A stretch of DNA of 64,000 nucleotides from Candidatus Latescibacterota bacterium (GTDB lineage: Bacteria; Latescibacterota; UBA2968; UBA8231). Of the stretch, positions 1 to 64,000 are shown one piece after another. The position numbers and the translations under genes were made by a program. Positions within the stretch are counted from its first letter, which is position 1; each line of letters begins with the position of its first letter. The notes under the pieces were generated by a model. It saw only the letters and a program-made list of their open reading frames with translations. It did not search any database and was not told the origin of the DNA. Location of the stretch: assembly GCA_965203175.1 (NCBI GenBank), contig OZ241867.1, positions 5,920,001 through 5,984,000 of the forward strand, given 5' to 3'.

Positions 1-464
1 CCGTAGGGATAGTAGCGCTGGGTCTCGATTTCAATGTCGAGCAGGGGCCAGTCGGCCTTGAGCCGCTCTTCGACAATCGATACCGTGCGGAAATCAACAT
101 CGCGTTTGAGACGGATGGTGCGGTATTTGCGGCTGTACTTGCCGTCTAGTTCTGGGTCGCCAATGGCCTCTGTAAACGCCGCAGTAGCCGCGTCGAAATC
201 CTTTTGCGAGGTGCGCTCCAATGAGACGGTATAAAACGGTCGGGTGCGAGCCAAGATGCGGCCATCGCGATCGTAGATCAGCCCGCGCGGGGCTTTGACG
301 CGCCGCTGAGCAATGCGGTTTTCCTCGGACTCGCGGGCGTAGTCAGCCGAGGTGATAACCTGCAAATAGAACAGACGCAGGACCAAAACCGCGAACAGCA
401 AGACGACGGGTACGAGGAGGCGGTTGAGGGGCGGGCGCTGATCTTGTTGTAGCTGGTGTTCCAT
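1..464 (-). CDS. mrdA: Penicillin-binding protein 2, 5' part (runs off window start)
   Basis: Manual translation from ATG at 464: MEHQ...VLVLRLFYLQVITSADYARESEENRIAQRRVKAPRGLIYDRDGRILA, the class B PBP N-terminal signature; directly downstream of mreD. Confidence 0.9.
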   Translation of the reverse strand, partial: MEHQLQQDQRPPLNRLLVPVVLLFAVLVLRLFYLQVITSADYARESEENRIAQRRVKAPRGLIYDRDGRILARTRPFYTVSLERTSQKDFDAATAAFTEAIGDPELDGKYSRKYRTIRLKRDVDFRTVSIVEERLKADWPLLDIEIETQRYYPY

Positions 465-466
465 AA

Positions 467-934
467 TCAAGCGGGAAAGATATAGCGTTTGACAGTCAAG
501 CCGGCTAAGCAAACCATACTGATCAGGCCTGTGTACACGGCGCGGCCCAAGATGCTACCCACCTCAAAGGGCACATCGGCGCTGGCTCCCACATAGTATA
601 TGAGATCATGGCAGATCACAGCACCAAAAATCAGCGCGGTCTGAACTTGGATGCTATCGGCGACCATGCGAGTGTGGCTGTAGCCAAAACCCGCGCCGAT
701 AAGCGACTTGGCAAACGCATTGACTCCGAGATCGGCGGGCAGATAGATGTCCTGGAAGATGCCGACCCCCAGTCCCATATAAGCCCCAACAACCGGCCCG
801 CTGCGCAGCGCGATGAAGCTCAACGTCATAATCAATAAATCGGGTTTGATTGACCATACTTTTATAGAATCGACCCAAGTGGTTTGCAAGATGAAGGCCA
901 GTGCCAGCAAGAGAATATGGCGGACCACAATCAT
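467..934 (-). CDS. mreD: Rod shape-determining protein MreD
   Basis: Hydrophobic ~155 aa protein with IKPDLLI and GIFQDI motifs; upstream of mrdA; start taken at MIVVRH. Confidence 0.85.
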   Translation of the reverse strand: MIVVRHILLLALAFILQTTWVDSIKVWSIKPDLLIMTLSFIALRSGPVVGAYMGLGVGIFQDIYLPADLGVNAFAKSLIGAGFGYSHTRMVADSIQVQTALIFGAVICHDLIYYVGASADVPFEVGSILGRAVYTGLISMVCLAGLTVKRYIFPA

Positions 935-935
935 G

Positions 936-2810
936 TCACCTCGGGATTTGCAAGGTCGTGCCCGCCAGCAGCGTCTCCGAGAGGCCGATATTGTTCTGCC
1001 GGGCAATATCGCTGGGAGCGAGACCGAATTTGCGGGCGATGCTGTGCAGCGTATCGCCCGTGACTACGGTATACAGCCGCGCTTGCTCGTTGGCCACTGT
1101 TAGCTGTTGACCGGGCTTAATCAGCGCCTTTTCGAGACCGTTCCACGCCTGCAAGTCGGCGACGCTAACCGCAAATCGCCGGGCCAACTCCCACAACGTA
1201 TCGCCCTGCTGCACCGTATAAGTTCCGCCGCTCGTCACCTCTCGGAAGACAGGCTGTTGTCGCACCACCAATTCCTGACCGGGTTTGATCAAAGTAGTTT
1301 TGAGGCCATTCCATTTCATCAGATCGCGCAGGCTCACCCCGTGCTGGGAGGCGATGCGGCCGAGTACGTCGTTCGGGCGGACGGTATAGGTCCCCCGGCG
1401 ACCACTCGCTGGTTTGGCCCTCGGGGCAACCGGGATATAGAGCAACTGTCGCGGCCGGATGAGGTTGGGGTTTCTAAGACTATTGGCCGCGGCAATGACC
1501 CGCGTGGAGACGCCAAAGGTCTGGGCGATGCCAGAGATCGTATCGCCGCGCTGCACTCGGTATTGATGGACCGCGGCTTTCTGGGGGATTGGCAGACTGG
1601 CGTACTGGTCGAGCAAGATCGGGCCCTTGCCGGGCGGGACCCGAAGGGTATAAGGCGAGCTACTCCTCGGCGGCGTGATGTCTTGGCGTAGCTCGGGGTT
1701 GAGGTCGTGCAATACCTGGCGTTCGATGCCCAAGAGTTGAGCCGCTGCTTTCAGATCGACATAAAGCCAGTCTTTGGGCAGGACGACCTCCTCGTATGCA
1801 AAGGCTGGCTCTTCGGCTTGGGGTTCAAAGCCAAAAAGTTGTGGATCTTTGGCTATGACGGCCGCGGCCATGAAGAGTGGCACGTAGTTTTTCGTTTCGC
1901 GGGGCAAGTCGAGCTGCCAATAGTCGTTGGTGCCGGCGCGGACGATGGCCCGGCGGACTCGTCCTGGCCCACCGTTGTATGCGGCCAACGCTAAGCGCCA
2001 GTCGCCGAACTCTTCAAAAAGGTCTTTTAGGTAGAGGGCAGCTTTCTCGGTCGCCTTGATCGGGTCGCGCCGTTCGTCGATCCAGTGGGTGATCTCGAGA
2101 TCCATCATGCGGCCGGTGCGCGCCATAAACTGCCACAACCCCACGGCCCGCGACCGCGAATAGGCCCTTGGGTTGAGGCCGCTTTCGATGACCGCTACGT
2201 AGAAAAGGTCACTGGGCATCTCCTCGCGCCGAAGTATATCGCCGATCAGCGTGCGGTAGCGTCCGGCGCGCTGCAACCAAGTGGCAAAGGTCTTGCGACC
2301 CCGCGTCTGGAAAAAGCGGATCTTGGCGACGACGCGGTCATTGTCGTCAATTGGCATGTCGCAGCGAGGGCTGAGCTGGCGGATGCGGACCAAAAGCTTG
2401 GCATCGGCCGGCAGGTGCTCGATTTTTTCCTCGGATAGCAGCAGCAAGCGGCTGTTGTCGGGAAAGTCCTTCAAGTGCGGCAACAAGTCGAGGTATGCCT
2501 GCTCAATAGCCGATTCGAGCGTTGCGGCCTGCACGGTATCCACGAGCGCGTCGTGCTCGTCGAGGTCGGCTAAAATGCCGAAGGCCACATCGAGGGCCTC
2601 TTGCGCTCGTTGGGTCTGCCCTAGAGCGTGGCTTTCAATAGCGAGGTGCAAGTACCAGCGAACGGCGCGCAGATCGGCCATATCTGGCGGCGGGTCCACA
2701 ACCGTAGGCATGACCGGTGTGGTCGTCTCGTCGAAGACCAAAGGTCCGGTGCTTTTGCCATGGGCACAGGCCATGAAGAGCAATGCGATAATACAACAAT
2801 ACAAGCGCAT
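936..2810 (-). CDS. Lytic transglycosylase (MltD-like SLT domain) with four LysM repeats, lipoprotein-like N-terminus
   Basis: AVIESGLNP, AVGLWQFM, LALAAYNGG and ETKNYVP SLT motifs; four Y-x-V-x-x-G/N-D LysM repeats. Confidence 0.93.
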   Translation of the reverse strand: MRLYCCIIALLFMACAHGKSTGPLVFDETTTPVMPTVVDPPPDMADLRAVRWYLHLAIESHALGQTQRAQEALDVAFGILADLDEHDALVDTVQAATLESAIEQAYLDLLPHLKDFPDNSRLLLLSEEKIEHLPADAKLLVRIRQLSPRCDMPIDDNDRVVAKIRFFQTRGRKTFATWLQRAGRYRTLIGDILRREEMPSDLFYVAVIESGLNPRAYSRSRAVGLWQFMARTGRMMDLEITHWIDERRDPIKATEKAALYLKDLFEEFGDWRLALAAYNGGPGRVRRAIVRAGTNDYWQLDLPRETKNYVPLFMAAAVIAKDPQLFGFEPQAEEPAFAYEEVVLPKDWLYVDLKAAAQLLGIERQVLHDLNPELRQDITPPRSSSPYTLRVPPGKGPILLDQYASLPIPQKAAVHQYRVQRGDTISGIAQTFGVSTRVIAAANSLRNPNLIRPRQLLYIPVAPRAKPASGRRGTYTVRPNDVLGRIASQHGVSLRDLMKWNGLKTTLIKPGQELVVRQQPVFREVTSGGTYTVQQGDTLWELARRFAVSVADLQAWNGLEKALIKPGQQLTVANEQARLYTVVTGDTLHSIARKFGLAPSDIARQNNIGLSETLLAGTTLQIPR

Positions 2811-2816
2811 GACGCG

Positions 2817-3590
2817 TCAGTCCTCCTCCGAGACGAGGATCTGGGAGCGGACCTTGAGGGCAAGGGGATAGTACTTCCCGATTCGTTCAGCCGCGGCCTG
2901 GGCCTGTGCCTCGGTGCGGTAGTTACCGACTTCGATCTTGTAGTAAGGTTCCTTAAAGACCACGTTGATGTCTTCGCGCTTCAGGCGCTTTTTTGCGTCG
3001 CCCACTAGGCGGCTGGCCTTGTCGTGTTCTAGGAATTGGGCGATCTGCACCTTCCAGCCAATGGTAGTCACTAGCTCAAGCTCGGGTTCCACAGGACCAG
3101 AATCGGACACCGCGCTCGCCGGAACCTCAACGACATAAGCGTCGGCGTAGTCCGGACCGAGTGAGGAGACCTGCTCTTTGAGGGCCGTAGCCTCGGCGCG
3201 AGTGGCGTATTGGCCGGCTTGCAGTACTGAGTGCTCATTGCGGGCCACTAGATAAACCCTCACACCGAGCGCGCGTTCTAGCTCGGCGCGGCGCTGGCGG
3301 GCCATGGCTTCGTTACTCAGAGCAACTAGCTGGAGGCGATAGACCGAAGCCCTCGCTACCGGAGCGCGGTCCTGCGCGGGGACCGCTGGTTCCGCTGGGG
3401 TTTGGGTTTGGTCGCTTTCCTCTTTCTCGCGTTGAATCGGCTCAATTAGCAAGTCTTCGCCAAGGCTACGCGGGTCGAATTCTTCGCGACTAGTGGGTGC
3501 GGCGTCGCCCGAATCTGTGCGCCAACGCGGCGCGCTCGCGCAGTGAGCCGTGGCGAGTAGGGCCAATAATAGGATCGGATAGCTTTTCAT
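2817..3590 (-). CDS. SPOR-domain protein (two SPOR-like domains) with signal peptide
   Basis: YRLQLVAL...QAGQY and WKVQIAQF...PYYKIEVGNY motifs; start overlaps the mtnA stop. Confidence 0.75.
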   Translation of the reverse strand: MKSYPILLLALLATAHCASAPRWRTDSGDAAPTSREEFDPRSLGEDLLIEPIQREKEESDQTQTPAEPAVPAQDRAPVARASVYRLQLVALSNEAMARQRRAELERALGVRVYLVARNEHSVLQAGQYATRAEATALKEQVSSLGPDYADAYVVEVPASAVSDSGPVEPELELVTTIGWKVQIAQFLEHDKASRLVGDAKKRLKREDINVVFKEPYYKIEVGNYRTEAQAQAAAERIGKYYPLALKVRSQILVSEED

Positions 3591-4627
3591 GGTTCGATCC
3601 AAGCGCGCAGGGCGGGTTCGTACGGAGCGCGGGCGACGCCCTTTTCCGAAATGATCGCCGACACCAAGCCGCAGGGTGTGACGTCAAAGGCCGGATTGTA
3701 AACGGGCACCGCGTCTGGGGCCGTGGGCTTGCCCATGCCTTCGCGGACCTCAGTTGCGTCGCGCTTCTCAATGGGAATTTCCGCACCCGAGGCCAATTCC
3801 ATGTCGAGGGTCGAGACCGGCGCGGCCACGTAGAAAGGCACGCCGTGCTCGCGGGCGAGAATGGCCAGCCCGTAGGTGCCGATCTTGTTGGCTACGTCGC
3901 CGTTGCTAGCGATGCGGTCAGCACCCACTATGCAGCAGTCAATCGCCTCATTTCGCAGCACGACCGCGGCCGCATTGTCGCAGATAACCCTGACATCGAT
4001 GCCGCTCTGCATCAGCTCCCACGCCGTCAGCCGCGAACCTTGGAGCAAGGGGCGGGTTTCGTCTGCAAACACGGCGACTTTCTTACCTGCCTCTTGGGCT
4101 GCATAGACGACCCCTAAGGCCGTGCCGTAATCAGCCGTAGCCAAGCCGCCGGCGTTGCAGTGGGTAATGACTTGGCTGCCATCGCGTAGGAGTGCCGCGC
4201 CGTGCGCGCCGATCTGGCGACAGATTTGGCGGTCTTCCTCAAAGAGGCGGTGCGCGGCCTCTAGCAGAGCGTCGCAGATGGCGTGGTTGTCGCGGCTTCG
4301 ACTCGCCGCCAACACCTCCTGCATCTGATCCAAGGCCCAGAACAGGTTGACCGCAGTGGGCCGGGTGCGGGCGAGGCGGGCAATATCATCTTCCACGCGG
4401 CGACAAAAGGCCTCGGGGGCGCAATCGACCGCGGCGCGCGCACCTACCACGACGCCGTACGCAGCCGCCAAGCCAATGGCCGGTGCACCGCGCACCACCA
4501 GCCCTTCAATAGCGCGGGCGATATCCTCGACGTGGCGGTAGGTCGCGTACACCAATTCCTCGGGCAAGCGAGTTTGATCGAGCAGGATCAGCGCATCGTC
4601 CTGCCATCTGAGCGTTTGCATCGGCAT
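3587..4627 (-). CDS. mtnA: S-methyl-5-thioribose-1-phosphate isomerase
   Basis: LLDQTRLP, VRGAPAIG, RPTAVNL, THCNAGGLAT, DETRPLLQGSRLT, NKIGTY and NPAFDVTP motifs. Confidence 0.96.
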   Translation of the reverse strand: MPMQTLRWQDDALILLDQTRLPEELVYATYRHVEDIARAIEGLVVRGAPAIGLAAAYGVVVGARAAVDCAPEAFCRRVEDDIARLARTRPTAVNLFWALDQMQEVLAASRSRDNHAICDALLEAAHRLFEEDRQICRQIGAHGAALLRDGSQVITHCNAGGLATADYGTALGVVYAAQEAGKKVAVFADETRPLLQGSRLTAWELMQSGIDVRVICDNAAAVVLRNEAIDCCIVGADRIASNGDVANKIGTYGLAILAREHGVPFYVAAPVSTLDMELASGAEIPIEKRDATEVREGMGKPTAPDAVPVYNPAFDVTPCGLVSAIISEKGVARAPYEPALRAWIEP

Positions 4628-5028
4628 TAGAAAGTCGAAAATTCAAAGGGCTTTTCTGCGGCTTCCTCGGGCACATCCCCATCTGCGAAGTCCGTGCGCT
4701 CGGCGTCGCCCCACAGCCTCTCTAGGGCGTAGAAGTCGCGTGCCTCCTCGCGAAAGATGTGGACGACGAAATCGACGAAATCCATCAGCACCCAGCGCCG
4801 AGTATCCGCGCCCTCAATGTGCCAAGGTTTTTCTCCCATCTCGGCGAGCTGGTCTCGCACCGCATCGACGAGACTGCGGATGTGCTGTTCAGAGGAACCC
4901 GTACAAAGTAGGAAGTAGTCGCAGGCGTCGGAAACATCGCGCAGGTCCAACAAGGTTATTGCGAAGGCCTTCTTATCTTGTAAAATTTCTACGACGCGGG
5001 CGATGCGCGGCTCTTGACACAGGCTCAT
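4627..5028 (-). CDS. rsfS: Ribosome silencing factor (Iojap family)
   Basis: DKKA, CDYFLLCTG and WVLMDFVDFVVHIF...RDFYALERLW motifs; start uncertain. Confidence 0.93.
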   Translation of the reverse strand: MSLCQEPRIARVVEILQDKKAFAITLLDLRDVSDACDYFLLCTGSSEQHIRSLVDAVRDQLAEMGEKPWHIEGADTRRWVLMDFVDFVVHIFREEARDFYALERLWGDAERTDFADGDVPEEAAEKPFEFSTF

Positions 5029-5044
5029 AGATGTTTTCTCATGG

Positions 5045-5509
5045 TTACTTAGCCGGATCGAGTAGGCCGATGCGGCGGTAGTCGCGCCCGATGACAATCG
5101 AGACGCTCGCCAGACTGAACTGGCTTTCCTTCTGCTGCTGAATAAAATGAGGTATTCCCAAGACCTCCGCCACTTGTCGGGCTTGCTCGATATCGCCGTC
5201 CAAATCGACGACGAGGGTGTGGAGGTAATTAAAGCTGGGCGCGTTGCCTTCGTGAATCACGTCTAACCCGAGGGCACGGACCTTTTTGCGCAGGCGGGCG
5301 GCGACTTGCGATTCGCCTCCGCCGTTGAGAATTTCGACCCGAATGGGACTAAGCTGGGGAGCGGTTTCCGGCTTGGAGACTTCCTGTGGGGGCGTTGGCT
5401 CGGGTGCAGCAGATTGCGGCCAGAAGGCTGCCTTGAGGAGAAGGGCTATGGCCACAGTGGCCAGCCCCCACAAAATTAGCTCCTGCACGTAGAGATTTTC
5501 TCGATCCAT
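5045..5509 (-). CDS. LytR C-terminal domain membrane protein
   Basis: N-terminal TM helix; IRVEILNGGG...VSIVIGRDY, typical of LytR_C. Confidence 0.8.
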   Translation of the reverse strand: MDRENLYVQELILWGLATVAIALLLKAAFWPQSAAPEPTPPQEVSKPETAPQLSPIRVEILNGGGESQVAARLRKKVRALGLDVIHEGNAPSFNYLHTLVVDLDGDIEQARQVAEVLGIPHFIQQQKESQFSLASVSIVIGRDYRRIGLLDPAK

Positions 5510-5576
5510 CGCTCCAACATCTTTAATTTAATGAATAAAAAACGTCAAGTTAAGTCAAGCAAACAAAGGATGATAC

Positions 5577-6530
5577 GTGGATTTCTGGCGTGAAGAAATC
5601 TTTGTCCATCGCTTCTCCACGGCTGACTTTCTCGCCGCCTGTCACCAAGCGTTCGAGCGGTATGGCGCGGGGGTCATCGACAATCCACCGCGCACCGAAT
5701 CCGTCCAAAAGCGCGGGTCACTCGACTACTTTCGCTTGGATATGCCCGCCGAATGGCCGGGGAAGTTTCGCGCGCGAAAGATCATCGAAGAATTTTCAGA
5801 CGTGGCGACCGGACGACTGGCCAAGCGGGAGGCGTATATCGCATTTGAAGATCTGCAACAGGGCCGATCGTATCGGCTAGAGGCCGGGCACATCACCGAC
5901 TGGCGCACCGGCGCGGCGGGCGCGCTGGGTCTCCAATATCTAGCGGGCGCGGCCATCGAGCGAGTCGCCATCTTGGGAACTGGCCGGATTGCGCGGACTT
6001 TGGCCCTATCCTGCGACGCGCTCTTTGATTTGGCGGAAATTGCCTGCACGAGTCGCCGGGAGGCAAACCGGGCTGCGTTTGCCAAAGCGGTCGAGCCGGA
6101 CCTGCATGCGAGCCTGCGGATAGCAACGTCGCTAGAGACCTGTATCGCCGGAGCCGACGCCGTGCTGACGGCAGTGCCAACGCCGCAGCCCATTTTGACC
6201 TCCGCGGCCCTAGCCGAGGTTCCCTACCTCGCGATCCTCGCCGGGGATAGTCGCACGCGCCAGCTCGCGCCGGAAGTCCTCTATGAGCGCACGGTAGTCG
6301 TCGATGTGCTCGCCCAAGCCCAGAAGTCCGGGGAGTTTCGCTTTGCCGCCGAGCAGGGCCAAGCCGAGCAGATCGCCTTGGCGCGCAATGCCGAGGGCAC
6401 AGTACTAGATATCGGCGACGCCGCCTGCGGCCGGCTTGGCGCAATCGCGCCGAGCGTGGTTTATCTGACGGGGATGGGGGCGCAGGACTTGTGCGCGGCG
6501 GCCATGGTGTACCACCGCCTACTCACTTGA
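5577..6530 (+). CDS. Ornithine cyclodeaminase/mu-crystallin family protein
   Basis: ITDWRTGAAG, ILGTGRIA and LTGMGAQD motifs. Confidence 0.8.
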   Translation: MDFWREEIFVHRFSTADFLAACHQAFERYGAGVIDNPPRTESVQKRGSLDYFRLDMPAEWPGKFRARKIIEEFSDVATGRLAKREAYIAFEDLQQGRSYRLEAGHITDWRTGAAGALGLQYLAGAAIERVAILGTGRIARTLALSCDALFDLAEIACTSRREANRAAFAKAVEPDLHASLRIATSLETCIAGADAVLTAVPTPQPILTSAALAEVPYLAILAGDSRTRQLAPEVLYERTVVVDVLAQAQKSGEFRFAAEQGQAEQIALARNAEGTVLDIGDAACGRLGAIAPSVVYLTGMGAQDLCAAAMVYHRLLT

Positions 6531-9354
6531 ACAACCCCGAGTACTTAAAGGTCATAATGTAGTCCTGCGAGCCTTTCTTCTTGGCTCGGGGCCGACTGTC
6601 GTAAATATCCCAGCCGAAGCCGAAGAGAAACTGATCTTTGTAAAAGGAAACGGCCACGCCCAGAGAAATGGCCAGCGAGTTTCCGGTCGACAGAGCTTCG
6701 AGCACATTGCCAATGGCGGTGAAATGGATGCCGGAAATCAACGGATTATCCACGTTGTGCCAGCCGGCAAAGGCCAATCCAGGCAAGCCAATCAGACGCT
6801 CGGTTTGGCCTGGGACCGCGTTGCCGTCGACGTCGGTATAATTGCGCCCGGGGCGGATCGTCAAAAAGGAAACCAGCGGCTTGGCCTCAAATTCCCACTT
6901 CCAGCCCCCGGCTTCCAAAAGCTGCGACACGCTCTGCGGCGGGGCACCCGGGTAACTATGGGTAGTGATTTTGAGCCGCACTCGGCGATTGTCTTCTTCC
7001 GACAGCTGCAAGTTGAGATCCTCAGCCAGGACGCGCCCACCACTCGACTCGTAGATTGTGACCTTCTTCTTTTGGATACTGCCTTTGGGGGCGTAGTTTT
7101 CGTCGAGCCGGGTCCACTCAACGACCATCTCGCGACCGATCAGCACCCGCCGCAGCGAGTCGGGAATTGCAAAGGCCACATCCACTTTGGTGCCGTCTTT
7201 TTGCACGACGGGGACATTATTCCAGCCGACGGCCAAGGGCTGGGTCTTCTCGCCGCGCGAGACCAAAACCTCGACAATCTGCGCCAAGTCGATGTCTGCG
7301 AGCACCCCATCCCCTTTGTATTCGAGTGGACGGGCGCGATCCTTGACGTCGTTGCTGACCAACAAAACGCGTCCTCGGCGGTCGCCTAGGGCATCGGGCG
7401 TAAAAAAGAGCGTGAGGCGCGCGGACTCGCCCGGGGCCAGCGCGAATTGCGCCGGCTCAACGTGGGCCTCCTTGCTTTGAGGATGCGCTTCGACTTGCAA
7501 CACGGTATCGCCGACGTTGGTGGCCACTAAAGTCCTCTCCGTCTGCTCCCCCAAGACCACGTAGCCAAAATCGACGACACCCGCCGGATTTAACTCGATT
7601 TCCGCGGCCACGCCGTTGCCTTTGAGTAGGATGTCAAGCGCCATTATCTCATTCGCGCCCAAACCGTCCAAGCGCAAAGTCCCCGAAATCGCTCCGCGGG
7701 CCGACGGGCTAAAGGACACGTGCAGCGGCAAGGTGCGCTGGCTGTGGGCCGGCAGCAGGAACCTGCTGTCGGCGTCGATTGGGGTGTGGGCGGTAAATTC
7801 GGCGCTCGTCGAGCGAAGCTGGTGAATCTCAAAGTCGGCGTTGCCCACATTGGCTATCTCGACGACCCGGCTACTACTTTCGCCAACGGCAACGCGACCG
7901 AAGTCCACGGTCGCCGGACTGAGGGCGAAAAACTGACCTACGCCCTGCAAGCGCACGGTCTGACGCCTGGCTTCGGCCTCGACGTGGAGGATGGCTTGGC
8001 GAGCACCAGATTCCTTGGGCGAGAAACTCAGTGCCACTTGGGCACTAGCTTTAGGCTGAACGAGGACCGAGTGCTGTTCGAGACCGAATTCAACGCCCTC
8101 GTCAGCAGCCAAGGCAACCTTCACCACGCCCGGCTGTCCTCCCCTGTTCCACAACAGCAAATGGCCGTGCACGGTCCCGCCGATGGGCACGTTGCCAAAG
8201 TCAATGTCACCACTGATAATCTCGATGCTCGGCGGGCTAATTTGGCCGCGACCCGAGAGGGGGATGGCGACGGTGGCAGCTTGCGGATCGCTAGTGTATA
8301 GACGCAGGACGCCACTTTGGTCTCCTTCGCTCTGCGGCACAAACGCCGCGCTCAGGTCGAGCCGTCCCTCGGGAGCGATGGTCGCCGACGAGTCCCCGCC
8401 CCCGAGGGCAAAGGCCGCGCCCTCAATGGCGACGTTTTCAACGTGCAACTCGGCCTGGCCCTGATTGAGGACGGTCACGCGGTGCGCTAAGCGCCGGCCC
8501 ACTTCGACGGTGCCAAAATCGAGACCCACTTGCGGGAGAGGCGAAAAAGCCGCTTGCGGCACCAAACCACTCCCCCGCAGAGGAATGGACCAATTCCCAA
8601 AGTCGGGTGAAGTGACGACGAATTCAGTCGCGACCGGCCGCGCGCGCGTCGGGGCGAACGCAATGTCGATCCGCGTTTCACCGCTGGGGTCAGGCCAAGA
8701 GCCGACATCACCCTCAACGCTAAAGGGACCCCGTAGATCGACAACTTCCATCTGCCCAGCCATCACAGGTACGGTACCGGTGTTTTTGACGATAACAGCC
8801 GCCGTCGCCACTTGCCCGACGGGCACCGCGCCAAAATCCAGCCCTTCGGTCGGCAAAATCACCAAGGTCGGAACGACGGCTACCGCTTGGAGCGGCACGA
8901 CCAAGCGCTCATCTTTGAACAAGGCGGCCACCTGCAACGTCAGTTCGCCCACATACTCCCCGGCCACAGGGGCGCTGAAGCGCACTTCGAGGCTGCTGAC
9001 GCCCTTGCCGTCCAAGCGCAGCGTATCTGATAACGCGCTAAAGCCGTCGCCACTAATACCGACGGTCACCTCAAGTGCGTCGTCTTGCAGATTTTCGACG
9101 GAAACGGACGCTCGCGCCTCCACGCCGACGCCGACTACGCCCAAGTCGAGCGCATTCGGGGCAATGGCGAGGGGCTGGGCGAGCAGAACCGCTGGCAGAA
9201 TCAGGAGAGCGAGCAGAAGAAAAAAAGAAGAGCGACCAATCCGCCAGAATACCGAATACAATGTTTGTCGAAGTTCCACGTCGCAGAGGAGTGGAAAACT
9301 TCCTCTGAGGTATTCTTTACGCCGATTCAGGTCGCTCTCTATCATTCGAAACAT
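6523..9354 (-). CDS. Large secreted/surface protein with about six tandem Ig-like (ASH/choice-of-anchor D type) domains
   Basis: Repeated 'LDFGxVxVG...xxNxG...F.P...G...G.L' units; signal-like hydrophobic stretch; start uncertain. Confidence 0.75.
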   Translation of the reverse strand: MFRMIESDLNRRKEYLRGSFPLLCDVELRQTLYSVFWRIGRSSFFLLLALLILPAVLLAQPLAIAPNALDLGVVGVGVEARASVSVENLQDDALEVTVGISGDGFSALSDTLRLDGKGVSSLEVRFSAPVAGEYVGELTLQVAALFKDERLVVPLQAVAVVPTLVILPTEGLDFGAVPVGQVATAAVIVKNTGTVPVMAGQMEVVDLRGPFSVEGDVGSWPDPSGETRIDIAFAPTRARPVATEFVVTSPDFGNWSIPLRGSGLVPQAAFSPLPQVGLDFGTVEVGRRLAHRVTVLNQGQAELHVENVAIEGAAFALGGGDSSATIAPEGRLDLSAAFVPQSEGDQSGVLRLYTSDPQAATVAIPLSGRGQISPPSIEIISGDIDFGNVPIGGTVHGHLLLWNRGGQPGVVKVALAADEGVEFGLEQHSVLVQPKASAQVALSFSPKESGARQAILHVEAEARRQTVRLQGVGQFFALSPATVDFGRVAVGESSSRVVEIANVGNADFEIHQLRSTSAEFTAHTPIDADSRFLLPAHSQRTLPLHVSFSPSARGAISGTLRLDGLGANEIMALDILLKGNGVAAEIELNPAGVVDFGYVVLGEQTERTLVATNVGDTVLQVEAHPQSKEAHVEPAQFALAPGESARLTLFFTPDALGDRRGRVLLVSNDVKDRARPLEYKGDGVLADIDLAQIVEVLVSRGEKTQPLAVGWNNVPVVQKDGTKVDVAFAIPDSLRRVLIGREMVVEWTRLDENYAPKGSIQKKKVTIYESSGGRVLAEDLNLQLSEEDNRRVRLKITTHSYPGAPPQSVSQLLEAGGWKWEFEAKPLVSFLTIRPGRNYTDVDGNAVPGQTERLIGLPGLAFAGWHNVDNPLISGIHFTAIGNVLEALSTGNSLAISLGVAVSFYKDQFLFGFGWDIYDSRPRAKKKGSQDYIMTFKYSGLFK

Positions 9355-9375
9355 ACGCTTAAATAACCTACCGTG

Positions 9376-10542
9376 TCAAGCAGAGAGAATCTGTTTCAAG
9401 CCCCCGACGAGCCGATCCATGCCTTCGGCCACATCTTCTTGGCGCAGGGCACCGTAGGCAACGCGCAAATAGCAGTCCGCGCTCAATCCAAAAGCATTAC
9501 CGGGGATGACGGCGACCTTGTGTTCCCGCACCAAGCGAGCGACCACATCCATGGCGTCGAGGTCGCTTTGCAGACGCGCCAATAAATAAAAGGCTCCTTC
9601 AGCAGCCGGCACCTGCACCCACTCGCCGAGCGCTTCGAGTCGCTCTAGGCAAAGCCGACGCACCGCATCCATATCCGCTAGATGATTCTTACAGTATTCA
9701 GCTCCGGCCGCGAGGGCACCGAGCGCGGCGCGTTGCGAGATGACCGGCGGGCAGATGAGCACGGTATCTTGAATCTTTTCCAGCGCACCCAACAGGTGCC
9801 GTGGGGCCACGAGGTAGCCGACCCGCCAACTGGCGAGACCGTATGCCTTAGAAAAAGAAAATAGCGAGATCGTGTGCTCGGCGCTTTCGGGCAGTGAGCC
9901 GGGCGAAAAGTGCTGCGCCGCACCGTAAGTGAAGTACTCGTACGCCTCGTCGGCAAAGTGGTAGAGGCCCCGCTCGCGGCAGAGCCGATTGACCGCTGCC
10001 AAGTCCGCGGGCCGATAGACCGCACCCGTTGGGTTGTTGGGAGAGATCGTGACAATGGCGCGGGTGCGCGCTGTAATCGCAGCCTCAATCGCATCGAGGT
10101 CGAGCTGATAGGCATCGTCCGTAGCCACGAGCACGGCCCGGCAATTGGCCATGCCTACGGCCATTTCGTGGTTGAAGTAAAAGGGTGACATCACGACGAT
10201 CTCATCGCCTGGGTCGGCAACGGCGAGCAAGGCGTGGTAAAAGCCCATATTGGAGCCGGCCGTGACCATCATGATCTGGTCGTCGCCCACCTCGATTTGA
10301 TTTTCGCACGCGAGTTTTTGGCGCAGTTCTTCCCTGAGTTCGGGCAGACCGCGGGCAGCTTGATAGTGGTGTTCGACAATCGCGCTGCCGAAGCGGGCAA
10401 GGGCCTGCATGACCTGCGGCGGCGGCGGGTAGTGCACCACGCCCTGGCCGAGGGAAATGGTGCCCGGGTTGTCGCGAATGAGGGCGGCCACGTGCGGGAT
10501 CACCGGGCTCTGTACTGCCTGCATGCGCTTTGAGTCGATCAT
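9376..10542 (-). CDS. PLP-dependent aminotransferase class I/II
   Basis: SPNNPTG, DEAY and SFSKAYGLASWRVGY motifs. Confidence 0.92.
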   Translation of the reverse strand: MIDSKRMQAVQSPVIPHVAALIRDNPGTISLGQGVVHYPPPPQVMQALARFGSAIVEHHYQAARGLPELREELRQKLACENQIEVGDDQIMMVTAGSNMGFYHALLAVADPGDEIVVMSPFYFNHEMAVGMANCRAVLVATDDAYQLDLDAIEAAITARTRAIVTISPNNPTGAVYRPADLAAVNRLCRERGLYHFADEAYEYFTYGAAQHFSPGSLPESAEHTISLFSFSKAYGLASWRVGYLVAPRHLLGALEKIQDTVLICPPVISQRAALGALAAGAEYCKNHLADMDAVRRLCLERLEALGEWVQVPAAEGAFYLLARLQSDLDAMDVVARLVREHKVAVIPGNAFGLSADCYLRVAYGALRQEDVAEGMDRLVGGLKQILSA

Positions 10543-11441
10543 AGCACGTCCTGCAGCAGGTCGAACAGACGATCAATTTCAGCGCGCGTTTCCGCATCGA
10601 GCGCAAAGCTCAAAGGGCCGCGGTGGACTTGGTTGGGAAAGAGGCCGCGCTTGTGCATGAGGTAGCGCTCAACCACGATGAAGCCGTCCAAGCCCCCTTG
10701 GATCTGCAAAGTACACAACGCGCAGATGGGGAAATAGATCTGGTACGCGCGCTCTTCGTCGCCGGCTGCGAGGGCGCGCCACAAGGCCACCGTCCCATCG
10801 AGCAACTCAACGCCAGGAATGGTACCGCGAATGCCTCGACGGAAAGAATCAATCAGCAGTAAGCCACCGCTGCCTTCAAATATGCCGGACCGGCCCTCGG
10901 TGTGGTCGCGCAGGGCCGAAATGCAAGGCCCCAAGGGAGTGGCCTCGGGTTTGAAGAGGACGCGGTCGCCGTAGTCGCCAAAGAGCGACGCTTGAAATTC
11001 AATGCTCATCGGGTTGCCGACATACGAGCTGGCGTCTTGGATCATGACCGGGATGGAGACCTCGGCGAGCAGGGCGGTAAAATAGGCGCGCAATTCACTC
11101 TCCCCCAAGGCGCGGGAGATCGGCGGAATGGCCATGACGGCCGCTGCACCGCCGTCTTCCGCGGCACGGGCGTAGAGCCGGGCTTGGGCCGTGCCCTCGG
11201 CCCCAACGCCGATGATGACCGGCCCGCGTCCGCGGGCGAATTCCACTAGCCGCGCCGGAAGCGCCAGCCGCTCGTCAGCCGTCAGACGCAACAGATCGGA
11301 TACCAAGGCGAGGCAAAACCCGTGCGCCCCTGTCTCGAAAAGGTAATCGACTTCGCTTTCCAATACGGCGTAATCAATGGCTTGGTCGTCGGTGTACGGC
11401 ATGTGGACGACCGGCAGGACGTCTTTGATTTCGTAGCTCAT
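10539..11441 (-). CDS. Dihydrodipicolinate synthase-family aldolase/dehydratase
   Basis: DapA-like fold pattern (PY.DD..IDY, AIPP, IPVMIQD, FKPE). Confidence 0.82.
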   Translation of the reverse strand: MSYEIKDVLPVVHMPYTDDQAIDYAVLESEVDYLFETGAHGFCLALVSDLLRLTADERLALPARLVEFARGRGPVIIGVGAEGTAQARLYARAAEDGGAAAVMAIPPISRALGESELRAYFTALLAEVSIPVMIQDASSYVGNPMSIEFQASLFGDYGDRVLFKPEATPLGPCISALRDHTEGRSGIFEGSGGLLLIDSFRRGIRGTIPGVELLDGTVALWRALAAGDEERAYQIYFPICALCTLQIQGGLDGFIVVERYLMHKRGLFPNQVHRGPLSFALDAETRAEIDRLFDLLQDVL

Positions 11442-12292
11442 AGTCGTTGGCCTCGGCGTGCACGGCGTAGAATAGCAAAGAGTTGTTCGGCGATCTCGTC
11501 GTTGGCCGCCGCCAAAAAGTGCCCGAATTTGCGGCGCTGAGTATAAGTCGGTCGGCGGCGTTGTCCAATGTAGCAGCGCGCCCCGGCTTCTTCGGCAATC
11601 AGCGACGGCGGGCCCACGTCATAGACTTCGACTTGGCGCGTCAGGTACGCACACAGCGTGCCCTCGGCGATCTCTGTGAGGACCAATGCCGCCCCAATGG
11701 GACTTTCGCGCGGATTCAGCGCGGGGCGGACGAGGGCCTGATAGGGACGAGCCTTGGAAGAAATAAAGGCTTTATTCGTGCGCGGTTCGCCGGGTAGCTG
11801 CAAGCGACGCGGGCGACCATCGCCGACGCGCACAAAAGCACCCGCACCTTTAATGGCCGTAAAAATTTTGTCCTCTGAGGGCCGCGCGACAATCGCGGCC
11901 AGCATCTGGCCGTCGCAAGCCAAGCCGATGACAATGTGATAGGGAGCGTCGCCCCGCTTGAAGTGCAAGGTGCCGTCAATGGGATCGAGAATGACCGCAT
12001 AGGGCGAGGTGTTGCCGGCAAAGCGCTTTTTGAGCGGCGTGCGCTCTTCGGCGATGCAGCGCACAAACGGGAAGTGCTGGAGCACGGCTGCGAGGAGGAT
12101 ATCCTGCACGGCCGCGTCGAGGACCGTGAAGGCCGTGGAGGCGTCCTGCGCCTTGCTGCCGGTGAGGCTCTTGTCCGCAGCCTTGCCAATGTCGGCGACT
12201 TGGCCGTAGAAAATTAGCGAGGCGCGGGCGCACTGGCCGACGACCGGCAGCAGCGCGTCGATAAAGTCGTCGGGGTTGATGTTTTCGGCCAT
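11438..12292 (-). CDS. Inositol monophosphatase family protein
   Basis: AEE and ILDPIDGTLHF metal-binding motifs. Confidence 0.85.
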   Translation of the reverse strand: MAENINPDDFIDALLPVVGQCARASLIFYGQVADIGKAADKSLTGSKAQDASTAFTVLDAAVQDILLAAVLQHFPFVRCIAEERTPLKKRFAGNTSPYAVILDPIDGTLHFKRGDAPYHIVIGLACDGQMLAAIVARPSEDKIFTAIKGAGAFVRVGDGRPRRLQLPGEPRTNKAFISSKARPYQALVRPALNPRESPIGAALVLTEIAEGTLCAYLTRQVEVYDVGPPSLIAEEAGARCYIGQRRRPTYTQRRKFGHFLAAANDEIAEQLFAILRRARRGQRL

Positions 12293-12302
12293 AATCTTGA
12301 GT

Positions 12303-12342
12303 AATAAAAGCGCCCGGCTTCCTCGTGAGAGGAACCGGGCGC
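12303..12342 (-). terminator. Rho-independent terminator after the molybdoenzyme gene
   Basis: GCGCCCGG-TTCCTC / GAGGAA-CCGGGCGC stem with a 4-nt loop, followed by TTTTATT on the minus strand. Confidence 0.75.
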
Positions 12343-12367
12343 GAACGGGCGGCCCTGTAACGGCTCC

Positions 12368-14677
12368 TCAGCCGGCCGCTTCCTCTAGCTGATGCTCCTG
12401 TAAGGCGGCGACGACCCGATCCGGACTCATGGGCAACTCACCCAAGCGGCAACCTATGGCATCGTACATGGCGTTGGCAATGGCGGCCATCGGCGGCACC
12501 AAGGGCACTTCGCCGACGCCGCGAATCCCGTGCGGGCTGGCCGGATTGGGCACTTCGACCAAAATCGTCTCGATCAAGGGGATGTCAAAGGTAGTCGGCA
12601 TCCGATAGTCGAGGAAGGTCGGGTTGGCCATCTGGCCATCGTCTGTGTAGAAGTAACCCTCTGTGAGCGCCCAGCCAATGCCCTGCACGGCCCCGCCTTG
12701 GATCTGGCCCTCGACGTACGAGGGATGGATAGCCTTACCCACGTCTTGGACCGCCGTATAGCGCAAAATCTCGACCTTGCCGGTGTCTGGATCGACCTCC
12801 ACATCGACGATGTGCACGGCAAAGGCATTGCCCGGACCGCCAGCGTTGATCGTGCCTTTGCCGGTGATTGGGCCGCCAGTGCTGCCCTGGTTGGCGGCGA
12901 CCTCCGCAAAGGTGAGCCGCTGAGCGGGATCGGATTTGCAGACAAAGCTGCCGTCCTCAAACTCGACGTCGTCCTCGGCGACCTCTAGCTGCCGCGCAGC
13001 GCGCCGACACATCTCGGCCTTGACGTCCTCGGCCGCGTTGTAGCAGGCGTGCCCCGTGGCATAGCACACGCGACTGCCGCCGGTGCCACCGGTGAAGCCA
13101 ATCGAGCTGGTGTCCGGGATCGAGGGGTTGATGTCCTCGGCCCGCAGCCCCAAAGTCTCGGCGACGATCATGGCCATAGAGGCTCGGCTGCCGCCGATAT
13201 CAACCGAGCCTTCAGTCAAGTTGATCGTGCCGTTGTCGTTGACCGCAATGGCGGCCGAAGACATGCCGCCGCCGTTGAACCAAAAGCCACCAGCCACGCC
13301 GCGTCCCCGATAGGGGCCTTCGAGCTTGGTGTGGTAGTGCTCTGAGTCCTTGGCGGCTTGCACGGTTTCTTCGCAGCCGATCTGCCCGTACACCGTGCCG
13401 TCGGCACGGCGCGTTCCTTCTTTAGCGGAGTTCTGCAACCGCATCTCCAGCGGGTCCATGCCGATCTTTTCGGCCAACTCGTCGATGACGCTCTCCGAGG
13501 CAAAGGCCGCGTTGGGGGCCCCAGGGGCGCGATAGGCCGAGGACTTGGGCTTGTTGACGACCACGTCGTACGCGTCAATGGTGACGTTGGCGATGTAATA
13601 AGGCGCGAGGATGCACTGAGCTCCCGCCCCCACGGCCGAGCCGGGATAGGCCCCGGCCTCGTACGCCATGTAGCAGTGGGCCGCGGTGATGGTGCCGTCG
13701 TTTTTGGCCCCCATCTTAATCTTCATATAGGACCCAGGAGCCGGGCCAGTCCCCTGAAAAACCTCGGTGCGGCTCATGATCATTTTGACGGGCTGGCCGG
13801 TTTTGTGCGACATAATGGCCGCGGCTGGCTCCATATAGGTGGGGAACTTGCCGCCGAAGCCACCGCCGATCTCGCAGGGGATAACCTTGACCTTGGAGAC
13901 CGGCACGTTGAGCACTTCCGACACCTGCGAGCGGATCTCAAACGGCCCTTGCGTGCTCACCCACACGGTGACGCTGCCGTCGTTTTTCCACCACACGGTC
14001 GTGTTGTGCGGCTCAATGTACCCTTGGTGAATGGTGGCCGTGTGGAATTCGCGCTCGACGATCTCGTCGGCCTCGGCAAAGCCCGCTTCGAGGTCGCCCA
14101 TGGCGTGTTGATTGTGGGTGGCGATATTGCTCTTCTTGCCCGTATCTTCGCCGAGCGCGCGCGTGGTGCGCTCTTCGTCGAGGAGCGGAGCGTCGTCGCG
14201 CATGGCCTCGCGGATATCCACGACCGGCTCCAAGACCTTGTATTCGACCTCGATTAGGTCGAGGGCCTCTTCGGCGATGTGGGGGCTGACCGCGCACACG
14301 GCCGCGACCGCGTGGCCCGTATAGAGCACCTTGTCTGAGGCCAGCGAGTTTTTGGCGATTTCGCGGACGTTAACGGTGGTTTCGCCGATATTAGAGAGCT
14401 TATCGACGGTCTCGACCAAGTCGTTGGCCGTGGCCACGGCGCGCACTCCGTCGAGCGCGAGGGCCTTGGAGGTATCGATCGAGATAATCTCGGCGTGGGG
14501 ATGCGGGCTGCGCAGGACCTTGCCGTAGAGCAGGCCCGGCAGGCGCACATCGGCCCCGTACACCGCGGCACCAGTGACCTTATCGACGCCGTCGTGGCGG
14601 ATGGGGCGGGTGCCGATGACTTTGTACTTGCCGTCGGACGTGTAATCGGGATAATCTTTGCTGGAAAAGGCAGCCAT
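12368..14677 (-). CDS. Xanthine dehydrogenase-family molybdopterin-binding (large) subunit
   Basis: DKVTGAAVY, LRSPHPHA, GGGFGGK, YRAPG, VEGQIQGG and GVGE motifs. Confidence 0.93.
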   Translation of the reverse strand: MAAFSSKDYPDYTSDGKYKVIGTRPIRHDGVDKVTGAAVYGADVRLPGLLYGKVLRSPHPHAEIISIDTSKALALDGVRAVATANDLVETVDKLSNIGETTVNVREIAKNSLASDKVLYTGHAVAAVCAVSPHIAEEALDLIEVEYKVLEPVVDIREAMRDDAPLLDEERTTRALGEDTGKKSNIATHNQHAMGDLEAGFAEADEIVEREFHTATIHQGYIEPHNTTVWWKNDGSVTVWVSTQGPFEIRSQVSEVLNVPVSKVKVIPCEIGGGFGGKFPTYMEPAAAIMSHKTGQPVKMIMSRTEVFQGTGPAPGSYMKIKMGAKNDGTITAAHCYMAYEAGAYPGSAVGAGAQCILAPYYIANVTIDAYDVVVNKPKSSAYRAPGAPNAAFASESVIDELAEKIGMDPLEMRLQNSAKEGTRRADGTVYGQIGCEETVQAAKDSEHYHTKLEGPYRGRGVAGGFWFNGGGMSSAAIAVNDNGTINLTEGSVDIGGSRASMAMIVAETLGLRAEDINPSIPDTSSIGFTGGTGGSRVCYATGHACYNAAEDVKAEMCRRAARQLEVAEDDVEFEDGSFVCKSDPAQRLTFAEVAANQGSTGGPITGKGTINAGGPGNAFAVHIVDVEVDPDTGKVEILRYTAVQDVGKAIHPSYVEGQIQGGAVQGIGWALTEGYFYTDDGQMANPTFLDYRMPTTFDIPLIETILVEVPNPASPHGIRGVGEVPLVPPMAAIANAMYDAIGCRLGELPMSPDRVVAALQEHQLEEAAG

Positions 14678-14776
14678 GAGGCACTCCTTCATTTATATAT
14701 GGATTAGGTACTTTCAGAAAATTCGCAATCCGTCTTAATCTGAATGCGATAAACTGCGCCGTCAAGTGAGCTTTTA

Positions 14777-15496
14777 ATGGCAATCGCTTGGGAAATCCCG
14801 TCGGGCTGGCCTCGGCTCAGCGACGATGAAATCCACGTCTGGTGCGTCGAGTTGGACGCGGCTGGTGAAGTGGCCGCACTCGCGGCTTGTCTGAGCGAGG
14901 AAGAGCGCGAGCGAGCGAGCGGCTTGCTCTCCGGCACCCATCAGCGGCGCTTTGTGGTGGCGCGGGGGATGCTGCGCCAGCTTCTGGGGCTATACCTCGA
15001 CCAAGATCCCGGCGCGGTGACTTTTTCGCGCGGCGCGCACGGCAAGCCCTTTCTGCAAGAAGGCGGGCCGCATTTCAACGTGTCCCACACCCACGAGCTA
15101 GCCCTGTATGCGATAGCGCGCGACCGCGAGGTCGGCGTTGATGCGGAGTGGATGCGCCCCCAAGTCGCGCACGAGCAAATTGCCGCGCGCTTCTTTTCGC
15201 TAGAGGAGCAGGAGGCACTGGCGCAGGTGGCGGACGAGGAGCGGCGGACGGCTTTTTACAACATCTGGACGCGCAAGGAAGCCTATGTCAAAGCGCGGGG
15301 CGACGGCATTGCCGCTGGCCTTGGCACCTTTGCGGTGTCGCTGGGAGCAGAGGCGGCGCTTTTGCACTCGGACGAGGGGCGGGACGAATTGGAGCGGTGG
15401 AAGTTAATCGCTTTGGAACCGGCGGACGGATACGTCGCGGCTTTGTGCGGGGCTGGCGTGGACTGGCAGGTGCAGGGTTGGCGCTGGCGGCCTTAG
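14777..15496 (+). CDS. Sfp-type 4'-phosphopantetheinyl transferase
   Basis: HGKP, FNVSHT, VGVDAE and WTRKEAYVKARG motifs. Confidence 0.93.
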   Translation: MAIAWEIPSGWPRLSDDEIHVWCVELDAAGEVAALAACLSEEERERASGLLSGTHQRRFVVARGMLRQLLGLYLDQDPGAVTFSRGAHGKPFLQEGGPHFNVSHTHELALYAIARDREVGVDAEWMRPQVAHEQIAARFFSLEEQEALAQVADEERRTAFYNIWTRKEAYVKARGDGIAAGLGTFAVSLGAEAALLHSDEGRDELERWKLIALEPADGYVAALCGAGVDWQVQGWRWRP

Positions 15497-15542
15497 CAAG
15501 CGGCTCGCCTTCGTGCGCGCCGCTCCCCACATGGAACCGTCC

Positions 15543-15749
15543 TCATTGAAGCGTATCTCCAATGAGGCTGCTGCCGTCCGCGGCTATCACATAAAGCTCA
15601 GCATTCCCATCGCGCTCGGACACAAAGGCGATGCGTTGGCCGTCCGGAGACCACGCCAGATAACAGTCGTTGCCGGCGTCGTGCGTGAGGTTGGTTGCGA
15701 CATCGCAGCCGAAAACTAATCCTATGAGACAGCCGATCATTGCCTTCAT
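15543..15749 (-). pseudogene. TolB-like (PD40 repeat) gene fragment
   Basis: 68 aa with a single AWSPDGQRIAFVSERDGNAELY repeat; too short for a beta-propeller. Confidence 0.6.
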
Positions 15750-15889
15750 AGAAAATCTCCGTGAGACTGGCGGCTTGAGCCGTCAGAGGGATAGGGGCGG
15801 TTTTCACGACGGGCTGGCAACGCACGAGGCGTTGGTAGTCCCTGAGTGAGAGCCGATATATTTTGCCTATAACTCATCCCTTTAGTTAT

Positions 15890-16314
15890 AGACAAAATTA
15901 ATTGGACTGCGTTCTGCATAGTAGCCATGCTTTTTAGTGCGCCCGAATACCCGCCGGATGCGTTACGAATAGCGGGTCGAGCGTCGCGCTTAGGCAAAAG
16001 GCACCCTCTTGTGAGGGGTAAAACAGTTTCAGTCCCACGATAGCGCGCCGCCCCACACGTCGATAGCACTGTATGCGTGGACCGTAGTGGCAAAGCAGGT
16101 CAGCCAGTAGGATTTGCCACTGCGAACGCCTCGGGAGCTTCTCCCCCAAGTGGCTGCTTGGTGTCAGCAGGCGTATAGTTTCGCCGAGTAGCATGATGTC
16201 GCATCCCGCGATGTGGTGCTGCATCCGAATACCTCCGGTTTAGCACGGTGCTCGCGCTAGAGGGGTTGGGAAAAGGCAGGGACAAGCCGACTACTTCAGT
16301 GGTCGGTGGCTGAC
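15890..16314 (+). mobile_element. Non-coding IS200/IS605-type element / stand-alone omega(re)RNA candidate
   Basis: Ends in CAGGGACAAGC-hairpin-GTGGCTGAC, homologous to the right end of the tnpB element at 60957-60995; preceded by TTAT; several hairpins; no credible ORF. Confidence 0.65.
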
Positions 16315-16373
16315 AGCGTCAACTCAATTGAATTTTTTAGGCGTGCGCGCCAAAGACATCCACTGAGAGAGAA

Positions 16374-17123
16374 TCAGACGATCCGCTGCGTCACCACGCC
16401 GTGCAGATCCATCTCAAAGTCGATGTCCACAACCGGCGGCCGAGCGTAGTGCCAACAAACGCCGCCGCGCCGCGCCGCACCCATCGTCGGCAGGAGAATC
16501 TCTTCGAGGATTTCCGCTAAAGGATAGATGGTGTACACGTCAACCGCGTCAATCAAATCCCACGTTCCGCCCAAGCCCATAAGCCGCTCGCCCATAACCT
16601 GCGCCACATAAGCGGCCTTCTCGCGCATAGCAGCGGGCGACGTGTCGCCGGAGCGGATAATCCCCTCGGTCACGAGGAGCCCCTCCCGCAATTCGCCGGC
16701 ACCGGCCACGATCAGCGTTTTGCGGGCGATCTGATCGTTGGGAATCGCGTAGGAAAAGGCATACAGCGAAGGCACAGCCGGCGGATCGCACGCCGGCGCA
16801 ACATTCGTGCGCGCCACCGGATTGAGTTCGTCCACGTACAAACCCCACGCCTTCAGGACGGCGCAATACTCGCGGTTGAAGTCAATAAACCCCTGCATGG
16901 TAAAAGGCTCAGGCGAGCGCAGTTCCATCGCGCAGAGCGAGACTCGGTCGCAGCCTTCCGCCGCCAGATGCGCATCCACGCGCTCAAAGCCCTCGCGCCA
17001 AGGCAGCGGCTCGGCCAGCACAACGCGGACGATCTCCCAACCCGGCTCGGCGACGACGCCACAAGAATAGGGATCAATGCCCTGGAGAAAGCGATAGTGT
17101 CCTTTGGGATGTGCAATCAGCAT
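16374..17123 (-). CDS. CnbZ-like (2-amino-5-chloromuconate deaminase/RidA-fold) protein
   Basis: YRFLQGIDPYSCGVVAEPG, ELRSP.PF, NPVARTNV and RPPVVDIDFEMD motifs. Confidence 0.7.
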   Translation of the reverse strand: MLIAHPKGHYRFLQGIDPYSCGVVAEPGWEIVRVVLAEPLPWREGFERVDAHLAAEGCDRVSLCAMELRSPEPFTMQGFIDFNREYCAVLKAWGLYVDELNPVARTNVAPACDPPAVPSLYAFSYAIPNDQIARKTLIVAGAGELREGLLVTEGIIRSGDTSPAAMREKAAYVAQVMGERLMGLGGTWDLIDAVDVYTIYPLAEILEEILLPTMGAARRGGVCWHYARPPVVDIDFEMDLHGVVTQRIV

Positions 17124-17235
17124 GACGCCTCAAGGTCGCCCACGCCATCCTAGGCGTCAAGGTCTCTTGCTGAAACGGACGCCTTCTTTATATTCCCCTC
17201 CGCTTGCAACTCAATCCCAACCCCCTAATGTTCAA

Positions 17236-18192
17236 ATGCCCTACAAAGTCCTAATCCGCTCGGAAATCGAACCGTATTACACCATCATCCCCATGATCGA
17301 GGAACGCGCCGAGATCGTGCGCTGGAATCCGCTGGATCCGCAGCCCCCGGCCGAACTCCTCCGCACCATCGAAGGCGTGTACAACTACGGCCACTACGCC
17401 TTCACCGCCGAATACATGGATCTGATGCCCGAGCTCCGCGTCATCAGCAACTACGGAGTCGGCGTCGATCACATCGACCTCCAAGCCGCTCAAGAGCGCG
17501 GCATCCCCGTAGGCAACACGCCCAAGATCCTCGACGGCGCAACGGCCGATATAACCTTCGCCCTCCTCTTGGCCGCGGCGCGCAACCTCATCCAAGGCGA
17601 CCACTTTGCCCGCGGCCCGGATTTTGTCGCCTACGATCCGAGCTTCATGCTGGGACAAGAAGTCCACCACCAAGTTCTCGGCATCATCGGGCTGGGCAGC
17701 ATCGGCTACCAAGTAGCGCGCCGCGCACTGGCCTTCGACATGACCGTCTTGTACCACAACCGCAACCCCAATCCCAAGGCCGAAGCCGACCTCGGAGCGC
17801 GCTACGTCGAGCTAGACGAACTGCTCCAGCAGGCGGATTTCGTGACCTTGAACATGCCACTGACCGATCAGACGCGGGGCATGATCGGCCGGCGCGAGTT
17901 GGGCCTGATGAAAAAGTCAGCGGTGCTCGTCAACGCCGCGCGCGGAGGAGTCGTCGATCACAACGCACTGGTAGAAACCCTACAAAACGGCGGAATCTAC
18001 GCAGCCGCCCTCGACGTAACCGAACCCGAACCCCTGCCCCGCGACCATCCCCTCCTAGCGCTGGACAACCTCGTCATCATACCCCACCTAGGCAGCGCAA
18101 CGCACCAGACGCGCCAAATCATGGCCGAGCGGTCGGTGGGCAACCTGTTGGCCGGGCTGGAGGGCAGAGAACTTTTGAGCCGTATCGTGTAA
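17236..18192 (+). CDS. D-isomer-specific 2-hydroxyacid dehydrogenase (glyoxylate reductase-like)
   Basis: GVGVDHID, GIIGLGSIG, NAARGGVVD, LDVTEPEP and PHLGSAT motifs. Confidence 0.92.
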   Translation: MPYKVLIRSEIEPYYTIIPMIEERAEIVRWNPLDPQPPAELLRTIEGVYNYGHYAFTAEYMDLMPELRVISNYGVGVDHIDLQAAQERGIPVGNTPKILDGATADITFALLLAAARNLIQGDHFARGPDFVAYDPSFMLGQEVHHQVLGIIGLGSIGYQVARRALAFDMTVLYHNRNPNPKAEADLGARYVELDELLQQADFVTLNMPLTDQTRGMIGRRELGLMKKSAVLVNAARGGVVDHNALVETLQNGGIYAAALDVTEPEPLPRDHPLLALDNLVIIPHLGSATHQTRQIMAERSVGNLLAGLEGRELLSRIV

Positions 18193-18230
18193 ATAACTGA
18201 CGTTGCGCATAGCAGGCTTCTTGGGTAGAA

Positions 18231-18264
18231 GATGCTGAGCGGAGCGGAGCGGAGTCGAAGCATC
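18231..18264. repeat. REP-like short element with (GAGCG)n tandem expansion
   Basis: GATGCT-GAGCGGAGCGGAGCGGAGTCGA-AGCATC, intergenic, with terminal inverted 6-mers. Confidence 0.45.
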
Positions 18265-18312
18265 CCATACCTAGGTGCCCATGCGTAACATCAATAGATA
18301 GTAAGGAGAACA

Positions 18313-19248
18313 ATGAGCGCCAATCACCACCACAAGGTCGTCATCGTCGGCTCGGGTCCGGCCGGACTGACCGCCGCCCTATACGCGGCCAGAGCCGACC
18401 TGGCCCCACTCGTCCTAGAAGGCCTACAGCCAGGCGGCCAGCTAACCATTACTACGGACGTAGAAAACTACCCCGGCTTCCCCGACGGCATCATGGGGCC
18501 AGAACTCGTCGATCTGATGCGCCAGCAGTCGCAGCGCTTTGGCGCCGAATGCAAGTTTGAGACAGTCAATGCGGTCGATTTGTCCGAGCGGCCCTTTGCC
18601 ATCGCAAGCGATGGCGACCAGTACATCTGCGACTCGCTGATCATTGCCACCGGCGCATCGGCTCGCCTCCTCGACATAGAGTCCGAAACGCGACTCATGG
18701 GGCACGGGGTCTCGGCCTGCGCCACCTGCGATGGCTTTTTCTTCCGCGACAAGGAGCTAGTCGTTGTCGGCGGCGGCGACTCGGCCATGGAGGAAGGAAC
18801 CTACCTGACCAAATTCGCCTCTAAAGTCACCATCGTCCACCGCCGCGACGAGTTCCGCGCGTCCAAAATCATGCTCAAACGCGCGCAGGACAACGACAAG
18901 ATCGACTTCGTGGTCAACGCCACGGTCGAGGAAATCTTACAGGCGGGCGACGAGTTGGCCGTGCGCGGGGTCCTGCTCAAGGACACCCAAACAGATCAGA
19001 CGCGGGAGTTTGCCTGCGAGGGAGTCTTTATGGCCATCGGCCACATACCCAACTCCCAGCTTTTCGAAGGCGCATTGGCCATGAACGAACAGGGCTACAT
19101 CCTCACTGACCCGGATTCGACCGCCACGGCTATCCCCGGGGTTTTTGCCTGCGGCGACGTGCAAGACTCCGTGTACCGACAAGCCGTCACCGCAGCCGGC
19201 ACCGGATGTATGGCGGCAATTGAGGCCGAGCGGTTCTTAGCGCATTAG
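18313..19248 (+). CDS. trxB: Thioredoxin-disulfide reductase
   Basis: [28 protein letters not shown] and RQAVTAAG motifs; AAGGAG RBS. Confidence 0.97.
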
Positions 19249-19251
19249 GAA

Positions 19252-20055
19252 ATGCAACCCCTCTCAACCCCCTACCCCATCCACCCCAAGAAAAAGCTCG
19301 GCCAAAACTTCCTCACCGACGACGCCGTCCTGCGCCGCGAAGTAGCTTGCGCCGACATTGCGGCCGGGGATACGGTGCTGGAGATCGGAGCTGGAATCGG
19401 CAATCTGACGCAGTTGCTGCTGGAGAAAGCCGGGCAGGTCGTGGCCGTGGAGCAAGACCGCCAGTTCGCTCCGTGTCTCAAGGAATTGCAGCAACAGCAC
19501 GAGCATCTCAAGGTGGTGTGGGGCGATGCGCTGGTCGTGGATTTTCCGCGCTTTGACAAGGCGGTGGCCAACCTGCCCTATCAAGTGGCCCTGCCGCTTG
19601 TCTTCAAGCTGCTAAACCAGCGCTTCGAGCGGGCCGTGCTCATGCTGCCCAAGCGGCTGGCCCAGCGGCTGTGCGCCACCGTCGGCCAACAGGGCTATAG
19701 TCGGATTGGCGTCACCGTCGGGCGGCTGGCCCAAGTGGAGTGGATTGAGCAGGTGGGCAAGGACGCCTTTTTCCCCCGCCCCGAGGTCGAGAGCGCGCTC
19801 GTACTCATCAAGCGCACCAAGCCCAAGTTTGCCGTGCCGTCCGATGATTTCTTCCGCCAGGTCTTGGAAAGCCTCTTTGCCCGCCGCCAAGCACGCGTCC
19901 AACAGATCGTCCCCGCAGCCGCCCTTGCCAGCCTGAGCAAGAAAATCAAGAACAAACCCGTGTACACCGTCACGCCGCGCGAGTTCGGCGCAATCACCCG
20001 CGCTTGGTGGCCGCTCAGCCAGCCAACTCCGCGAACGCCTCGCGCCCCCGCCTGA
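19252..20055 (+). CDS. rsmA: 16S rRNA m6,2A dimethyltransferase (KsgA/Dim1 family)
   Basis: KKLGQNFL, VLEIGAGIG, NLPY and FFPRPEVES motifs. Confidence 0.85.
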   Translation: MQPLSTPYPIHPKKKLGQNFLTDDAVLRREVACADIAAGDTVLEIGAGIGNLTQLLLEKAGQVVAVEQDRQFAPCLKELQQQHEHLKVVWGDALVVDFPRFDKAVANLPYQVALPLVFKLLNQRFERAVLMLPKRLAQRLCATVGQQGYSRIGVTVGRLAQVEWIEQVGKDAFFPRPEVESALVLIKRTKPKFAVPSDDFFRQVLESLFARRQARVQQIVPAAALASLSKKIKNKPVYTVTPREFGAITRAWWPLSQPTPRTPRAPA

Positions 20056-21460
20056 ACAGTTCCCTCACATCCTCGCGCTGCTGGTCGTTGTTGTAGCGGC
20101 CATACGAATCGATCCACTTGAGCGATTCGTCAATCGAGCGGAGGAAGAAATTCGCGTCCGCCTCGCGCTCGGCTGGCGGCGCACCGCAGTGGAAATAGCT
20201 CGGGCTCGAATGCGCGTAAATGGACTGGTCGAAACTGTCGCGCGAATCGCCCCACAGCCGGGCGGCAACCCAGCCATCGCGCTCGGCCCTGAAGCCGTGG
20301 CGCAATGCGCCTTCGCGTCGCCCTTCGGGCCATTCCCAGCGCTCGACTACCGCGCCGTTGGCCACCAACTCGGCGCGCTCAATCGGGTAAAACGAGCTAA
20401 AGGTCACTTCGGCCTCTAACTCCGTGCTACTGCCGCATTCCACAGTGTCGCCCATCGGACGCCCATTGAGCGCGAGTTGGAGCGCCGGGCCGTTGGTTAT
20501 GAAGGTCCGCCCCTGTTTCATGCCCTCGATCCAGTTCGCATACGAAAATTCCCCATCCACTTGGACGTACACGCGGTTGTTGGAGCACACAAACCAATCC
20601 GTACCAGTCGAGGCCGGCAGCCGCAGGCCGCAGTTGAGGAGTTTGTACCAAAGATCGTATTCCGGATCCATCCAAAAGGGGTCGAACAGATTGAAGGCGT
20701 CCAGCTTGCCCAACGCCGCAGCTACCGGGGCCTCCATGCCGCGGCCGTTGTGGCACCAGATGACCAAGCCGCCCTGTTCGCGGGCGTCGTCGCAGCAAAA
20801 GCACAAGGGCGGGTAGTCCGGATCGAATTGCCCGGCAAGGGTGTGGCCGCGGCTGACGGGCTGCACGAGGTTGCGGATGTTGAGCAACATCACGTGGCCG
20901 TAGCCCATGCCCCACGGCGAATTGTCTCCGTAGTGACGGTTTTCCTCGCCAATGTCGAGGACGTGATGGGCAGTCGTAAACTCGTTCATCACACCAATGG
21001 GATACTTGTTGGAGGCGTAGGGCAATTGGCGGCGGTCGAGCACGCTGACGCAGGTGACGTTGTACCCCTCGACGCTGCAATCAATCCCGAGCCGCTCGTC
21101 GGGCCGGGTCTCCTTCTCGTCGTAGTGAATGTGCGTGTTGCCCGGATACCAAGCATCCTCTTGGGGGCTATACCAGCGGCGCAGCGGAATCTCCACCTCG
21201 ACGCGGCCCTTGGCGGGCAATTCGACGGTTGTGCGATAGGGTTCGTACTCCGTGCCGCGCTCGACCAGCACATCCGTGCGCCCCCGGCTGCCTTCGACGG
21301 CAAACGCGCCATCGCAAAAGAAAAACGGCGTGCCCGGGCCGCGCTTCAACATGGAGTTCAGCGGATGGGAAAAGGTGCCCGAGGCGTTGAGTACGTGGAC
21401 TTTGGCGTCGAGCGATTCGCCGGAGACTGCATCGATAATCGTGCCGTGCAAGGTGCCCAT
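20015..21460 (-). CDS. CehA/McbA-family PHP-like metallohydrolase
   Basis: GNTHIH, YGHV, WYKLLNCG.RLPASTGTD and TFITNGP motifs. Confidence 0.78.
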   Translation of the reverse strand: MGTLHGTIIDAVSGESLDAKVHVLNASGTFSHPLNSMLKRGPGTPFFFCDGAFAVEGSRGRTDVLVERGTEYEPYRTTVELPAKGRVEVEIPLRRWYSPQEDAWYPGNTHIHYDEKETRPDERLGIDCSVEGYNVTCVSVLDRRQLPYASNKYPIGVMNEFTTAHHVLDIGEENRHYGDNSPWGMGYGHVMLLNIRNLVQPVSRGHTLAGQFDPDYPPLCFCCDDAREQGGLVIWCHNGRGMEAPVAAALGKLDAFNLFDPFWMDPEYDLWYKLLNCGLRLPASTGTDWFVCSNNRVYVQVDGEFSYANWIEGMKQGRTFITNGPALQLALNGRPMGDTVECGSSTELEAEVTFSSFYPIERAELVANGAVVERWEWPEGRREGALRHGFRAERDGWVAARLWGDSRDSFDQSIYAHSSPSYFHCGAPPAEREADANFFLRSIDESLKWIDSYGRYNNDQQREDVRELFRRGREAFAELAG

Positions 21461-21471
21461 AACGCCTCCTG

Positions 21472-22521
21472 TCAGTTGAGCGAATACGTTTCGTACGGAG
21501 CCGTGCAGGGATTGCCGCGGCTGATGTGCATGCGGCCTTGATCGGCCTCAATCACCACCGAAAACACGCTCGCCCAAAAGCCGGTCTGCGGATGGTCGTT
21601 AACGTGGCGGCAAATGGAATACGGATGCCGGTCGTGGTCGCACAGGGCCGCTTGCACCTGCGCCATGCTCACGAGCCGCTCGGGGCCGAGCAACTGTTCG
21701 ATGCGTTGGTGGCGCGGGACGGACTCAATCAGTTCGGGAAATTCGCGATTGATCGGCACCAGTTCCGGGTGCAAGCAGTGATTGGTGTGGACGACGAGCT
21801 CGTCGTCGCGCAAGACGTGGACATGGCCCAAGGTGAGTTCGAGATCGGCCGGTCCCTGCGGAGTGGCGAGGAGGACATTGCCGGGAATGGCGCGGTCGGC
21901 CCGGCGCACCGCGGCGACCGCATCGCTGAGCGAAGTCTGTTCGTAAATGGCGCGCACGGCAAAGTAGTGCGGGACGCCGACCGGACGGCTGGGGGCCGGC
22001 AGGGTGTTCATGCAGACGCCCATACCCGCGTCGTTGCAGCCGATGTAGGCTATGAGACCCGCTTGGGTGACGTTCATCAGCGCGGGCTTGCCAGCCGGAC
22101 GGCGCGTCAGCACAATCGTGAAGGGGTCCAGCGCGGGGTCGTTGTCCCAGTTTTGCGCGGCAATCGCCCGGCCCTCAACGCTGCGCTGGGGAGCGATGGC
22201 AAAGCCCGTGCAGGCCGCGTCCTCCTCCGGGCAAAGCTGATTGCGCACCTGCAAGAGCATCATCTCCTCGAGCGAGACGCCCGCACCCTCGCTCGTGCCG
22301 CGCAACTCGTCGAGCATGTCGGGCGCGTACGCAGCCGCACAATCCATGCTCTGGCGGCTTATGTCCATGGCGCGCTCGCGCGAGACAGGCACGGTCTTGT
22401 TGACGCGCTCTAAGGCAATGGCGGCAAAGCCGCGTATTTCGTCGCGGGCGGCCTCCCCGATCTGGCGGCCCAACTCGCGCGGCGGGCCGCTGACTTCAAT
22501 GTGGTGGTAACGGGTACTCAT
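21472..22521 (-). CDS. Peptidase C45 / acyl-CoA:6-APA acyltransferase-like Ntn hydrolase
   Basis: ACT nucleophile site; AQNWD, HTNH and SICRH motifs. Confidence 0.85.
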   Translation of the reverse strand: MSTRYHHIEVSGPPRELGRQIGEAARDEIRGFAAIALERVNKTVPVSRERAMDISRQSMDCAAAYAPDMLDELRGTSEGAGVSLEEMMLLQVRNQLCPEEDAACTGFAIAPQRSVEGRAIAAQNWDNDPALDPFTIVLTRRPAGKPALMNVTQAGLIAYIGCNDAGMGVCMNTLPAPSRPVGVPHYFAVRAIYEQTSLSDAVAAVRRADRAIPGNVLLATPQGPADLELTLGHVHVLRDDELVVHTNHCLHPELVPINREFPELIESVPRHQRIEQLLGPERLVSMAQVQAALCDHDRHPYSICRHVNDHPQTGFWASVFSVVIEADQGRMHISRGNPCTAPYETYSLN

Positions 22522-22536
22522 GTTCGCTCCTTTGGC

Positions 22537-23511
22537 TCAGGGCCGCACTTGTAGGACGACCTTGCCGATGTTGCGGTTTTGCCGCAGGATGTCCTGGGCT
22601 TCGGCCGCGCGCTCAATGGGCAGCACATCCTCGATCACAGCGCGCATGCGCCCGTCTATTAGCAGCGGCCAGAAGCGCTCTTTGAAGGCCGCGATGATCG
22701 CGGTTTTCTCCTCGTCCGAGCGGCTGCGCAAAACCGAGCCGATCAGGCGCAGCCGCTTTTTCTGCAATTCCAAGAGGTCAATATGGGCCTCGGCACCGGT
22801 CAAAACGGCGATGATCACGAGGCGGCCCCTGGACTTGAGCAACTGCACATTACGCGCCAAGTAGTCGGCCCCCGCGATGTCGAGGATAACATCGACCCCA
22901 TCGGTGTGGGCGAGAATGGCCTCGGCAAAATCCCGCTCCTTGTAGTTGACCCCAAACTCCGCGCCCAGCGCTAGGCAGCACGCCACCTTGGCGTCCGTGC
23001 CAGCCGTGACAATCACCTTAGCATCGGCTTGGTGACACAACTGCACCGCGGCCGTGCCCACGCCGCTGCCCCCGCCGTGGATGAGGGCAGTTTCGCCCGC
23101 GTGCAAGCCGGCTTCGCGGAACAAGTTGACAAATGCGGTGAGAAAAACCTCGCAGATGGCCGCGCCCCAAGTGAAGTCGCGCTCGGCGGGCAGGGGCAGC
23201 AAATGGGTAGCGGGAACGGCCACGCGCTCGGCATACCCACCGCCGGAGAGCAGGCCGAGGACGCGGTCGCCGGGCTGCCACTGCGTTACAGTCTCGCCCG
23301 TGGCGGCGACCACACCCGCCATTTCCAAGCCCATATAAGGAGATGCGCCCGGAGGCGGAGGGTAGTTGCCAGCGCGCTGGAGGAGATCGGCGCGATTGAC
23401 GGCTGTGGCATGTATATCGACGAGAACCTCGCCCGGGCCACAGGTGGGATCTGGGACCTCTTGCCAGCAGAGCGAGTGGTCCGCATCATTGGCTACGGTT
23501 ATGGCTTTCAT
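22537..23511 (-). CDS. NAD(P)H-quinone oxidoreductase, PIG3 family
   Basis: VNRADLLQR.G.YPPPPG, HGGGSGVG and NIGKVVL motifs. Confidence 0.92.
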   Translation of the reverse strand: MKAITVANDADHSLCWQEVPDPTCGPGEVLVDIHATAVNRADLLQRAGNYPPPPGASPYMGLEMAGVVAATGETVTQWQPGDRVLGLLSGGGYAERVAVPATHLLPLPAERDFTWGAAICEVFLTAFVNLFREAGLHAGETALIHGGGSGVGTAAVQLCHQADAKVIVTAGTDAKVACCLALGAEFGVNYKERDFAEAILAHTDGVDVILDIAGADYLARNVQLLKSRGRLVIIAVLTGAEAHIDLLELQKKRLRLIGSVLRSRSDEEKTAIIAAFKERFWPLLIDGRMRAVIEDVLPIERAAEAQDILRQNRNIGKVVLQVRP

Positions 23512-23608
23512 GGCCTATACTCTGATGTATTGGGAAGTGAAGCGCAAGCTTGACGGACCGAGGGACCAGCGTAGATTTCCAAGCTGCCTTTAACGAAACG
23601 CATTCGAC

Positions 23609-24115
23609 ATGACCAATATCGAGATCAAAGCCCACTACCCAGACGTCGAGCGCGCCGAAGAAAACCTCAACGCCCTCGGCGCAGGACTGGCGGGGACCTT
23701 CCACCAGAAGGATACCTATTTCAACATCGACCAAGGGCGGCTCAAGCTGCGCGAGATGGGCGTCGATGAGGGCCATCTGATTTTCTACCAGCGCGAGGAC
23801 CTAGCCGGCCCCAAGCGCAGCGACTACGAGATTGCCAAGACCGAAGATCCAGAGGGCTTGCGCAACATCCTCAGCGGCATCCACGGCGTCTGGGTCGAGG
23901 TGGAAAAGACGCGCCAAGTCTGGCTGTGGGAAAACGTGCGCATCCACCTCGACGACGTAAAGGGCCTCGGCCAGTTCGTCGAGTTAGAGGCCGTGACCGA
24001 AGAAAAGGGCATCGAAGAGTCGCACCGGCGCGTAGAAACTCTGATGCGGGCATTGGAAATCACCAGCGACCAGCTAGTCAAAGGCTCTTACGGGGATATT
24101 GTCGCCGCGAGCTGA
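23609..24115 (+). CDS. CYTH / class IV adenylate cyclase-family protein
   Basis: NIEIKA, QKDTYF, RLKLR and RIHLDDVKGLGQFVELE motifs. Confidence 0.9.
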   Translation: MTNIEIKAHYPDVERAEENLNALGAGLAGTFHQKDTYFNIDQGRLKLREMGVDEGHLIFYQREDLAGPKRSDYEIAKTEDPEGLRNILSGIHGVWVEVEKTRQVWLWENVRIHLDDVKGLGQFVELEAVTEEKGIEESHRRVETLMRALEITSDQLVKGSYGDIVAAS

Positions 24116-24228
24116 CCTTCCTCCACCGGCTGCCCGGCGTCGAAATCGGCCGTCACCGCGCCATCCTAGCCGAACCATAAGCGTCTACTTGGCTTCTTAC
24201 TAGCGCTCGGAGCCGGCCTGTCCCTCCC

Positions 24229-25587
24229 CTACTCAAACAACCCTTCCACCTCGTCGCAGAGCAGAGCGGCTTCCGCGGTGCTGGCGCTCTCGGCGATGAC
24301 GCGGACAATGGGTTCGGTGTTGGAGGCGCGGAGGTGAACCCAAGGGCATTCGAGTTGTCCACTCAGGTAGAGCTTGGAACCATCGCACACCGGGTGGACA
24401 TGCGCCTGGGGATAGCGTTCGCGCAAAGCAGCAATAGCAGCGTCTAACTGCTCTGAAGTACAAGTAATTTTGCGCTTGTTGATCGCGTAGCTGGGCAGCG
24501 CAGCGATTAGCTCTTCAAGTGATTGTCCGGTACATGCCATAGCCTCCAGCACTAGGGCCAAACCGACGGCCGCGTCGCGGCTGGGGCCGATTTGGGTGAC
24601 GATGACGCCGCCGTTGCCCTCGCCGCCGATGACAGCTTCCTCAGCCATCATCTTCTCCACCACATGAACCTCGCCGACCGCCGTGAGAAAGACCGGGCAG
24701 TCGTGGGCAATGGCCGCGTCTGTAACGGCCTGCGAGGTGGAAAGCGTGGTGACGACCGGGCCAGGCTGCCGCGCCGCCACCGCTTGCACCGCTAGTGCGA
24801 GCGTGTAGTCTTCGCCCACGGGCGCGCCGCTCGAATCGACTAACGCGACGCGGTCGGCGTCTGGGTCGATGGCAAAGCCGATGGCGCAGCCGCCGTCGCG
24901 TACGGCCTGACCGAGCTGGACGAGATTGGTGGGCACCGGCTCTGGGTCGTGAGCAAAATCTCCGTCGGGCCGCGCGTTAATGAGCGTGGCTTCAACGCCC
25001 AAGACGTCCAGCAGGCTTGGAACCACCAAGGCCCCCGTGCCATTGCAGGGATCGATGGCCACCTTGAATCCAGCCCGGCGAATGGCGTCAGCATCGACAT
25101 AGTCCACAATCTGCTGGACATGGCGCGCCACTACTGCGTCTGAGTCGATCGTTTCCAGCGCGCCGGACGCGGCGCAGCGAAACTCGCCCGAGTGGAAGAG
25201 GGCTTCGACGCGCGCGCCCTCTTCCGCATTGAGAAAGACGCCGTCGGCGCGCACCAGCTTGAGGCCGTTCCAAGGAGTTGGGTTATGGCTAGCAGTGATG
25301 ATGATCGCGCCCTTGGCATCGAGCGCAGAGATCATCAGCTTGGCTCCCGGCGTGGAACACATGCCCAAATCGACGACGCGGCAGCCCGTCTGACGCAGAG
25401 CGACGGCCGCCGCTTGGGCAAAATCCCCTCCAGACGGGCGCGTATCGCGGGCGAGGACGACGGTGTCACCCGGCGTCAAGGTAGTGCCAAAGGCCGCAGC
25501 AAAACGGGCGACGACCTCATCGGTGAGCGACTGGCCGACGAGGCCGCGAATCCCAGAAATGCTGACGATGAGCGGAGCATTAGACAT
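24229..25587 (-). CDS. Phosphohexomutase (phosphoglucosamine mutase/PMM family)
   Basis: SISGIRG, ITASHNP, DPDADR, GGEGNGG and RASNTEP motifs. Confidence 0.92.
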   Translation of the reverse strand: MSNAPLIVSISGIRGLVGQSLTDEVVARFAAAFGTTLTPGDTVVLARDTRPSGGDFAQAAAVALRQTGCRVVDLGMCSTPGAKLMISALDAKGAIIITASHNPTPWNGLKLVRADGVFLNAEEGARVEALFHSGEFRCAASGALETIDSDAVVARHVQQIVDYVDADAIRRAGFKVAIDPCNGTGALVVPSLLDVLGVEATLINARPDGDFAHDPEPVPTNLVQLGQAVRDGGCAIGFAIDPDADRVALVDSSGAPVGEDYTLALAVQAVAARQPGPVVTTLSTSQAVTDAAIAHDCPVFLTAVGEVHVVEKMMAEEAVIGGEGNGGVIVTQIGPSRDAAVGLALVLEAMACTGQSLEELIAALPSYAINKRKITCTSEQLDAAIAALRERYPQAHVHPVCDGSKLYLSGQLECPWVHLRASNTEPIVRVIAESASTAEAALLCDEVEGLFE

Positions 25588-25601
25588 AAACTTTTTCTTT
25601 C

Positions 25602-26390
25602 TCAGAGCTTTTCGACGACAAGAGTAGCGCGGCGTTGCACACCTAATTGACGAGCGGCATTGCCACCGTTGACCGCAACCTCCAACAGACCAGCGCTGCC
25701 GATCAAAGCAAGCGGCACACTCAGCTCGACATCCTCATACGTGCGGCAAAGTTCCGTAAGCACATGCCCGCCGAGGCGGATGCGCAGCGCGGCACCCCAC
25801 GGCGCAATATCAGCGGCCGCAATGTTGCTCACCAAGTTGCCAAAGCCGTCGATGTGGATGACGTGGCCGGCGATGCGGTCAGCCGATTTACAAGGTGCGG
25901 ATTCGGCCAAACACACCGGATCGGCCACCGGCGGACCGACGTCAGCAAGGTCCAAGCCGCGGCAGAGGTGGGCGGCCAGCGGAGCAAAGAGGTCGCGGCC
26001 GTGAAAGGTGCTGCTCGGGTTAGGCCGACCGAGGTCGGGTCGGGCGATCTCGTGTACCCAGCTGTCGGCGCAATCGAGGACAAAGCTAAAGAGGCCGTTA
26101 TCCGGCCCCACCCACAAGTGGCCGCTACTCTGGAGGACGAGAGGACGTCGCCGCGTACCTACGCCGGAATCGACAACGGCTAGATGAACGGTGCCGGGTG
26201 GGAACTCGCGCGCGGCGTGGCGCAAAACAAAAGCGGCGGCAAGCACATCTTGAGGTGGAATCTGGTGAGAAATATCCACGAGCTGGGCCTCCGGTGCGAT
26301 GCCCAAGATGACCCCCTTCATCGCGCCGACGTAGTAATCGCCCTCGCCAAAATCCGTCGTCAGCGTGACGATTGGGGGCGCACGCCGCAT
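25602..26390 (-). CDS. SAM hydroxide adenosyltransferase / chlorinase-fluorinase family (DUF62)
   Basis: TLTTDFG, VGAMKGV, VVDSGVG, PDNG, STFHGRD and DGFGN motifs. Confidence 0.9.
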   Translation of the reverse strand: MRRAPPIVTLTTDFGEGDYYVGAMKGVILGIAPEAQLVDISHQIPPQDVLAAAFVLRHAAREFPPGTVHLAVVDSGVGTRRRPLVLQSSGHLWVGPDNGLFSFVLDCADSWVHEIARPDLGRPNPSSTFHGRDLFAPLAAHLCRGLDLADVGPPVADPVCLAESAPCKSADRIAGHVIHIDGFGNLVSNIAAADIAPWGAALRIRLGGHVLTELCRTYEDVELSVPLALIGSAGLLEVAVNGGNAARQLGVQRRATLVVEKL

Positions 26391-26572
26391 GAGTTTATTC
26401 TGCATTTTGCACGCATACCTCCCGCTTTCCAAGTATAGCGACATATCCAATTCGCCGCTTGCGTCCCTCTGTTGATACCAAGCGGCTCGGGCCTTAGATT
26501 TGCCGTCAAATCCCACCCCTGCCCTTTGCAGCGTTCAGTCTGGCCCCAGTGGGGGCCACAAGGAGAATCGCC

Positions 26573-27583
26573 ATGGCCGTCAAAAGCCACATTGAAATAG
26601 CGCCCGGCCTCAAGGTCGCGGCCCAAATGTCCCCTGAGCCGAGCGACGAGGAAATGGCCTTTGTGCGGCAGATGGGCGTCGAATACGCCGTGACTTGGAT
26701 CGATTCGGCCAAGGCCAGCCCCGAGTACTATCGCAGCCGCCGGGAGCACTTTGCCCGCGGCGGCATCCAACTCTACGGCTTGGGCAATGGCAGCGTCCAC
26801 AACGTGGATGCGATCACCCTCAACCTGCCCAACCGCGACGGGAAAGTCGCCGAGTACAAGGCGCACATCCGCAACCTAGGCCAAGCCGACATTCCCTACA
26901 CGACCTATGCCCACATGGCCAACAGCGTGTGGAGCACGCCGCCGGAGCAGACCCGGGGCGGATCTAGGGCGCGGGCCTTTGACATGGCGCGGCTCGCCGA
27001 GGCTTCCGGCGGCGGCTTTACCGGCGAGGGCCTGACGCACGACCGCGAATACACCGAGGAAGAGCTGTGGGACAACTTCGCCTCCTTTGCCGTGGAAATC
27101 GCGCCGGTCGCTGAGGAAGCCGGCGTCCGCATAGGCATTCATCCCGACGACCCGCCCGGGGTGCCGTTGGGCGGCGTGCCCCGACCCATTTTTAGCAGCT
27201 TCGACGGGTACAAACGCGCCCTCGAAATCGCCGACAGCCCCAACGTGGGAATGTGCTTGTGCATCGGCTGCTGGCTGGAGGGCGGCGAGGCCATGGGCCG
27301 CGACGTGGTGGAGACAATCCGCTACTTCGGCGGGCAGGGCAAGATATTCAAGGTCCACTACCGCAACGTAGATAAGCCGCTGCCGCACTTTGTCGAGACC
27401 TTTGTCGACGATGGATACTTCGACATGTACCAGGCCATGCGCGCGCTGGCCGAAGTCGGCTACGACGGCACCTTGATCCCGGATCACATCCCGCAGATGG
27501 GCGACGACGGGCGGCTGGGCACGGCTTACACACTGGCTTACATGCGCGCCCTGCAAAAGAGGGCCGAAGAAGAAAGGAGTTAG
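26573..27583 (+). CDS. uxuA: Mannonate dehydratase-family protein
   Basis: PVAEEAGV.IGIHPDDPP, VHYRNV, FVETFVDDG and IPDH motifs; AAGGAG RBS. Confidence 0.8.
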   Translation: MAVKSHIEIAPGLKVAAQMSPEPSDEEMAFVRQMGVEYAVTWIDSAKASPEYYRSRREHFARGGIQLYGLGNGSVHNVDAITLNLPNRDGKVAEYKAHIRNLGQADIPYTTYAHMANSVWSTPPEQTRGGSRARAFDMARLAEASGGGFTGEGLTHDREYTEEELWDNFASFAVEIAPVAEEAGVRIGIHPDDPPGVPLGGVPRPIFSSFDGYKRALEIADSPNVGMCLCIGCWLEGGEAMGRDVVETIRYFGGQGKIFKVHYRNVDKPLPHFVETFVDDGYFDMYQAMRALAEVGYDGTLIPDHIPQMGDDGRLGTAYTLAYMRALQKRAEEERS

Positions 27584-27585
27584 AT

Positions 27586-28398
27586 ATGCTGAGCAAGGAA
27601 CAGGTAGCGCAATACCGCGAACAGGGCTATCTCAAAGTCCCCCAACTCTTCGCGCCCGAAGAAACCGAAGAGCTAGCCTCGGAGATGGTGCGAGTAATCG
27701 AACAATGGGGGCAGGAATCCATCGGCTGGGTCGGCCCCTGGCGCGATCGCTACCTCGAAGAAGAAGAGCGGCTCAACACACGGGCGGTCTTCATGCACAA
27801 CCCGCACTTTTACTCGGCCGCTTGGGGCCGAGTCCTCTTTCACGAGGCAATGATCGCCTGCGTGCGGCAACTCATCGACGGCCCCGTGCAGTGGCACCAC
27901 ACAGTCCTGCACGCCAAGCCGCCGGAAAAAGGCACGCCCTTCCCCATGCACCAAGACTATCCATTCTACCCGCACGACGGGCCGGATTTCGTCGACTGCT
28001 TGTTGCACTTAGACGACACGCCGCTGGAGAGCGGTGCGCTGATGGTCGTGCCGGGCAGCCACAAACAGGGGCCGCTGGAGCACGTGTTGGGCCCGGAAAC
28101 CGCCCCGCACCTGCCGCCCGCGCAGTACCATCCCGACCGCCTCGACAGCGTTGCCGTGCCAGCGAAGCGCGGCGACATGATCTTCTTCAGCTACCAGACG
28201 ATCCACTGGTCGGATTGCAACCGCACAGACTCTTGGCGCAAGTCCGTGCGCTTTGGCTATCACAGCACGGCGCTGCGGCCGGTGGGACGCGCTGAGGACA
28301 ATCCGCATCGCATCGACCAAGACAACGTGCTGGATCGCAACAACAACATCGTCGTGGCTGGATTTCGCGACAACGAGATGGAGCCAGCGGCCAGCTAA
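27586..28398 (+). CDS. Phytanoyl-CoA dioxygenase (PhyH) family Fe(II)/2OG enzyme
   Basis: HQD facial triad, VVPGSH and H.S..N motifs. Confidence 0.9.
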   Translation: MLSKEQVAQYREQGYLKVPQLFAPEETEELASEMVRVIEQWGQESIGWVGPWRDRYLEEEERLNTRAVFMHNPHFYSAAWGRVLFHEAMIACVRQLIDGPVQWHHTVLHAKPPEKGTPFPMHQDYPFYPHDGPDFVDCLLHLDDTPLESGALMVVPGSHKQGPLEHVLGPETAPHLPPAQYHPDRLDSVAVPAKRGDMIFFSYQTIHWSDCNRTDSWRKSVRFGYHSTALRPVGRAEDNPHRIDQDNVLDRNNNIVVAGFRDNEMEPAAS

Positions 28399-28409
28399 GG
28401 ACGAGCCTA

Positions 28410-29456
28410 ATGACAGCAAAAGACACAAGTGAAGTCGGCCTGATGCGAGAGGCCAACGATGCCCTCGGCGACAGCGCCGAACTGCGGCGACGACTAGACG
28501 ACCAAGGGTACATCTTCTTGCGGCAGATCATGGCCAAAGACAAGCTGCTATCCCTGCGGCAGGAGATGGCGGAAGTGTTGATGGAAGCCGGGTTTTTAGT
28601 CGCCGGTACAGATCCCATGGACGGTATTGCGCGAATCGACGCGCAGTGCACTGAAGGCGATCCCGAATACGCCGAGATATATCACCGCGTGTACAGCTTA
28701 GAAGCCTTCCACCAAGCCGGACATTGGCCGGAAGTTCTAGCCGTCATGGAACAAGTCGTAGGTGGCCCGGTGCTGCCGCATCCCCAAAAGATCGCCCGGC
28801 TGTGGTTCCCCCAATACACCGAGCACACCACGCCCATGCACCAAGACTTCGTCCACTTCCAAGGCAGTTTCAATACCTATACCTTCTGGGCGCCCGTGGG
28901 CGATTGCCCGCTGGACCTGGGGGGATTGGCGGTGCTGCCCGGATCGCACAAGATCGGCAAAGTGCGCGAGCACCACTTCTCGCTGGGTGCCGGCGGCCTG
29001 GCCGTAGACGAATCCGAACTGACCGGACGCTGGCTCAGCGCGAATTACGAAGCCGGAGACGCGCTAATCTTTCCGAGCCTGACCGTCCACCAAGCCCTGC
29101 CCAACTACACAGAAGATCGCCTGCGCATTTCACTCGACAACCGCTATCAGGCACAGGGAGAGCCGATTGCGCAGCACATGCTGGATCCACACCTGATCGG
29201 CGTCACCGGCTTTAACTGGGACGCCTGTTACGCGGGCTGGCAAAGCGAATCATTACAGTACTATTGGCAGGACTTAGATCTAGAGGTTGTGCCGCAGTCG
29301 TCCCAATGGGGCGATCAAGGGTTTGCCGAGGCCCTGTCCTTAGCAAGCGACGGCGACGAGCGGGCCTTGTACCAATTGCGGCGCATTGCGCGGCGCGATC
29401 CTGAGTCCGAGCGCGGGCAGCAGGCCCTCCAACTCCTACACGAGGTAAATGTATGA
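28410..29456 (+). CDS. PhyH-family Fe(II)/2OG dioxygenase with C-terminal extension
   Basis: TPMHQD, LPGSH and VHQALPN...RISLDNRYQ motifs. Confidence 0.88.
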   Translation: MTAKDTSEVGLMREANDALGDSAELRRRLDDQGYIFLRQIMAKDKLLSLRQEMAEVLMEAGFLVAGTDPMDGIARIDAQCTEGDPEYAEIYHRVYSLEAFHQAGHWPEVLAVMEQVVGGPVLPHPQKIARLWFPQYTEHTTPMHQDFVHFQGSFNTYTFWAPVGDCPLDLGGLAVLPGSHKIGKVREHHFSLGAGGLAVDESELTGRWLSANYEAGDALIFPSLTVHQALPNYTEDRLRISLDNRYQAQGEPIAQHMLDPHLIGVTGFNWDACYAGWQSESLQYYWQDLDLEVVPQSSQWGDQGFAEALSLASDGDERALYQLRRIARRDPESERGQQALQLLHEVNV

Positions 29457-30928
29457 AGGCAATTATGGTCATGTTCGACTCGCTCAACCGGCACATGTTG
29501 CCGCCCTACGGCTGCAATTGGACGCACGCGCCCAATTTCCAGCGGCTCGCCGAGCGGTCTCTTACCTTTGACACCAGCTACGTCTGCTCCATGCCGTGCA
29601 TGCCCGCCCGCCGCGATTTGCACACCGGGCGGCCCAATTTTCTCCACCGCTCTTGGGGGCCGCTGGAGCCGTTCGACGACTCCGTCCCTCGAATGCTGCG
29701 CGAGGCCGAGATCTCGTCGCACCTCATCAGCGACCACTACCATTACTGGGAGGCCGGCGGTGCTACCTACCACACCCAGTACAACACTTGGCAGTTCTTC
29801 CGCGGCCAAGAAGGCGATCCGTGGATCGGGCAGGTGGCCGACCCACCACCCGTAGAGGCGCACGCGAGCAATGCGGGCCGCAGCATGTGGCATCGACAAG
29901 ACCGCGTCAACCGGCAATACATGCGCCGCGAAGAAGACCAGCCCCAATCGCAGACCTTCACGTCCGGCGTCGAGTTCATCCGCCGCAACCACGCGCAAGA
30001 CAATTGGTTTTTGCAGATCGAGACCTTTGACCCGCACGAGCCATTTTTCACCCAACGCCAATACCAAGACCTCTACCCAGAGCTTTTTAAGAACCGCTCG
30101 TCTGTGCTGTTCGACTGGCCGACTTACGGTCCTGTAACCGAAGAACAGGCCCTCATCGATCAATGCCGGGGCCACTACGCATCGCTACTGAGCATGTGCG
30201 ACGCCCGCCTCGGCGACATCCTCGACGAGATGGACCGGCTCGAACTGTGGGACGACACCATGCTCATCGTGTGGACCGACCACGGCTTCCTGCTCAGCGA
30301 GCACGACCTGTGGGCCAAGATACAGATGCCTTGGTACCGCGAGCTGTCCAACACGCCGTTCTTCGTCTGGGATCCGCGCTGCGGCCACGCGGGCCAGCGG
30401 CGGCAGAGCTTGGTGCAACCGTCGATTGACTTGGGACCGACCTTGCTGGACCTCTTTGGGATGGAACCGACCCCGGACATGCTGGGCCAGAGCCTGCGCG
30501 AAGCCTGCGCGAGCGACTCTCCCGTGCGCGAGGCCGCGATTTTCGGCAACCACGGCGGGCAGGTGAATGTCACCGATGGCCGCTATGTGTACATGCGCGC
30601 GCCCACCCAGCCCGACAACCAGCCCCTGTACAACTACACGCTCATGCCCACGCACATGCGCGACCCCTTCTCAGTCGATGAATTCGCCAACGTGGAGCTA
30701 GCCGAACCGTTTGGTTTTAGCAAGGGCTGTCGGCTGCTGCGGACGCAAGGACACACGCGCAGCAAGCAGCACGAATACGGGACGCTACTCTTTGACCTAG
30801 AGCAAGACCCGCGCCAAGAGGCCCCGCTCGCCGACGCGGCACTGGAGCAGCGCATGCAGGAGCTGTTGCGCGCGCAGATGGAAGCGTGCGAAGCTCCGCC
30901 AGAGCAATACGAACGCTTGGGAATCTAA
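29453..30928 (+). CDS. Sulfatase
   Basis: CxPxR motif (CMPARR); FDPHEPF and TDHG motifs. Confidence 0.92.
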   Translation: MKAIMVMFDSLNRHMLPPYGCNWTHAPNFQRLAERSLTFDTSYVCSMPCMPARRDLHTGRPNFLHRSWGPLEPFDDSVPRMLREAEISSHLISDHYHYWEAGGATYHTQYNTWQFFRGQEGDPWIGQVADPPPVEAHASNAGRSMWHRQDRVNRQYMRREEDQPQSQTFTSGVEFIRRNHAQDNWFLQIETFDPHEPFFTQRQYQDLYPELFKNRSSVLFDWPTYGPVTEEQALIDQCRGHYASLLSMCDARLGDILDEMDRLELWDDTMLIVWTDHGFLLSEHDLWAKIQMPWYRELSNTPFFVWDPRCGHAGQRRQSLVQPSIDLGPTLLDLFGMEPTPDMLGQSLREACASDSPVREAAIFGNHGGQVNVTDGRYVYMRAPTQPDNQPLYNYTLMPTHMRDPFSVDEFANVELAEPFGFSKGCRLLRTQGHTRSKQHEYGTLLFDLEQDPRQEAPLADAALEQRMQELLRAQMEACEAPPEQYERLGI

Positions 30929-30942
30929 GACAGGAGAATTAC

Positions 30943-32841
30943 ATGCAGAGTCCGGCGCAAAAAGCCATCGTCATCGGCATGGACGGAGCCGCCATGGAAT
31001 TGGTGCAACACATGGTGGATCAAGGTCACATGCCCCACTTGGGTCAGCTCATGGCGCAGGGCGTCAAGCGGCCCATGATCGGCGTCTTCCCAACTCTGAC
31101 GCCACCCGGCTGGACGGCCACTTCGACCGGAGCTTGGGCGGGAACCCATCGAGTCATGGACTTCAATATCCGCAAGCTCGGCGGGCGTCTCGACGAGACG
31201 GTGTGGGGCATCAACACTGAGCTTTCGCAGGCCGAGTACTTGTGGAACACAGTCGAGCGGGCCGGCAAAAAGCCGATCTTGGTCAAGTGGGAGATGTCCT
31301 GGCCACCGACCGTGCAAACCGGCATCCAAGTCGAGGGCACTGGCCCGGGCGTGTCCAACGTGCATCAGATCACCGGCTACCACCTCTTTGTCGGCGGCGG
31401 CTGGACGCCCCGGCCGATCGGCGGTCCACGCGATCCCGAGACGTTGGACCCGAGCGCCTTGCAAAAGGTGCGCAACGTCGATCCGGTGGAGATTGTCCCA
31501 GCCGAGGGATGGCAAGATGCGCCCACATCTGCGCTGCCACCCAAAGAAGTGGAGCTAGTCATCGAGCCGCTCAAACGCGGGCGGGCGGATATGCACCCAG
31601 GCCAAGGGGGACCACCTAAGCATTTCTACGGCCTGATATACGCCTCGGCCGACAAGGGCTACGACCGGCTGCTCATTTGCCGCAGCCGCGATGCGGGTGA
31701 TCGGGTCGCCGAACTGGCGGTGGGCCAATGGACCGATTGGTGGAAGGACAGCTTTGAAATTGACGGCCAAGCGCTTGATGGCTATGTGCGCATGAAGCTC
31801 GTCAGCCTGAGCGCAGCAGGCGATGTGTTCGAGCTTTTTGTGCCGCAAGTCTGGCCGGCTACCGGGTACACACAGCCGGAAGAAGTGGCGCAGCAGATCG
31901 ACGAAAACGTCGGCAATTTCCTGCAGAATCCAGCACGCGACGCTTTGGGCGTAGTCGATGACGACACCTATTTCGAGCTGTTGGACTTTCACCACCAGCG
32001 GCTGGCCGAGGTGGCTGCTTACCTGACGGAGAGCAACGACTGGGACGTGCTGTTCATCGAAACCCACGCCTCGGATTACACCAGCCACTTCTTCCTCTCA
32101 CAAGCCGACGAATGCAGCGGGGCCGACGCGCACACGCTGGCGCGCTGCCAAGCGGGCGTGGCTCAAACCTATGCTTCCATCGACGGCATGATCGGCCGCG
32201 TCGTCGAGCTGGCCGATGACGACACCGTCGTCGCGGTCGTCGCCGACCACGGCGGCACCCCCAACCAACACCGGCCGGTCGATATCGCCGAGGTGTTGGA
32301 ACAGGCGGGCTTTTTGGTCTATGCAGACGCGGAGAAAAAGCAGATCGACTGGCAGCGGACGCGGGCGGCCAATGTGGGGCTGGTCCACATCTTCGTCAAT
32401 CTCAAGGGACGCGAGCCTACGGGGATCGTCGATCCCAGCGACTACGAGCAAACGCGGCTCGACCTCATCGAAGCCCTCCACGCCTATCGCCATCCGCAGA
32501 CCGGGCGCGGCCCCTTTGCCCTCGCACTGACGCGGGAAGACGCGGAAATGGTCAATCTGGCGGGCGAACTCGTCGGCGACGTGGTCTATGCGCTGCGGCC
32601 CGAATACGACGGAGCGCACGGCAAGCAGCTACCCTCAGCCACGCTCGGCATCGGCGGGCAGCACTGCACGTTCGTGCTGGCCGGGGCCGGCGTCAAGCAA
32701 GGGCTGGCACTCGAGCGACAGGTGCGGGCGGTAGATGTCGCGCCGACGCTGTGCTACTTACTCGGTATCCCCATGCCCGAGCAGGTGGAGGGCGGCGTGA
32801 TTTACGAGGCGCTTGAAGACGCGGACTGGCATCTGCGATGA
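30943..32841 (+). CDS. Alkaline phosphatase superfamily / type I phosphodiesterase
   Basis: IGMDG, PTLTPPGW, ADHG and DVAPT motifs; CAGGAG RBS. Confidence 0.82.
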   Translation: MQSPAQKAIVIGMDGAAMELVQHMVDQGHMPHLGQLMAQGVKRPMIGVFPTLTPPGWTATSTGAWAGTHRVMDFNIRKLGGRLDETVWGINTELSQAEYLWNTVERAGKKPILVKWEMSWPPTVQTGIQVEGTGPGVSNVHQITGYHLFVGGGWTPRPIGGPRDPETLDPSALQKVRNVDPVEIVPAEGWQDAPTSALPPKEVELVIEPLKRGRADMHPGQGGPPKHFYGLIYASADKGYDRLLICRSRDAGDRVAELAVGQWTDWWKDSFEIDGQALDGYVRMKLVSLSAAGDVFELFVPQVWPATGYTQPEEVAQQIDENVGNFLQNPARDALGVVDDDTYFELLDFHHQRLAEVAAYLTESNDWDVLFIETHASDYTSHFFLSQADECSGADAHTLARCQAGVAQTYASIDGMIGRVVELADDDTVVAVVADHGGTPNQHRPVDIAEVLEQAGFLVYADAEKKQIDWQRTRAANVGLVHIFVNLKGREPTGIVDPSDYEQTRLDLIEALHAYRHPQTGRGPFALALTREDAEMVNLAGELVGDVVYALRPEYDGAHGKQLPSATLGIGGQHCTFVLAGAGVKQGLALERQVRAVDVAPTLCYLLGIPMPEQVEGGVIYEALEDADWHLR

Positions 32842-33860
32842 AGGCAGCTTACTACTGCGGCGACCGCACGGTCGAAATCGGCGAGTGCCGGGTGCAATCC
32901 CCCAGCGCAGATCAGGTGCGAATCGAAGTAGCCTATTGCGGAGTGTGCGGCACGGACATCCACATTTACCTAGGCCATCAGGACCGCCGGATCGACATGC
33001 CCCAAGTCATAGGGCACGAGATGTCGGGACGGATCGCAGAAGTCGGAGCCGACGTCGAAGGCTGGGCCGTGGGCGATCCGGTCGTAGTGCGTCCCTTAGA
33101 GGCTTGCGGCGCGTGCGCGGCCTGCAACGCCGGCAATGGCCATATCTGCCAGAATCTAAACTTCATCGGCATCGACAGTCCGGGTGCCTTCCAGGGGTCG
33201 TGGACCGTGCCGACCCATACACTGCACCGCCTGCCGGACGACATGCCGATGACGCTAGGTGCTCTAGTCGAGCCGCTGGCGGTCGCCTGCCACGACGTGC
33301 GCTTGGGCGAGGTGGTACCGGGCGAGAAGGTAGTGGTGATCGGCGGCGGACCAATCGGTCTGCTCAATGCGCTGGTGGCGCGGCACGCGGGGGCCGAGGT
33401 GCGAGTGGCCGAGGTCAACGCCTTTCGGCTGCAGGCAGCGCACGCGCTGGGACTGGAAACCGTCCATCCGCTAGAGGAGGACTTGGTCACCTACGTCGAA
33501 ACCTGGACCGAGGGCGCGGGAGCCGACGCAGTCTTCGAGGTCTCCGGCTCGTCGGCCGGAGCCGAGGTGATGACTAAACTCGCCAAGGTCCGGGGGCGGA
33601 TCGTGGTGGTGGCCATTTTCGCTGACGCGCCCAAAGTCGATCTCTTTCAATTCTTCTGGCGCGAGTTAAAAATGTGCGGCGTGCGCGTGTACGAACCCGA
33701 AGACTACGACCGCGCCATTGAGCTAGCGGCTAGCGGCGCGCTGCCGCTCAACGAGCTGATTACCGAGCACCTTCCCTTAGACGCGCTACCCGACGCCTTT
33801 GCCCGGCTGACAGCGGGCACGGACGCGGTCAAAATTTTAATCGACACCCAAGGGGAATAA
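32838..33860 (+). CDS. Zinc-binding sugar-alcohol/sugar-acid dehydrogenase
   Basis: CGTD, GHE, CxxCxxC...C and GGGPIG motifs. Confidence 0.92.
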   Translation: MKAAYYCGDRTVEIGECRVQSPSADQVRIEVAYCGVCGTDIHIYLGHQDRRIDMPQVIGHEMSGRIAEVGADVEGWAVGDPVVVRPLEACGACAACNAGNGHICQNLNFIGIDSPGAFQGSWTVPTHTLHRLPDDMPMTLGALVEPLAVACHDVRLGEVVPGEKVVVIGGGPIGLLNALVARHAGAEVRVAEVNAFRLQAAHALGLETVHPLEEDLVTYVETWTEGAGADAVFEVSGSSAGAEVMTKLAKVRGRIVVVAIFADAPKVDLFQFFWRELKMCGVRVYEPEDYDRAIELAASGALPLNELITEHLPLDALPDAFARLTAGTDAVKILIDTQGE

Positions 33861-33866
33861 TATAGA

Positions 33867-34634
33867 ATGAGCATCTTGGACCTTTTTAAGCTCGACGGCC
33901 AAACGGCCTTGGTCACCGGGTGCCGCCGAGGCATCGGACGCGGGTTCGCGCAAGCATTGGCCGAGGCCGGAGCGGATATCGTCGGCGTCAGCGCTTCACT
34001 CGAAGCAGACTCCGAAGTCGGCCAAGACATTGCCGAGCGCGGCAAAAACTTCACAGGCTATGCCTGCGACTTCAGCGACCGAGAGGCAGTCCGCGCCTTC
34101 GTCGAGCAGGTCAACGCCGAAGTCGGCCCAATCGACATCCTCATCAACAACGCCGGTACGATTCGGCGCGCGCCGGCTGAGGAACACGGAGACGAAGACT
34201 GGGACCACGTCATCGAGGTCAACTTAAACGCGCAGTTCGTGCTGGCGCGAGAATTCGGCAAGCAGATGCTCTCCCGCGGCCGGGGCAAGATCGTCTTCAC
34301 CGCTTCAGTGCTGACCTTCCAAGGCGGCATCACAGTGCCGGGCTATGCCGCGGCTAAAGGCGGAATCGGACAGTTGACGATGGCGCTGGCCAATGAATGG
34401 GCCGGTCGCGGAGTCAACGTCAATGCCATCGCCCCCGGCTATATCGCCACCGATAACAATCAAGCCCTGCGCGACGACCCGGTGCGCAACGAGCAGCTAC
34501 TAGTGAGAATCCCAGCCGGCCGCTGGGGCACGCCGGACGACTTAAAAGGCGCGGTAGTGTGGCTGTCGTCGCGAGCAGCCGACTACGTGCACGGGTCCAT
34601 CGTAATCGTCGATGGAGGGTGGATGGGGCGTTGA
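33867..34634 (+). CDS. kduD: SDR oxidoreductase, 2-dehydro-3-deoxy-D-gluconate 5-dehydrogenase-like
   Basis: TGxxxGIG, NNAG, FQGGITVPGYAAAK, ANEWA and RIPAGRWG motifs. Confidence 0.85.
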   Translation: MSILDLFKLDGQTALVTGCRRGIGRGFAQALAEAGADIVGVSASLEADSEVGQDIAERGKNFTGYACDFSDREAVRAFVEQVNAEVGPIDILINNAGTIRRAPAEEHGDEDWDHVIEVNLNAQFVLAREFGKQMLSRGRGKIVFTASVLTFQGGITVPGYAAAKGGIGQLTMALANEWAGRGVNVNAIAPGYIATDNNQALRDDPVRNEQLLVRIPAGRWGTPDDLKGAVVWLSSRAADYVHGSIVIVDGGWMGR

Positions 34635-35256
34635 TGACGGAAGAGTGCGCGCCTGCTAGCATTCTGGGGCAAGACGCTGCGTAGTTCTGACAATTCCTCG
34701 GGAACTGTATTCAATGATACCGAAGGGCAACGTAGCTATAAGCCTGTCTTACATCATTTAATGGATGTCGCTGCTGTCGCCCTGAGATGGCAGCAATTGA
34801 ATCCTGCCCGTCTTGAGCGCGAGGTCGCTTTGCTGAAAGCGAGTCCAGAGTGCTTATCCAAGATCACTTCTTTTCTGGCTGGCATACACGACCTTGGCAA
34901 AATTTCACGCGGCTTTCAGGCGAAGGTACCCGAATTGTGGCCAGAGCAGATCCCTAGCCCGAAGAGAGCAATCGCCGACCGTGGTCATTGGCGCAACACG
35001 GCTATCCTTCTCAGAGCCGAGCCAATCGCCCAAGAGTTCGCCAGCTTATTCCCTAGCATCCCTTATGATATAGCACCGATCATTGCTGCCATTGCGGGGC
35101 ACCATGGACGACCACCCGAGGGACAGGATGAAGTAAACGCCGATCCAGGCAAAGCTCGACGCGACCAGCAGCTTCGTGAAGAATGCGTGGACGCGGCTCA
35201 TACTGCCTTTTGTATTCTCCAAAACCTGATAGAGCCTCTGCCGTTATTGTCGCTCG
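34634..35256 (+). pseudogene. cas3: Truncated cas3 (HD nuclease domain only), type I-E
   Basis: FWGKT...HHLMDVAAVA, GIHDLGKISRGFQ and AIAGHHG motifs. The ATG at 34634 is out of frame with the body, and the ORF is cut at CRISPR repeat 1. Confidence 0.88.
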
Positions 35257-35347
35257 ATGTTCCCCGCAGGCGCGGGGATGAACCGTGGACCGTTTTCTTT
35301 TTCTCCCGACCGAAGACAATGTTCCCCGCAGGCGCGGGGATGAACCG

Positions 35348-35533
35348 CTACCTGGTGCAGCCGTCGCTGCACTAGTTGAGGCCCTAGATGTAGCGATAGA
35401 CGAACTTTTTGGTCAATGGCCAGGACACCCAGCCGATGTTCCGAAAGGCAAAGTCCAAAGCGCGTTGCTTAGCCTGTATGGCGTGGCTGGCGAAGCGTGT
35501 GACGACTGCGCCCGCTGGAATGCACGCCAATAA
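35348..35533 (+). pseudogene. 3' end of an unknown gene, cut at repeat 2
   Basis: Open frame (LPGAAVAALVEALD...ARQ*) begins exactly after the repeat with no start codon of its own. Confidence 0.45.
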
Positions 35534-35607
35534 AGGCGAACCCGCAGGCGGTGGCCTGTGGCCGGTCAATGGGCCGCCGCCGGAGACTTTATGAAAAGGA
35601 AGGAGGA

Positions 35608-36300
35608 ATGATGGACTATCATATAGAAGTCAAGAGAGCAGGGGGAAGGTCTCGCCACTTTCGTGGCTGCATCCCCAATGAAGACTGGTCTCGATTATTA
35701 GAATTCAGAGACGAAGTCCGCCGCATGACATCTCATTTTGTGAGATGCGGTATTACAAACCTGAACATTAGCACTACTCTCTCTTGGGATCAGGATGGGC
35801 TTAGATTCTCATCTAAAACTGATCTCAATGATGGACACATGAACATTATTCTCCATAGTATCAGACCTTTCCATCTTAAAAAGGAGCCTTTTTACTTTTG
35901 TAAAATGCTAAAAATTCTCAATCGCCATATAAATGGAAACCCTATTAACATGCTTTTTCGTAAAGCGAAAGACGATTTTCTTGGAAGAAATTTTCAAAGC
36001 CAAGTTTCTATTTCTTCCATTTTGGGTGCCGATCCGGGGCAGCATCACACTATTAACAGCGAGGATACGCTAAATCTATGGCTTAATGCGTATGAATACC
36101 ACAGAGACGAAAAGAAGAAGTTGCTTCTCGATGATATTTTGTCTAGTATTCCTAGGGGGTTTGGGGTCTCTGTATTTAAGTCTATGATGATAGACAAAAT
36201 AAGAGCCATCATATGGCTTAGTGATTTTATTTCCGCTATAGAAGAGTCGCCAACTGGAAGACGCTCGGCAAACGTTAAAAAGGAGGTGCTTGATGAGTGA
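35608..36300 (+). CDS. Hypothetical protein, possibly HEPN-like; AT-rich
   Basis: AGGAGG RBS; 230 aa helical protein with IRPF.L.KEP.YF and WLNAYEYHRD motifs. Confidence 0.7.
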   Translation: MMDYHIEVKRAGGRSRHFRGCIPNEDWSRLLEFRDEVRRMTSHFVRCGITNLNISTTLSWDQDGLRFSSKTDLNDGHMNIILHSIRPFHLKKEPFYFCKMLKILNRHINGNPINMLFRKAKDDFLGRNFQSQVSISSILGADPGQHHTINSEDTLNLWLNAYEYHRDEKKKLLLDDILSSIPRGFGVSVFKSMMIDKIRAIIWLSDFISAIEESPTGRRSANVKKEVLDE

Positions 36301-36919
36301 GAGTATCGAACATGTCCAAAAGCTGAGAAAGTTGAAGATGGCTTTCTTTGATTTGGAAGAGGCGTGGAATTATACTGAAATTCTGTTGAAAGGAAGATAC
36401 CATGAGGCCGACCCTTTTTCTTGGCATCCTAGAGGTAGGCCGCCAGAGGATCATCATATGAGAGAGGCATTAGTGACTGCCTTGGTTATCTCTCTATCTC
36501 GTGCCCAAAAATACTGTGAGGAGTGCCTTGAAACCCAAGAGGAAAAAGATTTTGCTAGAATGGTTAAATTCTTTAGAGATAAATACTTTGCTCATTCTGA
36601 CATTCTCCCTTATGGACCGAGTTTTATTCGTCCTGCTTGGGACGAGGGGCACACAAGACAGGCTCGGAGCCTAATAGAGAAAACCTTTAGACATTTGAAG
36701 AATAGCAATGATATAGCCAGAACCCGTATCACCCCTGAGATGACAAACGTCACTGAGTACCGTGTCGAAAATATCACATTCGACGAAATGTTCAAGCGAC
36801 TCAACGAGCTAGGCCAAGAAGGGTGGGAACTTTGGGAGCCTTTTGGCGAGAGGAAGAGGATACTAGATGAAGTGAAAAGAGAGTGGTTTTATAGAGTAGG
36901 TTTCAAGCGGATGCGCTGA
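36293..36919 (+). CDS. Putative HEPN-domain protein fused to a DUF4177-like C-terminal module
   Basis: AGGAGG RBS; ALVTALVISLSR and RDKYFAHSD (Rx5H) motifs; C-terminal EYRVE...LNELGQEGWEL. Confidence 0.65.
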   Translation: MSESIEHVQKLRKLKMAFFDLEEAWNYTEILLKGRYHEADPFSWHPRGRPPEDHHMREALVTALVISLSRAQKYCEECLETQEEKDFARMVKFFRDKYFAHSDILPYGPSFIRPAWDEGHTRQARSLIEKTFRHLKNSNDIARTRITPEMTNVTEYRVENITFDEMFKRLNELGQEGWELWEPFGERKRILDEVKREWFYRVGFKRMR

Positions 36920-36946
36920 AAAAGATCCTCATATCCCAGAAAAGAG

Positions 36947-37364
36947 ATGCCAACGACCAACCTTAATTTCTCCCCCGGCACCGTCTTCCACATGGACAAC
37001 TTGGAAGCACTGAGGGGCATGAACAGCAACACCGTCGACCTGATCGCCACCGATCCGCCGTTCAACACGGGCCGCAACAGGGAGGGCAAAGGCGGCCAGT
37101 ACCCGGACAGTGGCGTTGGGGCGACAATGTCCACTACGAGTGGATGGACCAGATACGCGACGACAACGAGCCGTTAGTTGAAGTGATTGAGTCGGCGATG
37201 CATGCGCACAGCTTCAACCTCGGCGCGTTCTTGTGCTTCATGGGCGTCCGGATGCTGGAGATGAAGCGGGTGCTCAAGGAGACGGGGAGCATTTACCTGC
37301 ACTGCGATCCCACGGCGAGCCACTACCTCAAGGCGAGCATGGACGCCGTGTTTGGTGGTGCCGA
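36947..37364 (+). pseudogene. N6/N4 DNA methyltransferase N-terminal fragment, frameshifted (~37108) and truncated at repeat 3
   Basis: DNLEALR...VDLIATDPPFN in one frame, continuing as RVLKETGSIYLHCDPTASHYLK..MDAVFG in another. Confidence 0.85.
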
Positions 37365-37620
37365 ATGTTCCCCGCAGGCGCGGGGATGAACCGTGGATTC
37401 GGCCAGACAAGCGGTTGGCGATCTAATGTTCCCCTCACACACGGGGATGGACTGTTGGTTGCATGACGACAATGACGACTTATGCCATATTCTCCACACG
37501 CGCGTGCTTAGGTGCGAAAACGGAGAAGATTCTGAGCGGCAACGGTAGCAATACCTTGCTGCTGAGCTACCTACATTCTAAACTCTAAAGCGACCCATGC
37601 GTTGATTAAGGAGTCCAAGA

Positions 37621-37917
37621 GTGAGCTTACAGAACGTTCCAGACAGCATTAAGCGCGATGTGGCCCGCGGAGTGGCGATCCTCAAAGAGGCAGGCTGTCA
37701 GCAGGTGTACGTGTTCGGCTCCGTAGCAGAGGGGCGCGTACGGCCCGGCTCAGATATTGACTTTGCCGTCCGCGGCTGTCCGGCGAAACTGTTCTTCAAA
37801 TTGCAGGGAAGACTGCTCATAGAATTGCGTCGCTCCGCGGATCTGATCGACTTAGATGCAGACCCAGATTTAACGGCCTTTCTCGAACGCGAAGCGGGCA
37901 TGATCCATGTTGGATGA
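37621..37917 (+). CDS. Minimal nucleotidyltransferase antitoxin (MntA-like)
   Basis: VYVFGS.A.G.....SDIDFAV motif, 98 aa. Confidence 0.88.
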   Translation: MSLQNVPDSIKRDVARGVAILKEAGCQQVYVFGSVAEGRVRPGSDIDFAVRGCPAKLFFKLQGRLLIELRRSADLIDLDADPDLTAFLEREAGMIHVG

Positions 37918-38410
37918 TCGTGCTCAGGCCCACATTGAGCGAGAATTGCAGCAGATCGAGAGCCTTTTTCTAGAATATCGCACACTGCTATCTGAGACTA
38001 GTATCAATGAACCCAATCTCGTTGAATTAACTGCATTAGCGGGCGTTCTCCATTCGTTCTATAACGGTGTGGAAAACGTATTCCAGACTATTGCTAAGCG
38101 AGTGGATGAGCAGATGCCAACTGGATCGAACTGGCATTGGGAGCTTCTCCACTTGATGGCTCGCAAGACGGACAACAGGCATCCTGTCGTCTCTCCAGAA
38201 ACAATAGATCGCCTTGAGCCGTACCTTGGATTTCGCCACTTCGTACGACACGCTTATTCCTTTCGGCTGAATTGGACGAAAATGGAGGATCTTGTGCTTG
38301 AGCTAGGCGAGGTCTGGTCAACATTTCGACAAGACATCAGAATATGGCTGGACTCAAAGCCAGAAGGATCTGTTGATCCCGATTCAAGCTCGCCAACGCA
38401 AAAAGAGTAA
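37907..38410 (+). CDS. HEPN RNase toxin (HepT-like), MNT-HEPN TA pair
   Basis: LHSFYNGVEN, WHWELL and FRHFVRHAY motifs; overlaps the MNT gene. Confidence 0.85.
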   Translation: MLDDRAQAHIERELQQIESLFLEYRTLLSETSINEPNLVELTALAGVLHSFYNGVENVFQTIAKRVDEQMPTGSNWHWELLHLMARKTDNRHPVVSPETIDRLEPYLGFRHFVRHAYSFRLNWTKMEDLVLELGEVWSTFRQDIRIWLDSKPEGSVDPDSSSPTQKE

Positions 38411-38504
38411 GGTTGCTTGACAAAATCGTTTTAGGATTTCCATTGAAAGCCAAATCAGTCCCTTCCCAACCCAATCACAACGCACTTTCCCGCGAGGAGA
38501 CCCC

Positions 38505-39500
38505 ATGATCCGCATGGCGCAATACGGCACCAAGCACGGTCACGCCGCTGGCAAACTCAAGGCAATGCTCGACAACCCCGAGGTCGAAGTCGTCGGCCTA
38601 TACGAACCCGACGCCGAATGCCGCCAACAAGTTGCAGACGACGAACTCTATCGACAGGTCCGCTTCTTGGACAGCGAAGAAGAGCTGCTCGGTGACAGCT
38701 CCATCGTCGCCGTCGCCTCCGAGGGCCGCAACGACGAGAGCTTGGACCAGACCGAGCGCATCGTCCAAGCCGGCAAGCACGTGTGGTACGACAAGCCAGC
38801 CGGAGACGATTGGGCGCAGTGGCAGCGGGTCGTAGCAGAGGCGCGGGCCGCCGACCTGCAAGTGCAAATGGGCTTTATGCTGCGCTACCATCCCGGCTTC
38901 AACCAGATCGCAGAGTGGGCGCGGTCGGGGTTTTTGGGCAATGTCTATTCAGTGCGCGCCCACATGTCCACCAACATCACCGAGACCGGGCGAGAAGTAA
39001 TCGCCGCCGGACACCATGGCGGCATCTTCTACGATCTAGCCGGGCACATGCTCGATCAAGTGGTGTGGATTCTGGGGCGGCCGGAGAAAGTGACGACCTT
39101 TCTGCGCAACGACACCGGCGTCGTGCCCGCGTTTCAGGACAACACGCTCGGCGTTTTTGAGTACGAGCGGGCCATGGCTTGGGTCGATATTGCGGCGATG
39201 GAGCCACAGCCGATGGCGCGGCGCTTTGAGGTCTATGGCGATCGCGGCAGCGCGATTCTGCTAGAGCCTTTTGAGCCGGGCCAGACCATCCGGCTCTGCC
39301 TGACCGAAGCAGCCGACGGCTATGCACAGGGCGAGCAGATGGTACCTTTCGAAGGAATTTCGCGGCAGGGACTTTACGAACTCGAATTGGCGTCCCTTGT
39401 ACGGGTTCTCAAAGGCGAACACGGCCCAGACCGCTCACTCGACCACGAACTCCTCGTGCAAGAGACCTTGCTGCGCGGGACCGGGCTTATTGCGGCTTGA
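38505..39500 (+). CDS. Gfo/Idh/MocA oxidoreductase
   Basis: GKHVWYDKP, RYHP and GGIFYDLAGHMLD motifs. Confidence 0.88.
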   Translation: MIRMAQYGTKHGHAAGKLKAMLDNPEVEVVGLYEPDAECRQQVADDELYRQVRFLDSEEELLGDSSIVAVASEGRNDESLDQTERIVQAGKHVWYDKPAGDDWAQWQRVVAEARAADLQVQMGFMLRYHPGFNQIAEWARSGFLGNVYSVRAHMSTNITETGREVIAAGHHGGIFYDLAGHMLDQVVWILGRPEKVTTFLRNDTGVVPAFQDNTLGVFEYERAMAWVDIAAMEPQPMARRFEVYGDRGSAILLEPFEPGQTIRLCLTEAADGYAQGEQMVPFEGISRQGLYELELASLVRVLKGEHGPDRSLDHELLVQETLLRGTGLIAA

Positions 39501-40482
39501 GCCATGCCTCGGCAATCACGCGCTTGATCGGTGGGATCGCTAGCTGGAAGTTGCGACCAACCGGGCGCGGATGCGGAAACCACTTCCACAGTAATGCACC
39601 AACCACGCGCGGCTCAGCGGCGATGGCGTCAAGCGCGACGCGCATGCAGGCCACTTGCACGGGGAGCGCGTCCTCGCCATCCACCGGGTACGCCCACGGC
39701 GCGAGCGGCGCTTGGTGCGACTGGTTGTAGCCCAGCTCAGTGAAGAGGATGTTGCGGTTGTGTAGCTCGCCAAAGGCCCGCAGTTCCCCCATGCGCTCTG
39801 CCCAGCCAGCGCGGATATCCTCCTCGTCGTAATCGGGATCCTCAGTGAGGGGGAAATAAGCCTGAATGCCGATGACATCGAGAGCATCCCAGAAAGGCAC
39901 TTGGCGGTAGTCAGTCCAATTGGCCGCATAGGTCAGGGGCGCATCAGTGCGCTGGCGCACCTCGGCAATGAGTGCGCGCCATTCCTCCTCAAAAGTCAGC
40001 ATGCGGTCGAGTTCGGTGCCGACGACGAAACCATCGGCCTCCCGGCAGACGGTGGCCAACAGCGCGATCCACTCCCGATAGTCCCGCCAGAACCGCTGCC
40101 AATCCTCGGCTTGGGCAAAGGTAATTTCGCCCCGCCAAGCAAAGGGCGAGCGCCAATAGGCGATATGGGGCTTGATGTAGATGCGCAATCCCAAGCGGTG
40201 GGCCTCGCGGATGGGACGCACGATATGGGCCGGCGGGTCGTCTGGATCAATGTCCGACCACCGGAGCGTACCGTCGGCACGGATGCTAGCGTAGGGGTGG
40301 ATCGCCACCCAGTTGGCACCGACAGCGCGAATGTCCTCTAGGGTCGGCACAATGGCGTCAGTGCCCCAGTCGCGGCCAATGCCGTGCGTGGAGATCGTGA
40401 TGCCGCGGACCTCCGTATCGTCGGCCACAGTCAATCCGGCGAGAGCGAGAGCGAGAACGAGGGCGTTGATAGCATGGGACAT
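39487..40482 (-). CDS. Secreted GH113-like TIM-barrel glycoside hydrolase
   Basis: Signal peptide; KPHI, WRGEI, GTEL, LTYAANW, FWDALDVIGIQAYFPL and FTELGY motifs. Confidence 0.78.
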   Translation of the reverse strand: MSHAINALVLALALAGLTVADDTEVRGITISTHGIGRDWGTDAIVPTLEDIRAVGANWVAIHPYASIRADGTLRWSDIDPDDPPAHIVRPIREAHRLGLRIYIKPHIAYWRSPFAWRGEITFAQAEDWQRFWRDYREWIALLATVCREADGFVVGTELDRMLTFEEEWRALIAEVRQRTDAPLTYAANWTDYRQVPFWDALDVIGIQAYFPLTEDPDYDEEDIRAGWAERMGELRAFGELHNRNILFTELGYNQSHQAPLAPWAYPVDGEDALPVQVACMRVALDAIAAEPRVVGALLWKWFPHPRPVGRNFQLAIPPIKRVIAEAWLKPQ

Positions 40483-40531
40483 ATTAGGCTAAATATACGG
40501 AACCACGCCTAGATAGGATGGAGACCAAACC

Positions 40532-41917
40532 ATGCGTCCGAACATTCTCTGGATCTGCACCGACCAGCAGCGCTACGATACGATTGGCGCGCTAGGCAAC
40601 GAGCACATCCGCACGCCGAACATCGACCGCCTAATCGGCGAGGGCACCGCGTTTACCCACGCCTTCTGCCAAAGCCCGATTTGCACCCCCAGCCGCGCCA
40701 GCTTCCTCACCGGCATGTATCCGAGCAGCGTCCACGGCTGCACCAATGGCAATGCCTACTGGGCGAGCGCGGCCCCCCTAGTCACCAAGCAGCTAGCCGA
40801 CGCCGCTTCCTACGACTGCGGACTCGCCGGCAAGCTGCACCTAGCCGGTGCCCACGGCCGGATCGAGCCGCGCGGCGACGACGGCTATCGCGTCTTCCAC
40901 TGGAGCCACGACTCGCGCGACCAGTGGCCCGAAGGCCACGCGTACGCCGATTGGGTCCGCACCCAAGGCCGCACCTTAGCCGAGCTGCGCGAGGATCCAG
41001 CCCAGATGCCACCCGCGCTGCACCAGACCACTTGGTGCGCGGACAAGGCCATTGAGTTCATGCGCGAGGAGCGCACCACGCCTTGGCTGATGAGCGTCAA
41101 CATGTTCGACCCGCACGCGCCCTTCGACCCGCCACAAGCGTACTTGGATCGCTACGATCCAGCGGCCCTACCCGATCCGCTGTGGAGCGAAAATGACCCC
41201 CAGGCCCATGCGCAACTCGGTCCGGTGGACGGAGCCGCGTCCATTAGCTTAGACCAAGCCAAGGAAGTCATGGCGGCGTATTACGCCATGATCGAATTGA
41301 TCGACGACAATGTGGGACGCATGATCCAGGCCCTAGAAGAAAGCGGCCAGCGCGAGAATACCCTAGTGATTTTCACGTCGGATCACGGCGAACTGTTGGG
41401 CGATCACCAACTCGTGGGCAAGGGGTGCCGATTTTACGAGTGCTTGGTGCGAGTGCCATTGATCTGCTCCTGGCCGGGACGCGTACAGGAGGGGCGCGTC
41501 TGCGATGCGCTGGTCGAACTAATGGACATTGCCCCAACCTTGCTAGAACTAGCCGAAGTCCCCGCGCCCGAAAGAATGCAAGGGCGCTCGCTGTGGCCCC
41601 TGCTAACCGGCCAAACCCAGACGCACCGCGCCTACGTCCGCAGCGAGTACTACCGCGCCCTAAACCCAGACGTACCAGGCCGGGAGCATCTCCAAGGCAC
41701 CTACGGCACGATGATCCGCGACCAGCGCTACAAACTGGTCTGCTACCACAACCGCGACCAAGGCGAACTATTTGACTTGCAGGAAGATCCAGGCGAGTTC
41801 GACAACCGCTGGGACGACCCAGCCTACGCAGAGGTGCGCTTCGCGCTGCTGAAACAGAATTTCGACGCGCTGGCCCAAGCCGTGGATATTGGCCCCGTGC
41901 AGGTTACGCAGTTTTAG
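40532..41917 (+). CDS. Sulfatase (choline-sulfatase-like)
   Basis: TDQQR, CTPSRAS, GKLH, DPHAPF and SDHG motifs. Confidence 0.93.
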   Translation: MRPNILWICTDQQRYDTIGALGNEHIRTPNIDRLIGEGTAFTHAFCQSPICTPSRASFLTGMYPSSVHGCTNGNAYWASAAPLVTKQLADAASYDCGLAGKLHLAGAHGRIEPRGDDGYRVFHWSHDSRDQWPEGHAYADWVRTQGRTLAELREDPAQMPPALHQTTWCADKAIEFMREERTTPWLMSVNMFDPHAPFDPPQAYLDRYDPAALPDPLWSENDPQAHAQLGPVDGAASISLDQAKEVMAAYYAMIELIDDNVGRMIQALEESGQRENTLVIFTSDHGELLGDHQLVGKGCRFYECLVRVPLICSWPGRVQEGRVCDALVELMDIAPTLLELAEVPAPERMQGRSLWPLLTGQTQTHRAYVRSEYYRALNPDVPGREHLQGTYGTMIRDQRYKLVCYHNRDQGELFDLQEDPGEFDNRWDDPAYAEVRFALLKQNFDALAQAVDIGPVQVTQF

Positions 41918-41928
41918 CGGAGTGCACA

Positions 41929-42831
41929 GTGGCAGTTGCCGACCAGAAAAGGGCTTATCTCTGCGGGTTGGCCGCAGTGCTGCTGTGGTCAACCGTGGCG
42001 TCGGCCTTCAAAATCACCCTTCGCCATATGGACTACGCCGAGTTGCTATTCTGGGCTAGTTGCGCTTCGACAGGAGCGCTCGGGGTGTTAGTCGTCGCGC
42101 AGGGAAAAATAGGTCAGGTACTCAGAAGCCAGCCGACTGACTACGCCCGCTCGCTGGCGCTGGGAGCGTTAAATCCCCTACTCTACTATCTAATCCTCTT
42201 CAAAGCCTACCAACTGCTACCCGCCCAAGAGGCGCAGGCACTCAATTATACTTGGGCGCTCACCCTGACTTGGCTCTCCATTCCACTCTTGGGACAGCGA
42301 ATCGGCCGGAGCGATCTGGCCGCGGGCTTGATCTGTTACGCAGGCGTGCTAGTCATCTCCACGCGCGGCGAAATCTGGACCTTGCGCTTTTCCGATCCAC
42401 TCGGGGTGACCTTGGCGCTGGGCAGCACAGTGATATGGGCCTTCTATTGGATCTACAACACCCGCGACAAGCGCGACCCCGTGGTGCGGCTCTTCCTCAA
42501 TTTCGCTTTGTCACTGCCGCTGACACTCGGCTGTGTCCTGCTGATGGGACAGTGGCGGGCACCTGCTTGGCCGGGTTTGTTGGGGGCGGCTTACATCGGC
42601 CTCTTCGAGATGGGAATCACGTATGTTCTGTGGCAGTGGGCGCTGCGCTATGCAGAAAACACCTCCAGGGTCGGCAATCTAATCTTCATTTCCCCGTTCT
42701 GCTCCCTAGTACTGATTCACTTCGTGCTGGGAGAGGCAATTCGCTGGGCGACCCTAGCGGGCCTCGTGCTCATCGTCGCCGGCTTGCTCTACCAGCAAAG
42801 GGGGGCAAGGGCTCACTCCACCAGCCCGTAG
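41929..42831 (+). CDS. DMT/EamA transporter
   Basis: About ten TM helices; WSTVASAFK and AQEAQALNYTW motifs. Confidence 0.88.
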   Translation: MAVADQKRAYLCGLAAVLLWSTVASAFKITLRHMDYAELLFWASCASTGALGVLVVAQGKIGQVLRSQPTDYARSLALGALNPLLYYLILFKAYQLLPAQEAQALNYTWALTLTWLSIPLLGQRIGRSDLAAGLICYAGVLVISTRGEIWTLRFSDPLGVTLALGSTVIWAFYWIYNTRDKRDPVVRLFLNFALSLPLTLGCVLLMGQWRAPAWPGLLGAAYIGLFEMGITYVLWQWALRYAENTSRVGNLIFISPFCSLVLIHFVLGEAIRWATLAGLVLIVAGLLYQQRGARAHSTSP

Positions 42832-42895
42832 TGTGGCTCATTGATGCGCCAAACGCCGCACCCTTGGTTTGCTTTTTGTAGCGCGCACGCTACAT
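42776..42895 (+). repeat. 120-bp direct repeat, copy 1 (copy 2 at 45243-45362)
   Basis: Manual alignment gives 6 mismatches in 120 nt; includes the DMT 3' end and the palindrome TGTAGCG-cgca-CGCTACA. Confidence 0.92.
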
Positions 42896-43197
42896 GCCAA
42901 AGCATACTGGCAGAGTCCACCGGGCCATCATACAGAATGATGCGAACAGGCTACGCCTGAACCTTGATCGATGCTCAGGTGTTCAGTATATTTCGCGTAT
43001 CGTGAGGAACAGGGAGGGAAACGGAATGTCGCCTGATGAATCCAATGCGGTGATACAAAGAAATGGAGAGATTGTTGTTATGACTATTGATGAAGTGCGT
43101 GCGGAGATCATGTCTCTCTTCATATGCTTTTTTCGAAGTTGCCTTCAAAGGTCCGAACAAAGACATCCTCCGATCTAATCTGCGAAAGGAAACAGAC

Positions 43198-44331
43198 ATG
43201 AAAATCGCCGATGTGAAAGCGATGACCTTAAAAGGTTACAAACAGTGGAACTACGTTCAGATTGAAACTGACGAGGGATTGACAGGGATAGGTGAGGCAC
43301 ACCCTGGCGCGGGCATCGCCGAAATTATCCTGCAATTCAAGCAGATACTCGTTGGCGCGGATCCGAGAAATATAGAACCGCTCTACAACCACATGATTGC
43401 CGCAGCGAGTAATCGATACGCAATAGGTTTATCGGCGATTGGCGGAATAGAAACTGCGCTGTGGGATCTGCTCGGAAAAAGCCTTGGGGTGCCGGTCTAT
43501 CAGTTATTAGGTGGGAAGTATCGAGATCGCATCCGACTCTATGCCGATGTAGGGCATGGAAAAGGAAATACCCCAGAGGGTTGGGCACAGCGAGCAAGGG
43601 AAGGCGTTGCAGACGGCTACCAAGCGATCAAATTCGATATTGACAACTCCGCAAACGAACTCAAGCAGGATGCAGTCAACCGAGAATTAAGTACTGCAGA
43701 GTTACAGAAAATGACATCGTTGGTTGCTGCTGCACGAGAAGCTGCCGGTGGTGAGATTGATATCAGCCTTGATTGCCATAGTTTACTTAGCGTTCATTCA
43801 GCGATGAAGCTTTCGGAACTTTTAGAACCATTCGATTTAATGTTTTTGGAGGATCCAGTGCCGAACGATAATGTCGAAGCGATGGCAAAGGTCAGCACTG
43901 CGACTTCTATTCCGATTTGTACCGGTGAGTTCTTATTTCGTAGAGATGGTTTCAGAGAACTGATCCAGACACAAGCCTGCGATATGCTCCATGTTGATGT
44001 ATCTGGAACAGGAGGAATGCTTGAAGCAAAGAAGATTGCGGATCTGGCGGATCTGTATTATCTGCCGTTTGCTGCACACAACATCACATCACCAATTGGT
44101 ATGACGGCAACGGCACACGTCTGTGCCGCCGTGCGGAATTTCATCGTCATGGAACTCCCGTATCATGCCGATCAGGTTGAATGGCGGTGGGATCTCGCAA
44201 TTTCAAACGAACCTCTCCTGCAAGATAATGCGTTTGTGGTGCCGGAGCAGCCGGGATTGGGTGTTGAAATAAATGCAAAAATAGCGAACGAACATCTCAT
44301 GCCCGGATCCGATCATTTTGGCACATCTTAA
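43198..44331 (+). CDS. Mandelate racemase/muconate lactonizing enzyme family protein (lower GC)
   Basis: ALWDLLGK.LGVPVYQLLGG, KFD, EDP, TGE and HN motifs; AAGGA RBS. Confidence 0.92.
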   Translation: MKIADVKAMTLKGYKQWNYVQIETDEGLTGIGEAHPGAGIAEIILQFKQILVGADPRNIEPLYNHMIAAASNRYAIGLSAIGGIETALWDLLGKSLGVPVYQLLGGKYRDRIRLYADVGHGKGNTPEGWAQRAREGVADGYQAIKFDIDNSANELKQDAVNRELSTAELQKMTSLVAAAREAAGGEIDISLDCHSLLSVHSAMKLSELLEPFDLMFLEDPVPNDNVEAMAKVSTATSIPICTGEFLFRRDGFRELIQTQACDMLHVDVSGTGGMLEAKKIADLADLYYLPFAAHNITSPIGMTATAHVCAAVRNFIVMELPYHADQVEWRWDLAISNEPLLQDNAFVVPEQPGLGVEINAKIANEHLMPGSDHFGTS

Positions 44332-44364
44332 ACTTCTCGCCATTTTAGCGATGCAGCGTCAATC

Positions 44365-44388
44365 GGCGCGCTTACAAAGCGCGCCTAC
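44365..44388 (-). repeat. GTAG-type REP palindrome
   Basis: Minus strand GTAGGCGCGCTT-tgt-AAGCGCGCC. Confidence 0.6.
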
Positions 44389-44601
44389 CAGTGGATATCT
44401 TGATATTTTGATCTTTGCCATCAATAGCCATAACAATGGCAAGCACTATTACACCAAGTTCACTTCTTCGATTTAATCTAACCGGATCCGCCGCTTTGAA
44501 GCCGTGTAGAACGCTCGGCATCAAGATACCGCCCCAGTCTCGCATCATTACTCGTTGAAACCTTCGAATACCTAGATCCGCGCCCGCGCTACCGCGTTTT
44601 C

Positions 44602-44940
44602 ATGATCCGTGCCGCCAGCGGCGGGGCGGAAAACCTGCACTCATTCATGCGGGAAATCTTCACGAGGCGCGAAGAGGAAGAGGACTTCCTATTCGATCAC
44701 GACCGATGGAAGGAATTGATCGCCGCAAGACTGGGACCGGAAGCGGTCGAGGAATTTACCGACATCATCCTGGATGGTAAGACCATCATCCCGGAGCCCG
44801 ACGCTTTCGGCCCCTGCTTCGAGCGGCAGCCCGCTGTCTTCACCAATGAGGCCGGCGAAGAATTCAGCGGTTTCAAATGGGTCCGAATAGAGTCAATTCC
44901 CGAGCGGATATGCCGCGAAAATGTAACGGCGAAGAAATAA
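44602..44940 (+). pseudogene. Gene fragment resembling the C-terminal part of a metallopeptidase (M61-like)
   Basis: IRAASGG..NLHSFMR and FGPCF segments; no N-terminal domain. Confidence 0.35.
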
Positions 44941-45242
44941 TCGGGCTATTTGTTAATTAGCGCGTGTGGATCATCATGCAATCACCGCCCGCAGGTGGGC
45001 AACCGCCAGTCGGATCACCTCAGTATCGTCGCACGCATTCAAATCCTTGCCTTCAAAGACCACCGAGACAGCCCCGTTGAAGTCCACAAAGTATAGGAAA
45101 AATGAGGTGCCTTTGGGGGACTCTCGGTCAAGGCGCTGAGCGCACCGCAAGGGTCCGGCAACTCCCGGAGGATCGTTTGCCAGTCCTTCAACCGAACTCG
45201 CAGTACAGTTTGGTTGCCTGTCGGCCCGTATCCGGATCAATA

Positions 45243-45362
45243 TCGCCGGCTTGCTCTACCAGCAAAGGGGAGCAAGGGCTCACTCGACCAGCCCGTAGTG
45301 TGGCCCATTGACGCGCTAAACGCCGCTCCCTTGGTTTGCTTTTTGTAGCGCGCACGCTACAT
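45243..45362 (+). repeat. 120-bp direct repeat, copy 2; contains the probable TA promoter/operator
   Basis: Near-identical to 42776-42895; the palindrome ends 8 nt before the toxin ATG. Confidence 0.9.
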
Positions 45363-45369
45363 TCTGCAT

Positions 45370-45708
45370 ATGAACATGTCTCTTAGGACGTTGCGCAATT
45401 ACGTTTCCCCACAAGGGAACGTGCCCTTTGATGATTGGTTGGAGTCTCTCAAAGATAGAAAAGCACGAGCTATCATCCGCAACCGAATTAATCGCGTGCG
45501 ACAGGGCAATATGGGCGATGCCGACTCTCTAGGTGGAGGTGTGTTTGAACTGAGAATCCACTACGGTCCGGGGTATCGCGTGTATTATGGAGAACTGGGA
45601 AGGACGATCGTAATTTTGCTCTGCGGCGGTACTAAACGATCACAACGCCGCGACATTGAACGCGCCAAAGCATATTGGCAGGATTTGAGGAGTCACAGTG
45701 ATGAATGA
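45370..45708 (+). CDS. RelE/ParE-family toxin (addiction module killer type)
   Basis: PFDDWLESLKD, GNMGD, GVFELRIHYGPGYRVYY and LLCGG.K motifs. Confidence 0.92.
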   Translation: MNMSLRTLRNYVSPQGNVPFDDWLESLKDRKARAIIRNRINRVRQGNMGDADSLGGGVFELRIHYGPGYRVYYGELGRTIVILLCGGTKRSQRRDIERAKAYWQDLRSHSDE

Positions 45709-46027
45709 GAAACAGGTTTTGCAACGCACAGTCAGCTATGACGAAGGGCTGCTAAAAGCGCTCAAAGACCCCGAAGAAGCTCGGGCTTACTTGGAAGTCG
45801 CGCTGGATGAGTGTGAAGCAAGCGGCGAGATCGATGGGCTACTATTGGCCCTGCGCGATGTCGCCCAAGCGCAAGGAGGCGTTGGTGCATTGGCAGAGCG
45901 CTCTGGCCTCAACCGCGAACATCTCTATCGCGTGCTTTCAAGTCGCAGCAAGCCGAAGATAGACAATCTGATGGCCATCGTATCGGCCTTGGGGTTTCGG
46001 TTCAGATTGGATTTTGCCGAGATGTAG
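45701..46027 (+). CDS. HTH antitoxin (addiction module antidote type)
   Basis: LKDPEEARAYL, ALRDVAQAQGG and GLNREHLYRVLS motifs; overlaps the toxin gene. Confidence 0.92.
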   Translation: MNEKQVLQRTVSYDEGLLKALKDPEEARAYLEVALDECEASGEIDGLLLALRDVAQAQGGVGALAERSGLNREHLYRVLSSRSKPKIDNLMAIVSALGFRFRLDFAEM

Positions 46028-46080
46028 AGTTTTATCGGTAAGTCTCACGCCACCGGCCCGTAATCCCACCCTTTACTTCC

Positions 46081-47214
46081 CTACCAGTTCGTATAGGACC
46101 CATCGTCGCGCAGATAGCCGGTGGGTGGCCCATAGTCCTGTGTTGACACGGCATCGAGTGCCGCCTCGTTGAATTCAATGCCAAGGCCGGGGCCTTCGGG
46201 AGGCAAGAGGTACCCAGATTCAAACGGCACCTGCACCGGAAACTCGTCGGTGAGTGAAGACATCGGCGCACGCGGAAGTTCCTGCACACCGACGAGTGAA
46301 GATGCCAAACAGAGATGCAAACAGGCCGCGGTGGAAACCGGCCCGAGCGGGTTGTGCGGTGCCAGATGGATGTAATGCGTTTCGCACCACCCGGCAATTT
46401 TGCGCGCCTCTGTCAATCCACCGGCAATGCACAAGTCAACGCGGCAGTAATCCATCAGATCCTCTTCAATGACTTCCCTGAATGTCCACTTGCTGTCAAA
46501 TTGTTCCCCGACGGCAAGCGGGACGGAGGTCTGTTGGCGCAGCCGCCGGAGACTGGCTGGATTTTCACTCCGCAGCGGATCTTCAACGAAAAACGGATTG
46601 TAGGGGGCAACCCGGTTGCAGAAATCGAGGCTATCCGCCGGATCGAGACGGGTGTGCACGTCCACTAATATTTGGACCTGGTCGCCCAATGCATTGCGCA
46701 CGGCCTCCACCTGTTCAACGCCGTGCTGGATAGCGCGTCTGGGGTCAAACGTCCCTTTATCTGCACCATCAGCCAAACCCCAGCGGACGAATTTCCAACC
46801 GGCCTCATGGGTTTGGCGACAACTCTCGACGAGGGCATCAATCGTGCCGCCACCGTTGTGCGGATAACAGACGACCTTGTCTCGCGTGCGTCCGCCCAAA
46901 AGTTCGTACACAGGCACATTGAGTGCTTTCCCTTTGATGTCCCAGAGCGCGATATCTACGGCACTCACTGCGGCGGATTGGACGACACCGCCGGGAAAGA
47001 AGCCACCGCGGAACATCACTTGCCACAGATGTTCAATTTGGAACGGGTCTGCACCTATGAGAAACGGCTCAAAAGAGCGAATGACTTCGGCCAAGGCGAG
47101 GGAGCGCCGTCTCAATCCTCCTTCACCGAGACCATAGATGCCAGCATCGGTTTCTACCTTCACGAAAAAATAGCCGCTCGATCCAACAAAGGATTTGATC
47201 TTGGTGATTTTCAT
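46081..47214 (-). CDS. MR/MLE enolase-superfamily enzyme (galactonate dehydratase-like)
   Basis: DIALWDIKGKALNVPVYELLGG, DVH, EDP, VGE and PHNPLGP motifs. Confidence 0.92.
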   Translation of the reverse strand: MKITKIKSFVGSSGYFFVKVETDAGIYGLGEGGLRRRSLALAEVIRSFEPFLIGADPFQIEHLWQVMFRGGFFPGGVVQSAAVSAVDIALWDIKGKALNVPVYELLGGRTRDKVVCYPHNGGGTIDALVESCRQTHEAGWKFVRWGLADGADKGTFDPRRAIQHGVEQVEAVRNALGDQVQILVDVHTRLDPADSLDFCNRVAPYNPFFVEDPLRSENPASLRRLRQQTSVPLAVGEQFDSKWTFREVIEEDLMDYCRVDLCIAGGLTEARKIAGWCETHYIHLAPHNPLGPVSTAACLHLCLASSLVGVQELPRAPMSSLTDEFPVQVPFESGYLLPPEGPGLGIEFNEAALDAVSTQDYGPPTGYLRDDGSYTNW

Positions 47215-47243
47215 AAATTCTCTCATTAATGTTTCGCGTCAGT

Positions 47244-48137
47244 TCACTCCACCGGCCCGTAGTGCGGTCCCCATTGACGGGCTATACCCTTCCCCAAGGC
47301 TAGGAGCGCCTGCTGTTCGCCAGCATCCAACGGCGTGTAGCGCCGCATCCATTCGATGTTCTGCACCAGTTCTTCTTCGTTATAGACTCCAATGACCGCC
47401 AAGTTCACTCCCGGCAATCCCAAGGCATAGCGCAGCGCCCGCTCGCGATCGTCAAAGCCGCTGTTGGCCATCTGCGAGGGCCGGGGGGTGTCGTACTTCA
47501 TGTCGATGGCCCCGCCGTACACTTTCATCGCGACAATGCCAGCGCTCTGGGCGCGAGCCAAAGGCAGGACCACCTCCTCAAAGTTGTAAATGTGGCAGTC
47601 GACGAAGTTGACGGCGAACATACAGGCGTCGATTTCGACCTCGCGCAGGACCTTGGCGGACTTCCAGGGCGCGTGGTGAGCGGTGATGCCGATATAGCGA
47701 GTCCAACCGCGCCGCTGCGCTTCGCGCAAACCGGCAAGAGCACCGTCTTTGGCCAGCACTTGTTCCACGTCTAAGTGGCCCAGCGAGTGGACGTACATCA
47801 AGTCCAAGTGGTCGGTGCCCAAGGTGTCCAAGTTCTTTTCGACGATATCGAGTGCCTCTTGATAGTGAGCCGTGTGGGCCTTGCTGACTAAGAACAGCTC
47901 GTCCCGACGACGGGGAACGACATGGGCGAGCTGACTCTGGGCGCGCTCGTAGCCGGGGGCTGTGTCGATATAGGTAACGCCGAGGTCAATGGCCCGTTCA
48001 AAAAGCGCGACGGCGTCCGCGTCTGCTAAGCCCATGCCGCCAGCGGCCGTGCCCAGGCCGAGCAAAGGAACGTGTTCGCCGGTCTTGCCGAAGGTGGCTT
48101 GCGGCAGGGGAGCTATGTCGATGGAGGCGGTAGTCAT
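47244..48137 (-). CDS. Aldo/keto reductase
   Basis: FGKTG, GVTYIDTAPGY, LVSK, DHLDL.YVH and AMKVYGG motifs. Confidence 0.9.
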   Translation of the reverse strand: MTTASIDIAPLPQATFGKTGEHVPLLGLGTAAGGMGLADADAVALFERAIDLGVTYIDTAPGYERAQSQLAHVVPRRRDELFLVSKAHTAHYQEALDIVEKNLDTLGTDHLDLMYVHSLGHLDVEQVLAKDGALAGLREAQRRGWTRYIGITAHHAPWKSAKVLREVEIDACMFAVNFVDCHIYNFEEVVLPLARAQSAGIVAMKVYGGAIDMKYDTPRPSQMANSGFDDRERALRYALGLPGVNLAVIGVYNEEELVQNIEWMRRYTPLDAGEQQALLALGKGIARQWGPHYGPVE

Positions 48138-48287
48138 AATATCTACTCTCTCGGTTGAGGGGATGAGACTTGGGGACAAATCTAACCAAACGGCATGCCG
48201 GCAACAGGGCGTGCTTTGCCCGAAACTTGCCGTTTGGTATGTTAAGCCGACGGATTTCACTAGCACGATAAACGCGAGGAGGACATT

Positions 48288-48647
48288 ATGGTCATTCGCA
48301 ATTGGCGCAACGTCACGCCCGTCGTCGGGCATGAATCCAAACTGATCTGGTCGATCTTCCGCGCCCAAAGCGCGGAGGGGCGAGAAGAGAACGAGGCAGT
48401 ACTCCTAGGTTTTTCTGGACTAACGCTGCATCGCCTGCAAGGGGGACTAGACGGCGATTACCACGAGCACGAGGCCACCGAGCAAGTGTACTACTTCCTC
48501 AGTGGTACGGGACGGATGAAGATCGACGGGGAAATATACGAAGTGCGCGAGGGCGACGCAGTGCACATTCCGCCGAAGGTCAAGCACCAGCTTTCCAACC
48601 CCGGGGACGACTGGGTCGAGCACTTGATCATCAGCGCCCAAGTCTAG
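48288..48647 (+). CDS. Cupin-domain protein
   Basis: HEH...EQVYY.LSG.G and GDAVHIPP.VKH motifs; GAGGAGG RBS. Confidence 0.88.
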   Translation: MVIRNWRNVTPVVGHESKLIWSIFRAQSAEGREENEAVLLGFSGLTLHRLQGGLDGDYHEHEATEQVYYFLSGTGRMKIDGEIYEVREGDAVHIPPKVKHQLSNPGDDWVEHLIISAQV

Positions 48648-48658
48648 GGTAGGCGACA

Positions 48659-49594
48659 TTGCCTGCAACTCCCCTGCTCATGGACGTCGATACGGGCGTC
48701 GACGACGCCCTCGCCCTGCTTTTGGCCCTGTCCTCGCCCGAGGTTGAGTTGCTGGGCGTCTCCACGGTGGCCGGCAACGTGCCGCTGCAGCGGACCACCG
48801 ACAACACACTGCGCCTGTTGCAATGGGCGGGTCGGGACGACATTCCGGTGCACGCCGGCGCAGAGCGGCCCTTGGTGCGGGACGCGGTCGCCGCGGACGA
48901 CGTACACGGCGCGACCGGTCTAGGCGCGGCCCATCTCCCCGAGGCGCGCACCTCCCCAGCGGGCGACGGGGTGGAATTTCTGCTGAGCACCTTGCAGGCG
49001 CGGCCTGGAGCAGTGACTCTCGTCGCCACCGGACCGTTGACCAACTTGGCGCGAGCCGAAGCACAGGTGCCAGGCGTACTGCGACAGGCGCGTCAAGTGG
49101 TAATCATGGGCGGGGCCGTGCGCGTGTCGGGCAATATCACGCCAACGGCTGAGTTCAATTTCTACGCCGACCCACACGCAGCGCGCCAAGTCCTCGCGTC
49201 CGAGGCCGAGATGGTGCTGGTGGGGCTAGACGTCACCGAGCAGATCTGGCTGGAGCAGGCCGCCTTGCAAGCTTGCACCGGGCCACGCGCGGCGTTTTGC
49301 CGTGCAGCGTGTGAGCCGGTGATAGCCTTCGAGTCCGCGCACTACGGATTTGCCGGCATGCACGTGCACGATCCAGTAGCCTTGGGCGCGGCCCTGTGGC
49401 CGCAGCTTTTTCGCACGCAGCAACTGTGGGTGGATGTGGAGACGACCGGGGAACTAACCGCTGGGCAGGTAATAGTTGACCAGCGCGCCTTGGCGAGCGA
49501 TCAAGAGCGGCTGGGGCGGCCCGTAGCGTGCGCGATGGACGTGGAACAGGCCCGCTTTCTCGAACTATTCACCGAACGCGTACTACAGAATTAG
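48659..49594 (+). CDS. Inosine/uridine-preferring nucleoside hydrolase
   Basis: DVDTGVDD, TGPLTN, AEFNFYADPHAA and HDP motifs. Confidence 0.93.
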   Translation: MPATPLLMDVDTGVDDALALLLALSSPEVELLGVSTVAGNVPLQRTTDNTLRLLQWAGRDDIPVHAGAERPLVRDAVAADDVHGATGLGAAHLPEARTSPAGDGVEFLLSTLQARPGAVTLVATGPLTNLARAEAQVPGVLRQARQVVIMGGAVRVSGNITPTAEFNFYADPHAARQVLASEAEMVLVGLDVTEQIWLEQAALQACTGPRAAFCRAACEPVIAFESAHYGFAGMHVHDPVALGAALWPQLFRTQQLWVDVETTGELTAGQVIVDQRALASDQERLGRPVACAMDVEQARFLELFTERVLQN

Positions 49595-50742
49595 ACCGCG
49601 TCTTGGCGGCCTAAAAAAAGCGGCAGCGGGCACCACTGTTCTAGTGGAGCGGCCGCAGCAGGCAGGGGCAACACAAGCGAGGGCGGCAAGGGGCCACAAA
49701 GCAAGCGCATAGCCGTGAAAGTGTCCATCTGCAGCGCGGGCGCGGCCTCGGTGCGAATGCACTGCGCGTCGTTGTCTCGTACTTCCAGCGCAATCCGACC
49801 GTAGTCCGCAATCTCCACGACGACCGCTCCATCCATCAGGGGCACCAGCGCGGCGCGCGTCTTGAGCAAGGCGTCGAGCGTCGCCGCCCAATCGAAAATC
49901 TGCCAATTGCCCGAACTCGATGCGCTCACACCTTCGCAGAGCTGGGCCAGCTTGGGTAAGAGGCGGCTCCAAGGCGACAACTCGAAACTAGTAGTCCCAT
50001 GGCGCTGCACCCAAGCAGCAGCTATGTCCAGCTCCGGCTCACCTTCATTGACAGCCAACAGTTCAGTGACGCACGTCCGATCGGCCTGGGCCACGAGATA
50101 GCCGATCATGCGGCCGTCGCGCGAGCGAGCCACGTAGGGCCGGTGCCCCCAACTCAGGAGCAAGTTGTAGAAGCGATGCGGAGCGCGCACCCCGCGAAAC
50201 GGCTGGGCGTCGTGCAGACCGATCACGCCTTGCAGGTGCGTGCGATCCTCGCGTTCAAGCGGAAGAAAGTCGATCCCGAAATCGGCTGACCCCAAGGCGT
50301 GGCGCACATTGGTTTGGCTCAGCGTAAGCCGGTAGTACACGCCGCACTTCTCGTAGCCAGAATAGCCGTAGCGCTGGCGCTGCCCCCCCAACCAAGACAG
50401 GTGAAAACCCTCTGCGGGCGCGGCTTGGACGCAATGGGTCATGAGCTGCTGCATATAGCCCCGACCACGGGCATGCGGATGGCAGGAAACGCCGCCGATG
50501 CCGGCCACGCGCAGAGTCGCACCTCCCCATCGGCAATCGAGAGGAAACAACCCGACGATGGCGCGGATGCGGCCGCTTTCGCGCAAGGCAAAGTTCCAAC
50601 TCATCTCCTCTTCCCCGCGCCGATACAGGGCCGGCAAAATGGCCTCAAAATCCCGGGGCGGCGCTTTGCCAAAGGCGAGATTGAGGACGTCGAGGGCCTC
50701 TTCAAAATCCTCGGCGTGCAGTCGGCTAATGGCAGTGGACAC
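49591..50742 (-). CDS. GNAT acetyltransferase (Eis-like)
   Basis: GIGGVSCHP.ARGRGYM and RYGYSGYE motifs. Confidence 0.82.
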   Translation of the reverse strand: MSTAISRLHAEDFEEALDVLNLAFGKAPPRDFEAILPALYRRGEEEMSWNFALRESGRIRAIVGLFPLDCRWGGATLRVAGIGGVSCHPHARGRGYMQQLMTHCVQAAPAEGFHLSWLGGQRQRYGYSGYEKCGVYYRLTLSQTNVRHALGSADFGIDFLPLEREDRTHLQGVIGLHDAQPFRGVRAPHRFYNLLLSWGHRPYVARSRDGRMIGYLVAQADRTCVTELLAVNEGEPELDIAAAWVQRHGTTSFELSPWSRLLPKLAQLCEGVSASSSGNWQIFDWAATLDALLKTRAALVPLMDGAVVVEIADYGRIALEVRDNDAQCIRTEAAPALQMDTFTAMRLLCGPLPPSLVLPLPAAAAPLEQWCPLPLFLGRQDAV

Positions 50743-50747
50743 GATGC

Positions 50748-51290
50748 CTAGGCCGTCGGCTGGAGGCGGTCGGCAAACTTCTGGCGGAACGCCTGCATCT
50801 TGGGATCAATGACTATCGCGCAGTAGGGCTGGTTGGGATTGAGCCGGTAGTAGTTTTGGTGATAATCCTCGGCCGGCCAAAAGGCGCTGGCGGGCGCGAT
50901 CTCGGTCACAATCGGATCGGCCCATAGGTCGCTCGCGTCCGCAGTGGCTTTGGAGGCGACAGCCGCCGCTTGCTGCTCGGGGCTGTGGTAGAAAATTACC
51001 GAGCGGTACTGAGTGCCGCGGTCCGCGCCCTGGCGATTGAGCGTGGTCGGGTCGTGCGTGCGCCAGAAGATGTAAAGCACATCGTCAAAGCTAATAACCT
51101 CGGGATCAAATTGCAGTTGTACGACCTCGGCGTGGCCAGTCTGGCCGCTGCAAACAGCCTCGTACGTAGGGTGGTCCAACGCGCCGCCCATATAGCCGGA
51201 GACCGCGCTGGCAACCCCCCGCAGATCTTGGTACACGGCTTCGACGCACCAGAAGCAACCCGCGCCCAAGGTTGTAGTTTCCAAACTCAT
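50748..51290 (-). CDS. msrA: Peptide-methionine (S)-S-oxide reductase
   Basis: GCFWC, GHAE, HDPTTLNRQG, QYRS and AEDYHQ.Y motifs. Confidence 0.97.
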   Translation of the reverse strand: MSLETTTLGAGCFWCVEAVYQDLRGVASAVSGYMGGALDHPTYEAVCSGQTGHAEVVQLQFDPEVISFDDVLYIFWRTHDPTTLNRQGADRGTQYRSVIFYHSPEQQAAAVASKATADASDLWADPIVTEIAPASAFWPAEDYHQNYYRLNPNQPYCAIVIDPKMQAFRQKFADRLQPTA

Positions 51291-51487
51291 GCTCCATCCT
51301 CCATCCACTGCTTGTATTGCCGCCACGTGCCCCCCTTCGGGTACTTTTCTATGGTGCGGTGGACCCGCTCGTGGGCCCGGTGGTTGTCCTCGACGAGGCG
51401 GCCGAGGCCGCGGCCGTGGGCCCGGTGGACGAACCAGAAAACTAGCGCAAAGAAAATCAGGTACAACCCTTTGCCAAAGTATTCCAT
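51287..51487 (-). CDS. Small single-TM hypothetical protein
   Basis: GGAGG RBS; TM helix; stop overlaps the msrA start (ATGA). Confidence 0.55.
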   Translation of the reverse strand: MEYFGKGLYLIFFALVFWFVHRAHGRGLGRLVEDNHRAHERVHRTIEKYPKGGTWRQYKQWMEDGA

Positions 51488-51597
51488 AGCATCCTCCAAA
51501 TGACTTTAAGGTAGGAACCTCCGTGCTCCCCGGCAACGCGCACCGCTTGACCGGCGCAGGCGGTCGCTTACCTTGAAACGCAGAAAGGAGACAACGC

Positions 51598-52521
51598 ATG
51601 CTGTACAGAGCATTTGGCCGGACGGGCTGGCAGGTCTCGGCCATCGGTTTGGGAACTTGGAACATCGGCAACCAATGGGGGCCTATCGACGAGGCCACCG
51701 CATGGGATACTGTGCGTACGTCCTTTGACTGCGGCGTCAATCTCTTCGACGCGGCCGAATCCTACGGCACGCCCAACGGGCTGTCTGAGGAGCGGTTGGG
51801 ACGCGCCTTGGCCGGCATCCGGCACCAAGTTTTTGTAGTCAGCAAAATCGGCAATTGGGGAGCGCGCACCGGACAGGGCGTGCCCAAAACCACGGTCGAT
51901 ATGATCCGCCTGTGCGCCCACGCCTCCCTACACCGGCTGCGCAGCGACTGGCACGATGTGCTGCTGTGCCACGAAGGCAACATCGACGATCCGTCGATCT
52001 ACTTGGATGCCTTTGCCGCGCTCGTCGAGGAAGGACGGCTGCGGGCCTTTGGCATTTCGACCGATAGCCTAGAAGTGCTCCAGCGCTTCAACGCCCGAGG
52101 GAACTGCTCGGTGGTGGAAATAGACTATTCGCTGGTCAACCTCCAGGCCGAAGCCGAGCTTTTGCCCTATTGCCAAGAGCACGGCATTGCCGTACTGGTG
52201 CGGGGGCCGCTGGCCAAAGGGCTTTTGTCTGGCCGTTACACCAAGGAGTCGGTTTTTACCGACGAAATTCGGCAGTCCTTCAACACCGGCGAGTCGCAGC
52301 GCGCAGAATTCGAGGCCAAGCTGGCGCAAGTCGAGCGCCTCGCCGAAATCGCCGCGCCCGGAGAAGCTATAGTGGAAAAAGCCCTCCAGTACATCATTTC
52401 CCATCCAGCCGCGCCAGTGGCCATCCCCGGTGCCAAGTCAGCGGCCCAAGCCCGCGCCAACGCCGCAGCCGGAGCGCAACTTTTGCCCACCGAGGAATTA
52501 GAAAAGTTGCGGGGAATATGA
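51598..52521 (+). CDS. Aldo/keto reductase
   Basis: FGRTG..VSAIGLG, FDAAESYG, PLAKGLLSG and IPGAK motifs. Confidence 0.9.
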   Translation: MLYRAFGRTGWQVSAIGLGTWNIGNQWGPIDEATAWDTVRTSFDCGVNLFDAAESYGTPNGLSEERLGRALAGIRHQVFVVSKIGNWGARTGQGVPKTTVDMIRLCAHASLHRLRSDWHDVLLCHEGNIDDPSIYLDAFAALVEEGRLRAFGISTDSLEVLQRFNARGNCSVVEIDYSLVNLQAEAELLPYCQEHGIAVLVRGPLAKGLLSGRYTKESVFTDEIRQSFNTGESQRAEFEAKLAQVERLAEIAAPGEAIVEKALQYIISHPAAPVAIPGAKSAAQARANAAAGAQLLPTEELEKLRGI

Positions 52522-52567
52522 ATTATCGACGCAAAAGTACGTATACTATCGCAAAGAGGAGAATCCC

Positions 52568-53428
52568 ATGACCTTAGTAGGCAGCGGAGCATTCACCTAT
52601 GAAGTGCAGCAGGATTGGTTCGAGTTGCCGGAGGGCTGGCGCTTTGGCTGGGTTCCGGCCGTGGCCTGCGATTCCGAGGATCGGGTCTATGTGTACAGCC
52701 GCAGCGAGCGTCCCATGGTCGTCTTCGACAGCGAGGGACGCTTCGTCGCCTCGTGGGGCGAAGAGGTGTTGCAGGACGCCCATGGCATCTTTATCGACGA
52801 GCGCGACCAAATCTGGTGCGTCGAGCGCGAAACCCACTGCGTGCGCCAGTTCACCCGCGACGGCGAGTTGCTGCTGACCTTGGGAACGCCAGACCAAGAA
52901 GGTGCAGACGGCCAGCCCTTCCGGCTGCCTACTGACTTGGCACTCGACGCCGACGGCTACATCTACGTGTCCGACGGCTATGGCAACACCTGCATCCACA
53001 AGTATTCACCCAACGGCGAATTCATCAAGACCTGGGGCCGTCCCGGCACTGGCCCAGGGGAGTTCGATCTGCCCCACTGCGTGCGCGTGGACCAGCGCGG
53101 ACGGCTAATGGTGGCCGACCGCGCCAACAACCGCATCCAATTCTTCGACCTCGACGGCAATTATCTAGAGGAGTGGGGCGGCTTCCACCATCCCGATACG
53201 ATTTTTCTCGACGGGGATACGGTCTATGTCGCGGAACTCGACCAGCGGGTGAGCATTCTTAACCTCGACGGCGAATGGCTCGCGCAGTGGGGATCGGGCG
53301 AGCGCAGCGACCAACTCGGGGAATTCCTCGGCTGTCCCCACGGCATCTGGATGGATTCCCGCGGCGACCTGTACGTGGGTGAAGTGCAGGCCGACCACCG
53401 CATCCAGAAGTTTGTGCGGCAAACCTAA
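52568..53428 (+). CDS. NHL-repeat beta-propeller (PAL-like)
   Basis: YVSDGYGN, PGEFDLPH, VADRANNRIQ and PHGIW motifs. Confidence 0.85.
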   Translation: MTLVGSGAFTYEVQQDWFELPEGWRFGWVPAVACDSEDRVYVYSRSERPMVVFDSEGRFVASWGEEVLQDAHGIFIDERDQIWCVERETHCVRQFTRDGELLLTLGTPDQEGADGQPFRLPTDLALDADGYIYVSDGYGNTCIHKYSPNGEFIKTWGRPGTGPGEFDLPHCVRVDQRGRLMVADRANNRIQFFDLDGNYLEEWGGFHHPDTIFLDGDTVYVAELDQRVSILNLDGEWLAQWGSGERSDQLGEFLGCPHGIWMDSRGDLYVGEVQADHRIQKFVRQT

Positions 53429-53439
53429 GGAGGTTGGTT

Positions 53440-54468
53440 ATGAACAAACCTTTGTTGCACTTGGCAACTTTAGCGGTCTTGGGAGCCTCTGCCCTAGACG
53501 CCCAAGCCCAGCAAGTAGGCGATCCGGCCCCTGATTTCCTCTTAGACCGGCTCGACGGCGGCCAAGCCGCCCTGAGCGACTTCGAGGGCCAAGTCGTGCT
53601 GATTTTCTTTTTGGGCTATAGCTGACCGGTCTGTCTCTCGCGTGCCGAGAGTTTCGAAGAAATCTGGCAGGAATTTGCCGACGAGCGCTTTGTCGCCTTG
53701 GGTGCCGATACGTGGGACGGCACCGCGGAACAAGTGCGCACCCGCTGGCGCTTGGGCAAGGGCGTGACTATGCCCTTCCTGCTCAACGCCGGCCGGATGG
53801 CAACCGATTTTGGGCAAACCTACCAGACCTTTACCATCATCGACCACGAAGGCTTCATCCGCTTCAAGACCACTTCCCTGATACCCATGGACGAACTCCG
53901 CGACGAGGTGCTGCTGGCGCTGGATGATCTGCCTCCCTTAGAGGAGGAAACGGAGGAAACAGTCGAAACAGAGGAAGTAGTCGAAACAGTCGAAACAGTC
54001 GAAACAGAGGAAGCAGTCGAAACAGTCGAAATAGTCGAAACGGAGGAAACAGTCGAAACAGTCGAAATAGTCGAAGCGGCCGACATCCAGAACATGTTCG
54101 ACAGCTTCGATACGGAAGCGGAGGAAGGGGAGGAAACAGAGGAAGGGGTGGAGACGGCGGTGGAGACGTTTGATCAAGCCTCCGTCCCCCAAGCCTTTTC
54201 GCTAGCGCAGAACGCGCCCAATCCGTTCAACAGCGAGACGGTGATCCGCTTTGCGCTGCCGCAGCCGAGCCAAGTCGAGTTGACAATCTACAATCTGCTC
54301 GGCCAGCCAGTAGCCGTACTCGTACAGGAACCTAGCGCGGCCGGGACGTTTTCCGTGCGCTGGGACGGCCGCGATCAAGCAGGGCGAGCGGTAACTAGCG
54401 GAGTGTACCTCTACCAGTTGCGAGCCGGTGAGCACACACAAGTCCGCAAGATGCTGCTGCTTAGGTGA
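53440..54468 (+). CDS. Secreted selenoprotein redoxin (UxxC) with acidic linker and FlgD-type C-terminal domain; UGA at 53623-53625 read as Sec
   Basis: ORFs 53434-53625 and 53698-54468 are in frame across one TGA: VGDPAPDF...IFFLGYS-U-PVC; hairpin downstream; APNPFN...WDG...SGVYLY C-terminus. Confidence 0.82.
53635..53651 (+). promoter_or_regulatory. Candidate bacterial SECIS hairpin
   Basis: CTCTCG-cgtgc-CGAGAG starting 9 nt after the in-frame UGA, with G in the apical loop. Confidence 0.6.
53941..54075 (+). repeat. 9-bp coding tandem repeat (GAAACAGTC variants; ETV/ETE/EIV units)
   Basis: Visible GTCGAAACA periodicity. Confidence 0.9.
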
Positions 54469-54470
54469 GA

Positions 54471-55994
54471 TCAAAAGAAGCGGTTGAGCAACCGGACTTC
54501 GACGCCCTTAAACCCTAGTACCTCGTAGCAGATGCCGGCCGTGCAGGCTAGCCCCGAGCGACGCTGGCCGGCGAAAACATTGAGGATGTGGCCTTCGCCA
54601 ATGTCGGCACCGATGTTGAGACCCCGCCACCAAGTGATGCCAGAGGGATCGGCCCCGGTTTCCAACTCGTCGGAGGTGCGCTGGACCTGCACGGCGGCAG
54701 AGAGGCCGGGGGCGCGGTGGATCGCTAAGGCATAGTAGTGATTGGTATAAGGAAGTGCGAAGTCGCCGAACCGCCGATCAACATCTTGGAATTGGGCGTC
54801 GAGTTCAAAGGTGTATAACCCATCTGGAAACCATTCCCAATGTGTGCCCAAAAGACGGCTTTTGTCGTCGAGGAGAATCCGATTGTGGTTGAAATCGGCA
54901 AAAAGCTGCACATCGGCGCTTTGCCCCAAGGGCGAATCCATCTGCACAAAGAATTCGCGCAGGACGTTGTCGTCGGCTGCGCCTAGATCGCGGCGGCGCG
55001 TGGCGCGGGTCGCATTGGCGGTAAGGGTCTGACCGCTGGGTAAGACATAACTTAGTTCGGCTTGGTAGCCCTGCTCGTCGTCGGCGAGCACGTCGTGCGT
55101 GATGCGGTTGAGGAGATAGGCCGAGTGCTCGCGGATCAAGGGCGGAGGATTGTTGATGTGTTCAAGGGCAAAGTCCTCGTAGTCTTTGTATTCCAAGCTC
55201 AAGCCCCACGCCCCAAACGCCAAGGTGGTCGCCAGGTACAGGGCGCGGCCCAAATCGCGGTCGAGCGAAAAGAAGCGATCGAACGCCACATCGCGCTGAG
55301 CGTACTCACCTTGGATATCGGCATAGACTCCGGTGAGGCCGAGGCGCGCCAGCAAAGGCTCAAACCGCCAGCGGGCATTGAAGGCCGCGGCCGTTTCTTC
55401 CCGCCTGCCGACGGGGTAGCGGACGGCGCTAACACCAACGTCGAAATGCGGGTGCGGCTTGAGCTGGAGCGAGCCAGCGTGGAGCGCGTCTGGTCGGCGG
55501 TCAACCCCCTCCAAACCGGGCGGCAGGGCACTGTTGATCGGTGCGCCGCGCAACAGCAGCACTTCGGCCCGCTTGGCGCGGTAGCGCATCTGAACGCCGT
55601 CGAGATCGCGCACAATCTGGTAGCGACGGCGGCTGCCCCGCGACTCGGTGACGACGCCGGGCAACTCAAAGGCGTGGAGGAGCAGGCCGCTGCCGACGAT
55701 GGTATAGAAATTGCCAATAGTGGCTTCAAAGCCACTCCGGCGGTAGGAAGCGGAGCGCTGGAGAAGCTGGCCGTAGTTGCGGCTGTCAGCACTAGTGCCA
55801 AAAGTCTCGCCGCGAACCCCAACCCGAAAATCAGCGAGAGCATAGTCGAGACTGAACTGGTGGTAAATCGTCCGCAAATCGCTGGGCTGCGCGCCGGGCA
55901 GATTGCCGACCTGGCCTTCGGTCAGAGCCGAAAGATTCCACTCGGCCTGGAGGGGAGCGGCCAGCAACATTACAAATGCGGGAACGAAGCGCAT
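54471..55994 (-). CDS. Probable outer-membrane beta-barrel protein, DUF6029-like
   Basis: Signal peptide; GNFY...GSGLLL; EYKDY; C-terminal GQRRSGLACTAGIC; terminal Phe. Confidence 0.65.
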   Translation of the reverse strand: MRFVPAFVMLLAAPLQAEWNLSALTEGQVGNLPGAQPSDLRTIYHQFSLDYALADFRVGVRGETFGTSADSRNYGQLLQRSASYRRSGFEATIGNFYTIVGSGLLLHAFELPGVVTESRGSRRRYQIVRDLDGVQMRYRAKRAEVLLLRGAPINSALPPGLEGVDRRPDALHAGSLQLKPHPHFDVGVSAVRYPVGRREETAAAFNARWRFEPLLARLGLTGVYADIQGEYAQRDVAFDRFFSLDRDLGRALYLATTLAFGAWGLSLEYKDYEDFALEHINNPPPLIREHSAYLLNRITHDVLADDEQGYQAELSYVLPSGQTLTANATRATRRRDLGAADDNVLREFFVQMDSPLGQSADVQLFADFNHNRILLDDKSRLLGTHWEWFPDGLYTFELDAQFQDVDRRFGDFALPYTNHYYALAIHRAPGLSAAVQVQRTSDELETGADPSGITWWRGLNIGADIGEGHILNVFAGQRRSGLACTAGICYEVLGFKGVEVRLLNRFF

Positions 55995-56029
55995 GACTTG
56001 GTCCTTATAGAAGAAAACGGAGGTCCACA

Positions 56030-56524
56030 ATGAAACCAACTTTCGCATTGGCAACCTGCTTGCTGCTCGTCACCTCGGCTCGCGCCGAAAAGGCACCGCA
56101 GCTCGTGCTGGAAAATCTCGACGGCTCGACCTTTTCGCTAGTGGAGGCGCTCAAAAAAGGACCGGTGGTCTTCGACTTCTGGGCGACTTGGTGCAAGCCC
56201 TGTATCAAAAGCCTGCCCAAGCTCCAATCCCTCTCCGAAAAATACGCCAAGCGCGGCGTCCAAGTGCTGACGATCAACGTCGATGGCCCGAGAAACCTAC
56301 CCAAGGTGCGGCCCTTTATGCAGCGTCACAAGCTCAAACTGCCGGTCTTGCTCGACAAGACTAACGAGGTGCTCAAGCAGTTCCACCTAGCGGGCGTCCC
56401 AGCGACCTTGATTATTGCGGCCGACGGGACGGTGTGGTACAAGCATCAGGGGTATCGGCCCGGAGACGAGAAAAAGCTCAAGGCCAAACTAGACGAACTA
56501 CTCGGCCCTCCAGAGGACGAATAG
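56030..56524 (+). CDS. TlpA-family thiol-disulfide oxidoreductase
   Basis: Signal peptide; FWATWCKPC and cis-Pro GVP motifs. Confidence 0.93.
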   Translation: MKPTFALATCLLLVTSARAEKAPQLVLENLDGSTFSLVEALKKGPVVFDFWATWCKPCIKSLPKLQSLSEKYAKRGVQVLTINVDGPRNLPKVRPFMQRHKLKLPVLLDKTNEVLKQFHLAGVPATLIIAADGTVWYKHQGYRPGDEKKLKAKLDELLGPPEDE

Positions 56525-56652
56525 GCGATTACTCACGCACCCTTACCCGCGAACGTCTATCTCGTATTGTTTGAATTGGCGTTGAAACCCAGCGTAAAGG
56601 ATTAACGAATCCGCAAAAGGCTCTGCGATTGTCGAGCGGTCGGGGCTTTAAG

Positions 56653-56988
56653 TCAGCAGGGCAGTGCCGCTCGCAGTGCCTGAGTTACCCTCTGCTGGTC
56701 TTCGGCTGTCAAACGCCCCACCGTACCGAGTATGAGTCCGTTGTCCAACGTGAAAAGCTTCATCCGGGCGAGACAGGGTTTGCGCAAGCCGGCTTGGCTC
56801 CACTGCTCGAGGGACACATCGAGATGCCAAGCACTGCGGGCGGCGCCAGTGATCATCATGAGCAGGCTAGAGGCGTTTTTCTGGTTAAAAACAGCATCGG
56901 ACAGAACCAGTGCTTTGCGGCGTTTGGCATGGGGCACATCGCTGAACGGGAAAGGCACATCGACGACGTCAAAGCGGCTACAGATCAT
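56653..56988 (-). CDS. PemK/MazF-family toxin
   Basis: DVVDVPFPFSD...KRRKALVLS and AGL.KP motifs. Confidence 0.9.
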   Translation of the reverse strand: MICSRFDVVDVPFPFSDVPHAKRRKALVLSDAVFNQKNASSLLMMITGAARSAWHLDVSLEQWSQAGLRKPCLARMKLFTLDNGLILGTVGRLTAEDQQRVTQALRAALPC

Positions 56989-57199
56989 CGTCTCCCTCGT
57001 CCTGCCACTCCGTCAAGGTCTGTTCGAGGGCCTTGGCCCACTCTAAGTCGATTTTTGCGGCTTTGCAGATGCTGACCTTATCGCCCTCTACTTGATAGGC
57101 GATGGCGTCCCCCGGATGTAGATCCAGCGAGCGACGAATGGCCACGGGAACTGTGGTCTGGCCTTTGGATGAGATCGTGCTAATTCTGATCGGGTCCAT
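56978..57199 (-). CDS. AbrB/MazE-family antitoxin
   Basis: STISSKGQTTVP.AIR..L.L.PGD motif; overlaps the toxin gene. Confidence 0.9.
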   Translation of the reverse strand: MDPIRISTISSKGQTTVPVAIRRSLDLHPGDAIAYQVEGDKVSICKAAKIDLEWAKALEQTLTEWQDEGDDDL

Positions 57200-57246
57200 A
57201 AGTGGATTGGCTTGGGTAGAGGTAGGGAGAACAAAGGTCTTTACAT

Positions 57247-57262
57247 TCTTTACTAGTAAAGA
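57247..57262. promoter_or_regulatory. Probable TA autoregulatory operator
   Basis: Perfect 16-bp palindrome TCTTTACTAGTAAAGA about 48 nt upstream of the antitoxin ATG. Confidence 0.6.
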
Positions 57263-57445
57263 TAACATTGCTTAGACGGCTCGCAAGCATTGATGGCTCA
57301 GTGCCTCGATCTATTTCGTAAACCCTACACCCGTAGAAAGTGCCATCGGCAGCAGGCCTAACACCGTCGTCACCGTGATCATAGCTATGGGCCGAAGCCG
57401 CTTGCGGCCCGCTTCGACTATGGGCCTACTTCGCAACCGCCCCCA

Positions 57446-58459
57446 CTATCCCTGTTTGACAAAGGTGATCCACAGCGGGCTGGTCCCTACTTCGTGTTGC
57501 TCCAAGGGCGTCAACTCACCCGTAGCCGCGTCAATGCGGTACGAACGGAGCCGTCCCGATCCCTGGCCAGCCGAATAGACAAAGCGGCCATTCGGATCCA
57601 ACTCGAAAAAGCGGGGCGTAGCCTCAGTGGGATAGCGTCCTTTGGCCGTCAGCCGCCCATCGTCGCCAATGGCGAAAAGGGCCAAGGAATCGTGGCCGCG
57701 ATTGGACCCGTAGAGAAACTGGCCGTCGGGCGTGATCTTTATTTCGGCTGTGGTGTTGTCCTCGTTGTTAAATCCCTCCGGCAGAGTCGAGATGACCTGA
57801 AACGACGACAGCGTCCCAGCCTCCGGGTCGAAGTGGTGAGCCGACACCGTGCTGCCGTCTTCGTTGACCGAATAGAGAAGGTCGCGGGTCGGGTGGAAGG
57901 CAAAGTGGCGCGGGCCTTCGGGCGTAGCCGGCTCTATCTTGGGCGGGTCGTTGGGCGTCAGCCGCCCGGTTTGCTCGTCAAAGCAAAACTGAAATATCGC
58001 GTTGGACGGGTTGGTGTGCGGCACAAAGGCAAAGCGGTTCGAGCGGTCGGTCTGGATGCTGTGGGCGCGTATGGCGGTGGGGATCATCTGCAGTGGCTCG
58101 GCCGAAATCGCACCGTCCGCGGCCACGCCGTGCACGCCGACCTGACCCGACCCATAGTACGACGACAGCAAAAAGGCACCACTGTCGTCCAAATACAGAT
58201 AAGGTGGACCTTCCTCTAGACTCGTCTCCGCGAGCTTGACCAGCGTCCCCTTCTCCCCATCAACCGCATAGCTAGCCAGTTTTTGGGCCGAGCGCAGAGC
58301 CACGAACATCTGAGTCCCATCCGGGCGCACAGTCACCGCCCCAGGAGAGTCCTCCAACTCGATATTGGGTTGCGGCTCTAACGCGCCGGAGTCTTCGTCC
58401 ATCAGGAAATGCGAGAAAAAGTTGCTGCCCGAGTTTGAAATATATACGTGATAGGCCAT
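57446..58459 (-). CDS. pgl: 6-phosphogluconolactonase-like beta-propeller lactonase
   Basis: GPRHFAFHP, FLYGSNRGHDS and TPR.F motifs. Confidence 0.85.
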   Translation of the reverse strand: MAYHVYISNSGSNFFSHFLMDEDSGALEPQPNIELEDSPGAVTVRPDGTQMFVALRSAQKLASYAVDGEKGTLVKLAETSLEEGPPYLYLDDSGAFLLSSYYGSGQVGVHGVAADGAISAEPLQMIPTAIRAHSIQTDRSNRFAFVPHTNPSNAIFQFCFDEQTGRLTPNDPPKIEPATPEGPRHFAFHPTRDLLYSVNEDGSTVSAHHFDPEAGTLSSFQVISTLPEGFNNEDNTTAEIKITPDGQFLYGSNRGHDSLALFAIGDDGRLTAKGRYPTEATPRFFELDPNGRFVYSAGQGSGRLRSYRIDAATGELTPLEQHEVGTSPLWITFVKQG

Positions 58460-58479
58460 GAAAATCTCCTCCAAAGGGG

Positions 58480-59052
58480 TTAGTGTATCGCTTCTCGCAA
58501 GGCGTGCAAAAAAACGGCTGGATCGGCTGGGCCGAGCAAGAGGGCATGGGAACCGTGCGTTGGAATATACACAGCGCGCGGTGTACCCGTGTAGAAAACG
58601 TGCGCCTTTTCCCCGCTGTGCAGATAAAACGCCCCGCCGCGAAAAAAGAACGCGCTAATGGCAAAAATTTTGCCCCCAGGCCGGTATTGGGGTTCGGCCG
58701 ACAAATCGACGACGCGGGCCTCTTCCACCTTTAGCTCGTCATAGGTGAAGTGCTTGCCGTGGGCGCTGTTGCGGATGAGCAGATGACCCTCTAGCAAGAC
58801 AAAATCCGTGCGGCGAGCACTCAAATAAAACCAAGTGAAGACCGAGAAAAAGATGATCAGCATCAGCGCGTAAGACGAGCCCAAGGCCACGGGCGCGGCG
58901 AGGCGGGCGACCGGGCCGTCCGGGTCAATGGCCGCATAGAGCGCGAGGGTCAGCACACCGAAAAAGGCGGTAGTCAAACCAAAAGACGCGGCCAGCACTT
59001 TGCCGAACAGAGCGGCAGACGGTGGGTGGATGGGGAAAATGCGCGGTTCCAT
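58480..59052 (-). CDS. Membrane protein with bacterial PH-like domain
   Basis: Two TM helices, then a beta-rich domain (GEKA...AVYIPT...LLLGP..P). Confidence 0.6.
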   Translation of the reverse strand: MEPRIFPIHPPSAALFGKVLAASFGLTTAFFGVLTLALYAAIDPDGPVARLAAPVALGSSYALMLIIFFSVFTWFYLSARRTDFVLLEGHLLIRNSAHGKHFTYDELKVEEARVVDLSAEPQYRPGGKIFAISAFFFRGGAFYLHSGEKAHVFYTGTPRAVYIPTHGSHALLLGPADPAVFLHALREAIH

Positions 59053-59053
59053 G

Positions 59054-59902
59054 TCAACTCGCCCTGAGCAGCATCAAGCCCCCGGCAATGGCGAGGATGC
59101 CAATTGTCTTAACAGCCGTGAGCCGTTCTTTGAGAAAGATCCAGCCCAGCAGCGCACCGATTACTACCGACGACTCGCGCGCGGCAATGATATAACTAAC
59201 CGGCCCTTGGGTATAGGCGTACAGTATCATCAGATAGGTCGCCAACGAGACCGCGCCAATCAAGGCGATATACCCGTAGAAGGCGCGAGCCGTCGCCAGC
59301 AACTCCGCACCGTATCGGCGCACCACAAAGGGCATGCGCACGACGGTAGCGATGATCCACATGCCGCAGATGTAGTAAATCGGTTGCACGTATCCTACGC
59401 CTATTTTGTCGATCAGCGAGTAACAGACAATCGTCAGCCCCACGCCCAAGGCCAGTTGCAAGCCCCGCGCCTGGAGCTTGAGGGCCGGGGCACCAACGCA
59501 AAGAATCCCCGCGAACACTAAGGCGATCCCGCCCGCGCCCAACAGCGAAATGTCCTCGCCCAAGCTGAGATAAGCCACCAAGGCCGTCAGTCCCACACCC
59601 GAGCCGCGCGCGATCGGGTACACCGTCGATATCTCGCCATGCTCGTACGCCCGCGCCAGCAGGGCGAAATACAGCGCGTGAAAAATGCCCGTGGCCAGAA
59701 AGCAGATGCCAGCCGGCCATGACAGGGTCAGCGGCGTGCCCTGCCACCAGATATAGGCGCACAGCGGCATTACGAACAGAATACCAGAGGCAAAGGAGAG
59801 CCACATCACGACTACATTGCCAGCGACCTTGTAGGCAACGAAATTCCACAAGGCGTGGCCGATGGCCGCCGCCATCACGAGCCCCCAGACATCGGCGTTC
59901 AT
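59054..59902 (-). CDS. EamA/DMT transporter
   Basis: HALWN, LARAY..GEIS.VYPIARG and RESSVV motifs. Confidence 0.88.
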   Translation of the reverse strand: MNADVWGLVMAAAIGHALWNFVAYKVAGNVVVMWLSFASGILFVMPLCAYIWWQGTPLTLSWPAGICFLATGIFHALYFALLARAYEHGEISTVYPIARGSGVGLTALVAYLSLGEDISLLGAGGIALVFAGILCVGAPALKLQARGLQLALGVGLTIVCYSLIDKIGVGYVQPIYYICGMWIIATVVRMPFVVRRYGAELLATARAFYGYIALIGAVSLATYLMILYAYTQGPVSYIIAARESSVVIGALLGWIFLKERLTAVKTIGILAIAGGLMLLRAS

Positions 59903-59995
59903 TTTCTATAAAGTCAATTCGGGTGAATTGGGCCGGTTGACCATAGCGAGATTGAACCCTCGCGTCAAATGATCAATATTCTAAGGATGCGATTA

Positions 59996-61021
59996 ATGAC
60001 AGACACACCTACTTTCGCGGAGGTGGAAGAGGCCGAGGCGTTTATCGGTGCCCATCTCGCGCCGACGCCGCTCGTCCACTGCTATAAGCTCTCGCAAATG
60101 CTGGGCTGCTCCTACCACGCCAAGTGCGAGAACTTGCAGCCCGTGGGAGCCTTTAAGGTGCGCGGCGGTGTCAACCTCATCGGGCGCTTATCCCCTGCCG
60201 AGCGGCAGCGGGGCGTCATCAGCGCGAGCACCGGCAACCACGGCCAGTCGCTGGCGTACGCCGGCCAGCTCTTTGACACGCCAGTGATCATCTACGGACC
60301 GGAGCGCGCCAGCAACCCGGCCAAAGTCGCGGCCATGCGCGCCCTCGGCGCAGAAGTCCGCCTCGTTGGCCGCGATTTTGACGAGGCGCGCGAGGAAGTC
60401 GAGCGCGAAGCGCGCCGCACGGGCTGCCGCTACGTGCACTCGGCCAACGAGCCGTTGCTGATCGCCGGCGTGGGCACCATGGGCTTGGAGATTTTTGCCG
60501 CCCTGCCCGATGCGGAAGCGCTGATTGTGCCCGTCGGCGGCGGCAGCGGCATCTGCGGCATCTCGCTCGTCGCCCGCCACCTAAACCCATCCGTCGAGAT
60601 CATCGGCGTACAAAGCGAGAGCGCTCCGGTCTGCTACCGGGCTTGGCAACAGCGGCGGCTCGACGTGGAAGCCCCCATGGCCACGCGGCACGAGGGGCTA
60701 GCCACGCGCGTGCCCTTTGCGATGACCTCGCACATGATGTGGGAACTCGTCGATCACTTCGAGCTCGTCACCGACGAAGAAATAGACGCGGCCATTGGTC
60801 TGTTGGCGCGAGAGGCCAAGCTAGTAGCCGAAGGAGCCGGAGCCGCATCACTAGCCGCGGCCCTGAAAATTCGCGACTCTTTGGCCGGCAAAAAGGTAGT
60901 CGGCATCCTCAGCGGCGGGAACGCACCCGCCGATCACTTAGCACGGATTTTGCAAAGTCAACCACTGACGGCTAAAGCGCGTCAGCTTGTCCCTGACCGT
61001 TACCCCGCCGCCGCGGAGTAG
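59996..61021 (+). CDS. Threonine/serine dehydratase (PLP, fold type II); the last ~21 codons come from the inserted tnpB element
   Basis: KCENLQ..GAFKVRG, ASTGNHGQ, PVGGGSG and EGAGA...SGGN motifs. Confidence 0.92.
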   Translation: MTDTPTFAEVEEAEAFIGAHLAPTPLVHCYKLSQMLGCSYHAKCENLQPVGAFKVRGGVNLIGRLSPAERQRGVISASTGNHGQSLAYAGQLFDTPVIIYGPERASNPAKVAAMRALGAEVRLVGRDFDEAREEVEREARRTGCRYVHSANEPLLIAGVGTMGLEIFAALPDAEALIVPVGGGSGICGISLVARHLNPSVEIIGVQSESAPVCYRAWQQRRLDVEAPMATRHEGLATRVPFAMTSHMMWELVDHFELVTDEEIDAAIGLLAREAKLVAEGAGAASLAAALKIRDSLAGKKVVGILSGGNAPADHLARILQSQPLTAKARQLVPDRYPAAAE

Positions 61022-62128
61022 GCCGAAATTTTAGGCGCATTGACAGACGCCCTTGCCCGGATGTTCCGGGCGGCGTTGTAATCGGCGTGAGCGTGATGCC
61101 CACACTGCTTACAACGAAACTGGGATTGACAGGAGCGATTACCGCGCTCGACATGTCCACATTGAGAGCACATCTGAGAGGTGTACTGGGGATCGACGAT
61201 CTTGAGCAACACGCCAGCCAGCTCCGCTTTGTAGCTGACAAACTGGCGAAGCTGGTCAAATCCCCAAGACCCCATGCGGTTGCGTTGCGGCTTGCGAAAC
61301 CGGATCCGGTCGCGGAGGCCCTTGAGCTCTTCCAAGGATATGCCGCGCCCGGTGTCTTTGGCCTTCGCAACGAGTCGCTTAGAGATACAGTGGTTGGTAT
61401 TCCGACGAAACCGCGCCTCGCGGTCGCCGATGCGTTTGAGCTTCTTACGGATGCGCTTACGCCGTCGCGCATTAGCAGCCAGATCAGCCGCCGACTGAAG
61501 GGCTTGCTTGAGCGTCTGGTTCTTGACGCGCACACGCTCTACATCTTCGCCGGTGTGTTGTTCTCCGTCCGAGTCGGTGGCAAGGTTCTCGATACCCAGA
61601 TCAACACCGAGGAAATCGTCAGAATCACACGGCGGCTCCGGCTCATGCTCGACGGTGGCCATGAGAAACCACTTGCCATCCTTGCGGCGGACCAGTTCGG
61701 CAAACAGCTTGACGTTACCAAACTGCTCGGCTTGATAGTCTCCCATCACCATCGGGATGTCATGCCGGTTTCCATCCGCCGTCTTGATGTTGAGGGCTTC
61801 CAAGCCCTTGTAACGAAAGGCTCCCTTGCGATACGGGATTGCCGCCAGGGGACGAAACGACACCTGCTTAGACTTGTCGCGCTTGTAGTTGGCTGCCACT
61901 TGAGCAAAGGTCAGAATAGCGATGTCCGCCGGAAGATCAAACACTTCTCGAACCTCGTAGTAATACAGCTTGTGCAACGCATAGCGGTTGGCAAGCTGAC
62001 GCTCAAAGGCTTTCTCGGCCACCCAAGTACACGCAGCATTAAACCGGCGCATCGTCTCTTCGAGCGCGTCAGCCTGCTCAGGTGTAGGCAGGAGCTTGAT
62101 TTGTATAACTCGTTTCACAATAGAAAAT
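60957..62128 (-). mobile_element. IS200/IS605-family (IS1341-type, tnpB-only) element
   Basis: Right end CAGGGACAAGC-hairpin-GTGGTTGAC; removing 60957-62128 restores an in-frame host stop; left boundary inferred at TTAT. Confidence 0.75.
61000..62118 (-). CDS. tnpB: RNA-guided endonuclease TnpB
   Basis: RuvC D/E/D intact (GVDLG, LEEL, HADYNAARNI); zinc finger CSQC...CKQC; GTG start chosen (alternative ATG at 62136). Confidence 0.95.
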   Translation of the reverse strand: MKRVIQIKLLPTPEQADALEETMRRFNAACTWVAEKAFERQLANRYALHKLYYYEVREVFDLPADIAILTFAQVAANYKRDKSKQVSFRPLAAIPYRKGAFRYKGLEALNIKTADGNRHDIPMVMGDYQAEQFGNVKLFAELVRRKDGKWFLMATVEHEPEPPCDSDDFLGVDLGIENLATDSDGEQHTGEDVERVRVKNQTLKQALQSAADLAANARRRKRIRKKLKRIGDREARFRRNTNHCISKRLVAKAKDTGRGISLEELKGLRDRIRFRKPQRNRMGSWGFDQLRQFVSYKAELAGVLLKIVDPQYTSQMCSQCGHVERGNRSCQSQFRCKQCGHHAHADYNAARNIRARASVNAPKISAYSAAAG

Positions 62129-62162
62129 ATAACCATTAGGCCGTCCCCAAGCGAGAACTTTT

Positions 62163-63851
62163 ATGGCTAAACAACCCAAGCGCAAAAAGAGCCGTCGCCG
62201 GGGTGCCACCGCGCGCGCCAATGCCGAGTTGGGCGCGCACATGGCATCGCTGGGCCTAGAGGCCATTGAAGCCTATAAGGTCTGGTGCCGCCAGCACGGG
62301 TTTAGCGCGGCCCTGAGCAAGACTTGGCAAGAGCGGAGGCAAGAGCGCGCCGCGCACCAGCGCGACCAACAGGCCGCCCAAGCCGAAGAAGCCGTGCGGC
62401 AACACGTCGCGCAACTGGGGTTAGACGGAGTGGCCGCCTATCAGACGTGGTGTCGGCAACAAGGACTCGGCGACGCCATCCACAAAAGCGACGCCCAGCG
62501 CAGCAAGGAGGTCAAGCTCCACCAGCAGATCCAGAGTACCCAAGCCCTGCACAAGGGCCGCAAGCACAGCCGGCGCACCAAAGACATCATTCACCAGCTC
62601 TGGGCCGGAGCCATCGCCGAGGAAGAGTTGCGCACCGAGGTCTTGCGCCTGATCCATCGGGCCTTTGTGGGCTTGGCGGGCGACCAGCGGGCGCAGCTAC
62701 GGGATTTGCTCTTGCACGTAGAGAAGCGGTCATCCAATCTGCTCGACTCGCGGCCAGCTCTCCACCGCTTGGGACGAGTGGAGGGCAATACCTTCGTCGA
62801 GGCCCTCGGCGCATTGGCACGACACAGCGACGCTTGGCAGCAGTCGCCGTCCGAGTGGAAGCCAGACAGCCGCAATCCCCGACGGCAATTCGCCGCGCTG
62901 GTCCGCTTCCTATTGGCTCGCTACGACGTGCCGACTTGCTTGGATTCGGTGTGGTTTGGCGGCTGGGACCCAGAAGCCCAACGCCAACAGGGGTGGTTCG
63001 TCCACGTGGGCAGCGGGCAGAACATCCGCACGGCCGATCTGCCGTTGGTACTCTCAAAGCGCATGGCACACGTCTTTGCCGAGGCACCGAGCGAACTGAC
63101 GGCGACCGAGGCCCTGCGCTGGGCGCAAGTGATGGGACAGGGAGGCAGTGAGATGTTGGCGCAGGCCGTAATAGCCACGGAATTGGGTCGCAGTTTCGCC
63201 GACGAATCCTTCTGGAGCACAGTCGTACTCTTCCTCGTCGAAAACCCCATGCTCGACCCGGACATGGTGGGGCCAATCGTCGATTATATCAACCATCAGA
63301 AATTCGTCCCCACTGAGGAAGGCGAGCCACCCCAACCCAATTACACCATGAAGGGACGCAGCGCAGTCAAGCTCCTGAGCCAAGTCGAGGAATGGCACGA
63401 GCGCTTAGCTCGCGACAACCGCCAGCCCGGCGGGAGTTGGGAATCGTCGGGCATCGCGGGCTTTGAGTGGATGGACGACAAAGAGGAAGGGCTGCGTTGG
63501 ACCATCCGCGAGCTTACTTCCAAAAAAGACCTCTCGTTGGAGGGACGGGCGATGAACCACTGCGTCGCCTCCTACGTGCCCAACTGCCGTCGGGGCAGCA
63601 AGTCGGTATGGTCGATGCAGGTCGATGCAGAGGGCCACAGCGCCCGCGTGGTGACGATTGCCATGCACAATCCGAGCCGCAGAATCGTCGAGGTGCGTGG
63701 GCGCTTCAACGCCGTGCCACGGCAGTCGGGAAAAAATCCAAGAAACAAGACATTGGAGCGGCCCTATCGATCGCTGCTGGCGCGCTCTGGTACCGTGTTG
63801 CGGAAATGGATTGAGGCCGAGGAACTGGAGCGGACGACGCGGGCATATTAG
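62163..63851 (+). CDS. PcfJ-domain protein
   Basis: C-terminal W.IREL....L..EGRAMNHCVASY...C and EVRGRFN motifs. Confidence 0.82.
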   Translation: MAKQPKRKKSRRRGATARANAELGAHMASLGLEAIEAYKVWCRQHGFSAALSKTWQERRQERAAHQRDQQAAQAEEAVRQHVAQLGLDGVAAYQTWCRQQGLGDAIHKSDAQRSKEVKLHQQIQSTQALHKGRKHSRRTKDIIHQLWAGAIAEEELRTEVLRLIHRAFVGLAGDQRAQLRDLLLHVEKRSSNLLDSRPALHRLGRVEGNTFVEALGALARHSDAWQQSPSEWKPDSRNPRRQFAALVRFLLARYDVPTCLDSVWFGGWDPEAQRQQGWFVHVGSGQNIRTADLPLVLSKRMAHVFAEAPSELTATEALRWAQVMGQGGSEMLAQAVIATELGRSFADESFWSTVVLFLVENPMLDPDMVGPIVDYINHQKFVPTEEGEPPQPNYTMKGRSAVKLLSQVEEWHERLARDNRQPGGSWESSGIAGFEWMDDKEEGLRWTIRELTSKKDLSLEGRAMNHCVASYVPNCRRGSKSVWSMQVDAEGHSARVVTIAMHNPSRRIVEVRGRFNAVPRQSGKNPRNKTLERPYRSLLARSGTVLRKWIEAEELERTTRAY

Positions 63852-63955
63852 GGAAGCGTACGTTTGGACATAGAAAAGTATTCGTTATTCTGCTCGCGTT
63901 AGGACAACAAAAGAAACCAGCGCACGCTTATTATCCATCGCCAAGGAGAGCCAAC

Positions 63956-64000
63956 ATGACCGCTAAGTTACTACTTGCCACGTGCTGCTCCCTCGTACTC
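63956..64000 (+). CDS. 5' end of a secreted protein (partial)
   Basis: AAGGAG RBS, then MTAKLLLATCCSLVL (signal-peptide-like). Confidence 0.5.
   Translation, partial: MTAKLLLATCCSLVL

What the first reader, a model, noticed from the sequence alone, without database searches (positions are those of the whole stretch)
15890..16340. Protein-free 425-nt omega/reRNA-like element related to the tnpB locus 45 kb away
Seen: the 3' end CAGGGACAAGC-CGACTAC-TTCA-GTGGTCG-GTGGCTGAC parallels the tnpB element end CAGGGACAAGC-TGACGCGC-TTTA-GCCGTCA-GTGGTTGAC, with a different stem sequence but the same fold. The pairing partner covaries: GTCAA...TTGAC in the tnpB element versus GTCAGC (16163)...GCTGAC here, each followed by a similar ...TTTCG context. 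A second complement, GTCAGCCA (16099-16106), sits in the loop of the AGTGGCAAA/TTTGCCACT hairpin. TTAT precedes both elements, and there is no ORF. Established: TnpB reRNAs derive from the right end, and the downstream flank is the guide. Inference: a non-autonomous element or stand-alone guide RNA with guide AGCGTCAACTCAATTGAATT that could reprogram TnpB in trans. Its extra ~250 nt of 5' structure is unexplained.
Basis: partly seen in the sequence, partly recalled or inferred. Interest (0 to 1): 0.7.

Follow-up and report, generated by a model that had tools for sequence, protein, structure and literature searches.

The report
Protein-free transposon carrying a guide RNA
This is a 565-base mobile element of the IS200/IS605 family that has no genes of its own but keeps an enlarged version of the guide RNA used by the TnpB nuclease, a known kind of hitch-hiker, here in an unusually elaborate form.

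Summary
The resemblance is real, but the element is larger than reported. It spans window 15750-16314 (565 bp), not 15890-16340, and it follows TTCAT, not TTAT.

**Evidence that it is a discrete insertion**
- A contig from a related strain joins TTCAT directly to the right flank AGCGTCAACTC.
- Its left end matches the left ends of the genome's tnpA+tnpB and tnpB-only elements.
- Its right end is the TnpB omega-RNA core: stem 1, pseudoknot, stem 2, and stem 4 with a tetraloop at -20..-17. This matches the published ISDra2 architecture.

**What differs from the tnpB-linked RNAs**
- The core carries three expansions, including a ~140-175-nt 5' domain.
- No protein or TnpB remnant is detectable inside.

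**Distribution**
- The genome holds three more copies, one complete and two truncated.
- Related copies occur in four other species of the genus.
- A sister family occurs in a second genus.

**Structure support**
- Covariation is strong: 96.9% of cells paired and 38 of 51 pairs compensatory.
- The long RNA form never sits behind an intact tnpB (0 of 9). The short form usually does (30 of 34).

**Most likely mechanism**
It is a PATE-like non-autonomous element. TnpA would move it, and TnpB supplied in trans would retain it. Meers et al. 2023 mention such elements in print.

**Not shown**
Expression and TnpB binding were not shown. The guide matches no second site that has a TAM.

The parts
15745..15749 (+). 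TTCAT: target / TAM-like flank 5' of the element. Its CAT is the reverse complement of the ATG of a 68-aa PD40-repeat ORF on the minus strand.
   Evidence: The flanks of 14 related elements read YCAT. PD40 Pfam hit.
15750..16314 (+). The whole protein-free IS200/IS605-family (PATE-like) element, 565 bp.
   Evidence: Contig X3 record 8 joins 15659-15751 to CGTCAACTC... and then to 16381-16403 (2-nt AG ambiguity). Copies and homologs share these ends.
15750..15870 (+). Left end. It contains a subterminal imperfect hairpin CTGGCGGC-TTGA-GCCGTCAG at 15767-15786 and a CCCTGAG..GATATA block. Its first bases read GGAGAUUUUCU+AUG on the opposite strand.
   Evidence: Aligns with the left ends of T2-T6 tnpB elements, of the tnpA+tnpB elements T10/T11 and of family P2.
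15871..15984 (+). Variable spacer with indels between copies. It holds a weak promoter-like TTGCCT-N18-TATAGA at the position of the tnpB promoter of T2-T6.
   Evidence: Alignments. The promoter scan found nothing at its threshold, so the promoter is only a positional inference.
15985..16126 (+). 5' RNA domain specific to the protein-free lineage. Hairpins at 16004-16017, 16056-16079 (conserved loop CGATAGCACTG) and 16086-16121.
   Evidence: RNAalifold and pair counts. Model R2 hits only the four copies in G000, plus G020, G005 and weakly G046. It hits no tnpB locus.
16127..16173 (+). Candidate stem 1 (CGCCT 16127-16131 with AGGCG 16169-16173). Its enlarged loop carries the 5' strand of the pseudoknot, GTCAGC 16163-16168.
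   Evidence: c2 has TGCCT/AGGCA and G046 has CGCAT/ATGCG. In tnpB-linked ends the equivalent is GGCNN/NNGCC, with 2 of 5 pairs compensatory.
16178..16283 (+). Stem 2 (GTTTCGCC 16178-16185 with GGC-A-GGGAC 16275-16283). It encloses an 87-nt two-branch expansion where tnpB-linked RNAs have a 20-24-nt hairpin that contains the tnpB stop codon.
16288..16305 (+). Stem 4, which is also the right-end subterminal hairpin (CGACTAC-TTCA-GTGGTCG). The tetraloop lies at 16295-16298, which is -20..-17 from the guide.
   Evidence: The ISDra2 UUUA tetraloop at -20..-17 is from PMC10097598 (passages read).
16309..16314 (+). GCTGAC: 3' strand of the pseudoknot and last bases of the element.
   Evidence: the G005 homolog has GTAAGC/GCTTAC.
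16315..16330 (+). Flank that would serve as the guide (AGCGTCAACTCAATTG).
   Evidence: By position only. Unique in the genome at 14 nt or more. Its first 11 nt follow TTCAT in the empty-site contig.
60957..62162 (-). The tnpB element 45 kb away (T1w). The tnpB ORF is at 61000-62136. The right end has the same RNA core without the expansions. The left end is truncated and lacks the hairpin and the -35 box.
   Evidence: Pfam OrfB_IS605 + Cas12f1-like_TNB. R1 match E 6e-6. Left-end comparison. RuvC motifs align with solved relatives.

Best explanation
[quoted passage not shown] It carries a complete but enlarged TnpB omega-RNA gene at its right end.

Shown:
- It is a discrete insertion 3' of TTCAT with no target duplication.
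- Both ends have the subterminal hairpins of the genome's IS605-type elements.
- The right ~190 nt fold into the stem 1 / pseudoknot / stem 2 / stem 4 core. This core is shared with the RNAs that overlap the 3' ends of intact tnpB genes.
- The fold is kept by compensatory changes across species.

Inferred:
- A Y1 TnpA supplied by an autonomous element moves it as single-stranded DNA. T11, and perhaps T10, encode Y1_Tnp.
- The + strand is transcribed, from a weak left-end promoter or by read-through.
- TnpB from the T1w-T6 family binds this RNA in trans. After excision, TnpB cuts the empty site (TTCAT + AGCGTCAACTC...), so recombination restores the element.
- The three RNA expansions arose or persisted because no overlapping tnpB reading frame constrains them. 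Their role may be stability or competition for TnpB, but it is unknown.
For: 1. Boundaries. A contig of a related strain (X3 record 8, 169 nt) reads ...TTCAT|AGCGTCAACTC... without the 565 bp.
2. Left end. It is 72-89% identical over 38-100 nt to the left ends of T10, T11 and other elements. Hairpin and block structure are shared with T2-T6.
3. Y1_Tnp was scored on the ORF upstream of T10's tnpB (E 1.7e-37). T11's upstream ORF is a close homolog by eye, with an ATG start, and was not itself scored.
4. Copies. There are three more in G000: c2 complete at 78% identity, c3 and c4 truncated. Homologs occur in G020, G005, G044 and G046.
5. A sister 437-bp protein-free family sits at 9 different loci in 5 genomes of a second genus.
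6. Model R1 of the 3' module finds tnpB right ends end to end (T1w E 6e-6; T2-T6 about 1e-8 to 1e-9).
7. Covariation:
   - 46 matches (44 distinct): 96.9% paired versus 34-48% when slid; 38 of 51 pairs changed on both sides; 0 of 500 shuffles reach this.
   - 4 full-length sequences: 23 of 79 pairs compensatory.
   - + strand consensus -66.3 versus - strand -42.8 kcal/mol, with many G-U pairs.
8. Architecture, including the tetraloop at -20..-17 and the 3' tail pairing upstream beside stem 1, matches ISDra2 omega-RNA (PMC10097598, passages). The pseudoknotted model on 26 tnpB-linked ends is 96.1% paired.
9. No coding remnant: tblastn of 12 TnpBs found nothing significant in the interior, and the internal ORFs have no Pfam hit.
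10. Copies with intact ends co-occur with intact T-family tnpB: G000 has 6, G020 has 3, G080 has 2. Genomes with immobilised or decayed copies showed only a fragment (G005), broken or partial genes (G046), or none (G044).
11. The same YCAT flank is used by tnpB-bearing and protein-free elements.
Against: - Expression is not shown. No RNA-library contig covered 15752-16260 in the 4 runs laid, which is not evidence either way. The promoter scan found no sigma-70-like site.
- The single-sequence fold is only marginally better than shuffles (z = -1.6).
- The covariation alignments were fitted to the model or derived from the same sequences, and the sequences are related.
- The empty-site joint has only 23 matching letters on its shorter side, at 90% likeness. 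That is a class the tool warns about, although 9 of the 26 letters between the two sides also match the flank.
- T10's tnpA frame has no ATG/GTG/TTG start near its beginning.
- The nearest tnpB (T1w) has a truncated left end.
- Compatibility of the enlarged RNA with any TnpB is untested.
- The co-occurrence count is 3 versus 3 genomes, one of them only 77% complete.
Confidence: 0.65

Rival explanations
1. It is an inert relic: a tnpB element that lost its gene by internal deletion. It is now neither mobile nor transcribed, and its similarity to other copies is shared ancestry only.
For: - PATEs are known to arise by core deletion (PMC3119063, passages).
- G044 carries just such a deletion derivative, with a decayed T10-like tnpB remnant and an orphan-like right end.
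- c3 and c4 are truncated.
- Expression is unshown.
Against: - Copies differ by 22-27% yet keep 96.9% of pairs, with 23 of 79 pairs compensatory.
- c2 and c3 are near-identical at different sites.
- The sister family is multi-copy in 5 genomes.
- No TnpB remnant is found inside.
- The 5' domain has no match in any tnpB locus.
- Both terminal hairpins are intact here.
Confidence: 0.15
2. It is a domesticated stand-alone guide or regulatory RNA. The RNA works with a TnpB-like protein, or on its own, to regulate a host gene, as TldR-type systems do. Mobility would be secondary.
For: - The G005 and G046 homologs have lost stem 4, the TnpA hairpin, yet keep the rest of the fold.
- The G046 copy has no recognisable left end and follows a TTGCCC-N16-TATAAT box. 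It ends 8 nt before the ATG of the next gene.
- The elaborate 5' domain is specific to the lineage.
Against: - The window copy has both transposon ends.
- Its flank 'guide' has no other TAM-flanked match in the genome.
- T-family TnpBs keep the RuvC motifs, and no nuclease-dead partner was seen.
- Genomes with the immobilised copies showed no intact T-family tnpB with this query, which fits relics as well.
Confidence: 0.1
3. The conserved structure acts only as DNA. The hairpins would be TnpA recognition and cleavage signals on the single-stranded top strand, and no RNA would be involved.
For: IS200/IS605 ends need subterminal hairpins on the top strand (stated in the preprint 10.1101/2023.03.14.532601, passages). 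The left-end and right-end hairpins here have the same form.
Against: - Conserved pairing extends over ~330 nt, far beyond the subterminal hairpins.
- It reproduces the omega-RNA core known from the ISDra2 structure.
- G005 and G046 lost the TnpA hairpin but keep the other helices.
Confidence: 0.07

Closest known systems
PATE-like elements related to ISGst1/ISGst5 in Geobacillus stearothermophilus (Meers et al., preprint 10.1101/2023.03.14.532601; passages read)
   Same: They have IS200/IS605 ends and no protein-coding genes. They are described as often encoding omega-RNAs that TnpB from other elements would have to act on in trans, with mobilisation by TnpA in trans.
   Different: They occur in a different phylum and a different end family. 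That paper mentions them only in passing. No enlarged RNA, no lineage-specific 5' domain and no cross-species covariation is described in the passages I read. Its supplements and figures were not seen.
ISDra2 TnpB omega-RNA (Nakagawa et al. 2023, PMC10097598; passages read)
   Same: The scaffold ends at the transposon's right boundary. There are four stems and a pseudoknot formed by the last bases before the guide. A tetraloop sits at -20..-17. Stem 3b and the 5' region are dispensable or flexible.
   Different: ISDra2 RNA overlaps its own tnpB and has a 116-nt core. Here there is no tnpB, the core spans ~188 nt because of insertions in the stem-1 loop and stem 3, and the TAM-like flank is TTCAT rather than TTGAT. 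No sequence similarity was tested.
PATEs of Haloquadratum walsbyi (Dyall-Smith et al. 2011, PMC3119063; passages read)
   Same: They are transposase-free and have near-terminal palindromes related to IS605-type elements. They make no target duplication. Some derive from IS605-type transposons by core deletion.
   Different: They are archaeal and were defined before omega-RNAs were known. Many are only ~52 bp terminal fusions. The element here keeps a ~330-nt structured RNA.
Mini-IStron / omega-RNA supplied in trans (Zedaveinyte et al., preprint 10.1101/2023.11.20.567912; passages read)
   Same: It shows experimentally that TnpB cleaves equally well with its omega-RNA expressed from a separate plasmid. 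It also depicts a PATE with IStron ends and no ORFs.
   Different: It concerns IS607 / group I intron contexts in Clostridia. No intron is detected here: Rfam gave no hit.

Membership tests
PATE / non-autonomous IS200/IS605 element | Subterminal imperfect hairpins at both ends, no terminal inverted repeats | tested here: met
   Left-end hairpin 15767-15786 and right-end hairpin 16288-16305. Both are of the same form as in T2-T6 and T10/T11.
PATE / non-autonomous IS200/IS605 element | Insertion 3' of a short conserved motif without target-site duplication | tested here: met
   The empty-site contig reads TTCAT|AGCGTCAACTC. YCAT lies to the left of 14 related elements.
PATE / non-autonomous IS200/IS605 element | Too short or unable to encode a transposase or TnpB | tested here: met
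   The element is 565 bp. tblastn with 12 TnpBs found nothing significant inside. 4 internal ORFs have no Pfam hit at E<=1.
PATE / non-autonomous IS200/IS605 element | Several copies at unrelated sites; a cognate Y1 transposase elsewhere in the genome | tested here: met
   4 copies in G000. Y1_Tnp E 1.7e-37 was scored on T10's ORF; T11's ORF has an ATG start.
PATE / non-autonomous IS200/IS605 element | TnpA-dependent excision and integration | not testable with these tools
   Needs an excision assay.
TnpB omega-RNA (reRNA) | Scaffold at the right end, ending at the element boundary, with the guide read from the flank | tested here: met
   R1 aligns the orphan and 30 tnpB-linked right ends to the same last base.
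TnpB omega-RNA (reRNA) | Conserved core: stem 1, pseudoknot with the 3' tail, stem 2 enclosing stem 3, stem 4 with a tetraloop | tested here: met
   compared with PMC10097598. Stem 1 of the orphan itself rests on 3 informative sequences.
TnpB omega-RNA (reRNA) | Overlaps or directly follows a tnpB gene | tested here: not met
   0 of 9 long-form RNAs have an intact tnpB upstream. This is why it is filed as a PATE that carries an omega-RNA-like gene, not as a canonical tnpB locus.
TnpB omega-RNA (reRNA) | Transcribed and processed; binds TnpB; guides TAM-dependent cleavage | not testable with these tools
   The 4 RNA runs laid did not cover the element, so there is no evidence either way.
Rfam RNA families (any, including transposon-associated guide RNAs) | Match at or near the gathering score | tested here: not met
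   0 matches at gathering score in the window. Only chance-level hits with E>=0.39 in 15700-16400.
TldR-type domesticated guide system | Nuclease-dead TnpB homolog with a guide matching a host promoter | tested here: not met
   T1w keeps the RuvC motifs. The guide has no second TAM-flanked target.

The most novel reading that the evidence does not exclude
The long-form RNA marks an old, independent lineage of 'guide-RNA-only' selfish elements. On this reading they are hyperparasites of TnpB that have persisted across at least two bacterial families. They would have evolved extra RNA domains (the 5' domain, the stem-1 loop insert and the doubled stem 3) that help them capture or outcompete for TnpB in trans. 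Immobilised descendants, such as the G046 copy with its own promoter-like box abutting a gene start, may have been recruited as host RNAs.
Probability: 0.25. Interest if true: 0.75.

Novelty: new variant of a known kind. Interest (0 to 1): 0.5.

Why it matters
PATEs that carry omega-RNAs are mentioned in print only in passing, as a hint that TnpA, TnpB and guide RNA are modular.

Here the protein-free form is a distinct, covarying, multi-species lineage whose RNA is larger than that of its tnpB-bearing relatives (0 of 9 long forms versus 30 of 34 short forms linked to tnpB).

If the RNA is used by TnpB in trans, it is a natural case of guide-RNA parasitism. It would also be a natural experiment on which scaffold insertions TnpB tolerates, which bears on omega-RNA engineering.

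If the RNA is not used, the conserved 5' domain needs another explanation.

Tried and rejected
- **Rfam:** gathering score on the whole window gave 0 hits. Permissive scans of 15700-16400 and of the tnpB locus gave only chance-level hits.
- **Decayed-CDS test:** tblastn of 12 in-genome TnpBs against the four copies found nothing significant inside. The few E<0.02 hits came from my stop-to-stop extension of T2 into its own left end.
- **Genome-contig scan** with a 19-nt interior motif: 12 hits in unrelated phyla, taken as chance.
- **Metagenome-contig scan** with a degenerate 5'-hairpin motif: 66 loci, 0 of which matched model R1. That number is about what chance predicts. Records near this genome may be excluded from these collections.
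- **Promoter scan:** 0 sites.
- **RNA evidence:**
  - In the 4 runs laid, no contig covered 15752-16260, so nothing can be said about expression.
  - One 280-nt contig in X2 covers 16261-16296, and its overhang looks like another orphan-type right end. It is not counted as expression.
  - A second joint, 15494->16376, in X1 and X3 was not pursued.
- **Second-target search for the guide:** none with a TAM.
- **Second pairing of the 3' end** with the hairpin loop at 16099-16106: rejected as not conserved.
- **Cross-genus homology of the 5' domain:** only weak (R2 E 0.0015-0.4 on the g2 elements). It rests on one shared hairpin motif.
- **Supplements** of the cited papers could not be seen. Extended Data of Meers et al. 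may already show omega-RNA-bearing PATEs in more detail.

Full report
**1. The observation**

The sequence at 16277-16314 reads CAGGGACAAGC, a 7-bp stem, TTCA, the stem's partner, then GTGGCTGAC. The only other exact CAGGGACAAGC in the window is at 60995-60985 on the minus strand. It lies 4 nt after the stop of a 378-aa ORF (61000-62136, minus strand) that carries OrfB_IS605 and Cas12f1-like_TNB domains. The two 3' ends align base for base apart from the stem. GTCAGC at 16163 and GCTGAC at 16309 are complementary, as are GTCAA and TTGAC in the tnpB element. A GTTTC block follows the 5' partner in both.

**2. The boundaries are different**

BLAST against the genome showed that the stretch left of the reported start (15752-15836) resembles sequences just upstream of other tnpB or tnpA genes. 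It also showed three further copies of the interior.

The window lies at G000 5920001-5984000. The copies are:
- c2 (G000 362746-~363290, minus strand): complete, 78% identical.
- c3 (~355950-356442): almost identical to c2 but cut at its 3' end.
- c4 (~352968-353170): left end plus 5' interior only.

All copies, and the tnpB-bearing relatives T1w-T6, begin right after YCAT (TTCAT, CCCAT, CTCAT, ATCAT). T3 is unclear. They start with A(A/G)AAA(T/C)CTC followed by an imperfect hairpin. The element is therefore 15750-16314 (565 bp), and the TTAT at 15886-15889 is internal.

A contig from an RNA library of a related strain (X3, record 8) covers 15659-15751. It then has 26 letters beginning CGTCAACTC, then 16381-16403. 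That strain reads TTCAT|AGCGTCAACTC with nothing in between. This is an exact empty site with no duplication, apart from a 2-nt AG ambiguity. One caveat applies: the shorter side of the joint is 23 letters at 90% likeness.

**3. What surrounds it and what else is in the genome**

The element sits between a 249-aa ORF of no known family (16374-17123, minus strand) and a 68-aa PD40-repeat ORF (15543-15749, minus strand). The ATG of the PD40 ORF is the reverse complement of the CAT of TTCAT.

The genome has 12 tnpB-like loci:
- Six form a close family (T1w, T2-T6; 69-87% identical to T1w).
- T10 and T11 are preceded by a Y1_Tnp gene. T10's ORF scores E 1.7e-37, and T11's has an ATG start. These are the candidate autonomous elements.

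It has lost most of its left end, including the hairpin and the TTGACA box present in T2-T6.

**4. No protein**

tblastn with all 12 TnpBs found nothing significant inside any of the four copies. Four internal ORFs have no Pfam match. The last ~15 codons of T-family tnpB overlap the shared RNA module. That overlap explains a short V-x-x-x-I-V-S echo in one frame and nothing more.

**5. The RNA fold**

Four full-length sequences were aligned (orphan, c2, G020 and G005; 73-78% identity where BLAST aligned them). They give a consensus of 79 pairs, of which 23 have compensatory changes and 96.9% of cells are paired. When the partners are slid, 39-48% pair, and 0 of 500 shuffles reach the observed values. 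The opposite strand folds worse (-42.8 versus -66.3 kcal/mol), and many pairs are G-U. This points to an RNA of the + strand. The single sequence alone is unremarkable (z = -1.6).

Covariance model R1 was built from the 3' 154 nt. Its results were:
- It matched 18 of 31 genomes of the genus at E<=0.01.
- It matched 23 of 132 genomes of the class at E<=1e-4, confined to 2 of 31 genera.
- Besides the long forms, it aligned end to end with the 87-106-nt right ends of tnpB genes, T1w included.
- On 46 matches (44 distinct), 96.9% of cells pair and 38 of 51 pairs changed on both sides. The closing helix has 5 of 6 such pairs.
- That alignment is fitted to the model and the sequences are related, so these numbers overstate independence.

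I then wrote the tnpB-linked ends as a pseudoknot: stem 1 (GGCNN...NNGCC) with GTCAAC in its loop, stem 2 (GTTTC-N4 / N4-A-GGGAC), a small stem 3 holding the stop codon, stem 4, and a 3' tail pairing with GTCAAC. On 26 sequences, 96.1% of cells pair. Stem 1 has 2 of 5 compensatory pairs and stem 2 has 4 of 9.

This is the layout reported for ISDra2 omega-RNA, down to the tetraloop at -20..-17. Here that tetraloop is TTCA at 16295-16298 (PMC10097598, passages).

**6. How the orphan differs**

Relative to the tnpB-linked RNA, the orphan has three additions:
- About 30 extra nt in the stem-1 loop (16132-16162).
- An 87-nt two-branch insert in place of the 20-24-nt stem 3.
- A ~140-nt 5' domain (15985-16126) with three hairpins.

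Model R2 of this region (window 15988-16160, which also takes in the stem-1 loop) gave these results:
- In G000 it hits only the four copies.
- It hits G020 and G005 strongly and G046 weakly (E 2e-4).
- It hits the second-genus elements only marginally (E 0.0015-0.4).
- It hits none of the eight tnpB loci offered.

Of 45 R1 matches, the 9 long forms (110-154 nt) have no intact tnpB upstream. One of them has a decayed T10-like remnant. Of the 34 short forms that could be evaluated:
- 30 have a TnpB match of 200 aa or more.
- 2 have remnants.
- 2 belong to another protein-free family.

Two matches at contig ends were left out.

**7. Distribution**

- G020 has a complete homolog after TTCAT.
- G005 has one after TTCAT that lacks stem 4 but shows GTAAGC/GCTTAC in place of GTCAGC/GCTGAC.
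- G044 has a left end, a decayed tnpB remnant and an orphan-like right end.
- G046 has a copy without a recognisable left end or stem 4. It lies behind a TTGCCC-N16-TATAAT box and ends 8 nt before the next gene's ATG.
- A second genus has a 437-bp protein-free family at 9 loci in 5 genomes, after TTCAC.

With T1w's protein as query, intact T-family tnpB was found in G020 (3 copies) and G080 (2 copies). It was found only as a fragment in G005, as broken or partial genes in G046, and not at all in G044.

**8. Mechanism**

The best reading is a PATE that hitch-hikes twice: on TnpA for movement, and on TnpB for retention through its own omega-RNA.

The flank that would act as the guide is unique in the genome. 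The only 12-nt match lacks the TAM-like motif. The RNA can therefore only address its own vacated site, and 'reprogramming' towards another target is not supported.

Transcription, processing and TnpB binding are all inferred. Rivals and their odds are listed separately.

**9. Comparison with what is known, and novelty**

- PATEs were defined in Haloquadratum (PMC3119063).
- Meers et al. state that PATE elements 'often encode' omega-RNAs that would need TnpB in trans (preprint).
- Zedaveinyte et al. show that omega-RNA works in trans (preprint).

The kind is therefore known. Within what I could read, three things appear new:
- A long-lived protein-free lineage.
- An RNA larger than that of its tnpB-bearing relatives.
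- A private 5' domain.

They cannot show that this has never been described, and supplements were closed.

Noticed in passing
G000 left ends at 316918, 355024, 4939967, 5140058, 5446979 and window 15750: In 6 of 9 elements with a recognisable left-end hairpin, the CAT of the YCAT flank is the start codon of an opposite-strand ORF of 68 to 500 or more aa. The element's first bases then supply a GGAG/GAGG box 7-8 nt upstream of that ATG. These elements may insert at, or survive best at, gene starts and replace the ribosome-binding site. No chance expectation was computed.
   Followed up: partly
G000 4939967-4940403 (+) and 5446543-5446980 (-): A second protein-free family ('P2', ~437 bp) is present as two near-identical copies after T(T/C)CAT. 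Its left end is very like the orphan's. Its right end finishes ...GGTGGCATTAC, like T10/T11. Similar ~440-bp units occur at least 4 times in G007.
   Followed up: partly
window 62130-62162 (minus strand), left end of the tnpB element T1w: T1w's left end stops after GGGGACGGCCTA and runs straight into the tnpB start region. About 90 nt present in T2-T6 are missing, including half of the hairpin and the TTGACA box. The tnpB looks intact, but the element is probably immobile.
   Followed up: partly
L067 (G046) 1286-1645: An orphan-type RNA without transposon ends lies in a 360-nt gap between two same-strand genes. It sits behind TTGCCC-N16-TATAAT and ends 8 nt before the ATG of a 357-aa ORF.
   Followed up: partly
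G000 350-365 kb and 317-403 kb: The region is dense in mobile elements. It holds c4, T2 and c3 within 4 kb, c2 7 kb further on, and seven of the 12 tnpB-like loci of the genome.
   Followed up: no
window 15494 / 16376: RNA-library contigs from two studies (X1, X3) join 15494 to 16376. They skip 881 bp that include the PD40 ORF and the element. Some relatives therefore lack the whole segment.
   Followed up: no
window 16033-16063: A 31-nt stretch of the 5' domain matches at 90-94% one site each in G000 (927179-927209) and 5 other genomes of the genus. It was not examined and may be chance or a fragment of a conserved gene.
   Followed up: no
L016 1093-1497 (T10 tnpA): The Y1_Tnp frame upstream of T10's tnpB has no ATG/GTG/TTG near its start. 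T11's homolog begins with ATG. T10's transposase may be defective or use another start.
   Followed up: partly

What the first reader, a model, noticed from the sequence alone, without database searches (positions are those of the whole stretch)
35348..37364. A 2,017-bp gene-carrying 'giant spacer' between two perfect type I-E repeats
Seen: R2 (35319-35347) and R3 (37365-37393) are identical and intact, and the neighbouring spacers are a normal 32-33 nt. The interval between them is 2,017 bp with no transposase, terminal inverted repeats or target duplication. Both edges cut through genes (a start-less ORF on the left, a methylase cut mid-domain on the right), and two complete AT-rich ORFs with strong RBSs lie inside. 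Inference: a contiguous piece of MGE DNA was captured into the array, so the array acted as a gene-capture platform. Possible routes are Cas1-Cas2 integration of an untrimmed substrate, or double recombination between two spacers and their protospacers on the invader. The main alternative is an assembly chimera through spacer-protospacer identity.
Basis: partly seen in the sequence, partly recalled or inferred. Interest (0 to 1): 0.85.

Follow-up and report, generated by a model that had tools for sequence, protein, structure and literature searches.

The report
Gene-carrying giant spacer in CRISPR array
A 2-kb piece of foreign DNA carrying two intact genes sits exactly where a 32-base spacer should be in the remains of a type I-E CRISPR array, and it is inherited by several related strains, so CRISPR arrays can take up whole genes and not only short memory tags.

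Summary
R2 (35319-35347) and R3 (37365-37393) are identical 29-nt type I-E repeats enclosing 2,017 bp. The neighbouring spacers are 33 and 32 nt. The interval has no transposase, terminal inverted repeats or target duplication.

It is not an assembly artefact. The genome is a single 6.58-Mb contig. Contig depth in the likely source run is flat (30.6 / 30.8 / 24). Contigs of three other runs carry repeat-insert-repeat at about 98% identity. Protein clusters of 23 members each place both inner ORFs on other large contigs. Four gene calls read through the same R2|insert junction.

The locus is a decayed I-E system: a 165-aa cas3 stump abuts R1 flush, and no Cas1 is found. The insert lies just upstream of the ancestral anchor spacer, which two other species share.

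An AAG lies exactly 32 nt before R3. This is the I-E PAM-plus-spacer geometry, so the right edge was set by the adaptation ruler. The best reading (about 0.42) is capture by recombination between two spacers and their protospacers. The main rival is Cas1-Cas2 joining of an untrimmed, PAM-anchored long prespacer. The donor was not found, so the route stays open. A second oversize spacer (382 nt) occurs in a related species.

The parts
34761..35256 (+). cas3 stump (HD domain, 165 aa) that ends flush against R1. The rest of cas3, the whole cas operon and the leader are deleted.
   Evidence: Pfam Cas3_HD E 1.1e-20, profile positions 20-175 of 207. It is the only Cas3_HD hit in the genome. Relatives' cas3 matches stop at 35256-35258. 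In run X7 a 5,755-nt contig runs on past 35257 with unlike letters.
35257..35285 (+). Repeat R1, 29 nt, perfect.
35286..35318 (+). Spacer S1, 33 nt. It differs in other strains.
   Evidence: Indels at 35287-35317 in X7. A different upstream spacer is read in P0020/21/24/27.
35319..35347 (+). Repeat R2, 29 nt, perfect.
35348..37364 (+). The 2,017-bp insert ('giant spacer').
   Evidence: Single copy in the genome, apart from an 85%-identical 244-bp methylase paralogue. Present in runs X15, X2, X17 and X7.
35348..35379 (+). First 32 nt of the insert. Inferred former spacer x under the recombination model (not shown).
   Evidence: Inference only. No exact match in genome contigs or viral contigs. 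No match among 769 spacers of relatives.
35348..35533 (+). Start-less open frame (61 codons) running in from R2.
   Evidence: No Pfam, PADLOC, NCBIfam or PHROG match and no homologue. GC at codon positions 1/2/3 is 0.79/0.50/0.47.
35611..36300 (+). ORF A, 229 aa, AT-rich, strong ribosome-binding site. Member of an uncharacterised family found beside restriction-modification enzymes.
   Evidence: 47 distant metagenome relatives at 24-40% identity. A homologue in G043. Upstream neighbours are type IIG and type ISP restriction-modification enzymes. AF2 model pLDDT 89.7 with no PDB fold match at E<=0.001.
36293..36919 (+). ORF B, 208 aa, AT-rich, strong ribosome-binding site. Near-orphan protein.
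   Evidence: Cluster of 23 members. 15 were listed and 14 of those aligned. 12 are full-length, 95-99% identical to the window's copy, and carry three kinds of in-frame indel. Only 3 remote small relatives among 1.84 billion representatives.
36947..37364 (+). N-terminal about 139 codons of an N6/N4 DNA methylase, cut by R3 and frameshifted near 37107.
   Evidence: Pfam N6_N4_Mtase. 74-78% aa identity to residues 3-144 of the 561/574-aa methylase-HNH proteins of G046 and G019. X2 and X7 have an extra C behind 37107.
37330..37332 (+). AAG, exactly 32 nt upstream of R3. This is type I-E PAM geometry.
   Evidence: Read from the sequence. AAG frequency is 0.0144-0.0147.
37333..37364 (+). Last 32 nt of the insert: a PAM-measured protospacer end (former spacer y, or the ruler-trimmed prespacer end).
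   Evidence: No exact match in viral contigs.
37365..37393 (+). Repeat R3, 29 nt, perfect.
37394..37425 (+). Spacer S3, the ancestral terminal ('anchor') spacer.
   Evidence: Identical to the last spacer of G022 and G006 contig 61.
37426..37454 (+). Degenerate terminal repeat R4 (6 mismatches).
   Evidence: Relatives have a similar degenerate last repeat.

Best explanation
In an ancestor with a working type I-E system, the array held two ordinary 32-nt spacers, x and y. Both had been acquired from the same strand of incoming DNA, about 2 kb apart. That DNA was a restriction-modification or defence islet of a related bacterium, or an element carrying one.

Homologous exchange then occurred between each spacer and its protospacer. 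It could have been a double crossover with a linear fragment. It could also have been a single-crossover integration followed by a deletion that removed the self-targeted copy. Either way, the array segment between x and y was replaced by the donor segment between the protospacers.

The product is R2-x-[donor DNA, including the AAG of y]-y-R3. Both edges are therefore flush with intact repeats, genes are cut at arbitrary points, and no transposition marks are left. The product is immunologically silent, because x is now flanked by a repeat rather than a PAM and y has no 5' handle.

The insert lies at the trailer end and was inherited by a lineage of strains. In this genome a later deletion fused cas3 codon 165 to R1 and removed the cas operon, leaving a fossil.

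Shown: the anatomy, heritability, position, PAM geometry and decay. Inferred: the two former spacers and the recombination itself.
For: (1) Both junctions are flush with perfect repeats, and there are no inverted repeats, target duplication or mobility genes.

(2) AAG lies exactly 32 nt before R3. Spacers in relatives' arrays are 32 nt in 757 of 769 cases. The last repeat base varies, with G far commoner than A, C or T, as in E. coli-type I-E systems where that base comes from the PAM (the link to the PAM is recalled knowledge).

(3) I examined five junctions where long non-spacer DNA abuts a repeat start. Two have AAG at -35..-33 (this one, and G001 cas6e|R). One has it at -34..-32 (the G009 382-nt insert). 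About 0.07 would be expected by chance.

(4) The event is old and inherited. The same R2|insert junction is present in X2, X17, X7 and four further gene calls, while the flanking spacers differ. The insert sits next to the anchor spacer shared with two other species.

(5) The cas3|R1 flush deletion in the same locus has the same geometry.

(6) Spacer-protospacer recombination that puts phage DNA into a CRISPR locus has been shown experimentally (Varble et al. 2019, Nat Microbiol 4:956). I saw that reference only in a reference list; its content is recalled.
Against: Neither the first nor the last 32 nt was found as an ordinary spacer. This covers 769 spacers of 8 arrays from 7 related species, but those are other species, not sister strains. 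There was also no exact hit in genome contigs or viral contigs.

The donor was not found, so the predicted AAG upstream of the left edge is untested.

The AAG geometry is equally predicted by the Cas1-Cas2 rival. The model needs two pre-existing spacers and two exchanges through only 32 bp of identity. The cas3|R1 junction has AAA, not AAG, at -35..-33.

The PAM of this system was not established directly. Only 2 protospacer hits were found, with GGC and TAG upstream. The junction statistic was assembled after the fact from few cases.
Confidence: 0.42

Rival explanations
1. Cas1-Cas2 joined a long, incompletely processed prespacer. The integrase bound a PAM-containing site on a long DNA and measured about 32 nt. 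It joined the non-PAM 3' end to the 5' end of the leader-proximal repeat, which is the normal first half-reaction. The PAM side was never trimmed. A distant 3' end of the same fragment, 2 kb away, was joined at the other side of the repeat. Gap repair duplicated the repeat. Later normal acquisitions pushed the unit towards the trailer.
For: This is a single event that needs no pre-existing spacers. It predicts the retained AAG plus 32 nt at the right edge and no particular feature at the left edge. Both junctions fall exactly at the two sites the integrase attacks (known I-E chemistry, recalled; review passages on 3'-OH attack at the leader-proximal repeat were seen). The position next to the oldest spacer fits an early leader-end insertion.
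Against: The I-E integrase is known as a strict ruler, and I know of no report of kb-scale integration (recalled). Searches found none. In the relatives' arrays 757 of 769 spacers are 32 nt, 11 are 24-44 nt and none is intermediate in size. Two ends of a 2-kb duplex cannot lie on one Cas1-Cas2 complex in the normal way (inference).
Confidence: 0.25
2. The cassette arrived ready-made. A donor (another array, or a mobile element carrying one or two copies of the same repeat) already had the segment next to repeats. It recombined into this array repeat-to-repeat.
For: Identical 29-nt repeats are good recombination substrates. Flanking spacers on both sides of the insert differ between strains while the insert is conserved, as expected if an R-insert-R unit moves between arrays. 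Repeat units do occur at ectopic places in this genus: a mini-array between cas7 and cas5, and repeats in G001 cas6e.
Against: This only moves the question of how genes came to be cut flush at repeats, with a PAM-measured edge, to the donor. No other copy of the repeat or of the insert exists in this genome. No repeat-bearing phage or plasmid match was found. Spacer order taken from k=31 contigs is unreliable across 29-nt repeats, so the 'different flanks' evidence is weak.
Confidence: 0.1
3. Remnant of a prophage or integrative element that used the CRISPR repeat as its attachment site (as phage AP1.1 does in Streptococcus pyogenes) and later lost most of its genome.
For: Integration of a prophage into CRISPR repeats is documented. 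The attP shares 8 bp with the repeat, and integration can occur in any repeat (preprint 10.1101/2020.10.09.333658; abstract and passages read).
Against: There is no integrase, no phage genes and no att-like hybrid; both repeats are perfect. The right end is a gene cut mid-domain, which is not a natural element end. Joining the right end to the left end through a repeat does not restore the methylase, because the left frame is unrelated.
Confidence: 0.04
4. Two separate small arrays with ordinary native DNA between them, or an assembly chimera.
For: Array finders would report two arrays. Chimeras through spacer-protospacer identity are conceivable in short-k assemblies.
Against: R3-S3-R4 and the trailer are the end of one continuous array in G022 and G006. 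No leader precedes R3: the relatives' leader ends ...CAGTTAAGATTATGT, whereas here there is methylase coding sequence. R2 is not degenerate.

Against a chimera: the genome is one contig. Depth is flat at 30.6/30.8/24. The same junctions occur in four runs and in four more gene calls, on contigs up to 7.26 Mb.
Confidence: 0.03

Closest known systems
Spacer-protospacer recombination between phages and CRISPR loci (Varble et al. 2019, Nat Microbiol 4:956; reference seen, content recalled)
   Same: Identity between a spacer and its target serves as the homology for exchange, which puts invader DNA into the CRISPR locus flush with repeats.
   Different: That work was a laboratory observation in staphylococcal systems, read out as transduction of CRISPR loci. 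Here the product is a natural, fixed, lineage-wide 2-kb two-gene insert in a type I-E array. It would need two spacers, and it has a retained PAM at one edge.
Prophage AP1.1 integration into type II-A CRISPR repeats of Streptococcus pyogenes (preprint 10.1101/2020.10.09.333658; abstract and passages read)
   Same: Foreign DNA lies between CRISPR repeats, splits the array and can delete or move spacers.
   Different: That case is site-specific, using an integrase and an 8-bp att core inside the repeat, and a whole prophage is inserted. Here there is no integrase, no element ends, genes cut at both edges and a PAM-measured edge.
Canonical type I-E spacer acquisition by Cas1-Cas2 (E. coli model; recalled, with review passages seen)
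   Same: Junctions fall exactly at repeat boundaries. The repeat is duplicated. There are 32 nt between the PAM and the downstream repeat. The last repeat base varies as if PAM-derived.
   Different: The length is 2,017 bp instead of 32-33, and the PAM itself is kept inside the insert.
IS- or transposon-interrupted CRISPR arrays (general knowledge, recalled)
   Same: A kb-scale interruption of an array.
   Different: Such insertions carry a transposase, terminal inverted repeats and target duplications, and land inside repeats or spacers. None of these features is present.
Integron gene cassettes and casposons (recalled analogy)
   Same: Genes are held between short recombination sites in an array-like, co-oriented, promoter-driven structure. 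Cas1-family integrases can move kb-sized DNA.
   Different: There is no integron integrase or attC, and no casposase, terminal inverted repeats or target duplication. Only one cassette is present.

Membership tests
Type I-E CRISPR array | 29-nt partly palindromic repeats of one family, in direct orientation, separated by about 32-nt spacers | tested here: met
   R1, R2 and R3 are identical and R4 is degenerate. S1 is 33 nt and S3 is 32 nt. The same repeat family has 32-nt spacers in 757 of 769 units in relatives.
Type I-E CRISPR array | Association with the I-E cas genes (cas3, cse1, cse2, cas7, cas5, cas6e, cas1) | tested here: met
   Here only a Cas3_HD stump remains, and Cas1 is absent from the genome. 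At the same locus in G022 there are Cas3, Cse1, Cse2, Cas7 (CT1975), Cas5, Cas6e and Cas1. The other cas families were not searched for in this genome.
Canonical Cas1-Cas2-acquired spacer | Length fixed by the integrase ruler (32-33 nt) | tested here: not met
   2,017 bp.
Canonical Cas1-Cas2-acquired spacer | PAM (AAG) located 5' of the protospacer, with 32 nt up to the downstream repeat | tested here: met
   AAG at 37330-37332, then 32 nt, then R3. The PAM identity is assumed from E. coli-type I-E systems and not established for this genus.
Product of spacer-protospacer homologous recombination | Edges of the insert equal former spacers. These spacers should be present as ordinary spacers in related arrays. 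| tested here: inconclusive
   None of 769 spacers from 8 arrays of 7 other species matches either edge. Sister-strain arrays could not be read reliably from k=31 contigs.
Product of spacer-protospacer homologous recombination | The donor has a PAM 5' of the sequence that forms the left edge | not testable with these tools
   The donor was not found.
IS element / transposon insertion | Transposase, terminal inverted repeats, target-site duplication | tested here: not met
Prophage or integrative element at a repeat att site (AP1.1 type) | Integrase and element ends; att core within the repeat | tested here: not met
   No integrase or phage family hit. The edges are truncated genes.
Casposon | Cas1-family casposase, terminal inverted repeats, target duplication | tested here: not met
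   No Cas1 in the genome. No inverted repeats or target duplication.

The most novel reading that the evidence does not exclude
In this genus CRISPR arrays repeatedly act as an integron-like gene-capture and expression platform. kb-scale DNA is taken in at repeat boundaries by the adaptation machinery or by spacer homology, and settles at the trailer end. It is transcribed with the pre-crRNA and cut out by Cas6e at the flanking repeats as a defined mRNA. Its genes (here ORF A and ORF B, co-oriented with the array, each with its own ribosome-binding site, kept open in many strains) are retained because they are useful, for example as defence or array-stabilising genes.
Probability: 0.12. Interest if true: 0.85.

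Novelty: new variant of a known kind. Interest (0 to 1): 0.68.

Why it matters
CRISPR arrays are treated as stores of about 30-nt tags. This is a natural, inherited case in which an array holds 2 kb with two intact genes, with one edge measured from a PAM. It shows that the array, or its integrase, can mediate gene-scale horizontal transfer.

It turns a question into a testable one: can Cas1-Cas2 or 32-bp spacer homology capture long DNA? It matters for array-finding software, which would split such arrays. It matters for reading arrays as chronological records. It also matters for Cas1-Cas2 recording technology.

A second oversize spacer and ectopic repeat units in related species suggest the process recurs.

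Tried and rejected
Donor search, all without a usable donor:
- blastn of the insert against phages gave 3 records, 65 nt at 84.6% in Streptomyces phage methyltransferases.
- Against plasmids there was no match.
- In the genus (31 genomes) only methylase paralogues matched, plus one weak ORF A hit in G043.
- In the family (76 genomes) the left frame had no hit below E 0.01 except itself. ORF B had 1 weak hit.
- ORF A gave 47 loci in metagenome contigs, all 24-40% identical, none with ORF B, the methylase or the left frame beside it.
- ORF A gave 1 distant locus in viral contigs.
- ORF B gave none in genome contigs.
- The left frame against longer proteins gave none.
- Exact 32-nt edge patterns gave 0 hits.

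PAM determination: blasting 769 relatives' spacers against this genome and the fetched loci gave only 2 protospacers (GGC and TAG upstream). The PAM is therefore not established.

The donor of the G009 382-nt insert was not found in 31 genus genomes.

Function of ORF A and ORF B: no Pfam, PADLOC, NCBIfam or PHROG family above threshold. There was no PDB sequence or fold match. ORF B has a sub-threshold Sp36-like match at its C-terminus.

Rfam gave nothing meaningful in 34500-38500. The promoter and terminator scan was uninformative.

(DNA alignment) used badly chosen coordinates and was replaced.

The X15 joint 35348->37366 (one contig, side 28) touches only repeat letters. It can be a k=31 walk through the repeat, so I do not read it as an excised form.

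Spacer order around the insert in X2 and X17 comes from k=31 contigs across 29-nt repeats. I treat it as unreliable.

A crude comparison of amino-acid divergence (1-5%) with nucleotide divergence (about 1-2%) does not show purifying selection on ORF A or B. In-frame indels (3 kinds, against 1 frameshift) are only a weak hint.

Literature searches found no description of kb-sized gene-carrying spacers. These cover only the held open-access library. Supplements were not consulted.
Full report
OBSERVATION. The window holds four copies of a 29-nt repeat. R1 is at 35257-35285, R2 at 35319-35347 and R3 at 37365-37393, and these three are identical. R4 at 37426-37454 has 6 mismatches. S1 is 33 nt and S3 is 32 nt. 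Between R2 and R3 lie 2,017 bp. A repeat search inside the interval found only short internal repeats of 10-22 nt and nothing at the ends. Pfam found no transposase or integrase.

CONTEXT: A DECAYED TYPE I-E LOCUS. The ORF upstream of R1 (34761-35256) is the first 165 residues of Cas3 (HD domain, E 1.1e-20), and it ends flush against R1. In the whole genome, one contig of 6,579,469 bp, the repeat core occurs only at these three places (up to 3 mismatches). Cas3_HD occurs only here, and Cas1 was not found. I did not search the other cas families.

In nine genomes of the same genus, the SDR gene (33867-34634) is followed by a full cas3 and a large array. These are G020, G006, G014, G022, G001, G012, G009, G004 and G008. 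Their matches to the window stop at 35256-35258. In G022 the genes are Cas3, Cse1, Cse2, Cas7, Cas5, Cas6e and Cas1. In G002, G010, G005 and G021 the SDR gene lies 6-13 nt from the MNT/HepT pair, with no CRISPR-Cas at all. So this genome once had the full island and lost everything from cas3 codon 165 to a repeat.

S3 is identical to the last spacer of G022 and of G006 contig 61, followed there too by a degenerate repeat and the same trailer. The insert therefore sits immediately upstream of the ancestral anchor spacer, at the old end of the array.

IS IT REAL? Yes.
- The likely source run X15 gives contigs of depth 30.6 (cas3 stump), 30.8 (35333-37370, insert plus repeat ends) and 24-29 (flanks). 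There is no coverage jump.
- Three other runs carry it. X17 has an 1,800-nt contig over 35257-37066. X2 has a 1,816-nt contig over 35259-37066. X7 has a 2,376-nt contig from 60 nt left of R1 through the insert to 37615, lacking only the S3 unit.
- These contigs show 29-39 other letters and 12-29 gap positions, part of them in the S1 region, which is a different spacer there.
- These are k=31 contigs, so they cannot order spacers across repeats. None of them breaks 32 nt into the insert, as a spacer-mediated chimera would.
- ORF A and ORF B each belong to a 90% cluster of 23 members, seen on contigs of 7,258,427, 852,725 and 833,947 bp among others.
- Four longer gene calls (P0020, P0021, P0024, P0027) begin in an upstream spacer. 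They read through the repeat (…RRRGDEP or …RRRGNEP) and continue LPGAA…, the same R2|insert junction. Their upstream spacer is not S1.
- In X7 the repeat matching R1 is preceded by unlike, spacer-like letters. A separate 5,755-nt contig carries cas3 on past 35257. The insert therefore predates the cas3-R1 deletion.

WHAT THE INSERT CONTAINS (all on the array's transcribed strand).
- An open frame without a start at 35348-35533. It has no homologue anywhere I looked, so its status as a gene fragment is unproven.
- ORF A (229 aa). It belongs to an uncharacterised family of about 215-235-aa proteins, with 47 metagenome loci at 24-40% identity. The invariant core is W-L-N-A-x-E-Y-H. The AF2 model is confident (pLDDT 89.7) and has no PDB match at E<=0.001. 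In four related loci it lies 183-205 nt downstream of a type IIG Eco57I/MmeI-like restriction-modification fusion. In G043 it lies downstream of a type ISP enzyme and upstream of a TIR-like gene.
- ORF B (208 aa). It is a near-orphan. Apart from the 95-99% alleles of the same insert, only three small proteins match its N-terminal two thirds among 1.84 billion representatives: P0032 at 53%, P0033 at 42% and P0036 at 31%. Of the 23 members of its cluster, 15 were listed and I aligned 14 of them, with P0002 of a neighbouring cluster as the fifteenth row. Twelve of the 14 are full-length and show three kinds of in-frame indel. P0002 is the one frameshifted form.
- The first about 139 codons of an N6/N4 methylase. 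Full-length relatives in G019 and G046 are 574- and 561-aa methylase-HNH fusions. They lie between a DUF6785/DUF6784 gene plus a variable AT-rich ORF on one side and trkA/trkH on the other. Here the gene is cut by R3 and also frameshifted. X2 and X7 have an extra C behind 37107.
- Taken together, the donor looks like a defence or restriction-modification islet of the kind found in chromosomes of this genus. It was not shown to be a phage or plasmid.

THE EDGES. The trinucleotide at 37330-37332 is AAG, followed by exactly 32 nt and then R3. In E. coli-type I-E systems the PAM is AAG, spacers are 32 nt plus a PAM-derived G that is counted as the last repeat base (recalled). In the relatives' arrays 757 of 769 spacers are 32 nt. 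The last repeat base varies (G in most, A, C or T in a few), which is the expected mark. AAG has a frequency of 0.0144-0.0147, so one exact hit has p of about 0.015.

I then looked at every junction in the fetched loci where long non-spacer DNA abuts the start of a repeat. There are five:
- this one (AAG at -35..-33);
- cas3|R1 (AAA);
- the G009 382-nt insert (AAG one base closer, that is 31 nt);
- G001 cas6e end|repeat (AAG at -35..-33);
- G001 internal cas6e|repeat (GCA).

Two exact hits out of five, against about 0.07 expected, is unlikely by chance (about 0.002). The set is small and was chosen after the fact. I conclude that the right edge is a PAM-measured protospacer end. The direct attempt to establish the PAM failed, with only two protospacers found.

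MECHANISM. Two routes give flush edges, cut genes, no transposition marks and AAG plus 32 nt at the right edge.
- Route H1: two ordinary spacers, x and y, from one strand of the donor recombined with their protospacers. The array segment between them was replaced. The process has an experimental precedent (Varble 2019, recalled). It also has a selective logic: after a first crossover the integrated target is attacked by the remaining spacer, and survivors are those in which the second exchange removes the PAM-flanked copy.
- Route H2: Cas1-Cas2 carried out the normal first half-reaction with the ruler-trimmed non-PAM 3' end, but the PAM side stayed attached to 2 kb of DNA, whose far 3' end was joined at the other side of the repeat.
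- H1 needs more events but only known activities. H2 is a single event but needs an activity never reported for the I-E ruler.
- They differ in one prediction, a PAM upstream of the left edge in the donor, and I could not test it.
- I put H1 at 0.42 and H2 at 0.25. Lesser readings are arrival of a ready-made cassette by repeat-repeat exchange, an att-site element remnant, two separate arrays, and an artefact.

RECURRENCE IN THE GENUS. I examined nine arrays: this one plus eight from seven species, with 769 normal spacers. One other has an oversize spacer. In G009, 382 nt lie between two perfect repeats near the trailer end. This insert carries a ribosome-binding site, an ATG and the 5' part of a Lys/Ala-rich tandem-repeat ORF, co-oriented with the array. 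No donor was found for it either.

Repeat units also occur inside cas operons. A conserved repeat-32 nt-repeat mini-array lies between cas7 and cas5 in G022, G012, G006 and G001. In G001 a repeat-like 29 nt sits in frame inside cas6e, and a repeat-spacer-repeat block sits at the cas6e/cas1 junction, flanked by a 12-nt duplication.

COMPARISON AND NOVELTY. The closest known processes are three. The first is spacer-protospacer recombination in staphylococci. The second is integrase-driven prophage insertion into S. pyogenes repeats (preprint read in passages). The third is canonical acquisition. The present case works like the first or an aberrant form of the third, and it fails the defining features of IS elements, prophages and casposons.

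Five full-text searches found no description of a natural kb-sized, gene-carrying spacer. That is a statement about the held library only.

LIMITS. No raw reads were available, only contigs. DNA of the cluster members could not be fetched, so selection on the ORFs could not be measured. Expression is untested.

Noticed in passing
window 34761-35285: cas3 is cut at codon 165 and fused flush (within 1 nt) to the first base of repeat R1. This removes the rest of cas3, the cas operon, the leader and most of the array. AAA lies at -35..-33. Other strains have G at 35221 and 35222.
   Followed up: partly
L037 (G022), L041 (G012), L039 (G006), L042 (G001), oriented about 5640-5750, between cas7 and cas5: A conserved mini-array (degenerate repeat, 32 nt, degenerate repeat) inside the cas operon of four species, with a nearly identical 32-nt 'spacer'. 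It recalls the cas-regulating or CreA-like RNAs described for other systems (recalled). No seed match of 9 nt or more was found within the G022 locus.
   Followed up: partly
L042 (G001), oriented 6876-7361: A 29-nt CRISPR-repeat-like stretch lies in frame inside cas6e, and the ORF still matches the full Cas6e profile. A repeat-32 nt-repeat block is inserted at the cas6e/cas1 junction, flanked by a 12-nt duplication. Its 'spacer' is a diverged copy of that same junction. AAG lies 32 nt before the first of these repeats.
   Followed up: partly
L043 (G009), oriented 17545-17926: A second oversize spacer: 382 nt between two perfect repeats near the trailer end. It carries a ribosome-binding site, a start codon and a Lys/Ala-rich tandem-repeat ORF that reads into the repeat. 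AAG lies 31 nt before the downstream repeat.
   Followed up: partly
window 37621-38410: A nucleotidyltransferase (MNT, Polbeta/NTP_transf_2) and HepT-like HEPN pair borders the CRISPR island. In CRISPR-less relatives it lies 6-13 nt from the SDR gene, so 34643-37606 marks the island's place.
   Followed up: partly
G000:C1:2271995-2272239 (L005 1501-1745, minus strand): A 244-bp fragment 85% identical to the insert's methylase, lying directly downstream of another AT-rich orphan ORF (305 aa) and near a PIN-like ORF. A syntenic fragment occurs in G011.
   Followed up: partly
L094 (G019) 6940-11619; L095 (G046) 6563-11343: A variable AT-rich gene slot (one ORF has an FRG domain) lies between a DUF6785/DUF6784 gene and a methylase-HNH fusion, next to trkA/trkH. 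This has the same 'AT-rich ORF then methylase' architecture as the insert.
   Followed up: partly
window 35611-36300 and loci L022, L046-L093: The ORF A family (about 220 aa, invariant WLNAxEYH core) gives a confident AF2 model with no PDB fold match. It repeatedly lies just downstream of type IIG or type ISP restriction-modification enzymes. It may be an unrecognised restriction-modification or defence accessory protein.
   Followed up: partly
window 35377-35581: Other strains (X2, X7; P0020-type proteins) carry a 9-nt tandem duplication behind 35377 and two 5-nt duplications behind 35513 and 35581. Together these put the left frame in frame with ORF A, giving 338-aa gene calls that begin in the array.
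   Followed up: partly

Follow-up and report, generated by a model that had tools for sequence, protein, structure and literature searches.

The window analysed here is a stretch of 64,000 nucleotides, C1:5920001-5984000 of the source genome (G000, a single contig of 6.58 Mb). It carries an orphan remnant, what is left of the end of a decayed type I-E CRISPR-cas locus, in which a 5' fragment of cas3 is fused to a first repeat (R1) and is followed by a spacer (S1), a second repeat (R2), an insert of 2017 nt, a third repeat (R3), a further spacer (S3) and a degenerate fourth repeat (R4). The stretch or part of it is contained in 20 sequencing runs from 11 studies, and four of these runs (X1-X4, three studies) were compared with it by way of their Logan contigs; the runs with a small share are sponge or marine metagenomes and were not used for habitat. 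The features, in order along the window, are as follows.

34641..35256, + strand: 5' fragment of cas3 (HD domain), a pseudogene ending at the first base of R1 (Pfam Cas3_HD, E=1.6e-20; TIGR01596)
35257..35285, + strand: R1, a perfect 29-nt type I-E repeat, from the sequence
35286..35318, + strand: S1, a 33-nt spacer, changed or different in related strains (runs X3 and X4)
35319..35347, + strand: R2, a perfect repeat and the left border of the insert, from the sequence
35348..37364, + strand: foreign insert of 2017 nt, exactly between R2 and R3, recognised by GC, gene content and distribution
35348..35379, + strand: first 32 nt of the insert, a candidate former spacer by position alone
35348..35533, + strand: 3' end of an uncharacterised gene, 61 codons plus stop, cut by R2, with the frame open from 35348
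35611..36300, + strand: orfA, intact, 229 aa, with its own Shine-Dalgarno sequence, function unassigned
36293..36919, + strand: orfB, intact, 208 aa, with a Shine-Dalgarno sequence, function unassigned
36947..37364, + strand: truncated N6/N4 DNA methyltransferase gene (5' part), frameshifted by 1 nt near 37108 and cut by R3 (weak matches to Pfam N6_N4_Mtase and NF008572)
37330..37332, + strand: AAG in the place of a PAM, encoding the Lys of a conserved HY(L/V)K motif
37333..37364, + strand: 32 nt of methyltransferase coding sequence abutting R3, a candidate former spacer
37365..37393, + strand: R3, a perfect repeat and the right border of the insert, from the sequence
37394..37425, + strand: S3, the ancestral terminal spacer, 32 nt, identical in the sister species G006 and G022
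37426..37454, + strand: R4, the degenerate terminal repeat, with a conserved trailer after it, from comparison with sister arrays

The type I-E repeat consensus is ATGTTCCCCGCAGGCGCGGGGATGAACCG, a 29-nt sequence that is partly palindromic and ends in CCG; the unit was set at 29 nt because all four copies begin with AT. Its 27-nt core occurs three times in the window (0 expected) and nowhere else in the 6.58-Mb genome. Allowing up to 3 mismatches, the repeat was found in 11 of the 41 genomes searched, the source genome counted, and the 8 carriers among 24 other genomes of the same genus have arrays of 10 to 224 units; the sister arrays with 22-224 units have a period of 61 nt. On the left, window positions 30000-35257 align at 88-93% with the sister genomes G014, G009 and G022, with the alignment reaching inside cas3; on the right, G006 contributes its distal array end and downstream genes, which match 37365-37959 and 38485-42000 at 92-94%. 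The latter segment also matches G012 and G022 at 92%, and G022 additionally covers 37363-37714 at 91.5%. S3 is letter-identical to the terminal spacer of G006 and G022, where the same degenerate last repeat follows. From this match and the syntenic flanks we conclude that the + strand is crRNA-sense, that the leader once lay at the left, and that R3-S3-R4 is the ancestral end of the array; with the trailer behind it, this end places the insert within a once-longer array. In X3, X4 and a minor strain of X1, the same additional repeat-spacer unit with a 32-nt spacer lies between R3 and S3 (in X3 on the same contig as the insert end); the source genome has therefore lost it. Directly downstream of the array trailer, at 37621-38410, lies a toxin-antitoxin pair of MntA-like nucleotidyltransferase and HepT-like type, of which the MntA part is conserved in sister genomes and the HepT part is unaligned in G006 and G022.

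At the other end of the remnant, the cas3 fragment is 64-85% identical to the full-length cas3 of five sister loci over all of its 205 residues, and DNA alignment with cas3 of G014, G022 and G009 carries the homology to 35256, one base (A) being common to cas3 and R1 so that the joint is ambiguous by 1 nt. Cas1 (PF01867) was not found in the source genome, the control search being positive in 7 of 14 named control genomes, and tblastn of 16 ORFs from the cas region of G014 returned the cas3 fragment as the sole match, with no other cas gene found in the 6.58-Mb genome. In G014, about 9 kb of ORFs, matched to an I-E cas operon by their sizes and not one by one, separate cas3 from the array. This comparison indicates that a deletion took the leader and most of the array together with everything in the cas operon beyond the cas3 fragment. 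The right end of the deletion coincides exactly with the 5' border of a repeat, which a random end would be expected to do about 1 time in 61. The triplet before the last 32 nt of cas3 is AAA in the source genome and GAA in the X4 strain, not AAG, and exact-border joints can therefore arise at this locus without a canonical PAM. The cas3-R1 joint and the right end of the insert share the same geometry, with native DNA running up to a repeat border. The position of the deletion end suggests that a self-spacer may have recombined with cas3, and we surmise that a cas3-derived spacer with a non-consensus PAM could in this way explain the joint and the loss of the cas genes; the three tolerated self-spacers of sister genomes, described below, likewise have a non-consensus PAM. 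Loss of cas genes has been described in lineages with self-targeting spacers, by the accounts given in PMC6990116 and in Vercoe 2013 (PMC3630108), and self-protospacers are reported to be enriched around the CRISPR arrays of Pyrococcus furiosus in the part of PMC5737086 that treats them. As in the former cases, the cas operon here was deleted beside an array and sister genomes carry self-derived spacers; unlike in those cases, one end of the deletion falls exactly at a repeat border.

Degenerate repeats, alone or few in number, were also seen inside the cas operons of sister genomes (L106 at about 5756-5783; L108 on the reverse strand at about 11460-11600; L109, L111, L175 and L174). They lie just after cas3 in G004 and G009 and about 2.8 kb upstream of the leader in G012, G022 and G006, and in G012 and G022 they are accompanied by an identical 32-nt 'spacer'. 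Such repeats resemble the repeat-like regulatory mini-arrays described in a preprint (bioRxiv 10.1101/2023.03.03.530964), as far as that description extends.

The insert is foreign to its surroundings. Its GC falls to 0.37-0.46 in the middle compared with about 0.6 in the flanks, and its matches among 41 relatives are confined to the methyltransferase part and one 33-nt match in G039. The methyltransferase family is frequent on viral contigs, 130 of 131 candidate IMG/VR stretches having been confirmed, with best segments of 41-77% identity and none of the 130 close. The reading of this part as a frameshifted, truncated gene also draws on alignments with a paralogous remnant and with the homolog in G019. 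In the methyltransferase frame the last 32 nt of the insert read ASMDAVFGGA, as against GIMDAVFGAR in the 76%-identical G019 homolog, and since that homolog continues as a normal methyltransferase, the gene in the insert has been cut at the repeat border (within about 6 nt). Both ends of the insert truncate genes and both do so exactly at repeat borders; for natural ends of a whole element, a position inside genes would be unexpected. Degraded relatives of the methyltransferase with 79-85% DNA identity occur at G000:C1:2271995-2272239, G011:C1:6081220-6081525, G022:C1:5888267-5888451 and G003:C29:7160-7342. The one in the source genome has in-frame stops, and those of G000 and G011 stop at the same point (window 37259). 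Remnants in the source genome and three sister genomes imply that elements with this gene visited the genus repeatedly.

Between the two truncated genes lie orfA and orfB, neither of which gave a Pfam, PADLOC or usable PHROG match. Distant relatives of orfA (24-40% identity) were found in 47 metagenome loci and on one viral contig (30%), and the family has an invariant WLNAYEYH motif. Some of these relatives adjoin type IIG restriction-modification genes, a PD-(D/E)XK nuclease with a UvrD helicase, or an integrase (L122, L127, L128, L134, L154 and L141), and in one setting hsdM and hsdS of a type I system flank the relative; from such neighbourhoods, orfA may be a defence-island gene. The structure model of orfA is confident (pLDDT 89.6), and no Foldseek match to it was found in PDB or BFVD at E<=0.001. 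A fold sought with VIA-wide gave generic helical matches (best Z 6.3, rmsd 3.8, 117 aligned), and chains of the HEPN type reached Z 5.4-5.5 in the same search; neither led to an assignment. As for orfB, it is missing from 166 of the 168 genomes of the phylum; 23 different orfB sequences at >=90% identity were found, with contigs of 7.26 Mb (the longest), 853 kb and 834 kb among their carriers, and a 52% homolog lies on a 5.98-Mb contig. Variants from many contigs share 96-99% identity outside a single hypervariable spot in the region of residues 105-109, with the forms PYGPSF, PYELGF, PYGLSF, PYGLDF, PYGLRF, PYGPRF and PYGPDGPGF, and some lack 3 residues near the N-terminus. Such variation suggests that orfB is under diversifying selection.

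The first-pass annotation had drawn attention to the right end of the insert, and on re-examination of the sequence the geometry is exactly as claimed: between AAG at 37330-37332 and the perfect R3 at 37365-37393 there are exactly 32 nt (37333-37364, GCGAGCATGGACGCCGTGTTTGGTGGTGCCGA). Among 637 spacers from eight array loci in six sister genomes, 628 are 32 nt long, the others being 31 nt (4), 33 nt (4) and 35 nt (1). The earlier estimate that a given trimer would stand at this distance by chance about 1 time in 64 agrees with the AAG frequencies we counted, namely 6 positions of the 418-nt methyltransferase part (1.4%), 51 of 2015 in the insert (2.5%) and 1.5% genome-wide. A cut in the gene that coincides exactly with a repeat border adds a second coincidence, of about 1 in 61; this cut and the AAG geometry alike were spotted after the fact.

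The sister arrays bear on whether AAG may be the PAM of this system. The last repeat base before the spacer is G in 619 of the 637 units, A in 9, T in 5 and C in 4. When whole arrays were compared with 31 genus genomes, three spacers, two in G009 and one in G004, matched their carrier's own chromosome at genus-conserved genes (G009:C1:2567632-2567666, G009:C1:1186373-1186406 and G004:C1:351756-351793; L164-L166). All three follow a non-G repeat, and in each the base before the protospacer (C, T, A) equals the odd last base of the repeat. The rule that the last PAM base becomes the last base of the repeat, assumed in the first-pass annotation, thus holds in this genus for 3 of 3 self-targeting spacers, and Swarts 2012 (PMC3338789) describes the same fate of the -1 PAM base in the type I-E system of E. 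coli. The triplets upstream of the self-protospacers are CCC, TCT and CAA, none being AAG. With 18 of 637 spacers being non-G, a draw of three non-G self-targets at random would have p about 2e-5; this bias argues that G at -1 matters for interference, for which it appears to be needed, and the three self-spacers look like tolerated ones of apparently intact sister systems. A protospacer of a G-type spacer was not found in the source genome, the fetched loci, the genus genomes or cultured phages, so that the assignment of AAG at -3/-2 stays putative. In these searches the 637 sister spacers gave one 29-nt match in the source genome, which is a conserved chromosomal self-target and not a PAM source, and nothing usable for the PAM in the 90-odd fetched loci; whole arrays of G022, G009 and G004 against the 31 genus genomes gave array-to-array matches and the three self-targets only, and two arrays compared with cultured phages gave no match.

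Two mechanisms had been proposed in the first-pass annotation for this end, recombination between a spacer and its protospacer, or integration by Cas1-Cas2 of a fragment whose PAM end was never trimmed. The former fits best, and we give about even credence to the reading that a mobile element recombined through one of its protospacers with the former spacer derived from it, a second spacer probably having done the same at the left end. By this account, the longer ancestral array would have held a 32-nt spacer from the methyltransferase gene of a mobile element, with AAG before the protospacer, and a second spacer would probably have come from the same strand of the element about 2 kb upstream. 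Homologous recombination of the spacers with their protospacers, in a double crossover or in two steps (the element integrating first and a deletion following), would then have swapped the array segment between the two spacers for the element's own DNA. The outcome would be a repeat, 2017 nt of foreign DNA cutting a gene at each end, and another repeat, with the native PAM kept upstream of the right 32 nt. We infer that the terminal 32-mers were once spacers and that the joints were made by recombination, not by Cas1-Cas2, as recombination best accommodates several features: 1) borders that are exact on both sides; 2) a PAM that was kept; 3) native coding sequence that runs up to the repeat; 4) truncated genes at both ends; 5) a position within an old array; and 6) a process without need for Cas proteins. 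Against it stand the coincidence of 1.4-2.5% that AAG alone represents, this triplet being also a conserved Lys codon, and the exact cas3-R1 border without AAG. Two crossovers on 32-nt homologies are rare events, and the negative searches for a donor and for the 32 nt as an ordinary spacer, given below, also count against this reading, the latter weakly.

Untrimmed integration would have joined the PAM-distal 3' end, 32-33 nt from AAG, to the repeat border, with the PAM side left untrimmed and the 2 kb joined at the other border with duplication of the repeat. The first integration step does produce a joint between the 3' end of a spacer and the 5' start of a repeat, the distance from the PAM agrees with the ruler, and identical repeats flank the insert, but all consensus repeats of the genus are identical as well. 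We nevertheless consider this mechanism very unlikely: the insert has 2017 nt whereas all 637 sister spacers have 31-35 nt, the cas3 fragment is the sole remainder found of the cas genes, cas1 included, and the insert is far less diverged than the cas3-R1 fusion that removed cas1-cas2, a fusion that the X4 strain shares; the insert thus appears younger than the fusion. A 2017-nt prespacer is without precedent to our knowledge, and no report of kilobase integration by Cas1-Cas2 was found in the open-access literature. An oversized spacer of 382 nt in G009 (L107, 7475-7856), the third-last unit of an active-looking array, holds an upstream region and the 5' portion of a tandem-repeat gene rich in Lys and Ala, with AAG, 31 nt and a repeat at its end. 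As a possible second case of the process that formed the insert it was too weak and was set aside, with AAG making up 4.7% of the Lys-rich segment and no donor in the genus.

Whether the junctions exist as assembled, a point that the first-pass annotation had left to be checked against reads, was decided by the run contigs, which bridge the right junction in several runs with 0 differences in X1 and X2. In X1, the likely source, one 2038-nt contig spans 35333-37370 with 0 differences; in X2, from the same study, contigs cover 35320-35791 and 36231-37391, again with 0 differences. In X3, from a second study, one contig covers 35257-37066 with 29 differences and 16 gap letters, and another runs from 37134 to 37393 and then continues with 32 letters, another repeat, S3 and the trailer at about 90% identity. 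In X4, from a third study, a contig over 34900-35337 contains the cas3-R1 fusion with 5 gaps and 27 differences, of which at least 12 fall in 357 nt of cas3. A chimeric join of array and foreign reads, for which one might argue that repeats break short-read assemblies, has practically negligible probability: X1 has a contig across both borders, X3 has one contig for each border, X2 adds the right border and X4 the left, and these runs come from three studies.

The same contigs revealed a marked difference in divergence between the insert and its flanks. In X4 the insert has 5 differences and a 9-nt deletion over 35319-36367, 0 differences over 36429-36870 and 0 over 36952-37251, a segment that spans the frameshift, whereas the trailer has 16 differences in 171 nt and the S1 region is heavily changed, the latter fitting with survival of different repeat-spacer units in each lineage. 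Overall, the insert has 5 differences in 1782 nt vs. at least 28 in 528 nt of flank in X4 (Fisher p=5e-14), and when pseudogene is compared with pseudogene, the methyltransferase has 0 in 300 vs. at least 12 in 357 for cas3 (p=7e-4). Across strains the insert is 99.5-100% identical where the flanks differ by 3-10%, with the step at R2 and R3; as these are metagenome contigs, flank and insert are linked here by similar depth (6.1 vs. 6.6) and the absence of alternative contigs only. Since the insert is less diverged than the flanks while the X4 strain shares the cas3-R1 fusion, the insert probably arrived, provided that this link holds, after the lineages had split and after the shared cas deletion, and with arrival after the loss of cas, only Cas-independent recombination is left. 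The low divergence of the insert suggests that it either came late or was exchanged laterally as a cassette flanked by repeats. It was either captured once and then spread, or homogenised later; the 1-nt methyltransferase frameshift common to the strains argues for one capture with subsequent spread and not for repeated capture.

This pattern also bears on a serious rival, namely that the 2-kb segment came by another route and that AAG stands 32 nt from R3 by chance, which we regard as possible, if doubtful. The route could be repeat-mediated recombination with a mobile element, or with the array of another strain, that already held repeat-flanked DNA, or it could be illegitimate joining at the palindromic repeats. 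A near-identical insert within diverged flanks, with the step at R2 and R3, is what would be expected of exchange through repeats; AAG has a frequency of 1.4-2.5%, the cas3-R1 joint is an exact repeat-border junction without AAG, and recombination of virus-borne solitary repeats with host arrays has been proposed, according to a review (PMC8616872). However, exchange through repeats accounts for the spread of the insert and not for its origin, nor for two truncated genes that abut complete repeats; a cut at the border (about 1 in 61) and a correctly spaced AAG (about 1 in 50) would seldom coincide by chance, and a repeat-bearing element was not found.

The recombination of spacers with protospacers would have started from ordinary spacers and a donor element, and traces of both were sought. 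No joint of R2 to 37333 or of 35379 to R3 was present among the joints listed for the four runs, whose contigs drop rare variants, and the right 32 nt had no match as an ordinary spacer among the 637 sister spacers or among those listed joints, lineage-specific spacers often being unique. Many other methyltransferase contigs in the runs share the block up to AAG and then diverge, with loose ends at 37332 in 15, 14, 23 and 11 contigs of X1-X4, respectively. A donor with the protospacer or protospacers and the intervening DNA was not found among phages, plasmids, IMG/VR, genome and metagenome contigs or 168 genomes of the phylum. Specifically, blastn of the insert against INPHARED matched only three Streptomyces phages over 65 nt of the methyltransferase, and a search against plasmids gave no match; orfB and the left gene fragment had no relatives in IMG/VR and no match in the genome contig collection, and the left gene fragment had none among 5.8 billion proteins. 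None of the 47 metagenome loci with orfA relatives (24-40%) had relatives of orfB, of the methyltransferase or of the left fragment nearby, and pattern scans of IMG/VR, one for a degenerate form of the right 32-mer and one for the left 32-mer as it stands, found no match.

Spacer-protospacer recombination between bacteria and their phage targets has been reported (Varble 2019, as cited in the review PMC8616872). In the staphylococci described there, as here, the spacer served as a short patch of homology, phage DNA was joined at the spacer, and the upstream sequence including the PAM was kept. The present locus differs from the staphylococcal case in being a fixed chromosomal fossil within a type I-E remnant, in which an internal 2-kb fragment is bounded on both sides, and in having probably been formed without Cas proteins. 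The staphylococcal finding was reportedly a laboratory observation, tied to transduction of the CRISPR locus. The prophage phiAP1.1 of Streptococcus pyogenes, as its preprint presents it (bioRxiv 10.1101/2020.10.09.333658), also places foreign DNA between two repeats of an array, there by an integrase acting at an attachment site inside the repeat, with the whole prophage inserted; in contrast, the insert described here has no integrase, its genes are cut at both ends, and its joint lies at a spacer-repeat border with PAM geometry. Compared with E. coli type I-E adaptation, with its AAG PAM and 32-33-nt spacers (in the account of Swarts 2012, PMC3338789), the locus shares a similar 29-nt repeat ending in CCG, 32-nt spacers and the -1 base in the repeat, but differs in a 'spacer' of 2017 nt, a fully kept PAM and the absence of adaptation genes. 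No natural genomic case described as a PAM and one spacer length of native DNA beside a repeat was found in the open-access literature.

If the terminal 32-mers were indeed spacers, the locus would be a natural, fixed example of CRISPR spacers, otherwise seen as defence memory, bringing in foreign genes by serving as anchors of homology. An array without cas genes would moreover be shown to be capable of staying genetically active, having gained a 2-kb cassette that is near-identical across strains in several studies. The signature, a PAM and one spacer length of native DNA beside a repeat, is searchable in any array with an oversized 'spacer'. We postulate further, as a rather unlikely extension, that orphan arrays are platforms for the capture and exchange of genes, in which old spacers import fragments of the elements they once targeted and identical repeats pass the cassette between diverged strains; likewise, the cas operon may have been lost through such recombination at a spacer derived from the genome's own cas3. 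In the present case the cassette carries two intact genes, one with a hypervariable loop (orfB) and one of a family found beside restriction-modification genes (orfA).
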